Source of the DNA: Gomphosphaeria aponina SAG 52.96 = DSM 107014 | Lineage (GTDB): Bacteria; Cyanobacteriota; Cyanobacteriia; Cyanobacteriales; Gomphosphaeriaceae | Length of the DNA stretch: 56,172 nucleotides | Assembly: GCA_016903655.1 (NCBI GenBank) | Contig: JADQBC010000003.1 | Coordinates: 1-56,172, forward strand | Direction of reading: 5' to 3' | Part shown: positions 1 through 56,172 of the stretch, piece after piece | How the letters are laid out: every line of letters starts with the position of its first letter | How positions within the stretch are numbered: position 1 is the stretch's first letter | The notes under the pieces: generated by a model | Database searches by the model: none | Told to the model about the DNA's origin: nothing | The model's input: the letters and a program-made list of their open reading frames with translations, nothing else | Translations under genes and position numbers: made by a program

Positions 1-386
1 ATAAAATGTTTAAATAGATGGAATCTAGAATTACCAATTATTAATAACCAGTTAGTCATTATAAGTGCTTGGATTGGTATTGGCAAGTGTTGTGCCCAAG
101 AGCATGAACAGATGCTCTTAAAAAATATTATCTTTGCTATAGTCATTAGTCATTCATTCTGTATCAATCTTGTAACAATAAAAAAATAGGATAAATACTC
201 CCCACTCCGAATAGTTATAGATAAGAGATAAGAGATAATGGATAATTATTGAAAGGATAAAATGTTTAAATAGACTGTTCCTAACGGGTGCAGTAAAAGG
301 AAGTGGGGCAAATCAAAATTAAATCATTATCCCAAAATCAAAAAGATATGTCAGAATAAAAAGAAAAAGAAAAAAGGAGAGGATTG

Positions 387-2114
387 ATGGTAGCAACCCC
401 AGTAAAAATCGAAAAACGGTTGACAATGCAGAGCCAGGAAATAGCGGCGGATACAACAGCAATCCGCTCCCTCGACTGGGATCGCGATCGCTTTGATATT
501 GAATTTGGCCTGCAAAATGGAACAACCTATAACTCCTATATCATTCGGTCAGAGAAAACAGCTTTAGTCGATACATCCCACAAAAAATTCCAAAAACTAT
601 ATCTAGAACTACTCACAGGATTAATTAATCCCCAGGAAATAGACTATTTAATTATCTCCCACACAGAACCAGATCACAGTGGATTGGTAAAAGATGTGCT
701 GCAACTAGCACCAGATGCAGTAGTGGTAGGTTCAAAAATAGCCATTCAATTTCTAGAGGGTTTTATCCATCAACCAATGAGACAGAAAATCGTCAAAAAT
801 GGCGATACCCTGGACTTAGGCAAAGGTCATATAATAGAATTTGTCAATGCTCCTAACCTGCACTGGCCAGACACCATCTTCAGTTATGATCATGGGACCC
901 GAGTGATGTTTACCTGCGACGCATTTGGAATGCACTACTGCGATGACAAATTGTTTGATGAAGACTTAGGAGCGATCGAAGCAGACTACCGTTTCTATTA
1001 TGAATGCCTCATGGCACCCAATGCCCGTTCCGTCATTGCCGCCATGAAAAGAATGGAACAACTGGGAGAAGTTACAACAGTAGCCAATGGACATGGCCCA
1101 TTATTGCGTCATAATACGCATGAATTATTAAGCAGATATCGCCATTGGAGTCAAGAGCAAAGTAAAGGAGAAAAAACAGTAGGCGTGTTTTATATCTCCG
1201 ACTATGGATATAGCGATCGCATGGCCCAAGCAATAGCAAAAGGAATTACCAAAACAGGGGTAGCAGTAGAAATGGTGGACTTAAAAGTAGCCGACCCCCA
1301 AGATGTGCAAGAATTAGTTAGTCGTGCAGCAGGAATAGTGTTAGGAATGCCCCCACTTGGAGGTGAGAATTTAAAAGAAACAACCACTAATATTGGCACA
1401 ATATTAGCAGCAGCCAACAAAAAACAAGTCATAGGCATATTTGAATCCTACGGAGGCAATGATGAACCCATCGATCCCATCTTAACCAAATTTATGGAAG
1501 TAGGACTAACCAAAGCATTCCCCTCAATTCGCCTCAAGGACACTCCTGGAGAATTACAATATCAATTATGTGAAGAAGCAGGAACAGACTTAGGACAAAT
1601 GTTAACCCGCGAAAGCTCAATTAAGCAAAGAAAATCCTTTGACAATGACTTAGAGAAAGCACTGGGAAGGCTAAGTGGCGGTTTATATATTATTACTGCC
1701 ACAAAAGGAAACGCCAGTGGAGCAATGTTAGCATCATGGGTAACACAAGCAAGTTTTGACCCACCAGGGTTTACCGTAGCAGTAGCAAAAGACAGAGCGA
1801 TAGAATCATTAATGCAAGTAGGCGATCGCTTTGTTTTAAATGTCTTAGAAGAAGGGAATTATCAACCATTAATGAAGCATTTCCTCAAACGTTTTCCCCC
1901 AGGAGCAGATCGTTTTGCAGGAGTAAAAACCCAAACCGCAACTAATGGTTCCCCCATCTTAAAAGATGCCCTCGCCTATTTAGAATGTGAAGTAATTAGC
2001 CGCATGGAATGTTCAGATCACTGGGTGGTTTATAGTAAAGTAACAGATGGGCGTGTCTCCCAACCTGACTCACTGACCGCCGTCCACCATCGCAAAGTAG
2101 GCAATTATTATTAA
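387..2114 (+). CDS. flv3: Flavodiiron protein Flv3 (class C FDP)
   Basis: Metallo-beta-lactamase domain with canonical HTEPDH ligands and RSLDWDRDRFDIEFGL motif, then flavodoxin and C-terminal flavin reductase domains; ATG 387 after AGGAGAGG. Confidence 0.9.
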   Translation: MVATPVKIEKRLTMQSQEIAADTTAIRSLDWDRDRFDIEFGLQNGTTYNSYIIRSEKTALVDTSHKKFQKLYLELLTGLINPQEIDYLIISHTEPDHSGLVKDVLQLAPDAVVVGSKIAIQFLEGFIHQPMRQKIVKNGDTLDLGKGHIIEFVNAPNLHWPDTIFSYDHGTRVMFTCDAFGMHYCDDKLFDEDLGAIEADYRFYYECLMAPNARSVIAAMKRMEQLGEVTTVANGHGPLLRHNTHELLSRYRHWSQEQSKGEKTVGVFYISDYGYSDRMAQAIAKGITKTGVAVEMVDLKVADPQDVQELVSRAAGIVLGMPPLGGENLKETTTNIGTILAAANKKQVIGIFESYGGNDEPIDPILTKFMEVGLTKAFPSIRLKDTPGELQYQLCEEAGTDLGQMLTRESSIKQRKSFDNDLEKALGRLSGGLYIITATKGNASGAMLASWVTQASFDPPGFTVAVAKDRAIESLMQVGDRFVLNVLEEGNYQPLMKHFLKRFPPGADRFAGVKTQTATNGSPILKDALAYLECEVISRMECSDHWVVYSKVTDGRVSQPDSLTAVHHRKVGNYY

Positions 2115-2122
2115 TTGGTGCC

Positions 2123-2168
2123 TAGGGGCGGGTAACAGGATAATAAATTTAAGCTCAAAACCCGCCCT
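2123..2168. repeat. GGGGCGGGT...ACCCGCCC palindromic REP-like element
   Basis: TAGGGGCGGGT ... AAAACCCGCCCT just after the flv3 stop; same family at about 18205, 19664, 22108, 30752, 47886, 52474. Confidence 0.75.
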
Positions 2169-2236
2169 CTCGGTTATTAGTCTAAGCTCATTCTAATGAC
2201 CTGCCGACCAATGATTGACTAATTACCTGCCGACCA

Positions 2237-3178
2237 ATGACAAAAGTAGATGTAACTTTTAAACTGCCCGACCACATTCAAGCCAGCATAGACTCGGGAG
2301 AATATATCCGTCAAGGAAGATTAATTGTATCGAGAGAAAATCAACAGCAAATTATCGGCTGGTTACGGGAAACTCAGACTACAATAGACAAGATATATTC
2401 AGAAATTAACTCCGCTGCTCTAGCAGATTTATTTTACACCGAAACCTCAAGCTGGGCTTGGGAATTAATCTTAGGTAAATTAAGCCAAAACCCAGAAAAA
2501 GTAGAAGAGATAGAAGCAGATTATCGAGAACTAAATCTGCAGTTGAAAATTAAGCTGAATTTAAGTTTATCAGGCTCGTTTATTCCTGTATTTAAAATAA
2601 TAGATCAGCTATTAAATGCGCCAACAATGAATGAAGAATTAGCCAAAAAAGCCAGTAAACCAATAGAAAACCTCTATGATAACGCCTCAAAAATAGCCAT
2701 GTTTTATTTAAATAGTATCAGGAAAGATATTAACAAATTAAATCTAGAATGGTTTCAGAAAATAATCTCCATTAGATATTTTGCATATAAAACAAACATA
2801 GTTTTTAACCTAGTCAGAGGAGAGATTAAAGCAGCTCGCAATTGTTTAAATAGAGAAAGATTAATTGTAGAAGAAACTGTCAATTGTCTGGTGAGTGTTG
2901 AAGATAACCAACATGGTCGGTTAAGAAACAATTTAGAGTATCAAATAAAACTAACTAAGAAAGCAAGCAAACACAATACAAAATACAAATTAGCCAGATT
3001 GCACACGGAATTAGTTGGTGATTTAGCCAAAGCTTTTAAACTGGAATATAAAGCAATATCATTTGAGATAACACTATTAGAAAAATTAGGCATTTCTTGG
3101 CAAGCATGGAAACAACTTAAACCAGAAAAACAAAATCCTCAAGCAGATTTTATCTATATTATCCCCCATAATTTCTAA
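2237..3178 (+). CDS. Hypothetical protein, 313 aa, helical-looking
   Basis: Long AT-rich ORF with no recognised catalytic motif. Confidence 0.7.
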   Translation: MTKVDVTFKLPDHIQASIDSGEYIRQGRLIVSRENQQQIIGWLRETQTTIDKIYSEINSAALADLFYTETSSWAWELILGKLSQNPEKVEEIEADYRELNLQLKIKLNLSLSGSFIPVFKIIDQLLNAPTMNEELAKKASKPIENLYDNASKIAMFYLNSIRKDINKLNLEWFQKIISIRYFAYKTNIVFNLVRGEIKAARNCLNRERLIVEETVNCLVSVEDNQHGRLRNNLEYQIKLTKKASKHNTKYKLARLHTELVGDLAKAFKLEYKAISFEITLLEKLGISWQAWKQLKPEKQNPQADFIYIIPHNF

Positions 3179-3184
3179 TTAACC

Positions 3185-3400
3185 AGATCAAGAAGGCAGA
3201 AAAACCAGGGAAAACAGTTTGAGTAGTAGCAACTTCTCCCAAAGTTAATCAGAGATGTTGCTCTCAAGTAAGAATAATGAGCCATAAACTCTCAGGAAAA
3301 ACTAACCAGACTTCCTGACAACCAGAAGCTAAATAATACTGAGATTTCATAAATAATGCTTCCCCACTATCCTCAAAAGAAAAAATTTATGCAATTAAAG
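3185..3400 (-). pseudogene. Uma2 (DUF820) endonuclease C-terminal remnant
   Basis: Minus strand reads LIA*IFSFEDSGEALFMKSQYYLASGCQEVWLVFPESLWLIILT*EQHL*LTLGEVATTQTVFPGFS, matching the Uma2 YL..G..EVWLV.P and LPGF motifs, with three stops. Confidence 0.75.
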
Positions 3401-3596
3401 GAAAACTTTGGGGTAAAATTGAATTGGTGCGGGTCTGAAAGTTATACCTGTTTTCTCAATTAATTTACCATCCACTAACTCCATATTTGCTCTTTGGTTC
3501 GCGGATTTTAACATAGATTAAAACTCCTGATAAGAGTGAAATGATTAGTTACCCAAACCATTTTATTATTCATCCACATTATCCATTAAAAATATT

Positions 3597-5336
3597 ATGA
3601 CAGAAACAAAACCAAGAGATGTGCAAATAGTACCAGTCGCAGCAGAAACAAGAGTATGGCGATCGCGTACTTGGGACAGACTAAAATTTGAGATCGAATA
3701 CGCCCTGGAACGGGGAACTACAGCCAACAGTTACTTAATTGAAGGAGAAAAAACCGCATTAATTGACCCCCCAGGAGAATCATTTACGGAAATTTTCCTC
3801 ACCGCCCTTCAAGAACGAACCGACATCAAAAAAATAGATTATGTCATTCTCGGTCATGTCAACCCTAACCGCCTAGTAACGCTCAACGCTTTACTTCAGC
3901 TAGCACCGCAAATAACATTTATTTGTTCTAACCCAGGAGCCAAATTATTACAAAGTTTATTTGAGGATAAATATCCAGAAACCAAAAATGTAAAAATTAA
4001 AATAATGAAAGGGGAAGAAACATTAGACTTAGGAAAAGGACATCATCTAGAATTTATTCCTACTTCTAACCCCCGCTATCCAGACTTACTTTGTACCTAT
4101 GACCCCAAAACAGAAATACTCTTTACCGATAAACTTTTTAGCGCCCATATCTGTGGAGAACAAGTATTAGATGAAGGGTGGGCAGTATATCGAGAAGATA
4201 GAAGATACTATTTTGATTGTGTCATGGCACCCTACGCCCGCCAAGTGGAAATAAGCTTAGAAAAATTAAAGAGTTTTGACGCAAAAATCTACGCCACTGG
4301 TCATGGGCCATTAGTACGTTATGGTAAAACAGAACTAACAGCAGCTTATCAAACATGGGCCGCCGCCCAAAAATCCCAAGAATTAACAGTAGCCTTAATT
4401 TATGCCTCAGCCTACGGGAATACAGCCAGTTTAGCTCAAGCGATCGCCCGTGGGATTACCAAAGCGGGAGTTGGGGTAGAATCAATTAACGCCGAATTTG
4501 CCGAAAGTGCCCAAATTAAAGCAGCAGTACAAAAATGCGCAGGGTTTATATTTGGTTCCCCCACATTAGGCGGTCATGCACCCACCCAGATCCAAACCGC
4601 CCTGGGAATAACTTTAGCAAATACAGATAAAAATAAACTAGCTGGGGTATTTGGTTCCTTTGGTTGGAGTGGAGAAGCGATCGACTTATTAGAAAGTAAA
4701 TTTCGCGATGCTGGATATCGTTTAGGGTTTGAAAGTATTCGGGTGAAATTTACCCCCACAGATACTACAATAAAATTCTGTGAAGAGACGGGGACAGATT
4801 TTGCTCAAGCATTGAAAAAAGCCAAACGCGCCCTCAAACCTAAACAAACTGTAAGTAGTTCAGCTACAGCACGGATGGAACAAGCATTAGGCAGAATAGT
4901 CGGTTCTCTATGTGTAGTGACAACCCAAAAAGAAGAAATCGGAGGCGCAATGTTGGCTTCTTGGGTATCACAGGCTACATTTAACCCCCCAGGTTTTACC
5001 GTCGCCGTAGCCAAAGAAAGAGCGATCGAATCTTTATTACATACTGGCAATAAATTTGTGTTAAATATCCTCCCTGAAGGGAAGCACTTAGGATTAATGA
5101 AACACTTCCTCAAACCATTTACCCCAGGAGAAAACCGTTTTGCGGGGGTAGAAACAGAAATAGCAGCAAACGGTTCACCCTATCTCAAAGATGCCCTTGC
5201 TTACCTTGAATGTCAAGTAGATAACAGGATGGAATGTGGCGACCACTGGGTAATTTATGCAATAGTTGAAAAAGGCAAAGTTTTACAAGAAGGAGTAACT
5301 GCCATACATCATCGCCAATCTGGCAATCATTATTAG
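3597..5336 (+). CDS. flv1: Flavodiiron protein Flv1
   Basis: RSRTWDRLKFEIEY motif and non-canonical HVNPNR in place of HTEPDH; same three-domain layout as Flv3. Confidence 0.88.
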   Translation: MTETKPRDVQIVPVAAETRVWRSRTWDRLKFEIEYALERGTTANSYLIEGEKTALIDPPGESFTEIFLTALQERTDIKKIDYVILGHVNPNRLVTLNALLQLAPQITFICSNPGAKLLQSLFEDKYPETKNVKIKIMKGEETLDLGKGHHLEFIPTSNPRYPDLLCTYDPKTEILFTDKLFSAHICGEQVLDEGWAVYREDRRYYFDCVMAPYARQVEISLEKLKSFDAKIYATGHGPLVRYGKTELTAAYQTWAAAQKSQELTVALIYASAYGNTASLAQAIARGITKAGVGVESINAEFAESAQIKAAVQKCAGFIFGSPTLGGHAPTQIQTALGITLANTDKNKLAGVFGSFGWSGEAIDLLESKFRDAGYRLGFESIRVKFTPTDTTIKFCEETGTDFAQALKKAKRALKPKQTVSSSATARMEQALGRIVGSLCVVTTQKEEIGGAMLASWVSQATFNPPGFTVAVAKERAIESLLHTGNKFVLNILPEGKHLGLMKHFLKPFTPGENRFAGVETEIAANGSPYLKDALAYLECQVDNRMECGDHWVIYAIVEKGKVLQEGVTAIHHRQSGNHY

Positions 5337-5340
5337 TCTT

Positions 5341-5421
5341 GTTAATTGTTGATGGTTGATGGTTGATGGTTGATGGTTGATGGTTGATGGTTGATGGTTG
5401 ATGGTTGATTGTTGATTGTTA
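5341..5421. repeat. STRR heptamer tract (TGGTTGA)n with TTGTTGA variants
   Basis: Directly visible tandem 7-mers. Confidence 0.95.
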
Positions 5422-5534
5422 TAGCATGCAGGGATGAAAAAATTTGAGTTGCTTCAGAACAACAAATAAAGCGCATTGCATTTAACACAGCCCTACAAGA
5501 TTGGTTGATAATTCCCCAACCTGCTAAACTAATT

Positions 5535-6344
5535 ATGCCAAAACAAAGACTTGACACCCTTCTAGTTACACTCAACCTTTGCCCCTCCAGAGAAAAAGCC
5601 CAGCGGCTAATTCGCGCAGGAGAAGTAAAAGTGAATGACAGAGTAATTGATAAACCTGGTACTGAAGTAGATCCCGTAGCCCACCTTCAAATCCTAGAAA
5701 AACCGCCCTATGTATCTCGCGGCGGCGAAAAGCTCTCAAAAGCCATAAAAGAGTTTAAAATCTCTGTAGAAGGGCGTATCTGCCTAGATGGTGGCATTTC
5801 TACAGGGGGGTTCACCGATTGCTTACTACAAAATGGAGCAAAGCAGGTTTATGGAGTGGATGTGGGCTATGGACAAGTTGCCTGGAGTTTACGCTCAGAT
5901 CCACGTTTAATATTAAAAGAAAGAACCAATTTTCGCTACCTTACCCCTACTGATTTGTATGGTGACAACCCCCGAGCAGATTTAGGCGTAATGGATTTAT
6001 CCTTCATTTCCCTTACAAAAGTTCTCCCACCCCTGTGGGATTTGCTGGTAAAACTCAAAGAAGTGGTATTGCTGGTAAAACCTCAATTTGAAGTGGGACG
6101 GACAAAAGTCGGCAAGAAAGGTGTTGTTCGCAATCCTACAGACCAGGCTCAAGCTATTTTCACCATCCTCCAAGCTGCTCAAAATCAAGGTTGGAAATAT
6201 GGAGGTTTAACCAGCTCCCCCATAACAGGGCCCGCTGGGAATATTGAATACCTTTTGTGGTTGAGTACCATCACCCACCTGGAATTTCCCCCATTAGCTC
6301 AAGTTGAAGCTCTAACTAAAGATGCCTTGGAGGGGCCAGGATAA
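5535..6344 (+). CDS. tlyA: TlyA family RNA methyltransferase
   Basis: S4 domain KQRLD, YVSRGGEKL, DGGISTGGFTDCLLQ and LVKPQFE motifs; ATG at 5535. Confidence 0.92.
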   Translation: MPKQRLDTLLVTLNLCPSREKAQRLIRAGEVKVNDRVIDKPGTEVDPVAHLQILEKPPYVSRGGEKLSKAIKEFKISVEGRICLDGGISTGGFTDCLLQNGAKQVYGVDVGYGQVAWSLRSDPRLILKERTNFRYLTPTDLYGDNPRADLGVMDLSFISLTKVLPPLWDLLVKLKEVVLLVKPQFEVGRTKVGKKGVVRNPTDQAQAIFTILQAAQNQGWKYGGLTSSPITGPAGNIEYLLWLSTITHLEFPPLAQVEALTKDALEGPG

Positions 6345-6538
6345 CATCCCGCCCCCTCCACTCAAGAGAGTTAGCTTGTTTGTTATGTAAAGTTTTATTA
6401 AGATTTTGATGGTTTTTGAGCAATTGTGCTATTGAGTTAAAACAAACTTTGACTACTCGTTTAGAAGTGAATTTGTCAGAAAAATTTACTACTGTTTTTG
6501 AGACTATATATCAGCTATTGCTAACCACTCAGAAAATG

Positions 6539-6643
6539 GGCGTTGCGTTTTTTCGAGTATTACACACGCATACAGTGAGTGGGGAGAGGGTTTGGTTAGT
6601 AGGTTTTGTAAGATAAAAATTCATGACTCAATTCAGCAATGCC
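6539..6643. mobile_element. Small dispersed element with imperfect terminal IRs (GGCGTTGC...GCAATGCC)
   Basis: Related copy at 12378-12502. Confidence 0.7.
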
Positions 6644-6666
6644 GCACACAAACAACCCGCCACTAC

Positions 6667-7074
6667 TTATGTAATTAAAGTGTCTTTTGTATCTTTCGAT
6701 ACTTGTTCTTGAGTAAGAGTTGATTGATCATCTTTTTCTGTTGTCCCATGCCTTTGTCTTGTCTCTTCTGAGTCTAAAGAAATCTGAATTTTCGGGCCTG
6801 ACTTCGCTAGACAGATGATCATACCATCCACCACTATAGTTTGATTGATCCGTTTGCCCGTTTTAATTTCGTAAGTTCCATTTGTCCCTAAATTGACCAA
6901 TTCCCAGTGAGAATCAGTCGGTCTGATTTCGAGGTGATGGCGGGAAACTACAGCACTGTAGAGAATTACGTCATTTTTTGTTGACCGCCCAATCCGAATA
7001 GTTGTGTCTGGTTCAAAAGTCCATTTTTGAACTGGGACATCTTTGATAGGGTGTAATAGGGTCAAAGTAATCAC
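6667..7074 (-). CDS. FHA domain protein
   Basis: IRIGRS, VSRHH and GTNGTY FHA motifs. Confidence 0.9.
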   Translation of the reverse strand: MITLTLLHPIKDVPVQKWTFEPDTTIRIGRSTKNDVILYSAVVSRHHLEIRPTDSHWELVNLGTNGTYEIKTGKRINQTIVVDGMIICLAKSGPKIQISLDSEETRQRHGTTEKDDQSTLTQEQVSKDTKDTLIT

Positions 7075-7229
7075 TGACGTTTCAGAGAATAGGTTGATAT
7101 TTTTTTGAGCTGCTCGATAAACAAACTGCCACCAAGATTAATTATATCTCTTCTTACCCAATTCAAGAATAATAACCACGTACCCATTAATGGCACATGG
7201 TTATTTCAGTGCTTGAATTGTTAATTCTC

Positions 7230-7505
7230 CTAGAGAATACCTGCGCTACCTAGCCCCAGGATCAACCCTGCGCCTAAAATATGACCAAAGCTGGTAGTTG
7301 CCAAAAGTTCGGGAATGCCAAAGTTTTTCCATAAAGCTGGCTTTCCTACTGGTAAATCTGGCCCAGAACCAGCTTGCTGAATGGCAAAGCGACCAATAGC
7401 AATGGCAAATATATTACACGCAATCATAATAATTGCTACGGAAAAGTTCCACTCGGTTGTTTGGGGCACAACGGTTTGAACGGCGAACAGCAAAGTTGAG
7501 TTCAT
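7230..7505 (-). CDS. psaK: Photosystem I subunit PsaK
   Basis: Two TM helices, CNIFAIAIGR and FGIPELLATTSFGHILGAG motifs; GAGGAGG RBS. Confidence 0.93.
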   Translation of the reverse strand: MNSTLLFAVQTVVPQTTEWNFSVAIIMIACNIFAIAIGRFAIQQAGSGPDLPVGKPALWKNFGIPELLATTSFGHILGAGLILGLGSAGIL

Positions 7506-7626
7506 CAAAATTTTGATTACCTCCTCAGTTGATTTTTATTTGATTTTGAAGTAATATTATAAATATCTTTGCTCTTATTTTGTCCCTATCTTTAACAGTT
7601 CTTTATTCTTTTTTACATTTCTTTAT

Positions 7627-8265
7627 ATGCGGGTTAAAATATGTGGAATTACCAAACCAGCTCAAGGGAAGGCGATCGCCGCTTTGGGAGCAACTGCTTT
7701 AGGTTTTATTTGTGTTGCCCAATCTCCTCGCTACGTTTCTTTAACACAAATCCGAGCAATTGTCAAGGAACTTCCCCCCAAAATTGACAAAATTGGCGTT
7801 TTTGCTCATGCCAGTCAGGAGGAAATTGTTGAAATTGCCTCAGCCACAGGTTTAACTGGAGTGCAACTTCATGGAGATGAATCTCCCGAGTTTTGTAATT
7901 CACTCCGACAGCTATTACCAGGTAGAGAAATCATCAAAGCCATGAGGATAAAAACTCAGGAGTCTTTATCCCTGACTTTAAATTACATTAACTGCATTGA
8001 TACCCTACTATTGGATGCTTATCATCCCCAGTTACTGGGGGGGAGTGGTCGAACTCTCAACTGGGATATTTTAGCCAAATGGCAAACAACTTTCCCTTGG
8101 TTTTTAGCGGGGGGGCTAACACCTGAAAACATCAAAGTTGCTTTATCCCAACTGCAACCCGATGGTATTGACTTATCCAGTGGCCTTGAGCGCTCTCCTG
8201 GTGACAAAGACTTAAAGCGAGTCACCCTCCTCTTTAACCAACTATCATCGAATCATCAACTATAA
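7627..8265 (+). CDS. trpF: Phosphoribosylanthranilate isomerase
   Basis: VKICGIT, VQLHGDE, LAGGL and DLSSGLE motifs. Confidence 0.95.
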
Positions 8266-9006
8266 CTAAAAGAAATTCGGTTGATGACGAATCAGGTTCA
8301 AAAATTCTTCCCGACTTTTCTGCTCATCTTGAAACATTCCTATCATAGCACTTGTTACAGTCCAGGAACCTGGTTTCTGCACTCCGCGCATTGCCATACA
8401 CATATGAGTTGCTTCCATTACAACCGCTACACCCTGGGGTTCTAAGACCGTTTGAATAGCTTCTGCTATTTCACGAGTGAGACGCTCCTGTACCTGTAAT
8501 CTTCTTGAGTACATTTCGACAATGCGCGCCAATTTACTCAGACCCACCACTTTTTGCTTGGGAATATAGGCTACATGAGCTTTCCCCATAAAAGGCAGCA
8601 TATGGTGTTCACACAGGCTAAAGAAATCTATATCCCGCACTAGCACCATTTCATTATGCCCTTCATCAAAAATAGCTCCATTAACCAGCTTTTCGAGAGA
8701 TTGATTATAGCCTTGAGTAAGAAATTGCATTGCCTCAGCTACTCGCTTTGGCGTTTTTAACAGTCCTTCTCGCTCTGGATCTTCCCCTACAGACTCTAAC
8801 ATTGTCCGTACAGCACTCATCATTTCTGCTTTTGCCTGTTCTGATGCTGGTTTGATTTTGGCTTCTTTCCCGTTATGGGTATTGCGATCTGGCCTACTTA
8901 ATACTCCTTCAATTACAGTCTTGCTTGTCCTATTAAGCACATCTGAACCTGAATCTATCTGGGAAGATAAAGAGCCATTTAAACCGTTGGAAGATGCTAT
9001 TGTCAT
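8266..9006 (-). CDS. folE: GTP cyclohydrolase I
   Basis: [26 protein letters not shown] and HMCMAMRG motifs. Confidence 0.97.
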
Positions 9007-9008
9007 AA

Positions 9009-9122
9009 TTAATTGTTAATAGTTAATAGTTGATGGTTAATAGTTGATGGTTGATGGTTAATAGTTGATGGTTGATGGTTAATTGTTGATGGTTAATTGT
9101 TCCCTAATTCAACCATCAACCA
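9009..9122. repeat. Mixed STRR heptamer tract (TGGTTGA/TAGTTAA/TTGTTAA) ending in an inverted TCAACCA pair
   Basis: Visible tandem 7-mers between SDR and folE. Confidence 0.9.
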
Positions 9123-9854
9123 TTAGAGAATGCCTGCACTAGGCATAATTGTTAATTCATCTACCACCGCTTCTGCACTTAGTAGCGCTATTTGGAGAAT
9201 TAACTCAGCGACTGTTTCTGGTTTTAACATCGCTGCACGATTCAAGTCCGCTTGTACTGTGTCAGTATCCCAGATTGGAGTATTGACTGCTCCAGGAGAA
9301 ATGGTCATCACTCTAATACCATTTGCTCTTTCTTCTGCTGCTAGAACTTTAGAAAATGCTACTAAACCTGCCTTACTCACCCCATAAGCCCCCCACTGGG
9401 GTATGGGCATACTAGCAGCCATGGAAGCCACATTGATAATCGTTCCCGCAGCTCTTTGTCGCATTTCGGGCAGTACCCCCAAAACGCATTGAAAAACAGA
9501 GGTAAGATTGAGGTCAATTATTTTTTGCCAGTCGGCTATTGGTGTGTCACTGAGGAGGTTAGTATAGCCCATCCCCGCATTATTGACCAAAATATCTATT
9601 GGTCCGAAGTCCGCTGCGATCGCCTCAATTTTTGTTTTTACCGCCTCAATCTTTGCTAAATCTATCTGAAATACCTTAGCTTCCACTCCTGCTTCTTGAG
9701 CTGCGGTTGCTACTGCCTCTAATGAAGTTTGTGAGCGTGCGACTAATGCCACATCGATCCCTGCTCCCGCAAATGCTAAAGCTGTGGCTTTACCTATACC
9801 GCTACTAGCTCCTGTGATTATGGCTCGCTTTTTTTGCCCAGGTGGAAAACTCAT
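9123..9854 (-). CDS. SDR family oxidoreductase
   Basis: TGASSGIG, NNAG and YGVSK motifs; usual neighbour of accA/folE in cyanobacteria. Confidence 0.93.
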   Translation of the reverse strand: MSFPPGQKKRAIITGASSGIGKATALAFAGAGIDVALVARSQTSLEAVATAAQEAGVEAKVFQIDLAKIEAVKTKIEAIAADFGPIDILVNNAGMGYTNLLSDTPIADWQKIIDLNLTSVFQCVLGVLPEMRQRAAGTIINVASMAASMPIPQWGAYGVSKAGLVAFSKVLAAEERANGIRVMTISPGAVNTPIWDTDTVQADLNRAAMLKPETVAELILQIALLSAEAVVDELTIMPSAGIL

Positions 9855-9991
9855 GTTCTACTTTTAATTGCTTAAATTCTGTTTGCTGTTTGGCGATGGC
9901 AGCCTAAAACTTCCTGGTCACTTGCCAATTTTTACCTCGGGTTTGAGGTTCGTTACAATTGTTACCAATTCATTATAACATTCCGTGCAGT

Positions 9992-10984
9992 TCACTCAAT
10001 TTTTCCTGCTGAATTTTCACTAAACACTCCCAGTTTGCGAAACTTTTGGTAGCGCAACTGTTTCCTTTCTGCTGGTGTCATCATAGATAATTTTTCCAGA
10101 TTTTCCAGCAGAGCTTTTTTCAGTAGCTCTGCCGCTTTTAATGGCTCTGCGTGGGCACTCTTGGGCGGTTCGGGTACAATGAAGTCTATAATTCCTAATG
10201 CTTGTAAATCTTGTGCCGTTATTTTCAAAGAAGCACAGGCTTGGGGTGATTTTTTTGCATCTTTCCACAGAATAGCTGCACAAGCTTCTGGTGTTGCTAC
10301 CGTATAAACTGCGTGCTCTAACATTAATAATCTGTCTCCTACGCCAATACCTAATGCGCCCCCTGAACCCCCTTCCCCAATCACTGTACAAATAATTGGT
10401 ACATTGAGAGAGAACATTTCCCGCAGGTTATAGGCGATCGCCTCTCCTTGTCCCTGTTTTTCTGCTTCTACTCCTGCCCATGCTCCTGGTGTATCTATTA
10501 ATGTTATAATGGGCAGGTCAAACTGGTTTGCGTGTTTCATTAAGCGCATTGCTTTCCGATACCCTCCTGGGGATGCCATCCCAAAATTCCTAGCTACATT
10601 ATCTTTCGTATCCCGTCCTTTTTGGTGTCCTAGTATTACTACTGGTTTTCCTCCCAAACGGGCTACACCCCCCACCAAGGCTGGGTCATCTCCTCCACAG
10701 CGATCGCCGTGCATTTCTAACCATTCATCTGTTATCCCCTGTATATAATCCAGAGTACTTGGTCGGCGCGGATGACGGGCTAATTGTAATCTCTGCGACG
10801 GCGTTAACGTACTAAATATTTCCTGCCGCAGTTCTTCTGCTCTTGCTTCCAATTGCATTATCTGCTCAGATACATCCACGTTATTTTCTTCTGCCAATTC
10901 CCTGATCTGGTTTATGCGCCCTTGCAGATCACACAAAGGTTTCTCAAAATCTAGCAGAAAGGTTCTTCGCTCTGTTTTTGACAT
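9992..10984 (-). CDS. accA: Acetyl-CoA carboxylase carboxyltransferase alpha subunit
   Basis: [22 protein letters not shown] and GEGGSGGAL motifs. Confidence 0.97.
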
Positions 10985-10986
10985 CT

Positions 10987-12009
10987 CTAGCAGTTCAATA
11001 TTGGTTTAAATCCGTGTTTCACTGAAGCTTTACCAATCATCTCCATTTTTTCTACTGTAATCTGATTTCGCCCCCAAGAAAAATTTGTCCGCTGGCCTTC
11101 AAATTCTAGGAGCATTGCTTCTGCGAAACAAGCGAACATTTGCCGCCCTGGTACTTCCATTTCCACAATTTCCATAATTTTCCAGTCTATATCTAGGGAA
11201 TGCTCGACTATTCCCCCTTTTAATACACAAATCTCTGGATGCTGTATTTTTGTCCCGAGGTTTTTCGGATATCCTCCATCTATCAGCAGTGATGGTTTTT
11301 TCAACCCTGTATGCTTTATTTCTACTCCCTTGGGCATACTCGCTACCCAGACTAGCACATCTGCTTCTTCCAATGCTCCATCAAGGCTCATTATTTTCCC
11401 TCTGCCCAGGTTTGCCTGTAAATCTTGTAATCTCTCTTGATTGCGGGCTATGAGTAATAATTCCCCTACCCCCGTTCTTACATCTAGCCAGCGACATACT
11501 GCGCTACCTATGTCTCCTGTTGCTCCGCATACAGCTACTGTTGCTTTTGTTAAGTCTATGCCTAATTTTGGGGCAACTGCTTCTACTTGACGGCAAATCA
11601 CGTAAGCTGTGTGTGTGTTTCCTGTGGTAAATCGCTCAAATTCTAGCTCCACATTGCGCACCTGTCTATTATTTTTCAGGTCAAATTCTTCAAAAATAAT
11701 TGATGAAAACCCCCCCAATGCTGTTATATCCAGGTGGTTTTTCTGTGCCAGTGCCATAGCATTTAAAATTTTGCGTATGGCTGCTTTGATGCGGCGGTTT
11801 GTCAGCATTTCTGGTAAAAAACAAGATTCCACATACCGCCCTTCTATTTTTTGCCCTGTGATACTGGTTACGGTAATGTTATCTACGATTTGCGGCGGTG
11901 CTGAACACCAAAAATCTAGTCCTTGATTAGCATATTCTGGGTAGCCTAGTTCTTCGGCAACGGCTTGGGCGTGTTCTATACTTGTAAGATGTCCGATAAG
12001 ACCAAACAT
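10987..12009 (-). CDS. aar: Long-chain acyl-ACP reductase
   Basis: [11 protein letters not shown]-terminus, [14 protein letters not shown] and [13 protein letters not shown] motifs. Confidence 0.96.
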
Positions 12010-12064
12010 TTATTAATCGCTTTAGGCAAGAATCAGGTACGGTTTGACAGTTATCACTTATCAG

Positions 12065-12298
12065 TTATCAGTTATCAATTGCTCTTGGTTTTTCGACTAC
12101 CTCCCCTTGGTGGAAGGCTAGGTTCTGCGTTTATTACATCCCCTCATTACCCATTAGCTATCTATAACTGTTCACTCTTAATGATTATATCTCAGTTATG
12201 ATTTATCAGTTATCAATTGCTCCTGGTTTTTCGACCCCCTTGGGTGGCTCTCTAGGTTCTGCTCTTATTACATCCCCCCGCTAGCTATAACTGTTCAC
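12065..12298. repeat. Imperfect tandem duplication (about 12065-12176 and 12203-12298)
   Basis: Both units read TTATCAGTTATCAATTGCTC.TGGTTTTTCGAC...CTAGGTTCTGC...TTATTACATCCCC...CTATAACTGTTCAC. Confidence 0.8.
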
Positions 12299-12337
12299 CG
12301 TTTTCACAAAATTTGAAACCTCTTAATAATTATATCT

Positions 12338-12365
12338 AAAAAAATCCCCTCTTCTCCAAGAGGGG
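12338..12365 (-). terminator. Intrinsic terminator downstream of ado
   Basis: CCCCTCTT-GGAG-AAGAGGGG stem-loop followed by a T run on the minus strand. Confidence 0.7.
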
Positions 12366-12377
12366 TGTAAATTTTTC

Positions 12378-12502
12378 GGCGTTGCGTTTTTTGAGTAATG
12401 AATTATAGTACTATAATCCCTACTAACCAAACTCAAACCCTCTGGCCACTTTCCACCCCGCTCTGGCTACTTTAAGGTTTCATGCTTCAATTCAGCAACG
12501 CC
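12378..12502. mobile_element. Small dispersed element GGCGTTGC...GCAACGCC
   Basis: Imperfect terminal IRs; interior homologous to 6539-6643 in opposite orientation. Confidence 0.72.
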
Positions 12503-12507
12503 AATTT

Positions 12508-13203
12508 TTAGGCTGCTGCCAAACCTGCGGAAGACATCCGCATAATTTCACGGGTACTGAAACCGATCTTACTGAGGGCTTCTCCGTAGCTAATCATGAA
12601 GTCTTCGATTAAGGCTTCTTTTTCCATGCCCAAATTGCGGGCATCTTTTTCCACTTGGTTCAGCATTTTCCATACCAGGGGCAAGTTCTGGCTGTTTGCT
12701 GCTTCTAATTCTGCTTTTGCTGCTGCAAAGTTTTTTTCTAGCCAAATTTCCCCAAAGTTGAGATGGGTGTACTCGTCTTCTACTACCCCTTCGGTGATTT
12801 TTTTGGCAAAGGGATCTGCTACTGGGATGTATATATTATAAGCGGCAATAGCAAAGGCTTCGATAATTAAGGCTTGGATTAATAAGCAAGTTACAATCTT
12901 TCCTTCTGCTTTGGCTTTTTGGAAGTTGCCATGGAGATGACTGAAAAATTCTTTGGCATACTCCATGTCTGGGGTAACGCTTAAATTCTTCCCACAGGCC
13001 ATAAATCCTTTTTTATGCCGATTTTCCATTTTGGAAAGGTTTACCAGTTCTTCTTTGTGTTCTGGCAGCATTTCTGTCATTGATATATAATTTTCTGCTG
13101 CTTCTTGTTCCCCTTCAATCACGATTGCGTTGATGCGGCTGTAAGCATCTTTGTAAATTTCGCTGTTAAAATTTAGCTCTTGACGTACTGCTACCTCTAC
13201 CAT
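12508..13203 (-). CDS. ado: Aldehyde-deformylating oxygenase
   Basis: [23 protein letters not shown] and DEYTH di-iron motifs; adjacent to aar. Confidence 0.97.
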
Positions 13204-13352
13204 AGTTTTGGTTTTCTCCTATTTTTGATTAATTTATAGCTTAATCTAAGTTTAGTGAATCTGGGCATGGCGATCGCTTTTATCTGTTACAGTGCTTTTG
13301 AGTGTTGCTCCTGGCTGTTCCTGCCTATTGTTTTTCTTAACTTTCTCAATCT

Positions 13353-13622
13353 TCAAAAAGCTTGGATCCATTCCTTAATTTCATACTCAGTCCAAATCCC
13401 ATTTTGCCAATAAGGATCATCTTCAATTAACTTACGCACATTTTCTTCATCTGCTGCTTCATAAATCCCAAACACCTTAGTATTATCTTTACTTGGGCCA
13501 AGAGTAATTAAAACCCCACTTTCTTTTTGTTTGGCTAAACCATCTAAATGTCCTTGACGGTAAGGAGTGCGTTTTTCGAGGGCATTTTCGCAATAGCTCC
13601 CCCACATAATATACTTTGCCAT
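13353..13622 (-). CDS. YciI family protein
   Basis: R.PYRQGHL, LGP and DDPYW motifs; start could also be 13643. Confidence 0.85.
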   Translation of the reverse strand: MAKYIMWGSYCENALEKRTPYRQGHLDGLAKQKESGVLITLGPSKDNTKVFGIYEAADEENVRKLIEDDPYWQNGIWTEYEIKEWIQAF

Positions 13623-13643
13623 GTCAATTAACTCCCACACCAT

Positions 13644-16073
13644 CTAACTTCTTAGAGTCACCATAAATTGTTCCGCCAGCGATTCCCTAATTTTATTATG
13701 TACAGGTTCAACATCTTGATCTGTGAGAGTGCGATCGCCTGCTCGATATAACAAACTAAATGCTAAACTTCGCTCTCCTGCTGGTACATTTTTCCCTTGA
13801 TATTCATCAAACAATTCTACCCCTGCCAATAAATCCCCCCCTGCTTTTTTGATCGCCTTCGTAATATCTTTTACTGCAACTTTGCTTGGAGCAAAAAATG
13901 CCAAATCTCTTTCCACAGCGGGATAAGTAGAATAGGGTTTAAACCTTTTAACTTCATCTTGCCCTAAACTGGACAACAAGACATCAAAACTCATTTGAAA
14001 AACATACACTGCTTCAGGTAAATCCCGTTCGCGACGTAACTGGGGATGAAGTTGTCCAAAAATCCCCAAAGGTTTCCCTTTCAAGTATAAAGCCGCAGTA
14101 CGTCCTGGGTGAAGGCGGTCATCCCCCTGCTCTGCTTGATATTCCACTGTTAAACCCCAACTATTAAATACACTTTCGATCATCCCCTTAGCCTCATACC
14201 AAGTCAGAGGAGACTCTTTCCCCCCTCTAGTCCAGCGACCAGTAGGCTCTAATTCACCGCCCATAATTCCAGCTACCTGCTCCACCTCTTTTTCTTCTCC
14301 TGCTTCCCGCCAGAAAACACTTCCTATTTCAAAAGCATTTAAAGCTCCATTTCCCTGAGATTGATTATAAGCAAAAGCATCAATTAATCCAGCAATCAAA
14401 TTAGTCCGCAGAGCCGAATATTCACTCAACAAAGGATTTGCTAATTCAATTTCCGCTCCTGTTGGTTTAACAAGGGAATATTGAACCACTTCAGTGAGTC
14501 CAACTGCACGAAAAGCAGCCCTTACTTTCCGTTTCCAAGCCTCTTCAAAAGATAGATACCCAGGTTCGGTTTGATCTGGCAATTTATCACAGAAATTATC
14601 ATAACCATATAAACGGGCTACCTCCTCAATCAAGTCAATTTCCCTTTCTAAATCCCGATAACGATAGGGAGGAATAGTAACATTCCAAACCTGACTTTTT
14701 CCTTCCATTGCTTCGAGTTTACAACCCAAATCAGTCAGAATACGTTCCACCGCTGCTGGGGGGACTTGAGTCATAGTATCTCCTTGTTTCACCAAACCCA
14801 GAACCTGATGAAGACGTTCTAGTCGCAGTAAAATAGAATTACTCCATTTTCCTGATCGAACATCAGCAACAGCTTGAGTAACTACAGTGCCGCCGGCCAG
14901 CTCAATAATCAGAGCGATCGCCCGCGAACAAGCAATCTCCAATTCTACCTGATTTACCCCTCGCTCATAGCGCACAGATGCTTCCGTGCGGATACTTTGA
15001 CTGCGAGAAGAACGACGAATAACCACAGGGTCAAACAGAGCAGCTTCAAGGACAATATTTGTTGTTCCCTCATAGACTTCCGTTTCCTCACCACCCATAA
15101 CACCTGCAAGAGCGACTGGGCGATCGTTAGCAGTAATCAAGAGATTTTGGGAATTTAGCTGGCGATTTTTGCCATCCAGAGTTTTAAGAGACTCATTATT
15201 ACCAGCAAAACGAACCCCAAGCATTAAATTATCCCCTCCTGCCACTTGTTGAAGACGTTGCAGATCAAAAGCATGGAGAGGCTGACCCCACTCCAAAAGG
15301 ATATAATTAGTAGCATCTACCACATTATTAATTGGGCGCACACCAGCAGCAGTAAGTCGCCACTGTAGCCAATCAGGAGAAGGAGCAATTTTCACAGCAG
15401 CGATCGCCGTTCCAATATATGCAGTACAAGCTTTTTCCTCAGTTATTTTCACCCCTAAAGACCCATCCATCCTCCCGAGAGAGATCACTGGAGTTTGGGG
15501 TAAATTCAGCTTTGCACCCGTGAGCGCTGCAACTTCCCGCGCCACACCCACCATAGTCAAAGCATCAGCGCGGTTTGCTGTTGCACTCAAATCCAAAATA
15601 ACATCATCGAGCCCCAACAAAGGGCGGACATCCTGACCTGGTTTTAAGTCATCCTGGGGGAAAATATGAATACCAGAAGACTCCTTAGCCAAACCCAACT
15701 CTGCTAGAGAGCAAATCATCCCCTCAGAAGAGACACCACGTAACTTACTTTGACGGATTTTCAACTCAACCGCAGGTAAATAAGTTCCCAAAGTTGCCAC
15801 AGGGACTAAGATATCAGTTCTAGCATTAGGAGCGCCACAGACAATCTGCGCGAGTTGAGCAGCACCAATATCAACTTGACACACACGCAGTTTATCCGCA
15901 TTGGGATGGGGTTGACAAGCAACAATTTTCCCCACCACCACCCCCTCAGCGGCCTGTCGTTGGTCTTCAATACCTTCTACCTCAAACCCTGCCATAGTTA
16001 AGATTTTAGCTAATGCTTCAGGTTCAAGAGTAACTTCGACTAATTCCCGCAACCAGTTCAAAGAAATGCGCAT
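13644..16073 (-). CDS. pheT: Phenylalanine--tRNA ligase beta subunit
   Basis: [34 protein letters not shown] and FDX-ACB C-terminus. Confidence 0.97.
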
Positions 16074-16411
16074 ATAAAAGTTTCAATCCCTAATAGGGAA
16101 ATTAAGTAATACAAATCTTAACTCAACCTGGATCTTACCTTAAGTCAGCACAGAAGCGCCAAAAATCAAGGAAATAACCACAAAACCCTCAATCATGGTA
16201 GAATAATAATCATAGATTACCACTCAGTATTAGTATAGTTGCCCAAATATTCATCCAGCTTTAGTTAATTATTAGCATAATTCCTCCAAAAACTAGGCTA
16301 TCGTGTTGGGAACTTCCCTCGAAGGTTTGCTTACTGTTGAGTGCTTACTGTGACAAAAATCAATCCAAAGAGTAATTTAATCTTAGAAGCGCTGAAAATG
16401 TTATATTAGTG

Positions 16412-18055
16412 ATGGTTAAAATATACAGCTACTGCTTAAATCCGTCCTGTCCTCAGCCAAAAAATGACCCCAGAGCCAAATTGTGCAGTGCTTGTGGCTC
16501 AAATTTAGTGCTACACAAACGCTTTCGTGTGGTGAAAACACTGGGGAAAGGAGGATTTGGAGCAACATTTATCGCGCTTGATATCACTCTTCCAGGGACA
16601 CCAGTGTGTGTAGTTAAACAACTACGTCCCATGACAGATGACCCTGGGATTTTTCAAATGGCAAGAGATTTATTTGAGCGCGAAGCACAAACCTTGGGAA
16701 AGGTGGGGAATCATCCCCAAGTGCCAAGGTTGTTAGACTATTTTGAAGAAGATAAGCAGTTTTATCTGGTGCAAGAATATATTGGGGGCAGTGACCTACA
16801 AAAAGAAGTAAAAAAGAATGGCCCGTTGAGCGAAGAAGGAGTAAGGCAATTTTTAAACGAAGTCCTGCAAATTTTGCAATACATTCATTCGATGAAAGTG
16901 ATTCACCGAGATATTAAACCAGCAAACATTATCCGTCGAGATCAAGACAAAAAACTGGTATTAATCGACTTTGGTGCTGTGAAAACTCAGGTGAATACAA
17001 TGGCGGCAAAAAATTCAGATCAAACTGCTTTGACTCAATTTTCTGTGGGAACTCCAGGTTTTGCTCCAGCAGAGCAATTAGCCATGCGACCAGTTTATGC
17101 TAGTGATATTTATGCCCTCGGAGCAACCTGTCTTTATTTACTTACAGGAAAATCCCCCAGAGAGCTAGAAACAGATCACGCAACAGGGGAATTGGCTTGG
17201 GAGAAATATGTACAGATTAATCCCAATTTTGCCGCAGTTTTGAGAAAAATGTTGGAAGTTTCCGTCCGCAATCGCTACAAAAGTGCGGATGAGGTGATCA
17301 AGGCTCTCGATGTTGCTCCTTATGAAGATATTTTGAAAGAAGGTCTCTTAACCCAGCGAAACACTGAGAGACAAGGGAATAAAATAGGAAATTTACCAAA
17401 TTCAAACATTTTGAGTGCAGGAAATTCTCAATTAAAAACACAGCAATCATCGGCGACTAAAAATTTGGCGGAAATGCTGAAAAATAGAAAAGACAGACAG
17501 CAGCTAACAGGTTCTCAGAGTAATAATACAGCAATAAATAACCCCAGAACAACGCTCCAAAATAAAGATACAACAAGGTTGCAAGCGGGGGGGAAACCAG
17601 TAAAAAAAGCGAAACCCAGCTTAAAAGAAGTTGATGTAATTAGAGGATATATTAAAGATGCAAGAAGGAATTTTGAAGAACATAATTTAAGTAACCTGAA
17701 TCTGAAAAAAGCACAGTTATCTGATTGTGTTTTTCGCCAATCTCAATTGTATAAAACAGATTTACAGGAAGCGAATTTGTCGAATTGTAATTTTTATAGT
17801 GCTGATTTAGGAAAGGCATTGTTGCGGAAGGCAAATTTGAGTAAAGCTTATTTGTATAAAACTAATTTGAAAGAAGCGGATATGCGGGGGGCTGATTTGC
17901 GCAATGCTAATCTGGAAAATGCAGATTTAAAAGGCGCAAATTTATGTGGCGCAAATTTATGTGGCGCAACTGTGACTAAGGAACAATTAAAGGAAGCGCA
18001 AACAAATTGGTCAACGATTTTGCCTAATGGTAAGCGACAGTTAAAGCTATTTTAA
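16412..18055 (+). CDS. spkB: Ser/Thr protein kinase with C-terminal pentapeptide repeats (SpkB-like)
   Basis: N-terminal Cys motif, GKGGFG, HRDIKPAN, DFG and pentapeptide tail. Confidence 0.85.
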   Translation: MVKIYSYCLNPSCPQPKNDPRAKLCSACGSNLVLHKRFRVVKTLGKGGFGATFIALDITLPGTPVCVVKQLRPMTDDPGIFQMARDLFEREAQTLGKVGNHPQVPRLLDYFEEDKQFYLVQEYIGGSDLQKEVKKNGPLSEEGVRQFLNEVLQILQYIHSMKVIHRDIKPANIIRRDQDKKLVLIDFGAVKTQVNTMAAKNSDQTALTQFSVGTPGFAPAEQLAMRPVYASDIYALGATCLYLLTGKSPRELETDHATGELAWEKYVQINPNFAAVLRKMLEVSVRNRYKSADEVIKALDVAPYEDILKEGLLTQRNTERQGNKIGNLPNSNILSAGNSQLKTQQSSATKNLAEMLKNRKDRQQLTGSQSNNTAINNPRTTLQNKDTTRLQAGGKPVKKAKPSLKEVDVIRGYIKDARRNFEEHNLSNLNLKKAQLSDCVFRQSQLYKTDLQEANLSNCNFYSADLGKALLRKANLSKAYLYKTNLKEADMRGADLRNANLENADLKGANLCGANLCGATVTKEQLKEAQTNWSTILPNGKRQLKLF

Positions 18056-18173
18056 GAGTTATCAACTATCAGTTAAAATTGTAGGTGCAATTTAAGTTAC
18101 AATTTATATTATAAGATAAAAAATATTAGCTCAAAACTCCCTTTCTCCTCTATAATTGACCACGTACCATCGA

Positions 18174-18310
18174 GATAATTGATAATTGATAATTGACAGA
18201 GGCGGGGGCGGGTTTTGATATAAAGGTTATGGGTTTGATTACTAGATTGTCACCTTACCCGCCCCTACAGTGATAATTGATAATTGATAATTGATAATTG
18301 ATAATTGATA
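18174..18310. repeat. STRR (GATAATT)n tract interrupted by a REP-like element at 18205-18271
   Basis: Three heptamers, then GGGGCGGGTTTT...ACCCGCCCCTAC, then five or more heptamers. Confidence 0.9.
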
Positions 18311-18317
18311 AAAGATT

Positions 18318-19670
18318 ATGACCACAAAAAATCGCCTTTATAATATTGTAACCTTTGGCTGTCAGATGAATAAGGCAGACTCGGAGCGGATGGCAGGTAT
18401 TTTAGAAAAAATGGGTTTCCAATGGTCAGAAGACCCCAATAATGCCGATTTAATTTTATATAACACCTGCACAATTCGGGATAATGCGGAACAAAAGGTT
18501 TATTCTTATTTGGGAAGACAAGCAAAACGCAAACATGAACAACCAGACCTTACGTTGATAGTGGCAGGTTGTGTCGCTCAACAAGAAGGAGAACAACTTT
18601 TGCGACGGGTACCAGAATTAGATTTAGTAATGGGCCCTCAGCACGCAAACCGCTTAGAGGATTTGTTAGAACAGGTGTTTAATGGGGAACAAGTAGTAGC
18701 AACAGAAGCAATAAACATCGTAGAAGATATCACCAAACCCAGAAGAGAAAGTAAAGTAACAGCCTGGGTAAATGTGATTTATGGCTGTAATGAACGCTGT
18801 ACTTATTGTGTTGTGCCAGGAGTAAGAGGTGTGGAACAATCCCGCACTCCAGCAGCAATTAAGGCGGAAATGATAGAGTTAGGGGAGCTGGGTTATAAAG
18901 AAGTGACTCTCCTGGGGCAAAATATAGATGCCTATGGACGGGATTTACCAGGAGTAACAGAGTCAGGCAGATATAAACATACTTTGACAGATTTACTCTA
19001 TTATGTACATGATGTGCCAGGAATTGAACGGATTCGTTTTGCTACGAGTCATCCCCGTTATTTTACTGAACGTCTAATAAAGGCTTGTAAAGAGTTACCG
19101 AAGGTTTGCGAGCATTTTCATATACCATTTCAGTCAGGAGATAATGAGGTACTGAAGGCAATGGCACGGGGATATACCCATGAGAAGTATCGGGGGATAA
19201 TAGAGAAGATACGGGAGTATATGCCAGATGCTTCGATAAGTGCAGATGCAATTGTGGGTTTTCCTGGAGAAACAGAGGCGCAATTTGAGAAGACTTTGAA
19301 ATTGGTGGAAGATATTGGTTTTGACCAATTAAATACGGCTGCCTATTCGCCACGACCTGGGACACCAGCAGCTTTATGGGAAAATCAAGTGAGTGAAGAG
19401 GTAAAAAGACTACGCCTTTCTAGTCTCAATCATTTAGTGTCTTTAAAAGCAGCAGAAAGAACTCAGAGATACTTGGGTAGGAGAGAAGAAGTATTAGTAG
19501 AAGACCAAAACCCGAAAGAGACTACCCAGGTCATGGGGAGAACTAGGGGAAACCGTCTTACTTTCTTTCCTGGGAATATTGAGGAATTGAAGGGTAAACT
19601 GGTGCAAGTGGAAATAACAGAAGCACGTGCTTTCAGTTTGACAGGAAAAGGGACTGTAGGGGTACTGTAG
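18318..19670 (+). CDS. miaB: tRNA 2-methylthio-N6-dimethylallyladenosine synthase
   Basis: [15 protein letters not shown] radical SAM motif and TRAM domain. Confidence 0.97.
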
Positions 19671-19770
19671 GGGCGGGTTTAGGGACAATCTAATAATCAA
19701 ACCCATAACCTCTATAACAAAACCCGCCCCTCCTCCTCCAGAAAATTGATAACAAAACCCGCCCCCGACT
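19664..19770. repeat. REP-like element (19664-19730) plus an extra half site
   Basis: GTAGGGGCGGGTTT...AAAACCCGCCCC; inverted near-copy of 18205-18271. Confidence 0.85.
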
Positions 19771-19813
19771 CCAGTGAAAATTGATAACAGAAAACTGATA
19801 ACTAAAGAAGAAA

Positions 19814-20857
19814 ATGACAAAATTAAGGGTAGGGTTGCTGTTTGGAGGGCGATCGGGAGAACATGAAGTTTCGATTAGTTCAGCCAGGGCGATCGCCACT
19901 GCTTTAAAAGAAAATGCTGCTAAATATGAACTGTTGCCAGTTTATATCCAAAAAGATGGGATTTGGCAAGCAGGAGCAATGGCAGAGCAGGTTTTAACTT
20001 CAGGAAAACCTCAAGAAAGTGAAAAAAAAGGCAAATTGTGGCAATTTCCCCCCCAGGTAGAAACAGTAGATGTTTGGTTTCCAATTTTGCATGGCCCAAA
20101 TGGGGAAGATGGCACAATTCAGGGTTTACTAAGTTTAATGCAAGTGCCTTTTGTGGGAACACAAGTTTTAGGTTCAGCCATGGGAATGGATAAAATTGCC
20201 ATGAAACGAGCTTTTGCTGGTGCAGGTTTGCCCCAGGTAAAATATATGGCAGTTACGCGGGCAGAAATTTGGTCTAACCCCTGTGTTTTTCCTAAACTTT
20301 GCGATCAAATAGAGGTGGAGTTGGGTTATCCCTGTTTTGTGAAACCAGCAAATTTAGGGTCATCGGTGGGGATAAGTAAAGTGCGATCGCGTGCTGAGTT
20401 GGAGACAGCTTTGGATAGTGCTGCGAGTTATGATAGGCGGATTATTGTAGAAGCAGGAGTAGTAGCCAGAGAAGTAGAGTGTGCGGTATTGGGAAATGAC
20501 CACCCCAAAGCTTCAGTAGTGGGAGAAATAACTTATGACAGCGATTTTTATGATTACGAAACCAAATATACAGCAGGACTAGCTCAATTGTTAATTCCTG
20601 CGCCTCTTCCCGATGTTGTTACTGGTAGAATTATGGAAATGGCTAGAGTAGCTTTTGCTGCAGTAGATGGGGCGGGGTTAGCAAGGGTGGACTTTTTTTA
20701 TGTGGAAGAGACAGAGGAAATATTAATCAATGAAATTAATACCTTACCTGGTTTTACTGCCACCAGTATGTATCCCCAACTTTGGGCGGCGACTGGGGTT
20801 AGTTTTCCCCAATTAGTTGAGCGCCTAATTCAGTTTGCTTTGGAACGTCAATTATGA
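19814..20857 (+). CDS. ddl: D-alanine--D-alanine ligase
   Basis: [30 protein letters not shown] and [10 protein letters not shown] motifs. Confidence 0.97.
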
Positions 20858-20897
20858 GTTAATGTTGGTTTTGGTAGGTAATTGTCAGGAGTAACTT

Positions 20898-21347
20898 GTG
20901 GAGAGAACATTTTTAATGATTAAACCAGATGGGGTACAGCGCAACCTCGTCGGCGAAGTAATTAAGCGTTTAGAAGCAAAAGGCTTTACTTTAGTGGGGC
21001 TAAAAATGATGAAAGTGTCTCGCGAGTTAGCAGAAAAACACTATGACGTCCACAAAGAAAGACCATTTTTCCAGGGTTTAGTAGAGTTTATTATTTCTGC
21101 CCCAGTAGTAGCAATGGTTTGGGAAGGAGACGGAGTTGTTGCCTCTGCCAGAAAAATCATTGGTGCTACTAATCCCCTCACTGCTGAACCAGGAACAATA
21201 CGTGGAGATTATGGTGTAAGTATTGGCAGAAACTTAATTCATGGTTCAGATGCGATCGAGACTGCACAGCGAGAAGTTGCCCTTTGGTTTAAAGAAGAAG
21301 AACTGGTAAGCTGGGAGCTGGCAATTGGGCCCTGGCTTTACGAGTAA
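20898..21347 (+). CDS. ndk: Nucleoside diphosphate kinase
   Basis: [17 protein letters not shown] and NLIHGSD motifs; GTG start after AGGAG. Confidence 0.97.
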
Positions 21348-21445
21348 GTCAGAATTGTTGCAAATTGTTAAAAAGATTTGCCAAAATGTCCGCTAATAGC
21401 GCAAAGTAGTTAAATAATATCTTTTTAATCAGGAGTTTCTTAACC

Positions 21446-21541
21446 ATGCCGATCTCAGATACTCAAGTATTTGTCGCCTTAGTCATTGCTTTAATTCCTG
21501 GTATCCTAGCTTTCCGTCTCTCAACGGAACTTTACAAGTAG
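21446..21541 (+). CDS. psaM: Photosystem I subunit PsaM (absent from the ORF track)
   Basis: Translates [39 protein letters not shown]. Confidence 0.96.
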
Positions 21542-21554
21542 GAATTGGGAAAAG

Positions 21555-21587
21555 TTGGGGCAGCTACTTACTGCCCCGATTTTTTTT
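21555..21587 (+). terminator. Intrinsic terminator of psaM
   Basis: GGGGCAG-CTACTTA-CTGCCCC followed by a T run. Confidence 0.85.
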
Positions 21588-21676
21588 GATTGTTCAGAAA
21601 AAAAAGCTAACAATTAATCGATTTAGGTATTAAAATACTCCTGTTGTGAATATTTTTACAGCTTGAAATTGGTTAT

Positions 21677-21994
21677 ATGGAAAAGTTCAGATCTAGGGAA
21701 CGTGGTCATCATCCCCACAAGGCAGTTGCTACTGAAAGTGCATTAAAATCTCTCGTGTATTTTACGCTCTCAGTAATAGCAACTGGGACTTGTCTTAATC
21801 TTTTAAATTATGATAGCACTCAAAAAGCCAATTTACGGGAAGTTGAGGTTGCTGTTCAAGCCAAAGAGGAAAGAGTTGCACAGTTGCGGGACAAATTTAA
21901 CCGTAATTTTGACCCTCACCAAACAAGAACTTTGATGCAGGAGCAAAGTCCGAAAATCGATTCTGAACAACTACGGGTCATTTTGTTGGATTAA
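21677..21994 (+). CDS. Single-TM coiled-coil protein, FtsL/DivIC-like (slr1601-type)
   Basis: TM segment followed by coiled coil and FDP motif; usual psaM neighbour. Confidence 0.6.
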   Translation: MEKFRSRERGHHPHKAVATESALKSLVYFTLSVIATGTCLNLLNYDSTQKANLREVEVAVQAKEERVAQLRDKFNRNFDPHQTRTLMQEQSPKIDSEQLRVILLD

Positions 21995-22031
21995 AGATTT
22001 AAATCATTAGATCTCTTGCGAATCTGGCTTT

Positions 22032-22337
22032 GTCGCTGTAGCACTGGCTTAAAAAACCTTAGCTTCTCACCTGTTTAAGTAATTAGACAAAATTAATTAC
22101 ATGGGTGAGGGCGGGTTTTGAACAATCAATTTTTGTTGTGCCACATAGGTTATCCCGCTGGCCCGCCCCTACAGAAATTCTGTAAATAATTTTGTCCACC
22201 TGTTTAAATACTAGCAACAGAGCTACAAGCTGGCATTATGCACCTGTAGGTGTTATGACAAAAATAACGTTAAATGAGCTGGTGCAAGTGAAGGTTTGCT
22301 AAAGTTTAGTAAGCTTTAGTGAGGTTTTTGCTTGCAC
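22032..22337 (-). ncRNA. Truncated omegaRNA/HEARO scaffold (copy B), interrupted by an insertion
   Basis: Reverse complement aligns with 47912-48088 and carries the ACGTTA...ACC...TGC...GCCAG...GCTCT...TTAAACAG...CCAGTG pattern. Confidence 0.78.
22075..22207. mobile_element. 133-bp TTAA-bounded MITE-like element with an internal REP-like palindrome
   Basis: Inverted near-copy of 52436-52568; absent from the homologous omegaRNA at about 48041. Confidence 0.82.
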
Positions 22338-22537
22338 TAATTGTGATATTGACGAGAAGCTAATTTCTCGATATCAGCCTGAGTTTGCTGTAGAAACTGC
22401 TCACGACTATCAGAGGTATGGGTGAGGGTAGGCACTAAGTTACGGGCTTGTAAAGCCATGTGAAGCTGTAGCTGTGCAACATACTCGCTAATGTCTTCAC
22501 GGAAATTGTTTTCAGGTTTCGCGAAAAGCAAATTCAA
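22337..22537 (-). CDS. Small hypothetical protein, 66 aa
   Basis: TTG start after AAGGAGG; YVAQLQLHMALQARNLVP reads like a conserved cyanobacterial hypothetical. Confidence 0.7.
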   Translation of the reverse strand: MNLLFAKPENNFREDISEYVAQLQLHMALQARNLVPTLTHTSDSREQFLQQTQADIEKLASRQYHN

Positions 22538-22636
22538 GGTGTCCTCCTTTTCAATTGACTAATGACTAAGGAAATTCTACACATTTGGCAAAAGTTTTCT
22601 AGAAAAACAGGGTTGTTCTTAATAATTTGTAACAAA

Positions 22637-23425
22637 TTAATGCAATGGCCACCAGGAAACCTTATCTCTGGTGGCACTATAGACTTCCTTTAAAGCATTG
22701 GGCTTAATGACGCGCAATGTATCTTTAGGATCATCATTAGTTTTAGCGGTCTCAATTAACCCTTCTTTCTGCATTCCTTTGAGGACTTGCTCCACCGTGC
22801 GATGGTTGAGTTGACAGGTGTGAGCAATCACATCAACGGGTAAGTCAAATATATAGACTCCATCAGCATCAGGCATAGATCCTAATTCCCGCTCTTGATA
22901 AATTAACCCCCTCAATAACGCTGCAACTGCTTGAGGGGGATAAGTACTGCAATTGAGCAGATGATATTGGAATTTTTCTCGGAGCTGAAATAAGAAATTA
23001 TAGCGATCGCGGAACACCTCACTCTGTTCGTAAATTTGCTTAAGCGCTGCGAGGGGAATTTGTATAACGCTAGTTGTTTTATAAGCTTCAACGGAAGAAG
23101 GAAATGAGCGACTGGCTATCCCATAACTTAAAGGTAAGCTTCTCATCCCAAAACAACCACCAGGATAAGTTAAGGAAATAATTCTATCTAGGGGCGTACT
23201 GCGCACAATCACAGGCCCGCCGTCCACCAATATATACAGCACATCGATAAATTCATTGGGGACAAAGGCTGTATAAACTGGACGATTGGAAAACAGTTTT
23301 TCTATCTTCAGACTTTCTGGGGAGAGATACTCCGCCAACATCCCTTCATCAAGTTCCCTAAACAAGAAGTTACTCTCAGTGAGTACTTTCACCAGATTTG
23401 TGTTTGCTTTTTTCCCTGCTGCCAT
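22637..23425 (-). CDS. Crp/Fnr family transcriptional regulator
   Basis: cNMP-binding-like N-domain (PGGCFG) and C-terminal HTH (IAHTCQLNHRTVEQVLKGMQKEGLI); divergent from the sulfate operon. Confidence 0.75.
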   Translation of the reverse strand: MAAGKKANTNLVKVLTESNFLFRELDEGMLAEYLSPESLKIEKLFSNRPVYTAFVPNEFIDVLYILVDGGPVIVRSTPLDRIISLTYPGGCFGMRSLPLSYGIASRSFPSSVEAYKTTSVIQIPLAALKQIYEQSEVFRDRYNFLFQLREKFQYHLLNCSTYPPQAVAALLRGLIYQERELGSMPDADGVYIFDLPVDVIAHTCQLNHRTVEQVLKGMQKEGLIETAKTNDDPKDTLRVIKPNALKEVYSATRDKVSWWPLH

Positions 23426-23475
23426 AGCTACCCTTGGTTTGCGTCACTTCTATCTTGACACATTCCCCCATTGCC

Positions 23476-23788
23476 TCAAATTAAATCTTTTTTTTCTTAG
23501 AAAAGTATTGCAATTCATTTTAGATTCGTATAGAATGGGTATAGACCGCAAGAGAGAAAAAGGAAATGAGGGAAACCCATTGATATTTATAGGTTTGGTG
23601 GCACTTGAAACGTGCTTTATGAACATCTAGCAATATAAAATCAAATCAAATTAAATCTTTTTTTTCTTAGAAAAGTATTGCAATTCATTTTAGATTCGTG
23701 TAGAATGGGTATAGACCGCAAGAGAGAAAAGAGAAATGAAGAGAAAAGCATTGAAATTCATAGGTTTGGTGGCAGTGGGAATGTGCTT
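23476..23788 (+). repeat. 170-bp-period tandem duplication of the sbpA promoter and 5' end
   Basis: 23476-23560 and 23646-23730 differ at one base; the following coding-derived part is diverged. Confidence 0.92.
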
Positions 23789-24764
23789 GAGTGGAGTGGT
23801 AACTAGCTGTACCGCCAGCAACAACGCCGATGACTCGGTAAAACTCACCCTTGTATCCTACGCAGTTACCCAAAGCGCTTACGAAAAAATCATTCCTCAG
23901 TTCGCCTTTGAGTGGGAAAGTAAGACTGGGCAAAAAGTAATTATTGAGCAAAGCTATGGGGGTTCTGGTTCGCAAACCCGCGCGGTAATTGATGGTTTAG
24001 AAGCGGATGTAGTCGCCCTTGCTCTTGCTTTAGACACGAAAAAGATTGAAAAAGCAGGACTGATCCAACCAGGTTGGGAACAGGAACTCCCCAATGATTC
24101 CATTGTGCATAAATCAGTAGCTGCTCTTGTTACCCGTGAGAATATTAAAGTTACAAACTGGTCGGACTTGGCCCGCAATGATATACAAGTAATTACAGCA
24201 AATCCGAAAACCTCTGGGGGTGCGAGATGGAACTTTTTGGCTCTTTGGGGTGCCCTTACCCAAGCTGGAGGTAGCGAAGCAGAAGCGCAAAATTTTGTAG
24301 AGAGTGTGTTTAAAAACGCCCCAGTTTTACCAAAAGATGCACGAGAAGCGAGCGATGCTTTTTATCATCAGGGTCAAGGAAATGTACTAATTAACTATGA
24401 AAATGAGGTAATTTTAGCTCAACAAAAAGGAGAAACTACTCCCTATTTTGTGCCAACAGACTATAACATTTCCATTGATAATCCTGTGGCGGTTGTTGAT
24501 GCTAATGTGGATAAACATGGTACTCGTGAAGTAGCAGAAGCTTTCGTGACATTTCTCTTTACTCCAGCAGCGCAAAGAGAATTTGCTCAAGTTGGTTTTC
24601 GTCCAGTAGATGCAACAGTAGCTAAAGAATTTGCCGCGCAGTATCCTGAAATTAAAAACTTATTTACTGTGCAAGATTTAGGAGGCTGGGACAAAATTCA
24701 AACTCAATTTTTTGAAGATGGAGCAGTTTTTGATAAAATGCTCTCTCAGGTTGGTAAATCCTAA
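23736..24764 (+). CDS. sbpA: Sulfate ABC transporter substrate-binding protein
   Basis: Lipoprotein signal, QSYGGSGSQTRAVIDGL, ANPKTSGGARWN and NYENE motifs. Confidence 0.95.
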   Translation: MKRKALKFIGLVAVGMCLSGVVTSCTASNNADDSVKLTLVSYAVTQSAYEKIIPQFAFEWESKTGQKVIIEQSYGGSGSQTRAVIDGLEADVVALALALDTKKIEKAGLIQPGWEQELPNDSIVHKSVAALVTRENIKVTNWSDLARNDIQVITANPKTSGGARWNFLALWGALTQAGGSEAEAQNFVESVFKNAPVLPKDAREASDAFYHQGQGNVLINYENEVILAQQKGETTPYFVPTDYNISIDNPVAVVDANVDKHGTREVAEAFVTFLFTPAAQREFAQVGFRPVDATVAKEFAAQYPEIKNLFTVQDLGGWDKIQTQFFEDGAVFDKMLSQVGKS

Positions 24765-24938
24765 CTTATATTTCATAAGGTTGAGATTTAATTTTTTTGA
24801 ATTATTTGAAATTTGGGATTGAGTAGAGTTTTAAGTTTTTCTTGATAGAGAAAATAAATTTCTTAATGACTACAAAAACCATAATCTAATCAGAGTCTTC
24901 ATTTAATCATGAGTAAGAACAAGAGGAGAATAACAGCA

Positions 24939-25217
24939 ATGAAAAACTATACAATGGTTCAAGTTTATCAAGCTCAAGCTCAACAACCGACAACAACTAA
25001 AATTAGAATCAAAATTCCCAAAAAGTATTCTCAACAACCAGTGATTCAACAATTAGCAGCAGACCATAATGTAAAGATTAATATTTTGGCAGCTCTTTTG
25101 TTTAGCCATGGAGATTTAGATGGTTGGTTTGATTTGGAACTTCGTGGTAATTCTCAAAAAATTAAAAGTGCTTTGAGGCATTTGGAACAACTGGGAGTAG
25201 AAGTTTGGAAACTTTAA
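24939..25217 (+). CDS. NIL domain protein 1
   Basis: IRIKIP..Y.QQPVI, INILAA and GWFDLEL motifs; ATG 24939 after GAGGAG. Confidence 0.82.
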   Translation: MKNYTMVQVYQAQAQQPTTTKIRIKIPKKYSQQPVIQQLAADHNVKINILAALLFSHGDLDGWFDLELRGNSQKIKSALRHLEQLGVEVWKL

Positions 25218-25269
25218 TGTTTACCTATGACAGTTGACTAGAAACAAATGAAGAACTAGGAGAGTAAAG

Positions 25270-25569
25270 ATGAAAAATCCTCAAATATTGGAACTGGATA
25301 AATCGCAAAGTAACCGACCAACAGAAAGGAGAATTAGAATTAGGATTCCCAAAAATTATCATCAAGAACCTGTAATTTCTCAAATTGTATCCCGCAATAA
25401 TTTAGAAGTTAACATTCTGGCGGCTATTTTGGGAAAAAATGGTGCGGGAGACGGTTGGTTTGACCTACTTTTGCAGGGAAAATCACAAGACATAGATAGT
25501 GCTTTGATTTATTTGGCTGAACTAAATATCCAAATTTGGCATGAAATTGAAACAGAAAATGGCTGGTAA
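25270..25569 (+). CDS. NIL domain protein 2
   Basis: IRIRIP..YHQEPVI, VNILAA and GWFDLLL motifs. Confidence 0.85.
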
Positions 25570-25582
25570 TTACTTGACTGAA

Positions 25583-26443
25583 ATGACTGATTTTACCTCT
25601 GATAAGCGCCTAGCTAAGGAAAATAAAATTAAACAATTGCTCGGCAAAATTTCCCTACCTTGGACGATAACTATTGGGTACTTAATCCTGATTTTACTCC
25701 TCCCAATAACAGCATTAATTACTAAATCAATTACTCTGGGTTTTGAGGAATTTTGGCGCATTGCTACTAGCGAAGTTGCTATGTCTGCTTATGAAGTTAG
25801 TTTTCTAACTGCCCTCATTGCTGCTTTAATTAATGGGGTAATGGGAACTTTAATTGCCTGGGTTTTGGTACGGTATGAATTTCCTGGGAAAAAAGTCATT
25901 GATGCGGCAGTAGATTTACCTTTTGCTTTACCTACTTCCGTTGCAGGTTTAGTGTTAGCAACTGTTTATAGTGACAAGGGTTGGATTGGTCAACTTTTTG
26001 CTCCTTTGGGGATTAAAATTGCTTTTACTAGGTTGGGAGTTTTTGTAGCTATGCTGTTTATTTCTTTACCTTTTATTGTGAGGACATTACAACCTGTTTT
26101 GCAAGAAATGGAATCAGAGGTGGAAGAGGCTGCATTATCATTAGGTGCTTCTGAATGGCAAACCTTTTGGCGAGTTATTTTACCTCCTTTATTACCGCCT
26201 ATTTTAACAGGAGTAGCTCTGGGTTTTTCTCGGGCTGTGGGCGAATATGGCTCGGTGGTAATTGTTTCTTCTGGCATTCCTTTTCAAGATTTAATTGCCC
26301 CAGTTTTAGTGTTCCAAAGATTGGAACAATATGATGTTGCAGGAGCAACGGTGATCGGGACTGTTCTTTTAATAGTTTCTCTGGTTTTATTACTGTTAAT
26401 TAATCTTTTGCAACAGTGGGGGCGACGTTATGCAGTTAAATAA
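25583..26443 (+). CDS. cysT: Sulfate ABC transporter permease CysT
   Basis: [23 protein letters not shown] and RAVGEYGSV motifs; start uncertain. Confidence 0.93.
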
Positions 26444-27230
26444 GCATTATTTGTTAGTTGCTGTGGCTGTGGGGTATTTAGCTTTGGTGTTATTTATTCC
26501 TGGTGCAGCCGTATTTTATGAGGCATTTCATTTAGGGATTAAACCCTTTTTATCCGCAGTGAGTAGTAGGGATTTTATTGAAGCAGTTAAATTAACTGTT
26601 ATTATTGCGGCGATCGCTCTTCCTTTAAATGTTATTTTTGGACTCTGTACAGCTTGGGTAATTGCACGTAACCAATTTCCTGGACGAGCTTTATTAATGA
26701 GTATCATTGACCTCCCTTTTTCTGTTTCCCCAGTGGTAGCTGGGTTAATGATAGTTTTACTTTATGGCCGCAATGGTTGGTTTGGTGGTTTCTTGGAAAA
26801 TATTGGGGTAAAAATCATTTTTGCTCTGCCAGGAATGGTGTTAGCTACTATCTTTGTTACTCTACCTTTTGTGGCCAGAGAAGTCATTCCCGTCTTAGAA
26901 GAAATGGGAAGTGAACAAGAAGAAGCTGCTCGTAGTTTAGGAGCAAGTGATTGGGAAATTTTCTGGCGAGTTATTCTGCCAAATATCCGCTGGGGTTTAC
27001 TTTATGGGGTTTTATTAACTAATTCTAGAGCAATGGGAGAATTTGGTGCAGTATCTGTTGTCTCTGGGAGTATTTTAGGTAAGACTAGCACCTTGCCCAT
27101 TTTTGTGGAACAAGCTTACAAAAATTATCACACTGAAGCAGCTTTTGGCGCAGCAGTTATTCTGGCTTTGTTAGGAGTTGTAACTCTGGTAATGAAAGAG
27201 ATTGTAGAACGTCGGGTACATCAACATTAA
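26430..27230 (+). CDS. cysW: Sulfate ABC transporter permease CysW
   Basis: [13 protein letters not shown] and [14 protein letters not shown] motifs. Confidence 0.94.
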
Positions 27231-27242
27231 GGAGAAAAAAAG

Positions 27243-28262
27243 ATGAGTATCATTATTAATCAGGTTTCCAAAAAATTCGGTGATTTCCAGGCTTTAGATA
27301 GAATAAACTTGGAGATAAAAGAAGGTGGTTTAGTGGCATTGTTAGGGCCATCTGGTTCAGGAAAATCAACTTTATTAAGGGCGATCGCTGGTTTAGAAAC
27401 ACCAGATACAGGTTCAATTATTATCAATGGTAAAGATGCCACCCATTTAGATGTTGCCCAAAGAAATATTGGCTTTGTTTTTCAACATTACGCCCTGTTT
27501 AAACATCTCACAATTCGGCAAAATATCGCCTTTGGTTTGGAAATTCGCAAACATCCTCCCAAAAGAATTAAACAAAAAGTGGATGAGTTATTAGCATTAA
27601 TTCAATTAGAAGGGTTAGGTAATAGATATCCTGCGCAACTTTCAGGAGGACAACGTCAGCGAGTTGCTCTCGCTCGTGCTTTAGCAGTAGAACCTGGCGT
27701 ATTATTATTAGATGAGCCTTTTGGGGCGCTAGATGCTAAAGTCAGGAAAGAACTCCGCGCCTGGTTACGGCGGTTGCACGATGAAGTTCACGTTACCAGT
27801 GTGTTTGTCACCCATGACCAGGAAGAAGCAATGGAAGTGGCAGACGAAATTGTAGTAATGAACCAAGGACATATAGAACAAGTGGGAACACCAGCAGAAA
27901 TTTACGACCATCCCGCCACAGCTTTTGTCATGAGCTTTGTAGGTGAGGTGAATATTTTACCTGGGGTAGCTGGTTTATTTTGCAATTTACCAACCTCCCA
28001 GTCTCATGTCTATGTGCGTCCCCACGAATTGGATTTATTACATCATGAGCATGAAAGTAGCACTCCAGCTACAGTGAAACGCATTATCCACCTGGGGCGA
28101 GAAATACAAGCAGAGTTAGCTTTACCAGATGATTTTGTCGTTTTTGCTAATTTGAGTCGGGAAAAATTTGCTGAACTCAACCTCGAAGCTGGTCAACAGG
28201 TATTTGTTAAACCGCAAAATGCCAAATCTTTCGCCGACTTGCACCGCGCTGTTCTTTCTTAA
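27243..28262 (+). CDS. cysA: Sulfate ABC transporter ATP-binding protein
   Basis: [28 protein letters not shown] and TOBE tail. Confidence 0.95.
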
Positions 28263-28291
28263 TACAGAGTGATTTCATGCTCACTGAAAAT

Positions 28292-28339
28292 GCCAGGAAA
28301 TTAATTTCCTGGCTAATAGTAAAAATCGGTTAAAACCGA
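28292..28339. repeat. Palindrome pair between convergent genes (possible bidirectional terminator or REP half)
   Basis: Perfect 22-bp palindrome GCCAGGAAATTAATTTCCTGGC, then TCGGTT-AA-AACCGA. Confidence 0.65.
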
Positions 28340-28354
28340 CTAGGAATAGACTCG

Positions 28355-28966
28355 CTATAAGATAATCATCCCAGTAAAAAAGCCGATCATCATGCCAAAA
28401 ACATGAGTCAAAAAACTCACATCAGGCGAACTAATATCAAAAGCAAATTGAACCCCAATAATTAAACATAAAAATGTTAACCGTTGAGCAGCAAGCCGTG
28501 ATTTTTCTTGATACCAAAGCCGCAGAAAAAGTAAGGTAATGATCCCGACTAATCCCATAATTGCAGCGGATGCACCTACTAAAATAAACTCCTGATCTCC
28601 TAAATTTATGGCTAGCAAAGAAAAGGCTAGCATCCCCCCAACTCCACTCAGAAAATAAACGATTAAATAACGCACTGCACCTAAACTTAATTCGACAAAG
28701 CGGCCTAGAAAAAAAAGACCTATCATATTAGTTAAAAGATGCAGCCAGCCGAAGTGCAGAAAATTAGCACTCAACAACCGCCACCATTGTCCAGAAAACA
28801 CTTTCGCGGGAACTAAGCCCCCCAAAAAATATAAAGTATCTAAATTTTCACTGCCGCCATTAACAATTTCTAAAATAAAAAACAGCAAATTTACACCTAT
28901 TAATCCATAAGTAAAATAGGCACCTTGCTTGCCCGTAATTTTTTTATATCTAAATCTTGGCTTCAA
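28355..28966 (-). CDS. Rhomboid family intramembrane serine protease
   Basis: WWRLL, FLH...HL..N, GASAA and H.FG motifs. Confidence 0.9.
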   Translation of the reverse strand: MKPRFRYKKITGKQGAYFTYGLIGVNLLFFILEIVNGGSENLDTLYFLGGLVPAKVFSGQWWRLLSANFLHFGWLHLLTNMIGLFFLGRFVELSLGAVRYLIVYFLSGVGGMLAFSLLAINLGDQEFILVGASAAIMGLVGIITLLFLRLWYQEKSRLAAQRLTFLCLIIGVQFAFDISSPDVSFLTHVFGMMIGFFTGMIIL

Positions 28967-29003
28967 TTAAGTTTGAAAATTATTTAAGTGAATATGGAGA
29001 AAA

Positions 29004-29062
29004 AAATTATGAATTATAAATTATGATTTGTTAAATTAAATCTTCTTTATAATTCATAATTT
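29004..29062. repeat. 17-bp perfect AT-rich inverted repeat downstream of dps
   Basis: AAATTATGAATTATAAA (29004-29020) and TTTATAATTCATAATTT (29046-29062). Confidence 0.7.
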
Positions 29063-29143
29063 ACAGACTTCTTAGTATTTTTGTTGGGGTTCGTTCCTAT
29101 AGATAACTGAGAAGTAAATAGCTCAATAATTTTGCCTAAGTAC

Positions 29144-29677
29144 TTATCCCATTACATCACTTTTTTTTACTAAATGGGCCTCTAAGAACCACAAACGCTT
29201 GTCAATGGTGCGGGAAATTTCTGTGTAGAGGTCAGCGGTATCAGCATCCCCTAATTTATCTGTTTTGTCAATAGACTCTCTTACATGAGCAGCATAAATT
29301 GCATACCGTTCTGCTAAAGCTTCTAGATGTTCACTTCCATCGACAATATCTATTGGATATTCTGGCAGAATAGAATTAGCCGCAGCAATGCGAGCAGTTC
29401 CCATTGCCGTACCACCTAAAGCAGTGATTCTTTCTGCTAACATATCTACATATTCTTCCACTTCTGTGGCCATTTCGTCAAAGAGTAAATGTAAGTGATA
29501 AAAATCCATTCCTTTGACGTTCCAATGGGCTTGTTTGACTTGAGTTTTTAAGTCTAAAGTAGCGGCTAAACTTCCACTTAAAATTCCTACTACTGACTCC
29601 CGAATATCTTGTGCTAAATCAATTCTTGTTGGATAAAAACCTCCAACTTTTTGCTTTTCTAATGTACTTACAGCCAT
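29144..29677 (-). CDS. dps: Dps protein
   Basis: KQAHWNVKG, LHLLFDE, AERITALGG and WFLEAHL motifs. Confidence 0.95.
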   Translation of the reverse strand: MAVSTLEKQKVGGFYPTRIDLAQDIRESVVGILSGSLAATLDLKTQVKQAHWNVKGMDFYHLHLLFDEMATEVEEYVDMLAERITALGGTAMGTARIAAANSILPEYPIDIVDGSEHLEALAERYAIYAAHVRESIDKTDKLGDADTADLYTEISRTIDKRLWFLEAHLVKKSDVMG

Positions 29678-29723
29678 GATTTTTTTCTCCTGTATATAAT
29701 CATCCCCCAGGGGGATTTTTTGA

Positions 29724-30455
29724 TTAATTCTTCAAATATGCTTCTAGTGCCTCCGAACCTCCAATTAGCTTACCATCAATAAACACTTGGGGAACTGTGG
29801 CCGCACCTGTAACAGCTTGTAGGGAATGAGTAGTAACGGTTTTCCCTAACACGATTTCTTCGTATTCCATGCCGTGTTCTGAGAGCATTTTCTTCGCACG
29901 GGCGCAGAAGGGACATCCTACTTTAGTAAATAAAGATACTAATTGAGGTTTTTTGGCATTGGGGTTGATATATTTGAGCATTGTTTCTGCATCTGAAACT
30001 TCAAATGGATCCCCAGGCACTTCTGGCTCAATGAACATTTTCTCAATTACACCATCTTTTACCAACATGGAATATCGCCATGAGCGTTTCCCAAATCCTA
30101 AATCTGCTTTATCAACCAGCATCCCCATCCCTTCTGTAAATTCACCATTGCCATCGGGAATGAGTGTCACATTTTCTGCTTCCTGGTCTTTTGCCCATTC
30201 ATTCATCACAAAGGTATCATTTACTGATACACAAATAATCTCATCTACTCCATTTTCTTTGAATGCGGGAGCTAATTTATTGTAACCAGGTAAGTGTGTG
30301 GATGAGCAGGTTGGGGTGAATGCTCCTGGAAGGGAAAACACTACTACTGTCTTTCCTTTGAACAATTCATCTGTGGTGATGTCTTTCCATTCATTGTCTT
30401 TGCGTGTATGAAAGGTAACATTGGGGACTTTTTGTCCTTCATGGTTGGCTAACAT
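29724..30455 (-). CDS. Type II peroxiredoxin-glutaredoxin hybrid
   Basis: PGAFTPTCS Prx5 motif fused to a CPFC glutaredoxin domain (TVPQVFIDG). Confidence 0.93.
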
Positions 30456-30751
30456 GGGTTTTTTCTCCTAAGTCGAACTCGTTATGAGTTTGTTCATTAA
30501 CTTGATCATACTCATAATGACTCCGTTTTGTCAAGGGGAAAACAAAAAAAAATGGGTGGGAGTTAAAAAACTATATAATATGATAAAGTATGCGTTATGT
30601 TAAAAGAAAGCGATCGCTTTTTTGTTGGCTAGATAACAAGTTACAAAAAAAATATTTCTCAAAACTCTTGACAAAAATAACCCTTGTATGTTAGCCTGAT
30701 AATGGGAAAAGATGCCGCCCATATATATAGCTGTTTGTAAGCAAAAATTCT

Positions 30752-30923
30752 GTAGGGGCGGGTTTAGGGATTAACTATGACTCACCACCGGGATATTAAT
30801 TCAAAACCCGCCCCAATAACGGGTTTTGTGGGGGCGGGTTTTGAGTAACAGGTTGGGTGGGGGCGGGTTTTGATATGAAGTTTGTTCTTTAGTATCACAG
30901 TTAGTCTCTAAACCCGCCCCTAC
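30752..30923. repeat. BIME-like cluster of GGGGCGGGTTT/AAACCCGCCCC elements
   Basis: Two inverted full units and one extra half site; GTAG at the left end and CTAC at the right end. Confidence 0.85.
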
Positions 30924-31020
30924 ATTATCCCGACTTTGAGAAGATTATTATGTCACTACAATTCTTGATATCCCTTTTACCTAGGGTTTTATTCTTGCTT
31001 TTGCTTATCTACTTAGCTCT

Positions 31021-31977
31021 CTACAAACCGAGAGAAAGTTGGTAAATTTGACGACGGGAAAGCCCAGTTAAGTCTGCTAACTCACGACAAGCCTCCGATC
31101 GCCTAATGCCTTGTTGTAACATTTTATCTAACTGGAGTTTAATTTCTGCTGGGGATAACTCCAGGGTTGGGGTTTTAGAAGCCCCAGCAACAACAAGTGT
31201 ATATTCACCTTTAGGGTGTTTGACTTCAGAAAGTTGGATCGCATCTTCGAGAGTACCTCGCCAAAAGTCTTCATGGAGTTTAGTCAATTCGCGAGCTAAT
31301 ACAACAGAGCGATCGCCGCCAAAAACAGCAGCTAAGTCTTGGAGGGTTTGCAGTAAACGATGGGGTGCCTCATAGAAAATGAGCGTGCGGGTTTCATTTT
31401 TGAGAGTATTTAACATTTCTCCCCGTTGTTTAGTGGGGAGAAAACCTTCAAAAACAAAGCGATCGCTTTTCAACCCTGCAGCAGCTAAAGCTGTGATCGC
31501 TGCATTTGCACCTGGAAGTGGCACTACCGATATTTCTGCTTTAATACAAGCTTGAATTAATTCATAACCTGGATCAGAAATACCTGGCATACCCGCATCA
31601 GTTACCAAGGCGATCGTTTTTCCAACTTGGAGTTGGGCTAATAATGCCTCTAACCTAGCGGTGCGATTGTGTTCATGGTAACTTATTTGTGGAGTAGTTA
31701 TTTGAAAATGCTGTAATAGTTTACCTGTATGACGAGTATCTTCCGCTGCAATCAAATCGGCTGAGTGTAAAATACGCAACCCGCGCAAAGTAATATCTTC
31801 TAAATTGCCAATGGGGGTTGGTACAATATACAAAGTTCCTTCATGGTTGATGGTTGATGGTTGATGGTTGATGGTTGATGGTTGATGGTTGATGGTTGAT
31901 GGTTGATGGTTGATAGTTGATGGTTGATGAATGTCCAAGACAAATTTTTTGTTATTATTTAATTTCACTTGTTGCAA
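31021..31977 (-). CDS. rsmI: 16S rRNA C1402 2'-O-methyltransferase (start uncertain)
   Basis: GTLYIVPTPIGNLEDIT, AEDTR, DAGMPGISDPG and ARELTKLHE motifs. Confidence 0.92.
   Translation of the reverse strand: MQQVKLNNNKKFVLDIHQPSTINHQPSTINHQPSTINHQPSTINHEGTLYIVPTPIGNLEDITLRGLRILHSADLIAAEDTRHTGKLLQHFQITTPQISYHEHNRTARLEALLAQLQVGKTIALVTDAGMPGISDPGYELIQACIKAEISVVPLPGANAAITALAAAGLKSDRFVFEGFLPTKQRGEMLNTLKNETRTLIFYEAPHRLLQTLQDLAAVFGGDRSVVLARELTKLHEDFWRGTLEDAIQLSEVKHPKGEYTLVVAGASKTPTLELSPAEIKLQLDKMLQQGIRRSEACRELADLTGLSRRQIYQLSLGL
31844..31927. repeat. STRR, 12 x TGGTTGA (one TAGTTGA variant)
   Basis: 84 bp counted directly. Confidence 0.95.
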
Positions 31978-32016
31978 ATTATAGTTCTGATTTAATCATT
32001 CCCAGCACAGGAAAAA

Positions 32017-32865
32017 ATGAAAAATGGATTATTTGTTGGTTTAGCTAGTTTAGACTTAATTTATCTTACTGCTAAGATGCCAGAACCCAACCAAAAAATT
32101 GTCGCTTTAGAGCAAAATATTGCTGCTGGTGGCCCTGCTACCAATGCTGCTGTTACCTTTAATTTTTTGGGAAACCAAGGAAAATTACTGGCAATGATTG
32201 GTAATCATCCTATCAGTAATTTAATTAAAGCCGACTTAAATAAGTATAACCTTGAGGTAGAAGATTTAGACAAAAAAAGCTTAAATTCACCGCCAGTTTC
32301 TTCTATTATTGTGACTCAAGGGACAGGAGAAAGGGCAGTAATTAGTGTGAATGCAACTAAGTCTCAAGCCAATGCTGCACAAATCCCAGATAATATTTTA
32401 CAGGGAATGGATCTGATTTTAGTGGATGGACATCAAATGGCAGTGAGTAAGCATATTGCTCAAGAGGCGAAACAGAAAAATATTCCTGTAATTATGGATG
32501 GTGGGAGTTGGAAACCTGGTTTTGAGAAGGTTTTGCCTTTAATCGATTATGCCTTATGTTCGGCTAATTTTTATCCGCCTCAATGCCACACCTTCGAGGA
32601 AGTTTTTGCTTATTTGGAAAAAGCTGGTATTCCCCATATTGCCATTACTCGTGGAGAAAAACCCATTGAATATAGAAGTGAAGGAATAAGGGGCAAGTTA
32701 GAAGTTACTCAAATTCAAGCAGTGGATACTTTAGGAGCTGGGGATATTTTTCATGGTGCCTTTTGTCACTATCTTTTTGACTATGATTTTATTGAGGCTT
32801 TGGGGGCTGCGAGTAAAATAGCCACCCGTGCTTGTGAATTTTTCGGTTCCCGTCCTCAAATATGA
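32017..32865 (+). CDS. PfkB family sugar kinase
   Basis: GGPATNAA and DTLGAGDIFHG motifs. Confidence 0.92.
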   Translation: MKNGLFVGLASLDLIYLTAKMPEPNQKIVALEQNIAAGGPATNAAVTFNFLGNQGKLLAMIGNHPISNLIKADLNKYNLEVEDLDKKSLNSPPVSSIIVTQGTGERAVISVNATKSQANAAQIPDNILQGMDLILVDGHQMAVSKHIAQEAKQKNIPVIMDGGSWKPGFEKVLPLIDYALCSANFYPPQCHTFEEVFAYLEKAGIPHIAITRGEKPIEYRSEGIRGKLEVTQIQAVDTLGAGDIFHGAFCHYLFDYDFIEALGAASKIATRACEFFGSRPQI

Positions 32866-32874
32866 TCATAAAAG

Positions 32875-32996
32875 GTAGGGTGGGCTATGGCATCTGGTGA
32901 AAGGGCTGCCATCCCAGCTTTAAATACTATTTAAATAGCCACACTTGACTTGGCTAGATCACTTTTGAGGAAAAAGGTGAGTCTTACCCACCCTAC
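32875..32996. repeat. GTAGGGTGGG...CCCACCCTAC GTAG-type REP-like element
   Basis: 10-bp terminal IR with about 100-bp interior. Confidence 0.65.
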
Positions 32997-33088
32997 TTTT
33001 AGGTAGTTTTAACAAATCTTATGGAAGCTATAAGGGAAAATAGTAGGTGAAAGGGTTTTAAATTTAAAGGAAAATAGATTAGGAATTG

Positions 33089-33469
33089 ATGAAGATTTTA
33101 ATTATTGATGATGAACCGCGCTTGTTGGCGATCGCCAAAATGTCTTTGGAGATGATGGCGCAATGGAAGGTGTTAACTGCGACTTCTGGTTATGAAGGGT
33201 TAGAGCTGGCGGCATCAGAGCGTCCAGATGCTATTCTTTTAGATATGATGATGCCTGAGCTCAATGGCAATGAAACTTTGGTGCGACTTCAGGCGAATCG
33301 AGAGACAAAAAATATTCCTGTATTTTTATTAACTGCTAAATCAAATCTGCCTGAAAACTTAGCCGAATTGGGGGTAAAAGCAGTGATTCATAAACCCTTT
33401 AATCCAGTGAAATTGGCTGAGGCGATCGCTCTTAATTTAAACTGGGATTTGGGGGCTAAAAAATGCTAA
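33089..33469 (+). CDS. Single-domain response regulator (CheY-like)
   Basis: IIDDE, LLDMMMP, LTA and KPF motifs. Confidence 0.92.
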   Translation: MKILIIDDEPRLLAIAKMSLEMMAQWKVLTATSGYEGLELAASERPDAILLDMMMPELNGNETLVRLQANRETKNIPVFLLTAKSNLPENLAELGVKAVIHKPFNPVKLAEAIALNLNWDLGAKKC

Positions 33470-33476
33470 ATTAATG

Positions 33477-34964
33477 TTACTTTTGGATAAATGAATGGGG
33501 AACATCCTCATCAATAAAAGATTCAGTTTGAATTTCCATAAATCCTGTATAAGCTTCCATTCCGTGTTCGGCAATATCTAAACCTTGTCTTTCTTCTTCA
33601 GGGGAAACGCGCAAACCAAAGATCATGTTGAGGATTTGCCAAAAGATAAAGCTCCAACATATAGTAGATACTGCAACAGAAATAATTCCTAAAATTTGTA
33701 CACCAACTTGAGCTAAATCCCCACTCAGAAACAGTCCTGGCATAATGTTGCCATCTTGGTAAAGATCAGGATTAGCAAACAAACCAACGGCAATAGTACC
33801 CCAAATCCCATTAACTAGGTGAACGGAGATTGCCCCTACTGGGTCATCAATTTTGAGAAATTCAAACACATAAACTGAAAAAACAACAAAGATGCCAGCA
33901 AGGAAACCAATTAAGACGGCTGCGGAAAAACCGACAAAAGCACAGGAGCCAGTAATAGCTACTAATCCAGACAAAACACCGTTGATGATCAAAGAAAGGT
34001 CAGGTTTGCCACAGAGTATCCAAGAGGTGGCAGTGGCGGCAAGCCCTGCTGCGGCTGCTGATAAGTTAGTTACTACTGCAATCTGAGCAATACTGGGGTT
34101 AACTGCCATGGTGGAACCTGAGTTAAAACCAAACCAACTGATCCACAAAATTAAACAACCCAAGGTAGAAATACTGAGGTTATGACCTGGAAATACATTA
34201 GTTGTCCCGTTTGCGTTATATTTACCTAAGCGTGGGCCAAGAATAAAAGCACCTGTGAGGGCGCACCAGCCGCCTACTGAATGAACTACAGTAGAGCCTG
34301 CGAAGTCTTTAAAGCCTAATTGTGCTAGCCAACCACCACCCCAAATCCAGTGACCGACTATGGGGTAGCCCACACTCACTAGCAAAAAGCTAAAGCCGAC
34401 AAAGCCATAAAATTTAATCCTTTCGGCTACAGCGCCAGAAATAATAGTAGCTGCTGTTCCTGCAAATGCTACCTGAAATAAGAATTTTGCTGCTAGGGGT
34501 ACACCTGCCCAACTCAACGCGGTGTAAACTCCTTCGTAGTCTGTTCCTGTTGCGGGGCTATTGTCGGCTCCGCTGAGGAAAAAGCCACTGCTACCAAATA
34601 CTGGGTTGCCATCGCCAAACATTAAGCCAAAACCAATTGCCCAAAAAGAGATTGTAGAAATTGCAAATACAATTAAGTTTTTAGATAACAAATTAACTGC
34701 ATTTTTCCTGCGGCAAAAGCCTGTTTCTAGCATGGCAAAGCCTGCGTTCATAAAAATTACCAGAATTGCGGTAATTACTACCCATAAAGTATCTAAACTT
34801 ATTTTTAGTTCATTTACCATCTCTGCTGATGGCAGACTCTGGGCTACTGCTGCGTAATTCCATATTAAAACTATAATAGTGCTCAAAGGAATACAGGCTA
34901 TCCAAGGAGATAACCCAAAAAGCTTCCGTTGCTTGAAGTCTAATTTTCTCTTGTGGCTTTTCAT
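33477..34964 (-). CDS. amt: Ammonium transporter
   Basis: [26 protein letters not shown] and [10 protein letters not shown] motifs. Confidence 0.96.
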
Positions 34965-34990
34965 GGGTTATGTTAGCAGTTTATTGGGTA

Positions 34991-35032
34991 ATTATATCTT
35001 GTTTTTCCAACAATTTTTGCATCAAAAGTTAC
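34991..35032 (-). promoter_or_regulatory. NtcA-activated class II promoter of amt
   Basis: Minus strand GTA-ACTTTTGA-TGC (one mismatch to GTA-N8-TAC), then exactly 22 nt, then TATAAT. Confidence 0.75.
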
Positions 35033-35180
35033 ATAATGGTCAAAGGGGCACAGAAAGGATAAACTATAACTTAAAAGGAGAACCTTGATATCAAAACCCG
35101 CCCACTCCTATTCTCTATTTTTTTTTTCATAATCTTGCCGAAGAATGCTAGCTCAATGAGCATTGCAGCAGCTATAATAT

Positions 35181-35645
35181 TTACACAATTTGTGCTATAA
35201 GTTGATCTGTATCTAAGATAAAAATAGTTTTTTCTTCTGTTTCTTGGGAAACAACTGTTACATGACTGGCAATTTTCAAGGTATCGGCACGGCGATAGGA
35301 TTCTGGTAATACTCGAACACTAGATAAGGGAACATCAACTAAACTGGGAGTTTGATTTACTATAATGCCAAACTGTTCTCCGCTACTATTTTTAGCGAGG
35401 ATCAGGTAAGTTTTTGCTTCTGAGGGGATGGGTTGGCTGGTTGAAAATAATCGCTTATGGAGATCAATGACTGTTATTTCTCGATCTTCTATATGGGCGA
35501 TTCCTAAATGACTTAGCCCACTGCCATAAACTTGGGTAGATTTAATCACTTTTTGCACGGATTCTATGGTAAAAGCAACATTAAGACTACCTACGGGAAA
35601 AACTACTAATTTAAGTAATTTATTTTTTAATATTTTACTGTTCAT
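35181..35645 (-). CDS. cheW: CheW-like protein
   Basis: LVVF.VG, ITVIDL and FGIIV motifs; directly downstream of CheA. Confidence 0.85.
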   Translation of the reverse strand: MNSKILKNKLLKLVVFPVGSLNVAFTIESVQKVIKSTQVYGSGLSHLGIAHIEDREITVIDLHKRLFSTSQPIPSEAKTYLILAKNSSGEQFGIIVNQTPSLVDVPLSSVRVLPESYRRADTLKIASHVTVVSQETEEKTIFILDTDQLIAQIV

Positions 35646-35745
35646 GGTTCATGGTTGATAGTTGATGGTTGATGGTTGATAGTTGATGGTTGATGGTTGA
35701 TGATATTCTATGAACAATTAACAATTAACAATTAACAATTAACTG
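35646..35745. repeat. STRR tract (TGGTTGA)n followed by (ACAATTA)n
   Basis: Visible tandem 7-mers between cheA and cheW. Confidence 0.92.
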
Positions 35746-35747
35746 AT

Positions 35748-38700
35748 TTAAGCAACAGGTAAGGGTTGGTTTTGACTGATGATCTTTTTAATAGACTCAA
35801 GAAATTTTTGTTCAATATAAGGTTTAGTAAAGTAAGCATTAGCACCTAAATGGGTTGCTAACTGACGGTGTTTATCGTTGCTGCGGGAGGTAAGCATGGC
35901 TACAGGGATGTTTAACAGCTCTGGGTAGCGACGACGTTGACCGAGAAATTCAAATCCGTTCATATTGGGCATTTCAATATCGCAAATGACCATTTGTATA
36001 TTGCTAGCAAGTTGCTGTAGTTGTTCCAGGGCTTCTCGTCCATCTCTTGCTTGCAACACACGATAACCTGATTTTTCGAGGCTAAAGGCGAGGGTGCGAC
36101 GCATAGCGGCTGAGTCATCGACCACCAGAATTGTCGCTGCTTGAACTGCGGGGGTCTTGGCGGAGTCTTCCCTGACTGAACTTTGCTCTTGGAGTATTTT
36201 TGTTACTTTTTGTTCTTTGGAGGCTGTTTTGCTAGAGGATGTTATTTTGGTTAGGCCTGGTATTGTCATATCCAGCACTTCTTCTACCAAGAGAGTGCCG
36301 TTAATTACGGGAAGTACTGTTCCATCACCCAATATTGTACAACCATAGGTATAACTGGGGGCTGCCATTGCGCTGCTAAAAGGTTTAATTACCAGTTCTT
36401 GTTCTGTGACTAGACGATCTACTTCGAGGGCGAAAACTTGTTGTCCTCGACGCAACAAAAGTAAAGGTAATTCCCAATCTTCTGGGGTATTTACTCCCAT
36501 CAGGGATTTACTTGCTACTATTTCTTGCAATGTACAGTGGTACTCTAAAAGGTCAATTAATTTATACACGGGGATAACGCCGCTGCGCCATTGCAAAAAT
36601 CGATGTTGCCCAGTTTTTTTCATCTGCTCAGGAGTGGGAATGATAATTTCTTCAATGCTGTCTGAAGGTAAGGCAAAAGGGGTATTTCCTGCTAAACAAA
36701 CGAGTAATTTATCAATAGTTAGAGTTAAAGGCAGACTTAATATAAAGGTTGTTCCTTTGTCTGGGCTGGAGTTTACTGTTATTTTGCCTTTCAAACTACG
36801 CAGTTGTGAGTGCACCACATCTAGCCCTACTCCTCGTCCTGATAATTCGCTGACTTGGCTAGCTGTAGAAAATCCTGGTTCAAAAATGAAGTCTAATAAA
36901 CTTTCTTTGGGAAGAACTGCTAGTTGTTCTGCTGATAATAATCCTTTTTCTAATGCTTTGATCCCAATTTTTGCTAAATCTAAACCTTGTCCATCATCTT
37001 TAATTTCAATGATGGTTTGGTTGCCTTGGTGATAGGCAGAAATTTCTATTTGCCCTTCTTCTGGTTTGCCTTTTTTCTTTCTGATTTCTGGGAGTTCTAT
37101 GCCATGGTCGAAGGCGTTACGGAGTAAATGAAGTAGAGGATCGTAGAGTTTTTCTAAAGCTGCTTTATCTACTAAAACTCTTGTCCCACTTAGTTGGAGA
37201 TTGACTTGTTTTTTGTATTTGGCGCTGAGGTCGCGCAATACTCTGGGAAAACGATTTAATACTTCTCCTAATGGCAACATTCGCGCCCACATTAGTTCGT
37301 CTCGCAAACGATTGAGCATTTGGCGTTGTTGTTCTACTGTTTGACCTGATTGTCTGGCGAATAATGCTATGTCATCTACTGCTTCTTCTACTTGGATCAT
37401 TTGTTCTAACAACCCTTGTATCATTGAGTACATTGTTCCATAGCTATCCATTTCTAAGGAGTCAAAATCAGGTTGACGCTCAATGTTATCTAATTCTCTT
37501 GGTTCTCGGGTGACAAAATTATCGTATGTTCCGTGACCATAGTGTCTTTCTTTTACTACTATTTGGTCTGACATTTCCCGCAATTTGTTGGTCATTTCTC
37601 CGAAGCGGGTGAATCGATTTAGTAGTTCTTTTACTGCTCCCTGAAGTTGCTCGTTTTGCAGTAAACTACTGTTATGGTTAATTGATAATTCTCCTACCAG
37701 GTTATTCATCCTTTCTAAGCGGTCTAAGTCCACCCGCACTGATAGTTTTGTCCCCGTAGGTTCTTCAATTTTTCTGCTTGCAGCTTTTTTCTCTGTTTCT
37801 TTTTTCTTTTCTTTTGTTCTTTGTTCCCCTTGAGCGCCAATTGTTTTTGGTTCTAATTTTTCTCTTTCTTCTTCTACTGGCAATTCTTCATATATTTCTG
37901 AGATTTTTTGAACTGCTTCTGCTAGATTTTGAGGACTTTCTTCTATTTCTTTTGAACTAAATCCATCATTCTCCCCCCTTGAAAAGGGTTGATTTTCTAA
38001 AGATGGTTCTTCCTCTGCTATTTCTCCTAAACTAAATACATCTTCTAAAGATGGTTCTTCCTCTGCTATTTCTCCTAAACTAAATACATCTTCTAGAGAT
38101 GGTTCTATCTCTTCTATTTCTGCTGAACTAAATACATCTTCTAAAGATGGTTCTATTTCTTCTATTTCTGCTGAACTAAATACATCTTCTAGAGATGGTT
38201 CTATTTCTTCTATTTCTGCTGAACTAAATACATCTTCTAAAGATGGTTCTTCCTCTGCTATCTGTTCTTTTTCTGTTGTAATTCCGATTGAATCTAATAG
38301 CTCATCTAGGGAGGAGAGATCATCATCTAGTTTTTTCCCTTCTGCGAAGGCTACCAGTGCGGGGGATGGTTGGCCGCCTAATTTGCGATCGCCTGCTAGT
38401 ACTGCTTCTCTGCTGGCCCCAATATCTGCTAATGTCAGTTGGGTAATCTCTAATGCTTGCTCTGGATTGCGATTTAAGGCTTCCATTGCTGTTTGGGCGA
38501 TCGCCGTCAAACCAGGTAGATGCAAAAATTCCCCAAAACCGCCAAATACCTCTAAAGTCGCCCGCAACTCTCCAGCTACCTGATAATTCTCTGGATTTGC
38601 TGCTACAGTTGCTAGCCGCTCTAACTCCTGCGCTACATCGATTTTAAACATCTCTTGAACTACATCCACTCCTAAATCACTGGAGCTTGGAATATAATCA

Positions 38701-39923
38701 TTAACTTGGGTGAGTGCATCTCCGAGTCTTGCTGCTATTTTTTCCCATAATTCTTGAGCTGTTGCTAAGGCTGCATCGGTATCATAAGTTCCTGTTTCTA
38801 TCTGTTCCATTAGCGGATTACGCAAACAATCATAGCCTTGGAGCAGCCAACTTTCTAATTCTGTATCTATTGTAATTTCATCACTGTAGAGGGCTTTAAA
38901 AATGTCTTCTAATTTGTGGGCAATAGTTTTTATTGCTTCTAACCCCACACTTGCTGCTCCTCCTTTAATTGAGTGAGCTGCGCGCATTATTTCGTGTACT
39001 TTTGCTGTGGTTTTTTCTGCTCTCAGGGTTAGTAATCCTGCTTCTATTAACTCTAATAATTCTACTGCCTCTTCTATAAAAAACTTATATGCTTGATCTT
39101 TAATATCTAATGTTTCTGCCTCGATTTCTTTCGGTTTCTCTTTTGCTAATTTCAATAATTGAGGGGATGGGTTGCCTCCAGAAGTGCGATCGCCTGCTAG
39201 TACTGCTTTTCTACTTGCTTTTAGATCTGCGATCATTAATTTTGTTATTTCCCGCCCTTGCTCTGGATAACTTTCTAATGCTTCTATTGCTGTTTTGTTA
39301 ATAGCAGTAAATCCTGGTAAATTTAATAATTCCCCCAGTCCCAAAAACACCTCTACTTGATTTCTTAATTCTTCTTCTATTGAATATTCTTGAGGGTTAT
39401 TAACTACAGTTTCTAGATGATTAATTCCTTCTTCTACATCTACTTCAAAAATGGAACTTACAATATCTATTCCCAAGTCACTAGAGCTGGGAATATATTC
39501 TTCTTCTTGGTTAAGAGCATCTCCGAGTTTTGCTGCTATTTTTTCCCAGACTGGCTCTGCTGCTGCTAGTGCTGCATTAGTATTATAAGCTCCTGTTTTC
39601 ATCTGTTGTGTCAGGGGATTTTTCAAACAATCATAGCCTTCTAGCAGCCAACTTTCTAATTCTTGATCAATAATTATGTCTTCACTATAAAGTCCTTTGA
39701 AGATATCTTCTAAGCGGTGGGCGATGGTTTTTATTTCTTCTAGCCCCACACTTGCTGCTCCTCCTTTAATTGAGTGAGCTGCTCGCATTATTTCATGTAC
39801 TTTGGCTATGTTTTTTTCTTCTCTCAGAGTTAGTAATCCTGCTTCGATTATCTCCAAAAGTTCTGGAGCCTCTTCGATGAAAAATTGATATGCTTGGTCA
39901 CGAAACTCGGAATTGTTTGACAT
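35748..39923 (-). CDS. cheA: Hybrid CheA (PixL-like): two Hpt, HATPase, CheW and REC domains
   Basis: Two RAAHSIKGGA Hpt motifs, HLLRNAFDHG, DDGQG, SGRGVGLD and receiver domain; ATG at 39923. Confidence 0.93.
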   Translation of the reverse strand: MSNNSEFRDQAYQFFIEEAPELLEIIEAGLLTLREEKNIAKVHEIMRAAHSIKGGAASVGLEEIKTIAHRLEDIFKGLYSEDIIIDQELESWLLEGYDCLKNPLTQQMKTGAYNTNAALAAAEPVWEKIAAKLGDALNQEEEYIPSSSDLGIDIVSSIFEVDVEEGINHLETVVNNPQEYSIEEELRNQVEVFLGLGELLNLPGFTAINKTAIEALESYPEQGREITKLMIADLKASRKAVLAGDRTSGGNPSPQLLKLAKEKPKEIEAETLDIKDQAYKFFIEEAVELLELIEAGLLTLRAEKTTAKVHEIMRAAHSIKGGAASVGLEAIKTIAHKLEDIFKALYSDEITIDTELESWLLQGYDCLRNPLMEQIETGTYDTDAALATAQELWEKIAARLGDALTQVNDYIPSSSDLGVDVVQEMFKIDVAQELERLATVAANPENYQVAGELRATLEVFGGFGEFLHLPGLTAIAQTAMEALNRNPEQALEITQLTLADIGASREAVLAGDRKLGGQPSPALVAFAEGKKLDDDLSSLDELLDSIGITTEKEQIAEEEPSLEDVFSSAEIEEIEPSLEDVFSSAEIEEIEPSLEDVFSSAEIEEIEPSLEDVFSLGEIAEEEPSLEDVFSLGEIAEEEPSLENQPFSRGENDGFSSKEIEESPQNLAEAVQKISEIYEELPVEEEREKLEPKTIGAQGEQRTKEKKKETEKKAASRKIEEPTGTKLSVRVDLDRLERMNNLVGELSINHNSSLLQNEQLQGAVKELLNRFTRFGEMTNKLREMSDQIVVKERHYGHGTYDNFVTREPRELDNIERQPDFDSLEMDSYGTMYSMIQGLLEQMIQVEEAVDDIALFARQSGQTVEQQRQMLNRLRDELMWARMLPLGEVLNRFPRVLRDLSAKYKKQVNLQLSGTRVLVDKAALEKLYDPLLHLLRNAFDHGIELPEIRKKKGKPEEGQIEISAYHQGNQTIIEIKDDGQGLDLAKIGIKALEKGLLSAEQLAVLPKESLLDFIFEPGFSTASQVSELSGRGVGLDVVHSQLRSLKGKITVNSSPDKGTTFILSLPLTLTIDKLLVCLAGNTPFALPSDSIEEIIIPTPEQMKKTGQHRFLQWRSGVIPVYKLIDLLEYHCTLQEIVASKSLMGVNTPEDWELPLLLLRRGQQVFALEVDRLVTEQELVIKPFSSAMAAPSYTYGCTILGDGTVLPVINGTLLVEEVLDMTIPGLTKITSSSKTASKEQKVTKILQEQSSVREDSAKTPAVQAATILVVDDSAAMRRTLAFSLEKSGYRVLQARDGREALEQLQQLASNIQMVICDIEMPNMNGFEFLGQRRRYPELLNIPVAMLTSRSNDKHRQLATHLGANAYFTKPYIEQKFLESIKKIISQNQPLPVA
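37995..38261 (-). repeat. Coding 48-bp tandem repeat in the CheA linker (about 5.5 units)
   Basis: EPSLEDVFSSAEIEEI x3 and EPSLEDVFSLGEIAEE x2. Confidence 0.92.
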
Positions 39924-39933
39924 AGTTTGTTCA

Positions 39934-40028
39934 TTGTTGATGGTTGATGGTTGATGGTTGATGGTTGATGGTTGATGGTTGATGGTTGTGAACAATTAAC
40001 AATTAACTATCAACAATTAACCATTAAC
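39934..40028. repeat. STRR tract (TGGTTGA)n followed by (ACAATTA)-type units
   Basis: Visible tandem 7-mers between MCP and cheA. Confidence 0.9.
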
Positions 40029-40078
40029 GTTTACACGGCAGTGAGTAATTGGTTATCCTTTCTGTGCTCCTACTAATA

Positions 40079-43000
40079 TCAATCAACTTTAAATTTGGCT
40101 ACATCAGTTTTTAATCGTACTGCTACAGCCAATAAATCTTTAAAAGAAGCTGCCACATCAGATGCACTGGCGGAAGTGCGATCTGAGATCGCCGCTACAT
40201 TTGTCATGGTTTCTGTAACTGCGGCCGAGCTGACTGATTGTTCAAAAGCAGCATTAGCGATCGCCGCCACCAACTCATTAATCCGCGCTGAAGCTGCTGT
40301 AATTTGATTTAAATTCTGTCTTGTTTGCTCCACCATTTCTGTCCCTTCTTCTACTTGCATTTTTCCTGCTTCCATTGCTACTACTACGGCCTTAGTTTCA
40401 GCTAGGATATTGTTGACTACTTTTTCAATGGAGATGGTTGCTTCAGAAGATTGAGCTGCTAGACTTCTTACTTCATCGGCAATCACCGCAAAACCTTGAC
40501 CTTCTTCTCCTGCGCGTGCTGCTTCTATTGAAGCTTTCAAAGCGAGTAGGTGAGTTTGGGCAGCAAACCTGCCGATCAGGTTTACTACTTTTGCAATATC
40601 TTGAGAAGACTCCCCAAGCTGTTTCACTTTTTCTACTGTTTCTATCACCGTTTCTCGCAGTCCTAAAATCCCCTTTACTGTCTGAGTAATGGCTGCATCT
40701 CCTGCTTCTACGCTCCCTGCCGCTTCTTCTACTACTGCTTCAGCTTCTTCTGCTGCTGAGGCTACAGAGGCGATGGAGTTGGTCATGGCTTGCAATTGTT
40801 CTAATGCTTCTGTTATCTCCCGACTTTGTAACTTTGCTTCTATTGAAAGATTTACTACTGCTTCTTCGTTAGTATTGGTTGTTTCTGCTACTTGTTCTGC
40901 TGCTTCTTGCACTTCTATTACAATTTTCCGCAAGCTTTCCACTATCGTATTATACGAGTCGGCGATTGTGCCAATTTCATCTTCTTTGACAGAGGTGCGA
41001 ATTGTCAGATCTCCTTTACTAATAGGATCTACTTCGATCAGTAATTCTAAAGCTCGTCTTTGTAGTTTTTCTTTAGCTTGCCGTTGTTCTGCTTCTGCTT
41101 TTTGCTGGTTTTCTAACAGAGTGACTCGCTCTTTAGCTAGTCCGATCTGGGTAGCTATCTGAGCGAAGAATTGGATTTCTCCTGACTCCCAGTTTCTGGG
41201 GCGATCGCACTGGTGAGCGATTAACAACCCAAATAACTTTCCCCCGATGGTTATCGGCGCAACTAAATTTGCTTTAACTGCAAAGGGTTCTAATTGGCGC
41301 AGGTGACATTCGGTCAAACCTGCCTGATAGATATCCGCCGTTGCTTGCACTCTTCCCGCTTGATATTTTTCCACATATTTATCAGCAAAACAGGGGTCTG
41401 TAATAGTTGCTCCCATTGCTACTGGCCAAGAATCTCCCACTGATTCAGCGATAATTGTACCTGAGTAATTTTCATCAAAACTGTAAACTATAACGCGGTT
41501 AGTTTTAAGAGCTGCTCTCATCTCATTTACAGCTGTTTTCCAAACTTCTTCTACCGTTAAAGAATCTGCAATCTTCAGAATAATTTCCTTAAGTTGTTCT
41601 GATCTGAGCGCTTGTTTTTCCTGTTGTTTAATAAAAGTTACTCGCTCTAGAATCACCCCAAACTGAGCTGCTAATTGCACCAGAAAATTGATTTCTCGCT
41701 CTACCCATTCATGGGTATTCTGGCAGTGGTGGGCGATGAGTAGTCCGTAGAGCTGTCCTTGATTGAGAATTGGTACTACTAAATTTGCTTTGATTTTTAA
41801 GCGCACCATTAATTGCTCATGATCTGGGTGAAATCCTGCATTAAAAACATCATTGGTTGGCACTACCCGCCCATTTATATATTCTTTTAAAATTGTATCT
41901 GGAATACAGGCATCTTCAATGCGGTCATTGAGAGCAACTGGCCATCCTGGCATCACTGATTCGTTACTAATATAACCGCTATAATCTGAATTAAATCGAT
42001 AGACCACCACCCGATCTGCTAATAGCAGTTTTCGTGTTTCTTCTAGTGCCTGATTAAATATTTGTTGAAGTTCTTGATTGTTGAGGACGCGAGAACCACT
42101 AATTTCTGCTAACAGCCGTGCCTGTTTAGATTCTTGACGGAAAATGTTTTCTTTCGCCTCTAAATTTGCCACCATTTTATTTATTTCTTGGGAGAGAATG
42201 CCGATTTCATCTTGGCGATCGCTTCGGGCCAGTCTAATTCCTTCTTGTCCTTTTCCCACTCGCTGCACAAAATTTGCTAAACGTTTTATGGGGGCTGAAA
42301 AGCTATTTGCTATGGGAATTATCAATAATAATAGTGTTAGCAATATTATTACTAAGCCAATGACAACAGCTATTATTGCTATCTGCCGCAGATTTCTATT
42401 TACTTCTGTTAGCGGTATGCCCACATAACTGATGCCTATTATTTTTCCCTCATGGTTATAAATCGGTCGATAAGCTGTGAGATATTTAATCCCAATAATA
42501 TTTGTTGTCCCAATAAATTCTTGTCCTTCATTTAAAACTACTTGCGCTACTTCGCGAGAAACTCTAGTACCTATTGCTCTAGTTTTTCCATCTGTGTAGG
42601 GTACATTGGTAGATACCCGCCAGTCTTGAGCAAATATAGTTGCTGTGGGTACTTCTGTTTTTTCCCTAACTAAATCGACAATTTCATAATTGCGGTTAAT
42701 TAAATTCCCCACAATTACTGTTCCTTCTATTTTGCCATTAATTTTAATGGGTTCAACTGCAATCATTACCAACCCTGCTTTTCCCCCATCAATGTCGAAA
42801 GTTCCTTCTGCATAGGGCTGTTGTGCTTCTGGTAAGCCTTCAATTTCCTGGGTTCGCACACCAATGTTTGCCTGTTTTCCTAACCCTAAACGTTCTACTA
42901 TTTCTCCTCGGAATAATTCTATTCCTTTTAATCCAGTTTGCTCTTTTATTGCCCTTTGGACAATGGGTATATCCCCTAATTTTATCCCTAGAGGCAATTG

Positions 43001-43543
43001 GAGCGGACTTAATTGTGTTGTTGCTGATAAGCTTGAATAGTTCTCCTCATCTATCAGTACTATTTTAAGATCCTGAGCTATAGTTTCTCCCTGGGCATTT
43101 GTCACGAGATAAAAACTATAATTTTCCCGATTTCCTGCCTGATTCAGGTGAGCTTTTATTTCCCCTTCATTCTTCTTAATTGACCCGTTTTCTATTAATC
43201 TTGCTATGGCTTCTGCTTCTGCTTCTATATTATCCTTTTCCTGTTCTATTTTATCTTCTAAAATTACTAAGTCTCGGTCTAAAACTTGTTCTAAAGTTTT
43301 AATTGATTGCTCTTGGGTGCTAATTACTGTCCCGATTGTAACTCCAATTATGGGGATGGCGGTGGTAAAAAATAAGATTGTTCCCAGTTTTCTCTTGATG
43401 TTTAAGTTTTGCCACTTGACTAATAGGGGATTTATTGGCTCAGGAATTTCTTCTATTACTAGAGCTTCTTGCTCAATTTCTCTTGTTCTATTTTTGATAT
43501 TTTCTGTTACTTCGTATTTGGGCTTCGGAGTTGTTTGCGTCAT
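40079..43543 (-). CDS. Cyanobacteriochrome MCP: TM-Cache-TM-HAMP-GAF(DACIP)-GAF(DPCF/CH)-MCP signalling domain
   Basis: ATIF...RVSTNV...RAIGT Cache motif, two GAF domains and IEAARAGE.G.GFAVIADEVR. Confidence 0.9.
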   Translation of the reverse strand: MTQTTPKPKYEVTENIKNRTREIEQEALVIEEIPEPINPLLVKWQNLNIKRKLGTILFFTTAIPIIGVTIGTVISTQEQSIKTLEQVLDRDLVILEDKIEQEKDNIEAEAEAIARLIENGSIKKNEGEIKAHLNQAGNRENYSFYLVTNAQGETIAQDLKIVLIDEENYSSLSATTQLSPLQLPLGIKLGDIPIVQRAIKEQTGLKGIELFRGEIVERLGLGKQANIGVRTQEIEGLPEAQQPYAEGTFDIDGGKAGLVMIAVEPIKINGKIEGTVIVGNLINRNYEIVDLVREKTEVPTATIFAQDWRVSTNVPYTDGKTRAIGTRVSREVAQVVLNEGQEFIGTTNIIGIKYLTAYRPIYNHEGKIIGISYVGIPLTEVNRNLRQIAIIAVVIGLVIILLTLLLLIIPIANSFSAPIKRLANFVQRVGKGQEGIRLARSDRQDEIGILSQEINKMVANLEAKENIFRQESKQARLLAEISGSRVLNNQELQQIFNQALEETRKLLLADRVVVYRFNSDYSGYISNESVMPGWPVALNDRIEDACIPDTILKEYINGRVVPTNDVFNAGFHPDHEQLMVRLKIKANLVVPILNQGQLYGLLIAHHCQNTHEWVEREINFLVQLAAQFGVILERVTFIKQQEKQALRSEQLKEIILKIADSLTVEEVWKTAVNEMRAALKTNRVIVYSFDENYSGTIIAESVGDSWPVAMGATITDPCFADKYVEKYQAGRVQATADIYQAGLTECHLRQLEPFAVKANLVAPITIGGKLFGLLIAHQCDRPRNWESGEIQFFAQIATQIGLAKERVTLLENQQKAEAEQRQAKEKLQRRALELLIEVDPISKGDLTIRTSVKEDEIGTIADSYNTIVESLRKIVIEVQEAAEQVAETTNTNEEAVVNLSIEAKLQSREITEALEQLQAMTNSIASVASAAEEAEAVVEEAAGSVEAGDAAITQTVKGILGLRETVIETVEKVKQLGESSQDIAKVVNLIGRFAAQTHLLALKASIEAARAGEEGQGFAVIADEVRSLAAQSSEATISIEKVVNNILAETKAVVVAMEAGKMQVEEGTEMVEQTRQNLNQITAASARINELVAAIANAAFEQSVSSAAVTETMTNVAAISDRTSASASDVAASFKDLLAVAVRLKTDVAKFKVD

Positions 43544-43748
43544 CTTTTTTCCCGCTTTATACTTAATTTTTTCTTATTTCTGTCTGGTGCTCTGAGTTGC
43601 TCTTTTTTGCAACATTTTTTAACTTTTAACGTAATATATAAAGCCAAATGAGATTAAGCTTTAATTTAACTCTAACTTAATCATCATCTTTTGACCGTTG
43701 GTCACAGGGGATTTAATATTTCTTAATTTGTTGTATTTATTAACCTGA

Positions 43749-46700
43749 CTAAACCTTAAATTTATCTACGCTTTTTTGTAGCCTTGTTGCTACAGTGATA
43801 ATTTCCTGAAATGACTGGGATACTTGGGTAGCTGAAGTAGCCGTTTGGTTAGAAATGCCTGCAACTTCAGACATGGTTTTAGTGACTTCAGAGGAGGTGA
43901 AGGACTGTTGTACTGCGGCAGCCGCGATCGCTCCGATTAATTTGTTGATCGTCGCCGACACTGCGATGATCTGACTCAGACTCTCTCTCGTCTCCTCTAC
44001 CAGTTTTGTTCCCACTCCCACCTGTTCTTTTCCTGCTTCCATTGCTACTACAACAACCTTGGTTTCTGCTTGTATTTCAGCCACGACTTTTTCAATTTCT
44101 GCAGTTGCTTGAGCTGACTGTCCTGCTAAACTTCTCACTTCATCAGCTACTACTGCAAACCCTCTCCCTTGTTCCCCTGCATGGGCAGCTTCAATAGAAG
44201 CATTTAAAGCCAGTAAATTAGTCTGATCAGCGAAGCTACTAATCAAGTTTACTACTTTGGAGATTTTTTGTGTCGATGCTCCTAAATTTTTGACTTTTTG
44301 GGCTGTTTGGGCCACAGTTTCCCTAATTCCTTCAATCCCCTCTATAGTTCTCATCATTGCTGTTTCCCCTGTTTCTAAGCTTACTGATGCTACGCCCACT
44401 GCGGCTTCTGCTTCTTCGGCGTTGCTCATAATCGCGCTAATAGTTTTATTCATAGCCTTTATTTGTTCAAAAGCTGCCATAATTTCTTCTGACTGTCGTT
44501 TGGCTTCCGCTGACAGGTTAGTTACAGATGCTTCATTCTGGCTGGTGGTGGTTGTGACTTGAATAGCTGCTAATTGAACTTGTGTTACTATTTGGCGCAG
44601 GTTTTCCAAAATGTTGTTGTAGGATTGGGCGATGGTTCCCATTTCATCTTCAGTTACATGGGGACGAATGGTGAGATCCCCTTGACTTACGGGCTCTACT
44701 TCCATAACCAATTCTAATACCCGCTGTTGCAGTCTTTCTTTTTCCGCTCTTTGTTGAGTTTCGGCTTGTCGCAGGGCTGTTAAAAGTTCGACTCGCTCTA
44801 GTGCTAACCCCAGTTGGGTGGCTATCTGGGCAAAAAATTCTGTTTCTGTTTGTTCCCAATTTCTTGGTTCACTACACTGATGGGCAATTAATAACCCTAA
44901 TAATTCTCCTTTAACTAATATGGGAGCAATTAGGTTAGCTTTAACTCCAAAAGGTTCTAATTGCTGTATGTGACAGGGGGTTAATTCTGCTGTATAAATA
45001 TTGTTAATCGCCTGCACCCTTCCCTCTTGATATTTTTTGACATATTTGGCGGCAAAGCAAGGGTCATAAATAGTATTGCCTAATGCTGCTGGCCACCCTT
45101 CACCTACTGACTCAGCCACTATTTCTCCTGACCAATTTTCGTCAAATTGATACACTACTACTCGCTCTGCTTTGAGGGCGATTCTATTTTCATTTACTGC
45201 CATGGCTAATACTTGGTTTTTGTCCATTCCCGCAGCTAGTTTGAGAGCAATATCTTTAAGTAATCTAGCTCTCATTGCTTCTCCTTCTTGTTGTTGGATA
45301 AAGCTTACTCTCTCTAATCCTACTCCCAATTGCCCTGCTAATTGTCGCAGAAAGTTGATTTCGCTTTCTTCCCATTTATGGGGTAATAAACAATGATGGG
45401 TGATTAGTAGTCCGTAAAGTTGCCCCTGATTTAAAATGGGAATAATTAAATTAGCTTTTACTTGTAACTTTTGCATAGATTCTTGATAGTGCGGCTCAAT
45501 AATTTCCCGATTGGGCATAATTCGCCCTTGACGATAACTTGCAATTAATTCTTGGGTAATTTGGGAATTAAATATATTTTCTTTGAGGGCACTTGGCCAT
45601 TGTTTTCCTAATGATTCATGGCTGACATGACCATTGCTACAATCGGAGTTAAAACTGTAAATTAACATTCGATCTGCCCCCAGCATTTTCCGCGCTTCTT
45701 CGATAGCGGCTGTAAAGACCATTTCTAAGTCTTCTGTTTTCAGGGTGGGAGCGCCACTTACCTCTGCCAATAAACGCGATCGCTCTGTTTCTTGCCGCAA
45801 TTTTTTCTCGTTACCTTCAATTCTTCTTGCTAGGAAGTTAAAACTTTCTGCTAATTCCCCAATCTCGTCTTCCCCAACTATATCCGCTCTCACTAAACGC
45901 TCTCCCCCAGCATATTTTTGCGTCACTTTTTTTAACTTTTCTATTGGCACTGCTATGGTTTTCCCTAACAAAAATGCTAAAAAGAAATCTATAATTAATG
46001 CTAATCCTGCTATGCCTAATTGTAAGAATAAACTATTTAACAATAAGCTATTGAGTTGGTTTTCTGGTGTTCCTCTGACTAAAATTGCTACTGGTTTTCC
46101 CTGATAATTAATGATACTTTTTGCGGCTAAAGTATAATTAGTTCCTGCTACTTTTCCTCGCCCCGTAACTACTTTTTCTGGTTTTTTGATAGCTTTTTCT
46201 AATAAGGTGGTGTTGGTTAAAGGCACAAGTTCGGTGATTTTTCCTTCCTCTTGTTTGAGGGCGGTTGCTAATTGAAAATTTTCTGCTTCATAACTATATA
46301 CCCCACTATATCCTTCCCCAGTTTGCTCTTCTCCTTCATAGCGATAAATCACGCTATATCCCCCTGCAAATGCTTCTATAGTTTTTTCCACAATGGCTAG
46401 TTTTACATCTACTATATCCCCTGAAACTAGCGCCCCAATTACTTCTCCTGTTGCTGGATTTTTCACCGATGTAACTGTATATCTAATCAAAGCATTTCTT
46501 GTCCCAAAATTTTCTGGCAGTGGGGGTGATTCTTTTGCCAATTCTTCCCATTTGACAATTTCACTGGTTTTGATTTGTTGGGGTTTTTCCAGTACTTCCT
46601 GTACTAAATTATTGGGATTAAATACTTCGCCGCTTCTGTTTTTATTCCCATTCACAATTATCTTTAAGTCTTTCCCCACTAAAGCTGCATATTCTATTTC

Positions 46701-47147
46701 TCTTGCCTTAATTTCATTGTGCAGAATTTCTCTTACTTGCTTTTGCAATGCTGGAGCTAGTGGTTTACCTTCTGCTTGCGTTAATGCTGCTTCAATAATT
46801 GCTGCATTATCAGATTGTCCTCGAAAGCCAAACCCCATCTGGTCGATTTTTATATTATAATTAATCTGGGTAACTACTAACTCAGATTTGGCTTGTTGCA
46901 GTAGTTGCACTCTTCCCCCAGTCACAATTAAAATTGCCCCTACTCCCACTAACCCAACAATAGAAATTACTTCAGAAGTCAATAATGCCGCTAGTTGTTT
47001 TTTGCGGATGGGGAGATCAACAAACCACTTTTTTAATCCCTTTAATACCTGATTTTTTTGACGGTTTAGGGTTGGGGGAAAATTAACCAACTCTTTCTCT
47101 TCTGTCTTCTGGTCTTGAGCTTTTGGTTTAGTATAAGTATCAGTCAT
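43749..47147 (-). CDS. Cyanobacteriochrome MCP paralog: periplasmic domain-HAMP-degenerate GAF-GAF(DPCF/CH)-MCP signalling domain
   Basis: YDPCF...TPCH motif and [31 protein letters not shown]. Confidence 0.9.
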
Positions 47148-47486
47148 GGCAGTTAATTGTTAATGGTTAACCAATTGGGATTTATTGTAACTCAATTATT
47201 CTCTGTTTGGCTAAGTGAGTTGAGAATTTCTCAGATAAAGTTGGTAACTTTAATCACAGATTTTTGACCAGGTAGATACTTAGTAGCGAATTTGACCAAT
47301 GTTTGGTGTTCAATGAACATAAAACTGGGAAAAAATTGCTCAGAATGTGGCAAAAAAAAAAATAAAGTGATTGAGAACACCAAAAAACTGTAAGCGATCT
47401 TCCGTGATTTAGGCAAAGGACGGGGGTGCATTTTTCCAGCAAAATGTCACAATAAAAAAAAGACAAAAAAAGGAGAACAGCACCCC

Positions 47487-47888
47487 ATGAGAATGTTGCA
47501 CACAATGCTCCGTGTTGGCAATTTAGAAGAATCCCTCAAATTTTACTGTGATATCCTGGGAATGAAATTATTGCGCCAAAAAGACTACCCAGGAGGAGAA
47601 TTTACCCTGGCTTTTGTCGGTTATGGAGATGATTCGGACCACACAGTAATTGAATTAACCTATAATTGGGGCGTGGAGCAATATGACTTGGGAAATGGTT
47701 ACGGTCACATTGCCCTGGGGGTAGATGATATTTACGCAACTTGTGACAAAATCAAAGCCCTTGGGGGTAAAATTACCAGAGAACCAGGTCCGATGAAACA
47801 CGGTTCCACAGTAATTGCCTTTGTAGAAGATCCCAACGGCTATAAAATTGAATTAATTCAAATCAAAACCGCCCCCGTCCCCTCCTAG
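47487..47888 (+). CDS. gloA: Lactoylglutathione lyase
   Basis: [19 protein letters not shown] and [10 protein letters not shown] motifs. Confidence 0.97.
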
Positions 47889-47911
47889 GGGCGGGTTTAG
47901 CCATAAATTGT

Positions 47912-48088
47912 GTGCAAGCAAAAACCTCACTAAAGTTTAGTAAACTTTAGCAACCCTTCACTTGCTCTGGCTCATTTAACGTTATTTGGGTCATAATACC
48001 TGCAAGTGCATAATGCCAGCTTGTAGCTCTGTTGCTAATAGTTAAACAGGTGAGAAGCTCAGGTTTTTTAAGCCAGTGCTACAGCGAC
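47912..48088 (+). ncRNA. omegaRNA/HEARO scaffold, 3'-truncated (copy A)
   Basis: ACGTTATTTGGGTCATAATACC..TGC..GCCAG..GCTCT..TTAAACAG..CCAGTG pattern; stems CTGCAAG/CTTGTAG and GTTGCT/AGCGAC. Confidence 0.78.
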
Positions 48089-48381
48089 GCAACCATTATT
48101 AATAAAAGCTTGTGGTCACGGTTTCCAACAGATGACAAATGTAAACAAATACGGTTTTCCTCGCTCCAAAGCTAAACAAAAGCCTTTTGGAGGTTGGAAA
48201 ACTGGAGACATTGTTTTGCTAATTACTAAAAAGAGGGAAATCTATGTTAACCGATTACTAGCAACTAATAATCCTAGTGCATTTGAGATAAGAGTTAACG
48301 GTAAGAGAATTAAAGCCCACCCCAAAACAAATACACTAATTAAGGTGTTTGCGCTTAGATGGCTACTCTTACACGTTTTAG
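48087..48381 (+). pseudogene. iscB: IscB C-terminal fragment with frameshift
   Basis: TQPLLIKACGHGFQQMTNVNKYGFPRSKAK...WKTGDIV; terminal DGYSYTF* in the +1 frame (48358-48381); no PLMP, RuvC or HNH. Confidence 0.8.
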
Positions 48382-48493
48382 AGAGGTTTAGTAAAGTTTA
48401 GTAAGGTTTAGTAAACTATTTTGCTATCTAGTCGCACCTCTCCCCTAATTGAAATTCAACGGGACTTTAGCGTGAGGTTTTTGCTTGCACCAC

Positions 48494-49321
48494 TTACTTA
48501 TAACCATTAGAACCTTGATAAATCCGTTGTTTTTGCTCCAAACTGATGTGACTCCCCACAGGTAAACGTGGATTATCTGCATACTCCTCCTTGACTCGAG
48601 GAGGAGAGGAAGGGATTGACTCATGGTCTACAGTAAAAGGAGAGTGGTGACGGATAAAATTATTACCATGGAGACTGTACTCATGTTCTGGGAGAGACAA
48701 ACGACTGTGGGGAAAGACAAAATCATGGACTACAGGGTCATAAGCTAATACTTCCCCACTCTCAATGCGATAGATCCAGCCATGAAGGGCCAATTTTCCT
48801 TGACGCACTTTGGAGCGAATAACTGGATAAGTATGAAGGTTTTCTAACTGATTAAGAACATTCTCCGCTACAGTAAGTTCTAACAGTTCCATCCCCTCAA
48901 AATCACCATAATTATCCTTCACTAACCGCCGCGTAGCTTCCGCTTGTTTCAGCCACTCATACACCAAAGGCATTTCTGCTGCCAAACTTTCCAATTTCAA
49001 TAAACCTTTCATCGCCCCACAATGGGAGTGACCACAAACAATTACTTGCTCAATCTCTAAATGATGTATAGCATATTCCACTGCTGCCCCTTCTCCCCCA
49101 TTGGTAGCCCCAAAAGGCGGTATAATATTCCCAGCATTGCGAATTACAAACAATTCCCCCACTTCCGCTTGGGTAATTAAATTAGGGTCAATGCGAGAGT
49201 CAGAGCAAGTAATAAACAAAATCCTGGGTTGTTGACCGTGAGATAATTCTTCAAATAGTTCTTTATGAGAACTGTAGTAACCTGTCTGAAACTTTTGCAG
49301 ACCATCAATTAATTTTTTCAT
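48494..49321 (-). CDS. ccaA: Beta carbonic anhydrase, carboxysomal CcaA/IcfA type
   Basis: CSDSR, RNAGN and HSHCGAM motifs; C-terminal extension ending in QRIYQGS. Confidence 0.9.
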   Translation of the reverse strand: MKKLIDGLQKFQTGYYSSHKELFEELSHGQQPRILFITCSDSRIDPNLITQAEVGELFVIRNAGNIIPPFGATNGGEGAAVEYAIHHLEIEQVIVCGHSHCGAMKGLLKLESLAAEMPLVYEWLKQAEATRRLVKDNYGDFEGMELLELTVAENVLNQLENLHTYPVIRSKVRQGKLALHGWIYRIESGEVLAYDPVVHDFVFPHSRLSLPEHEYSLHGNNFIRHHSPFTVDHESIPSSPPRVKEEYADNPRLPVGSHISLEQKQRIYQGSNGYK

Positions 49322-49466
49322 CGACTTTTTCTTACTTCGAGATGCTCAATTTTACCCCTGGTCTAACCCCAAAGTAAATACCCTAAAAATTGTGTAGTTG
49401 AGGTTAAAGAAATTTTGGTTCTGATATTTGGCATAAACACTCTCTTGCTCACAAGTTAATTTTAAC

Positions 49467-50504
49467 ATGATTCAAATTCTTTTAGTTGTGGTTATTGTCT
49501 TGTCTGGTTCTGCAATCTGTTCTGCCTCAGAAACAGCATTATTTTCCGTTTCTGAACTCAAAGTTAGACAGTTAGCCCAATCAAAAACCCCCGCAGCTTT
49601 AGCACTGTTAGAAATTCGCCAACACATGAACCGCCCCATCACAACCATAGTGGTTTTAAACAATATTTTTAATATCATTGGCAGCATTGTCATCGGTGGT
49701 TTAGCCACTGATATTTTAGGGGATGCTTGGTTAGGTTTATTCTCTGGTATGCTCACATTTTTAATCATTGTCTTTGGAGAAATTCTCCCCAAAACTATCG
49801 GAGAAAGATATGGGGAAAAAATAGCAATTCTGATCGCTCTACCTGTTAAATTTTTAACTCTCATCTTTACCCCCATTGTCTGGGTAATGGAAAAAGTAAC
49901 AGCTCCATTTACTCAAGGGGAAAAACTCCCCACCACCAACGAAGCAGAAATCAGACTTTTAGCCCGAATAGGTCATAAAGAAGGAGCAATTGAAGATGAC
50001 GAAGCAGAAATGATTCAGCGAGTCTTCCAGTTAAATGATTTGACTGCTGCTGATTTAATGACTCCACGAATTATTATCACTTATCTTCGTGGTAATTCAA
50101 CTTTAGCTGAGTGCCGACAAGAGATAATCGCCTCCCAACATACCCGCATTTTAGTGATAGAAGATTCCATCGACCATGTATTAGGCATTTGCTTAAAAGA
50201 TGAATTACTCACCGCCATGATTGAAGGGAAAAATGAGCAGAAAATTAGGAATTTAACTCGCCCTGCTAAATTTGTCCCAGCAACTGTCAGCTCTGATAAA
50301 CTTCTCAAAAACTTCCAACAAACTCACGAACATTTAATGGTGGTCTTAGATGAATATGGGGGAGTTTCAGGGGTGGTGAGTTTGGAGGATGTGCTAGAAG
50401 TTTTAACAGGAGAAATTGTTGACGAAACCGATCAAGTAATTGATCTCCAACAAATAGCCCGCAAACGCCGAGAACGTCTTTTACAATCAATGGAGAATGG
50501 TTGA
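49467..50504 (+). CDS. CNNM/DUF21-CBS (hemolysin-family) protein
   Basis: SASETALFS, FGEILPK, MTPR and LDEYGG...LEDVLE.LTGEI motifs. Confidence 0.92.
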   Translation: MIQILLVVVIVLSGSAICSASETALFSVSELKVRQLAQSKTPAALALLEIRQHMNRPITTIVVLNNIFNIIGSIVIGGLATDILGDAWLGLFSGMLTFLIIVFGEILPKTIGERYGEKIAILIALPVKFLTLIFTPIVWVMEKVTAPFTQGEKLPTTNEAEIRLLARIGHKEGAIEDDEAEMIQRVFQLNDLTAADLMTPRIIITYLRGNSTLAECRQEIIASQHTRILVIEDSIDHVLGICLKDELLTAMIEGKNEQKIRNLTRPAKFVPATVSSDKLLKNFQQTHEHLMVVLDEYGGVSGVVSLEDVLEVLTGEIVDETDQVIDLQQIARKRRERLLQSMENG

Positions 50505-50648
50505 TGGTTGATAGTTGATGGTTGATGGTTGATGGTTGATAGTTGATAGTTGATGGAGAATGGTTGATAGTTGATAGTTGATGGTTGATGGTTGATGGTT
50601 GATGGAATACAATTATCTATCAAATATGAACTATGAACCATCCAACCA
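50497..50648. repeat. STRR tract (TGGTTGA/TAGTTGA)n with a short inverted tail
   Basis: Between convergent genes; supplies the CNNM stop codon. Confidence 0.92.
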
Positions 50649-51635
50649 TTATCCATCAAGCACCTGAGTTTGCCCAGTAGTGACAGCAAAGCGAGCAGCA
50701 TCAGCAACTAAGAGGGCATAATAACTAGCAGAAGGGGAGACATATAAAGGTTTGCCCTCCCATAAATAATCTAAAACCATCTCAGTATCTTGCACAAACA
50801 AACCCCGACGAGGAACAACTTCAATAGGAGTTATTTCCTCACCCCGCACTAAAGTACCCTTTTCCCCCGCAAAAATTAAAGTTCCCTCATCGCCATGTAA
50901 CTCAAAAGTCCGATCGCCTTGCCAAAAATTTTCCCCTTTGCCATAGATTACATCTGCAATCAACCCATTAGTAAAACCCAGTTGCGCAGCACAAAGACAG
51001 GAGGTATAGTATCCAGACTCAGGAGCATCCCAAAAACGTGCTTGACAGTTAACAGTAGCCACACTCCCAAATAAATCAGTAAGACGATGAATACGGGAAA
51101 CTGCTGCAGTCAAAGGAAACCCAAACAACTCCTGGTGATAAGTCCAGCGACGCGGGGCAGGGCGCTGAGGAGTTATAGTACTATAACGAGCATAAAAAAC
51201 CTTGCCAATGGCTGGCAAATACTGACGGATTGCTTGATGGACACCTCCCAACAACTCGATATGTTCCACGTGCAGCAGTTTATTTTGCTTTTGGGCTAAA
51301 CTCATCAAAGCTGCTGCTTCTCTCAAGTTGAGACTGAGGGGATATTCCACCACCACGTGCTTAAGTGCTTCGAGGGCTGCACGGGCAATAGTACCATGAT
51401 CTCGATTTACCGTACAAATAACGATTAAATCCAAATTAGAATCATTAACCAACTGCTGCCAAGAGTTAACAGCAGGTACAGAGTAAGTTTGACAGAAAGT
51501 GGCTAAATTTTCTGGACTATTGCCACTCACAGCTAATAAAACACTTCGCGGCGAATCTTGTAACGCTTTTGCTCTTTGACTAGCAGCATATCCTGTCCCA
51601 ACTAAACCCACCTTCAATGGCTCTGTGAAAGTCAT
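50649..51635 (-). CDS. bvdR: Biliverdin reductase (Gfo/Idh/MocA family)
   Basis: VGTGYAA, KHVVVEYPL, LHVEHIELLGGVHQAI and RWTYH..LFGFP motifs; ATG 51635 after AGGAG. Confidence 0.88.
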   Translation of the reverse strand: MTFTEPLKVGLVGTGYAASQRAKALQDSPRSVLLAVSGNSPENLATFCQTYSVPAVNSWQQLVNDSNLDLIVICTVNRDHGTIARAALEALKHVVVEYPLSLNLREAAALMSLAQKQNKLLHVEHIELLGGVHQAIRQYLPAIGKVFYARYSTITPQRPAPRRWTYHQELFGFPLTAAVSRIHRLTDLFGSVATVNCQARFWDAPESGYYTSCLCAAQLGFTNGLIADVIYGKGENFWQGDRTFELHGDEGTLIFAGEKGTLVRGEEITPIEVVPRRGLFVQDTEMVLDYLWEGKPLYVSPSASYYALLVADAARFAVTTGQTQVLDG

Positions 51636-51874
51636 TTGTCTCCTGTAAGTAAAAATCATCCCTGAATTTGACTCAGCCCTGCCACAGGCCTAAAAAGTAC
51701 ATATAAGGCGCGTAGGAAAATAGATAGCCCTATCCCCCGCTACACCCCACATTATACCCCTACTAGCCCCCCTCGGCAACTATTAGCCCCAGATCGCATG
51801 ACCTATCATATACGCTATCCTAGAATCCTTATCTAGCCTCTCTACTGATATACTATAAAATAGCATATAGCGAA

Positions 51875-52405
51875 AGTCTTGTCAAAATTAAGATATAATA
51901 GAAAAAAATTAGGAGCAAAATGTTATATTTATGAAACACTAAAAGTTAAAAAACTTAAGAAATAAGGATTTCAAACGCTGGTGTGAATTTCAGCACATTT
52001 TCAGAAATGGTACTTTTGGTAAAAGAGCAGATTTTAAGAACTAATGAAAACGGAATAATCCCAATAAATCAACCTATTCTATTTGTAAAAAATACAACTA
52101 GAAATACCAACAAAGAAACAAATAAAATTTTATAGGGGGAAAAAACACAGCATACTATACGATGAAACAGAAATATTAGTAGATAAGGGATAGGAAGGAA
52201 TAAATAAATTTAATAGTAATAGTAAAATACCTTTGAAGAAAACCAAAAGGAAAAAACTAAGTAAAGATAAAAATCTTTAGGATTTTATCTATACAGAAAT
52301 AGAAGGAGAAAGCTTGGATTAAGATTTAATTTTATCCCTGGGATTTATAATTATGAGTTAAAACTTCAACTTACATGAGTAGAAAATAATTAGTTTCGCC
52401 AAAGT
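51875..52405 (+). pseudogene. Heavily decayed IS5-family (ISL2-like) transposase remnant
   Basis: Fragments MKH*KLKNLRNKDFKRWC, TFSEMV, KKQIKFYRGK, NSKIPLKK and YRNRRRKLGLRFNFIPGIYNYEL across frames. Confidence 0.72.
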
Positions 52406-52435
52406 TATAATGATTAAAGGTAGAGTGTTTTTTTG

Positions 52436-52568
52436 TTAAGTAGGTAGGCAAAATTATTTATACAATTTCTTACGGGGCGGGCCAGCGGGATCACCTATGT
52501 TGCACAACAAAAATTTATTTTTCAAAACCCGCCCTCACCCATGTAATTAATTTTGTCTAATTACTTAA
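52436..52568. mobile_element. 133-bp TTAA-bounded MITE-like element
   Basis: Ends TTAAGTAGGTAGGCAAAATTA and TAATTTTGTCTAATTACTTAA; inverted copy at 22075-22207. Confidence 0.82.
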
Positions 52569-52651
52569 CAAGGGGCGGGATCGCCGCCCGTACCTCAAGA
52601 CTCAGAGAAAATATATCAAATAAAAAAAGAAAACAGGATCAGGAGGCAGTA

Positions 52652-54118
52652 ATGACAGAAAAAATTAGCTCCCAATGGGATGCAGGTAGGTTATTTAAAA
52701 CCCTAACCTACTTTGAGGTTATCCCTTTTCTTAGTTGTTTGCAAAGCATATTTACAGGTAAGGAAAAACAGAAAAACCCAAATGGAGGAAAAATGGAAGT
52801 TATTCTAGTAGTTGGAGCAACTGGTGGAGTAGGTAAGCGAGTTGTGCGTCTTCTTCTGGAAAAAGGTTATCGAGTACGCGCTTTAGTGAGAGATGCTGCA
52901 AAAGCTAGGGAAATGTTGGGTGAAAAAGTAGAACTTTTTGCAGCAGATATCACTATTCCTGAAACTCTCACCCCCCAATTGATGAATCATGTTACCACAG
53001 TAATTTGTTGTACTGGAACTAGAGTTCAACCAGTGGAAGGAGACACTCCCAATCGAGAAAAATACTATCAAGGAATTAAATTTTATCTTCCCGAAGTGGT
53101 GGATACTCCAGAAATGGTGGAATATGAGGGGATCAAAAACCTGATTCAAGTTGTCGGGAAAAAATTGCGCCAGGGAGAAAAAATGCTATTTGACTTTACT
53201 AACCCCACAGAAGATATTAAGGAAACTTGGGGTGCAGTGGATGATGTGGTGATGGGTGGAGTGAGTGCAAGCAGTATCCGTTTAGTAAATAATAAAGCAA
53301 TTTTTGCTGGGGTTGTTTCCACAGAAAATAATGGGGGTTTTGCTTCAGTACGCACCCGTAATTTTAACCCACCTTGGGACTTATCTAATTATGAAGGGAT
53401 TGAGTTGCGAGTTGCAGGAGATGGTAAACGCTATAAGTTTATTACTCGCTGCTCCCAAAGATGGGATGGGATTGGCTATTGTTATTCCTTTGATACATTA
53501 TATCATTGTGACCTGACGATTCGGATTCCTTTTGCTGATTTAATTCCCATATTTCGTGCCAAAACTGTACCTAATGCAGGGAATTTTGATGCTAGTAAAG
53601 TTTATTCTCTGCAGTTAATGTTGAGTAAATTTGAATATGATGGGGGACTTAATCCTAAATTTCAAGCGGGAGCTTTTGGTTTAGAAATATTATCAATTAA
53701 AGCTTATGGTGGGAAACCTACACCTCAGTTTGTGATGGTTAGTTCCGCTGGGGTTACTCGTCCTGGTCGTCAGGGAATTAATTTGGCTGAAGAACCACCT
53801 GCGGTAAGAATGAATGACCAGTTGGGGGGTATTCTCACTTGGAAGTTGCGCGGCGAAGATGTGGTGCGTGGTAGTGGATTGAGTTATACAATTGTGCGTC
53901 CCTGTGCTTTAACAGAAAAACCAGGGGGGCAATTGTTATATGTGGAACAAGGAGATAATATGAGGGGACAAGTGAGTCGCGAAGCAGTGAGTGAGTTGTG
54001 TGTGGAGGCGATCGCTCTTCCTGCTGCTTGCAACAAAACTTTTGAAGTAAGAGAAGAAGAACTCAAAGGTCAAACAAATTGGGCAAATCTTTTTCAGAAT
54101 TTACAAGAAGATAAATAG
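52652..54118 (+). CDS. NAD(P)-binding protein with inserted CIA30 domain
   Basis: VGATGGVG, DDVVMGGVS, NNGGFASVR and YTIVRP motifs; ATG 52652 after AGGAGG. Confidence 0.9.
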   Translation: MTEKISSQWDAGRLFKTLTYFEVIPFLSCLQSIFTGKEKQKNPNGGKMEVILVVGATGGVGKRVVRLLLEKGYRVRALVRDAAKAREMLGEKVELFAADITIPETLTPQLMNHVTTVICCTGTRVQPVEGDTPNREKYYQGIKFYLPEVVDTPEMVEYEGIKNLIQVVGKKLRQGEKMLFDFTNPTEDIKETWGAVDDVVMGGVSASSIRLVNNKAIFAGVVSTENNGGFASVRTRNFNPPWDLSNYEGIELRVAGDGKRYKFITRCSQRWDGIGYCYSFDTLYHCDLTIRIPFADLIPIFRAKTVPNAGNFDASKVYSLQLMLSKFEYDGGLNPKFQAGAFGLEILSIKAYGGKPTPQFVMVSSAGVTRPGRQGINLAEEPPAVRMNDQLGGILTWKLRGEDVVRGSGLSYTIVRPCALTEKPGGQLLYVEQGDNMRGQVSREAVSELCVEAIALPAACNKTFEVREEELKGQTNWANLFQNLQEDK

Positions 54119-54188
54119 CAGTTATGGGGTGGCTCTTGAGTGTGATACTCATGATTAAATGAGGACTATGATGAGATTATGGTTTTTG

Positions 54189-54213
54189 TAGTCATATTTT
54201 TATAATATGACTA
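54189..54213. promoter_or_regulatory. Operator-like 10-5-10 inverted repeat overlapping TATAAT
   Basis: TAGTCATATT-TTTAT-AATATGACTA. Confidence 0.5.
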
Positions 54214-54315
54214 TTTAATAAATAATAATAATCTACAAAAAACTAATTGGGCGGCCTGGTTGCTAGTAGTAGCTATTTTCCTAGTCTTATTCGGCAGGAA
54301 ATTGTGGCGGAGTAT

Positions 54316-54387
54316 TAGACATCTCCAGAAACCCCGATTTTTTCCACGGTAGCATAAGGATTCTAGCATAATTATCGGAGATGTCTA
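54316..54387. mobile_element. 72-bp mini element with 11-bp terminal IRs
   Basis: TAGACATCTCC ... GGAGATGTCTA. Confidence 0.6.
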
Positions 54388-54497
54388 TTGAGAAATTGCT
54401 AAACAAAACAGTTGTAACAATGAGGATTTTAAGAAAACATTTTCTAATTGACAATTTATAATAGAGCTATATTTTGAAAAAACGGGAGGCATAAGCT

Positions 54498-54959
54498 ATG
54501 GTAACGCAATTAAAACAAACAAACAAAAATTTATACGATACCGACTATAATCTCTGGGTAATTGAAACGGTGAAACAGTTAGAAAATCAAGATTTTAACT
54601 CTCTAGATTTAGAGAATTTAATCGAGGAGGTATCAGATTTGAGTCGTAGGGAAAAAAGAAGATTAGAAAGTTTGTTAACCCAACTATTTGAACACCTACT
54701 TAAATTAAAGTATTGGGAATCAGAAAAAGATTATAATCGTAATCACTGGAAAAGAGAGATCCAGAATTTTCGCTTACAAATTAATAAAGATTTAAAAGCC
54801 AGTCCGAGTTTAAAAAATCACATGCGGAATATTTTAAATGAATGCTATCGAGATGGCAAAAAACTAGCTGCTCTCGCATCCTCAATTCCACTCCATACCT
54901 TCCCAGAAAACCCAATTGCTACCATTGAACAAGTTTTAGATGAAAATTGGCTACCTTAA
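54498..54959 (+). CDS. DUF29 family protein, copy 1
   Basis: LYDTDYNLW, LDLENLIEEV, HLLKLKYW, W..EI..FR, SPSLK and FPENP motifs. Confidence 0.92.
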   Translation: MVTQLKQTNKNLYDTDYNLWVIETVKQLENQDFNSLDLENLIEEVSDLSRREKRRLESLLTQLFEHLLKLKYWESEKDYNRNHWKREIQNFRLQINKDLKASPSLKNHMRNILNECYRDGKKLAALASSIPLHTFPENPIATIEQVLDENWLP

Positions 54960-54997
54960 GCCATTGTTATAAATTAAAATAGAGAGAGGTATAAGTG

Positions 54998-55459
54998 ATG
55001 GTAACGCAATTAAAACAAACAAACAAAAATTTATACGATACCGACTATAATCTCTGGGTAATTGAAACGGTGAAACAGTTAGAAAACAGAGATTTTAACT
55101 CTCTTGACTTAGAGAATTTAATCGAGGAGGTATTAGATTTGAGTCGGAGAGATAAAAAGAAACTAAAAAATTTACTGAAAAGGTTATTTGAACATTTGCT
55201 GAAACTAAAATATTGGGAATCTGAGAGTGAAAGAAATCGAGGTCATTGGCGAGGAGAAATAGCCAATTTTCGCCAACAAATTCGAGACGAATTAGAAGAT
55301 AGTCCTAGTTTAAAACCTTATCTACAAGCAATATTCAATTCATGCTATAAAGATGGACGGGAAATAGCATCTCAAAGATCAGGATTATCTCTCAATACTT
55401 TCCCTGAAAACCCGATCGCTACCATTGAACAAGTTTTAGATGAAAATTGGCTACCTTAA
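54998..55459 (+). CDS. DUF29 family protein, copy 2
   Basis: Same motifs as copy 1. Confidence 0.92.
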   Translation: MVTQLKQTNKNLYDTDYNLWVIETVKQLENRDFNSLDLENLIEEVLDLSRRDKKKLKNLLKRLFEHLLKLKYWESESERNRGHWRGEIANFRQQIRDELEDSPSLKPYLQAIFNSCYKDGREIASQRSGLSLNTFPENPIATIEQVLDENWLP

Positions 55460-55497
55460 GCCATTGTTATAAATTAAAATAGAGAGAGGTATAAGTG

Positions 55498-55959
55498 ATG
55501 GTAACAGAATTAAAACAACAAGAAAAAAGTCTTTATGATACCGACTATAATCTCTGGGTAATTGAAACGGTGAAACAGTTAGAAAACAGAGATTTTAACT
55601 CTCTTGACTTAGAGAATTTAATCGAAGAGGTATTAGATTTGAGTAAAAGAGATAAAAGAAGATTAGAAAATTTGTTAACTAGATTATTTGAACATTTGCT
55701 AAAATTGAGATATTGGGATTCAGAAAAGGAAAGAAATAAAGGTCATTGGCAAGGGGAAATCCGCAATTTTCGCAAACAAATTAAAAGACAGTTAGAAGAT
55801 AGTCCTAGTCTGAAAGCTTATCTCAAAGAAATATTGGAGGAATGTTATCGGAATAGCAGAGAAATTATGAGCGATAGATCCCAACTTCCTCTTGATACTT
55901 TCCCCGCAACACCAATTGCTAATTTTGAGGAAGTCTTAGATGAAGATTGGTTGCCTTAA
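55498..55959 (+). CDS. DUF29 family protein, copy 3
   Basis: Same motifs as copy 1. Confidence 0.92.
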   Translation: MVTELKQQEKSLYDTDYNLWVIETVKQLENRDFNSLDLENLIEEVLDLSKRDKRRLENLLTRLFEHLLKLRYWDSEKERNKGHWQGEIRNFRKQIKRQLEDSPSLKAYLKEILEECYRNSREIMSDRSQLPLDTFPATPIANFEEVLDEDWLP

Positions 55960-56012
55960 GTGATTGTTACAAATTAGAATAGAGCTATAATTTCCAAAAA
56001 CGAGAGGTATAA

Positions 56013-56172
56013 ATGATAATAATACAAGTACAACAACAAGAAACAAGTCTCTATGATACCGACTATAATCTCTGGGTAATTGAAACTGTGAAACAGTTAG
56101 AAAACAAAGATTTTAACTCTCTTGACTTAGAGAATTTAATCGAGGAGGTATCAGATTTGAGTCGTAGGGAAA
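56013..56172 (+). CDS. DUF29 family protein, copy 4 (cut by the window end; absent from the ORF track)
   Basis: MIIIQVQQQETSLYDTDYNLWVIETVKQLENKDFNSLDLENLIEEVSDLSRRE... Confidence 0.9.
   Translation, partial: MIIIQVQQQETSLYDTDYNLWVIETVKQLENKDFNSLDLENLIEEVSDLSRRE

Follow-up and report, generated by a model that had tools for sequence, protein, structure and literature searches.

A dead omegaRNA-iscB copy in Gomphosphaeria aponina and its relatives share ends with a non-GG IS607 subfamily

Introduction

Two groups of described mobile elements come closest to the locus presented here. ISC elements, the known carriers of iscB and its omegaRNA, have canonical hairpin-type ends according to the accessible text of PMC4810608 and of Meers 2023 (10.1101/2023.03.14.532601). 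IS607 elements, as portrayed in the available portion of Chen 2018 (PMC6188088), end in short, often helically phased direct repeats and an imperfect inverted repeat that lies at different distances from the two termini, and target duplication is absent. The accessible part of PMC4058570 describes IS607 ends in similar terms, and a GG core is given for the described IS607 elements in the available text of PMC13565253. In Meers 2023 TnpB, but not iscB, is associated with a serine resolvase; this survey, which looked at neighbouring genes, would miss non-autonomous elements that are moved in trans. An IscB element with IS607 ends was not found in the literature searched, i.e. in the accessible main texts.

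Here we analysed a stretch of 56,172 nucleotides (the window), which is contig C134 of the source assembly of Gomphosphaeria aponina (3.67 Mb, 146 contigs, 76% complete). A first-pass annotation of the window had described a 579-bp IscB/omegaRNA mini-element that is bounded by perfect terminal inverted repeats.

Results

The window element is an internally deleted omegaRNA-iscB copy

The remnant of an iscB gene is located on the plus strand at 48089-48391 and corresponds to approximately residues 326-424 of intact relatives, with 89% identity over residues 326-412 of intact IscB and 1-nt insertions near 48353 and 48375. The IscB C-terminus annotated at first pass is thus real, except for its DGYSY motif, which is out of frame after the insertion near 48353. 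On its own the remnant gave no protein-family match. Its intact relatives are cyanobacterial and exhibit RRXRR and HNH domains and a split RuvC, two of them (P0002 and P0008) reaching 472 and 469 bits, respectively, on NF040563 (cut-off 175). Comparison with the 1,557-1,560 bp of loci L072 and L074 revealed that the window copy, having 529 bp, has lost ~1,030 bp at a junction between 48088 and 48089. The deletion took the 3' end of the omegaRNA and iscB codons ~1-325, i.e. all nuclease motifs, and the window copy is a dead, internally deleted copy of an omegaRNA-iscB element of ~1.56 kb.

The omegaRNA (HEARO) scaffold that had been recognised inside the segment occupies 47912-48088 on the plus strand and is 3'-truncated by the internal deletion. 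A covariance-model check against HEARO (RF02033) detected it with an E-value of 2.4e-6 and 40.7 bits, which is below the gathering score of 83 bits. Three sister copies in the same assembly gave 64.8-69.4 bits, and their alignments, beginning with position 1 of the model, set in exactly at the 19-mer with which the element starts; a sister copy matches RF02033 with an E-value of 8.8e-14, and all five own-genome copies stay below the gathering score. The first seven bases of the 19-mer pair with positions 50-56 in 93% of the cells in an alignment of eight sequences, and covariation in the first two scaffold helices is weak, being equally high in 32 of 500 shuffles. At the omegaRNA-side end helix P1 and a stable hairpin are formed. 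We rejected an Rfam alignment that starts at 47877, as its hairpin is borrowed from a host repeat and the three sister copies start at the 19-mer. A promoter scan yielded no signal above chance. Among L068, L073, L075 and L076, three intact copies were also observed to have small palindromic elements inside the omegaRNA, and a related palindromic element is the insertion site of L076.

The element ends within a host repeat

A metagenome scan resulted in 68 loci, nine of which are intact and close to the window element (82-87% amino acid identity, 8 distinct sites; as they were drawn from two assemblies they are not independent). All nine start with a sequence resembling the 19-mer and finish at CACCTC ~50 nt past the iscB stop. 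Sister copies on C8 and C127 share this end, and the copy on C31 as well as a second copy in the window are truncated earlier than this common end. In the window element the common downstream end corresponds to 48434-48440, with 48438-48440 being the last bases. Since the next 20 nt (48441-48460, plus strand) continue a host repeat, with 15/20 and 14/20 identity to the repeat copies on C92 and C29, respectively, and the end matches that of the relatives, we delimit the element as 47912-48440, i.e. 529 bp. The 579-bp segment described at first pass consequently extends too far, with 48441-48490 being outside the element.

As annotated previously, the element lies between two convergent host genes, gloA (glyoxalase; 47487-47888, plus strand), which is located upstream in the same orientation as the omegaRNA, and ccaA (beta-carbonic anhydrase; 48494-49321, minus strand). 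It is inserted into a dispersed palindromic repeat of the host, 48 copies of which share the left arm in the assembly. The left part of the repeat is found at 47886-47911 (plus strand), and its last ~16 nt would serve as omegaRNA guide. The two closest repeat copies (C92 and C29) have the same spacing, and the right arm of the repeat is missing at the window site. The absence of a target-site duplication, also noted before, was borne out. A DNA search of 40 relatives, where matches were mostly to gloA, retrieved no empty gloA-ccaA site from close relatives. We rejected 48441-48475 as the relic of a canonical IS605 end, given that no other copy has it and that its first 20 nt are host repeat.

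Three further observations concern repetitive DNA in the window. The last codons and the stop of gloA fall in DNA that resembles the host repeat (47860-47911). A second copy of the family, located at 22032-22337 on the minus strand, consists of the omegaRNA end only, lacks iscB and is interrupted by the host palindromic repeat. Short tandem repeats of the AACCATC type are located between two genes at ~50430-50710 and appear as repetitive ORFs.

The 19-bp inverted repeat is confined to the window copy

The perfect inverted repeat emphasised in the first-pass annotation comprises 19 nt (47912-47930 and 48472-48490) with arms 541 nt apart and is beyond chance: the window contains no second such pair at a distance of up to 600 nt, and 0 of 20 shuffles gave one. 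The CTAAAG reported to continue both arms does so as well, on the right arm only after a 2-nt insertion. The exact 19-mer has six matches in the assembly, five element starts and the right arm, which is located 31 bp outside the true downstream end. The right arm is absent from all nine intact relative loci and from the four sister copies in the assembly, and even with up to four mismatches the reverse 19-mer was not detectable in the nine loci. The proposal that each end kept one arm of a common hairpin is not supported, as the right arm sits outside the element. The DNA upstream of the 19-mer is different in every element copy. Judged from these alignments, the 19-mer forms both the scaffold's 5' end and the end of the element and is not a guide.

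The ends consist of phased repeats

The omegaRNA-side end (47912-47961, plus strand), which on the minus strand is equivalent to an IS607 right end, opens with the GT of the target and contains four AAACCT-like motifs in 10-bp phase. The true downstream end (48379-48440, minus strand) begins with GAGGTGC on the minus strand and likewise has four 10-bp-phased motifs, its last bases being the other half of the GTC target. Lag-10 identity at the two ends of the family is 0.59 and 0.64, compared with 0.17-0.43 at other lags, and this level was reached by 0/5000 and 1/5000 shuffles, one representative end being shuffled in each case. The motifs are inverted between the ends, point inward and lie at unequal distances from the termini; a left-end profile finds right ends in inverted orientation with E-values of 0.0025-0.039.

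Canonical cyanobacterial IscB elements finish in a C-rich/G-rich hairpin followed by RTGA. A subterminal hairpin with RTGA/GTGG downstream of iscB is present in these canonical relatives, but in none of the ten family ends shown. Full-length relatives of the window element, for which ordinary IS605 hairpin ends had been considered at first pass, thus do not have such ends; a weak AT-rich subterminal hairpin is possible in some of them.

Autonomous IS607 elements have the same termini

To compare the family with IS607 elements we took 60 of 118 IS607 tnpA matches, from 10 genomes with related IscBs, resulting in 62 loci including two from the host's own genome. Six of the 62 begin with GAGGTG(C/T) and end with GGTT-N5-TTGCAC. 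The minus strand of the window element begins with GAGGTGC and ends with GGTT-N5-TTGCAC, so that termini and spacing are as in these six partners (L247, L249, L250, L251, L253, L255). Each partner encodes TnpA(S) and TnpB, and all were drawn from three genomes of a single genus, other than that of the host. Two partners that were tested on the IS607 transposase model (NF033518) scored 184-188 bits (cut-off 110), and the six TnpA proteins form one clade with a support of 100.

The similarity reaches beyond the terminal motifs at the downstream end, as the first 54 nt of the minus strand of the window element are identical to the left end of L247 at 44/53 nt. All ten family ends tested align best exactly at the IS607 left terminus with scores of 41-65; 23 canonical IscB ends used as controls (L059 was not extracted and L120 mis-extracted) scored 25-38, their positions being scattered, and the maximum among shuffles was 36-38. 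At the omegaRNA end the likeness goes no further than the terminal GGTT-N5-TTGCAC of the partner, local alignment not being above shuffles. The IS607 left ends matched by the family sit directly upstream of the serine tnpA, and the iscB of the family is antisense to the tnpB of the partner, the same antisense geometry as reported for ISC versus IS605 in the accessible part of Kapitonov 2016 (PMC4810608). L242 and L252 were discarded as partners since their left-end motif matched only via flanking repeats. Together with L209 and L213, the six elements represent a cyanobacterial IS607 subfamily that is autonomous and has termini of a non-GG type (GA...TTGCAC).

None of 134 loci, most of them with iscB, contains a transposase in cis, flanks of 1.5-2.5 kb being covered where contigs allowed, and the same loci gave no Y1 hit. 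The host's own genome, the assembly of which is 76% complete, yielded no partner with such ends. Its one complete IS607 tnpA (C130) has GG-type ends and does not belong to the partner clade, and two other tnpA genes are cut by contig ends; the C130 element (G000, L136) is complete and GG-ended, with tnpA intact and tnpB frameshifted. Using the motif-array pattern on 401 genomes we obtained matches in five other genomes, none of them beside a transposase or iscB. The sole iscB adjoining a tnpA(S) is L211 (G051), which looks like a partner-clade IS607 element inserted inside a frameshifted iscB; an end swap could begin with an insertion of this type.

Family and partners share a GTC/GAC target

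The target comprises 3 bp, GTC on the iscB strand and GAC on the IS607 strand, and is split without duplication; one target base is common to both junctions, and empty sites keep the 3 bp. For two partner insertions the sequence of the empty site is GAC, in 5/5 and 3/3 genomes, respectively. A third partner site has four diverged orthologues, one with GAC, two with GAA and one unalignable. On the IscB side, the own-genome orthologue of the L069 site reads GTC, and restoration of GTC insertion points gives plausible frames at L071 and L073; the L068 orthologue is uninformative on the empty site. The closest repeat copies differ at the insertion point corresponding to the window site, C29 reading GTC and the second-closest copy, C92, ATC. 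A GG dinucleotide is absent from termini and target of the family, and the NF033518-encoding partners likewise have no GG. According to the accessible text of 10.1101/2023.11.20.567912 CboTnpA(S) integrates with non-matching core dinucleotides, making a non-GG target chemically plausible. As the target is GAC/GTC and the partners are also devoid of GG, the family is not a canonical GG-type member, but works like IS607 and shares its ends with a non-GG subfamily.

Related IscB lineages also lack the canonical end

In a quick tree of 67 IscBs 19 rows, including the window family, form one group with a support of 86 among canonical-ended relatives (IscBs of <370 amino acids, those with <70 nt downstream and duplicate proteins were omitted; L040 and L077 are long branches). 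This one group takes in every row of the tree whose ends are non-hairpin. Judged by eye, the canonical end is absent from the 16 of the 19 rows with DNA. Sister IscB lineages (L166-L173, L189 and L190, together with L041 and L045) exhibit repeat-type ends with N-GAC...G-GAG junctions, and several of their elements terminate within the ribosome-binding site of a host gene, a few bases ahead of its start codon. A search of five genomes with the right-end pattern revealed no autonomous partner of the sister lineage, and none of the IS607 loci clearly matched its ends (best score 43).

Discussion

Non-IS605 ends, phased repeats, termini that match IS607 and an identical target make it most likely that the family consists of non-autonomous IS607-type IscB elements. 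We are confident that the window element is best explained as a dead 529-bp omegaRNA-iscB copy with the ends of an IS607 subfamily, probably mobilised by a serine recombinase in trans, the right arm probably being the relic of a second copy. Capture by a recombinase-type mobilisation system, one of the options raised at first pass, thereby gains support from the phased end repeats and from both termini and the target being common to IS607 elements.

Based on the known IS607 mechanism, TnpA(S) dimers supplied in trans would coat the phased motifs and excise the element as a double-stranded circle, restoring the GTC site, and the circle would integrate at a new GTC. The IscB of intact copies would take the upstream flank as guide, with a TAM predicted from the target site to begin with GTC, and would cut the emptied site, which would promote restoration and drive homing. 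Cutting of the emptied site and its restoration have been shown for IS605 IscB and IS607 TnpB, as described in the available text of 10.1101/2023.03.14.532601 and 10.1101/2023.11.20.567912.

The right arm is part of a 27-bp match to the omegaRNA-side end at 48464-48490 on the minus strand (profile positions 1-25, E 0.012, with a 2-nt insertion), 3 bp from the stop of ccaA. This segment was likely left by a second, inverted copy: insertion at a GTC on the opposite strand would have been followed by the loss of all but the first 27 bp. The arm could also have originated from template switching, gene conversion by the element's own left end or an assembly chimera, with the IS607-type reading of the family being kept. 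Such an origin, which we regard as unlikely, would be in line with the absence of the rest of a second element, with the missing right arm of the host repeat and with an assembly in 146 contigs. However, the match stops exactly at the first base of the element without extending into the left flank, and on its own strand the arm is preceded by the GT junction typical of insertions. Moreover, the 2-nt insertion sets the arm apart from all five copies, and an assembler would not add one.

It is improbable that a Y1 (HUH) TnpA still moves the family, with atypical ends and a GT/C variant of the GT/GA target. The omegaRNA end retains a GT start and a stable hairpin, ISC elements insert at GT/GA (accessible text of PMC4810608), Y1 genes are present in the host's own genome and the weak AT-rich subterminal hairpin possible in some relatives would also fit. 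The downstream end, however, is devoid of the C-rich/G-rich hairpin and the RTGA of canonical relatives and matches IS607 left ends located directly 5' of a serine tnpA.

The first-pass suggestion that the 579-bp segment is a true TIR mini-element, mobilised in one piece by a transposase (DDE-type) that reads TIRs, is highly improbable. The repeat is perfect, far above chance and stops exactly at the first base of the element, yet it is a single instance, the right arm occurring in 0/9 intact loci and 0/4 sister copies, and an undamaged normal end lies 31 bp inside the right arm with host-repeat DNA in between. Target duplication is absent, and a scan of 185,579 genomes for the exact 19-mer gave only two matches, both in unrelated organisms and without element context, which we took as chance. 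A TIR mini-element is therefore not real as a class and already largely refuted. We give practically no credence to the 19-mer being a fixed guide against the element's own opposite end, which has sequence complementarity in its favour: in three sister copies the 19-mer begins at HEARO position 1, pairing of its initial 7 nt with positions 50-56 (93% of cells, 8 sequences) makes it the conserved 5' strand of the first scaffold helix, the upstream flank, which differs between all copies, occupies the guide position instead, intact copies have no opposite end of that kind and the window copy has lost its nuclease.

The preferred reading, a serine-recombinase-mobilised family, gives the locus its significance, the window copy itself being dead and its perfect inverted repeat of little interest. 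The family is non-autonomous, carries IscB and has both its ends and its target in common with a non-GG IS607 subfamily. As both termini and the target are common with defined autonomous IS607 elements, the pairing lends itself to direct tests with named parts. IscB nucleases with a GTC-type TAM are predicted from it, and an IS607 subfamily without a GG core is exposed. A broader scenario, which we put forward tentatively and would not yet assume, is that one cyanobacterial IscB lineage swapped its Y1/IS605 ends for IS607 ends and co-diversified with several TnpA(S) subfamilies, the TAM being retuned for each partner (GTC here, GAG in the sister lineages, which land in ribosome-binding sites). 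If true, this would constitute a third transposase-nuclease pairing and would make IscB nucleases with new, short TAMs available, alongside a non-GG IS607 subfamily in which recombination takes place over one common base.

Among known systems, TIR-bounded MITEs and TnpB elements with DDE transposases (PMC10691335) resemble only the look of the window copy, since the repeats are not the termini of the family, the pair is not multicopy and there is no target duplication.

The likeness to ISC2 and IscB-omegaRNA elements (PMC4810608; 10.1101/2023.03.14.532601) is more extensive and includes an RRXRR/HNH IscB, a HEARO-type scaffold upstream that starts from a GT junction, the absence of a cis transposase and of target duplication, and antisense end-sharing with a TnpB-carrying element. 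In contrast to those elements, however, the ends that the family shares are those of serine-recombinase IS607 and not of Y1 IS605 elements, the downstream G/C hairpin is absent, 10-bp-phased repeats are present at the ends, and the target is GTC rather than the GT/GR or N/ATGA of ISC.

With IS607 elements (IS607, IS1535, ISC1926, CboIStron; PMC6188088; 10.1101/2023.11.20.567912) the family has in common inverted phased direct repeats at unequal terminal distances, the lack of both TIRs and target duplication, and the two termini of elements encoding an NF033518 transposase and TnpB. It differs from them in its cargo, which is an antisense omegaRNA-iscB instead of tnpA-tnpB, and in its non-GG termini and target, GAC with one shared base, a feature that its autonomous partners display likewise.
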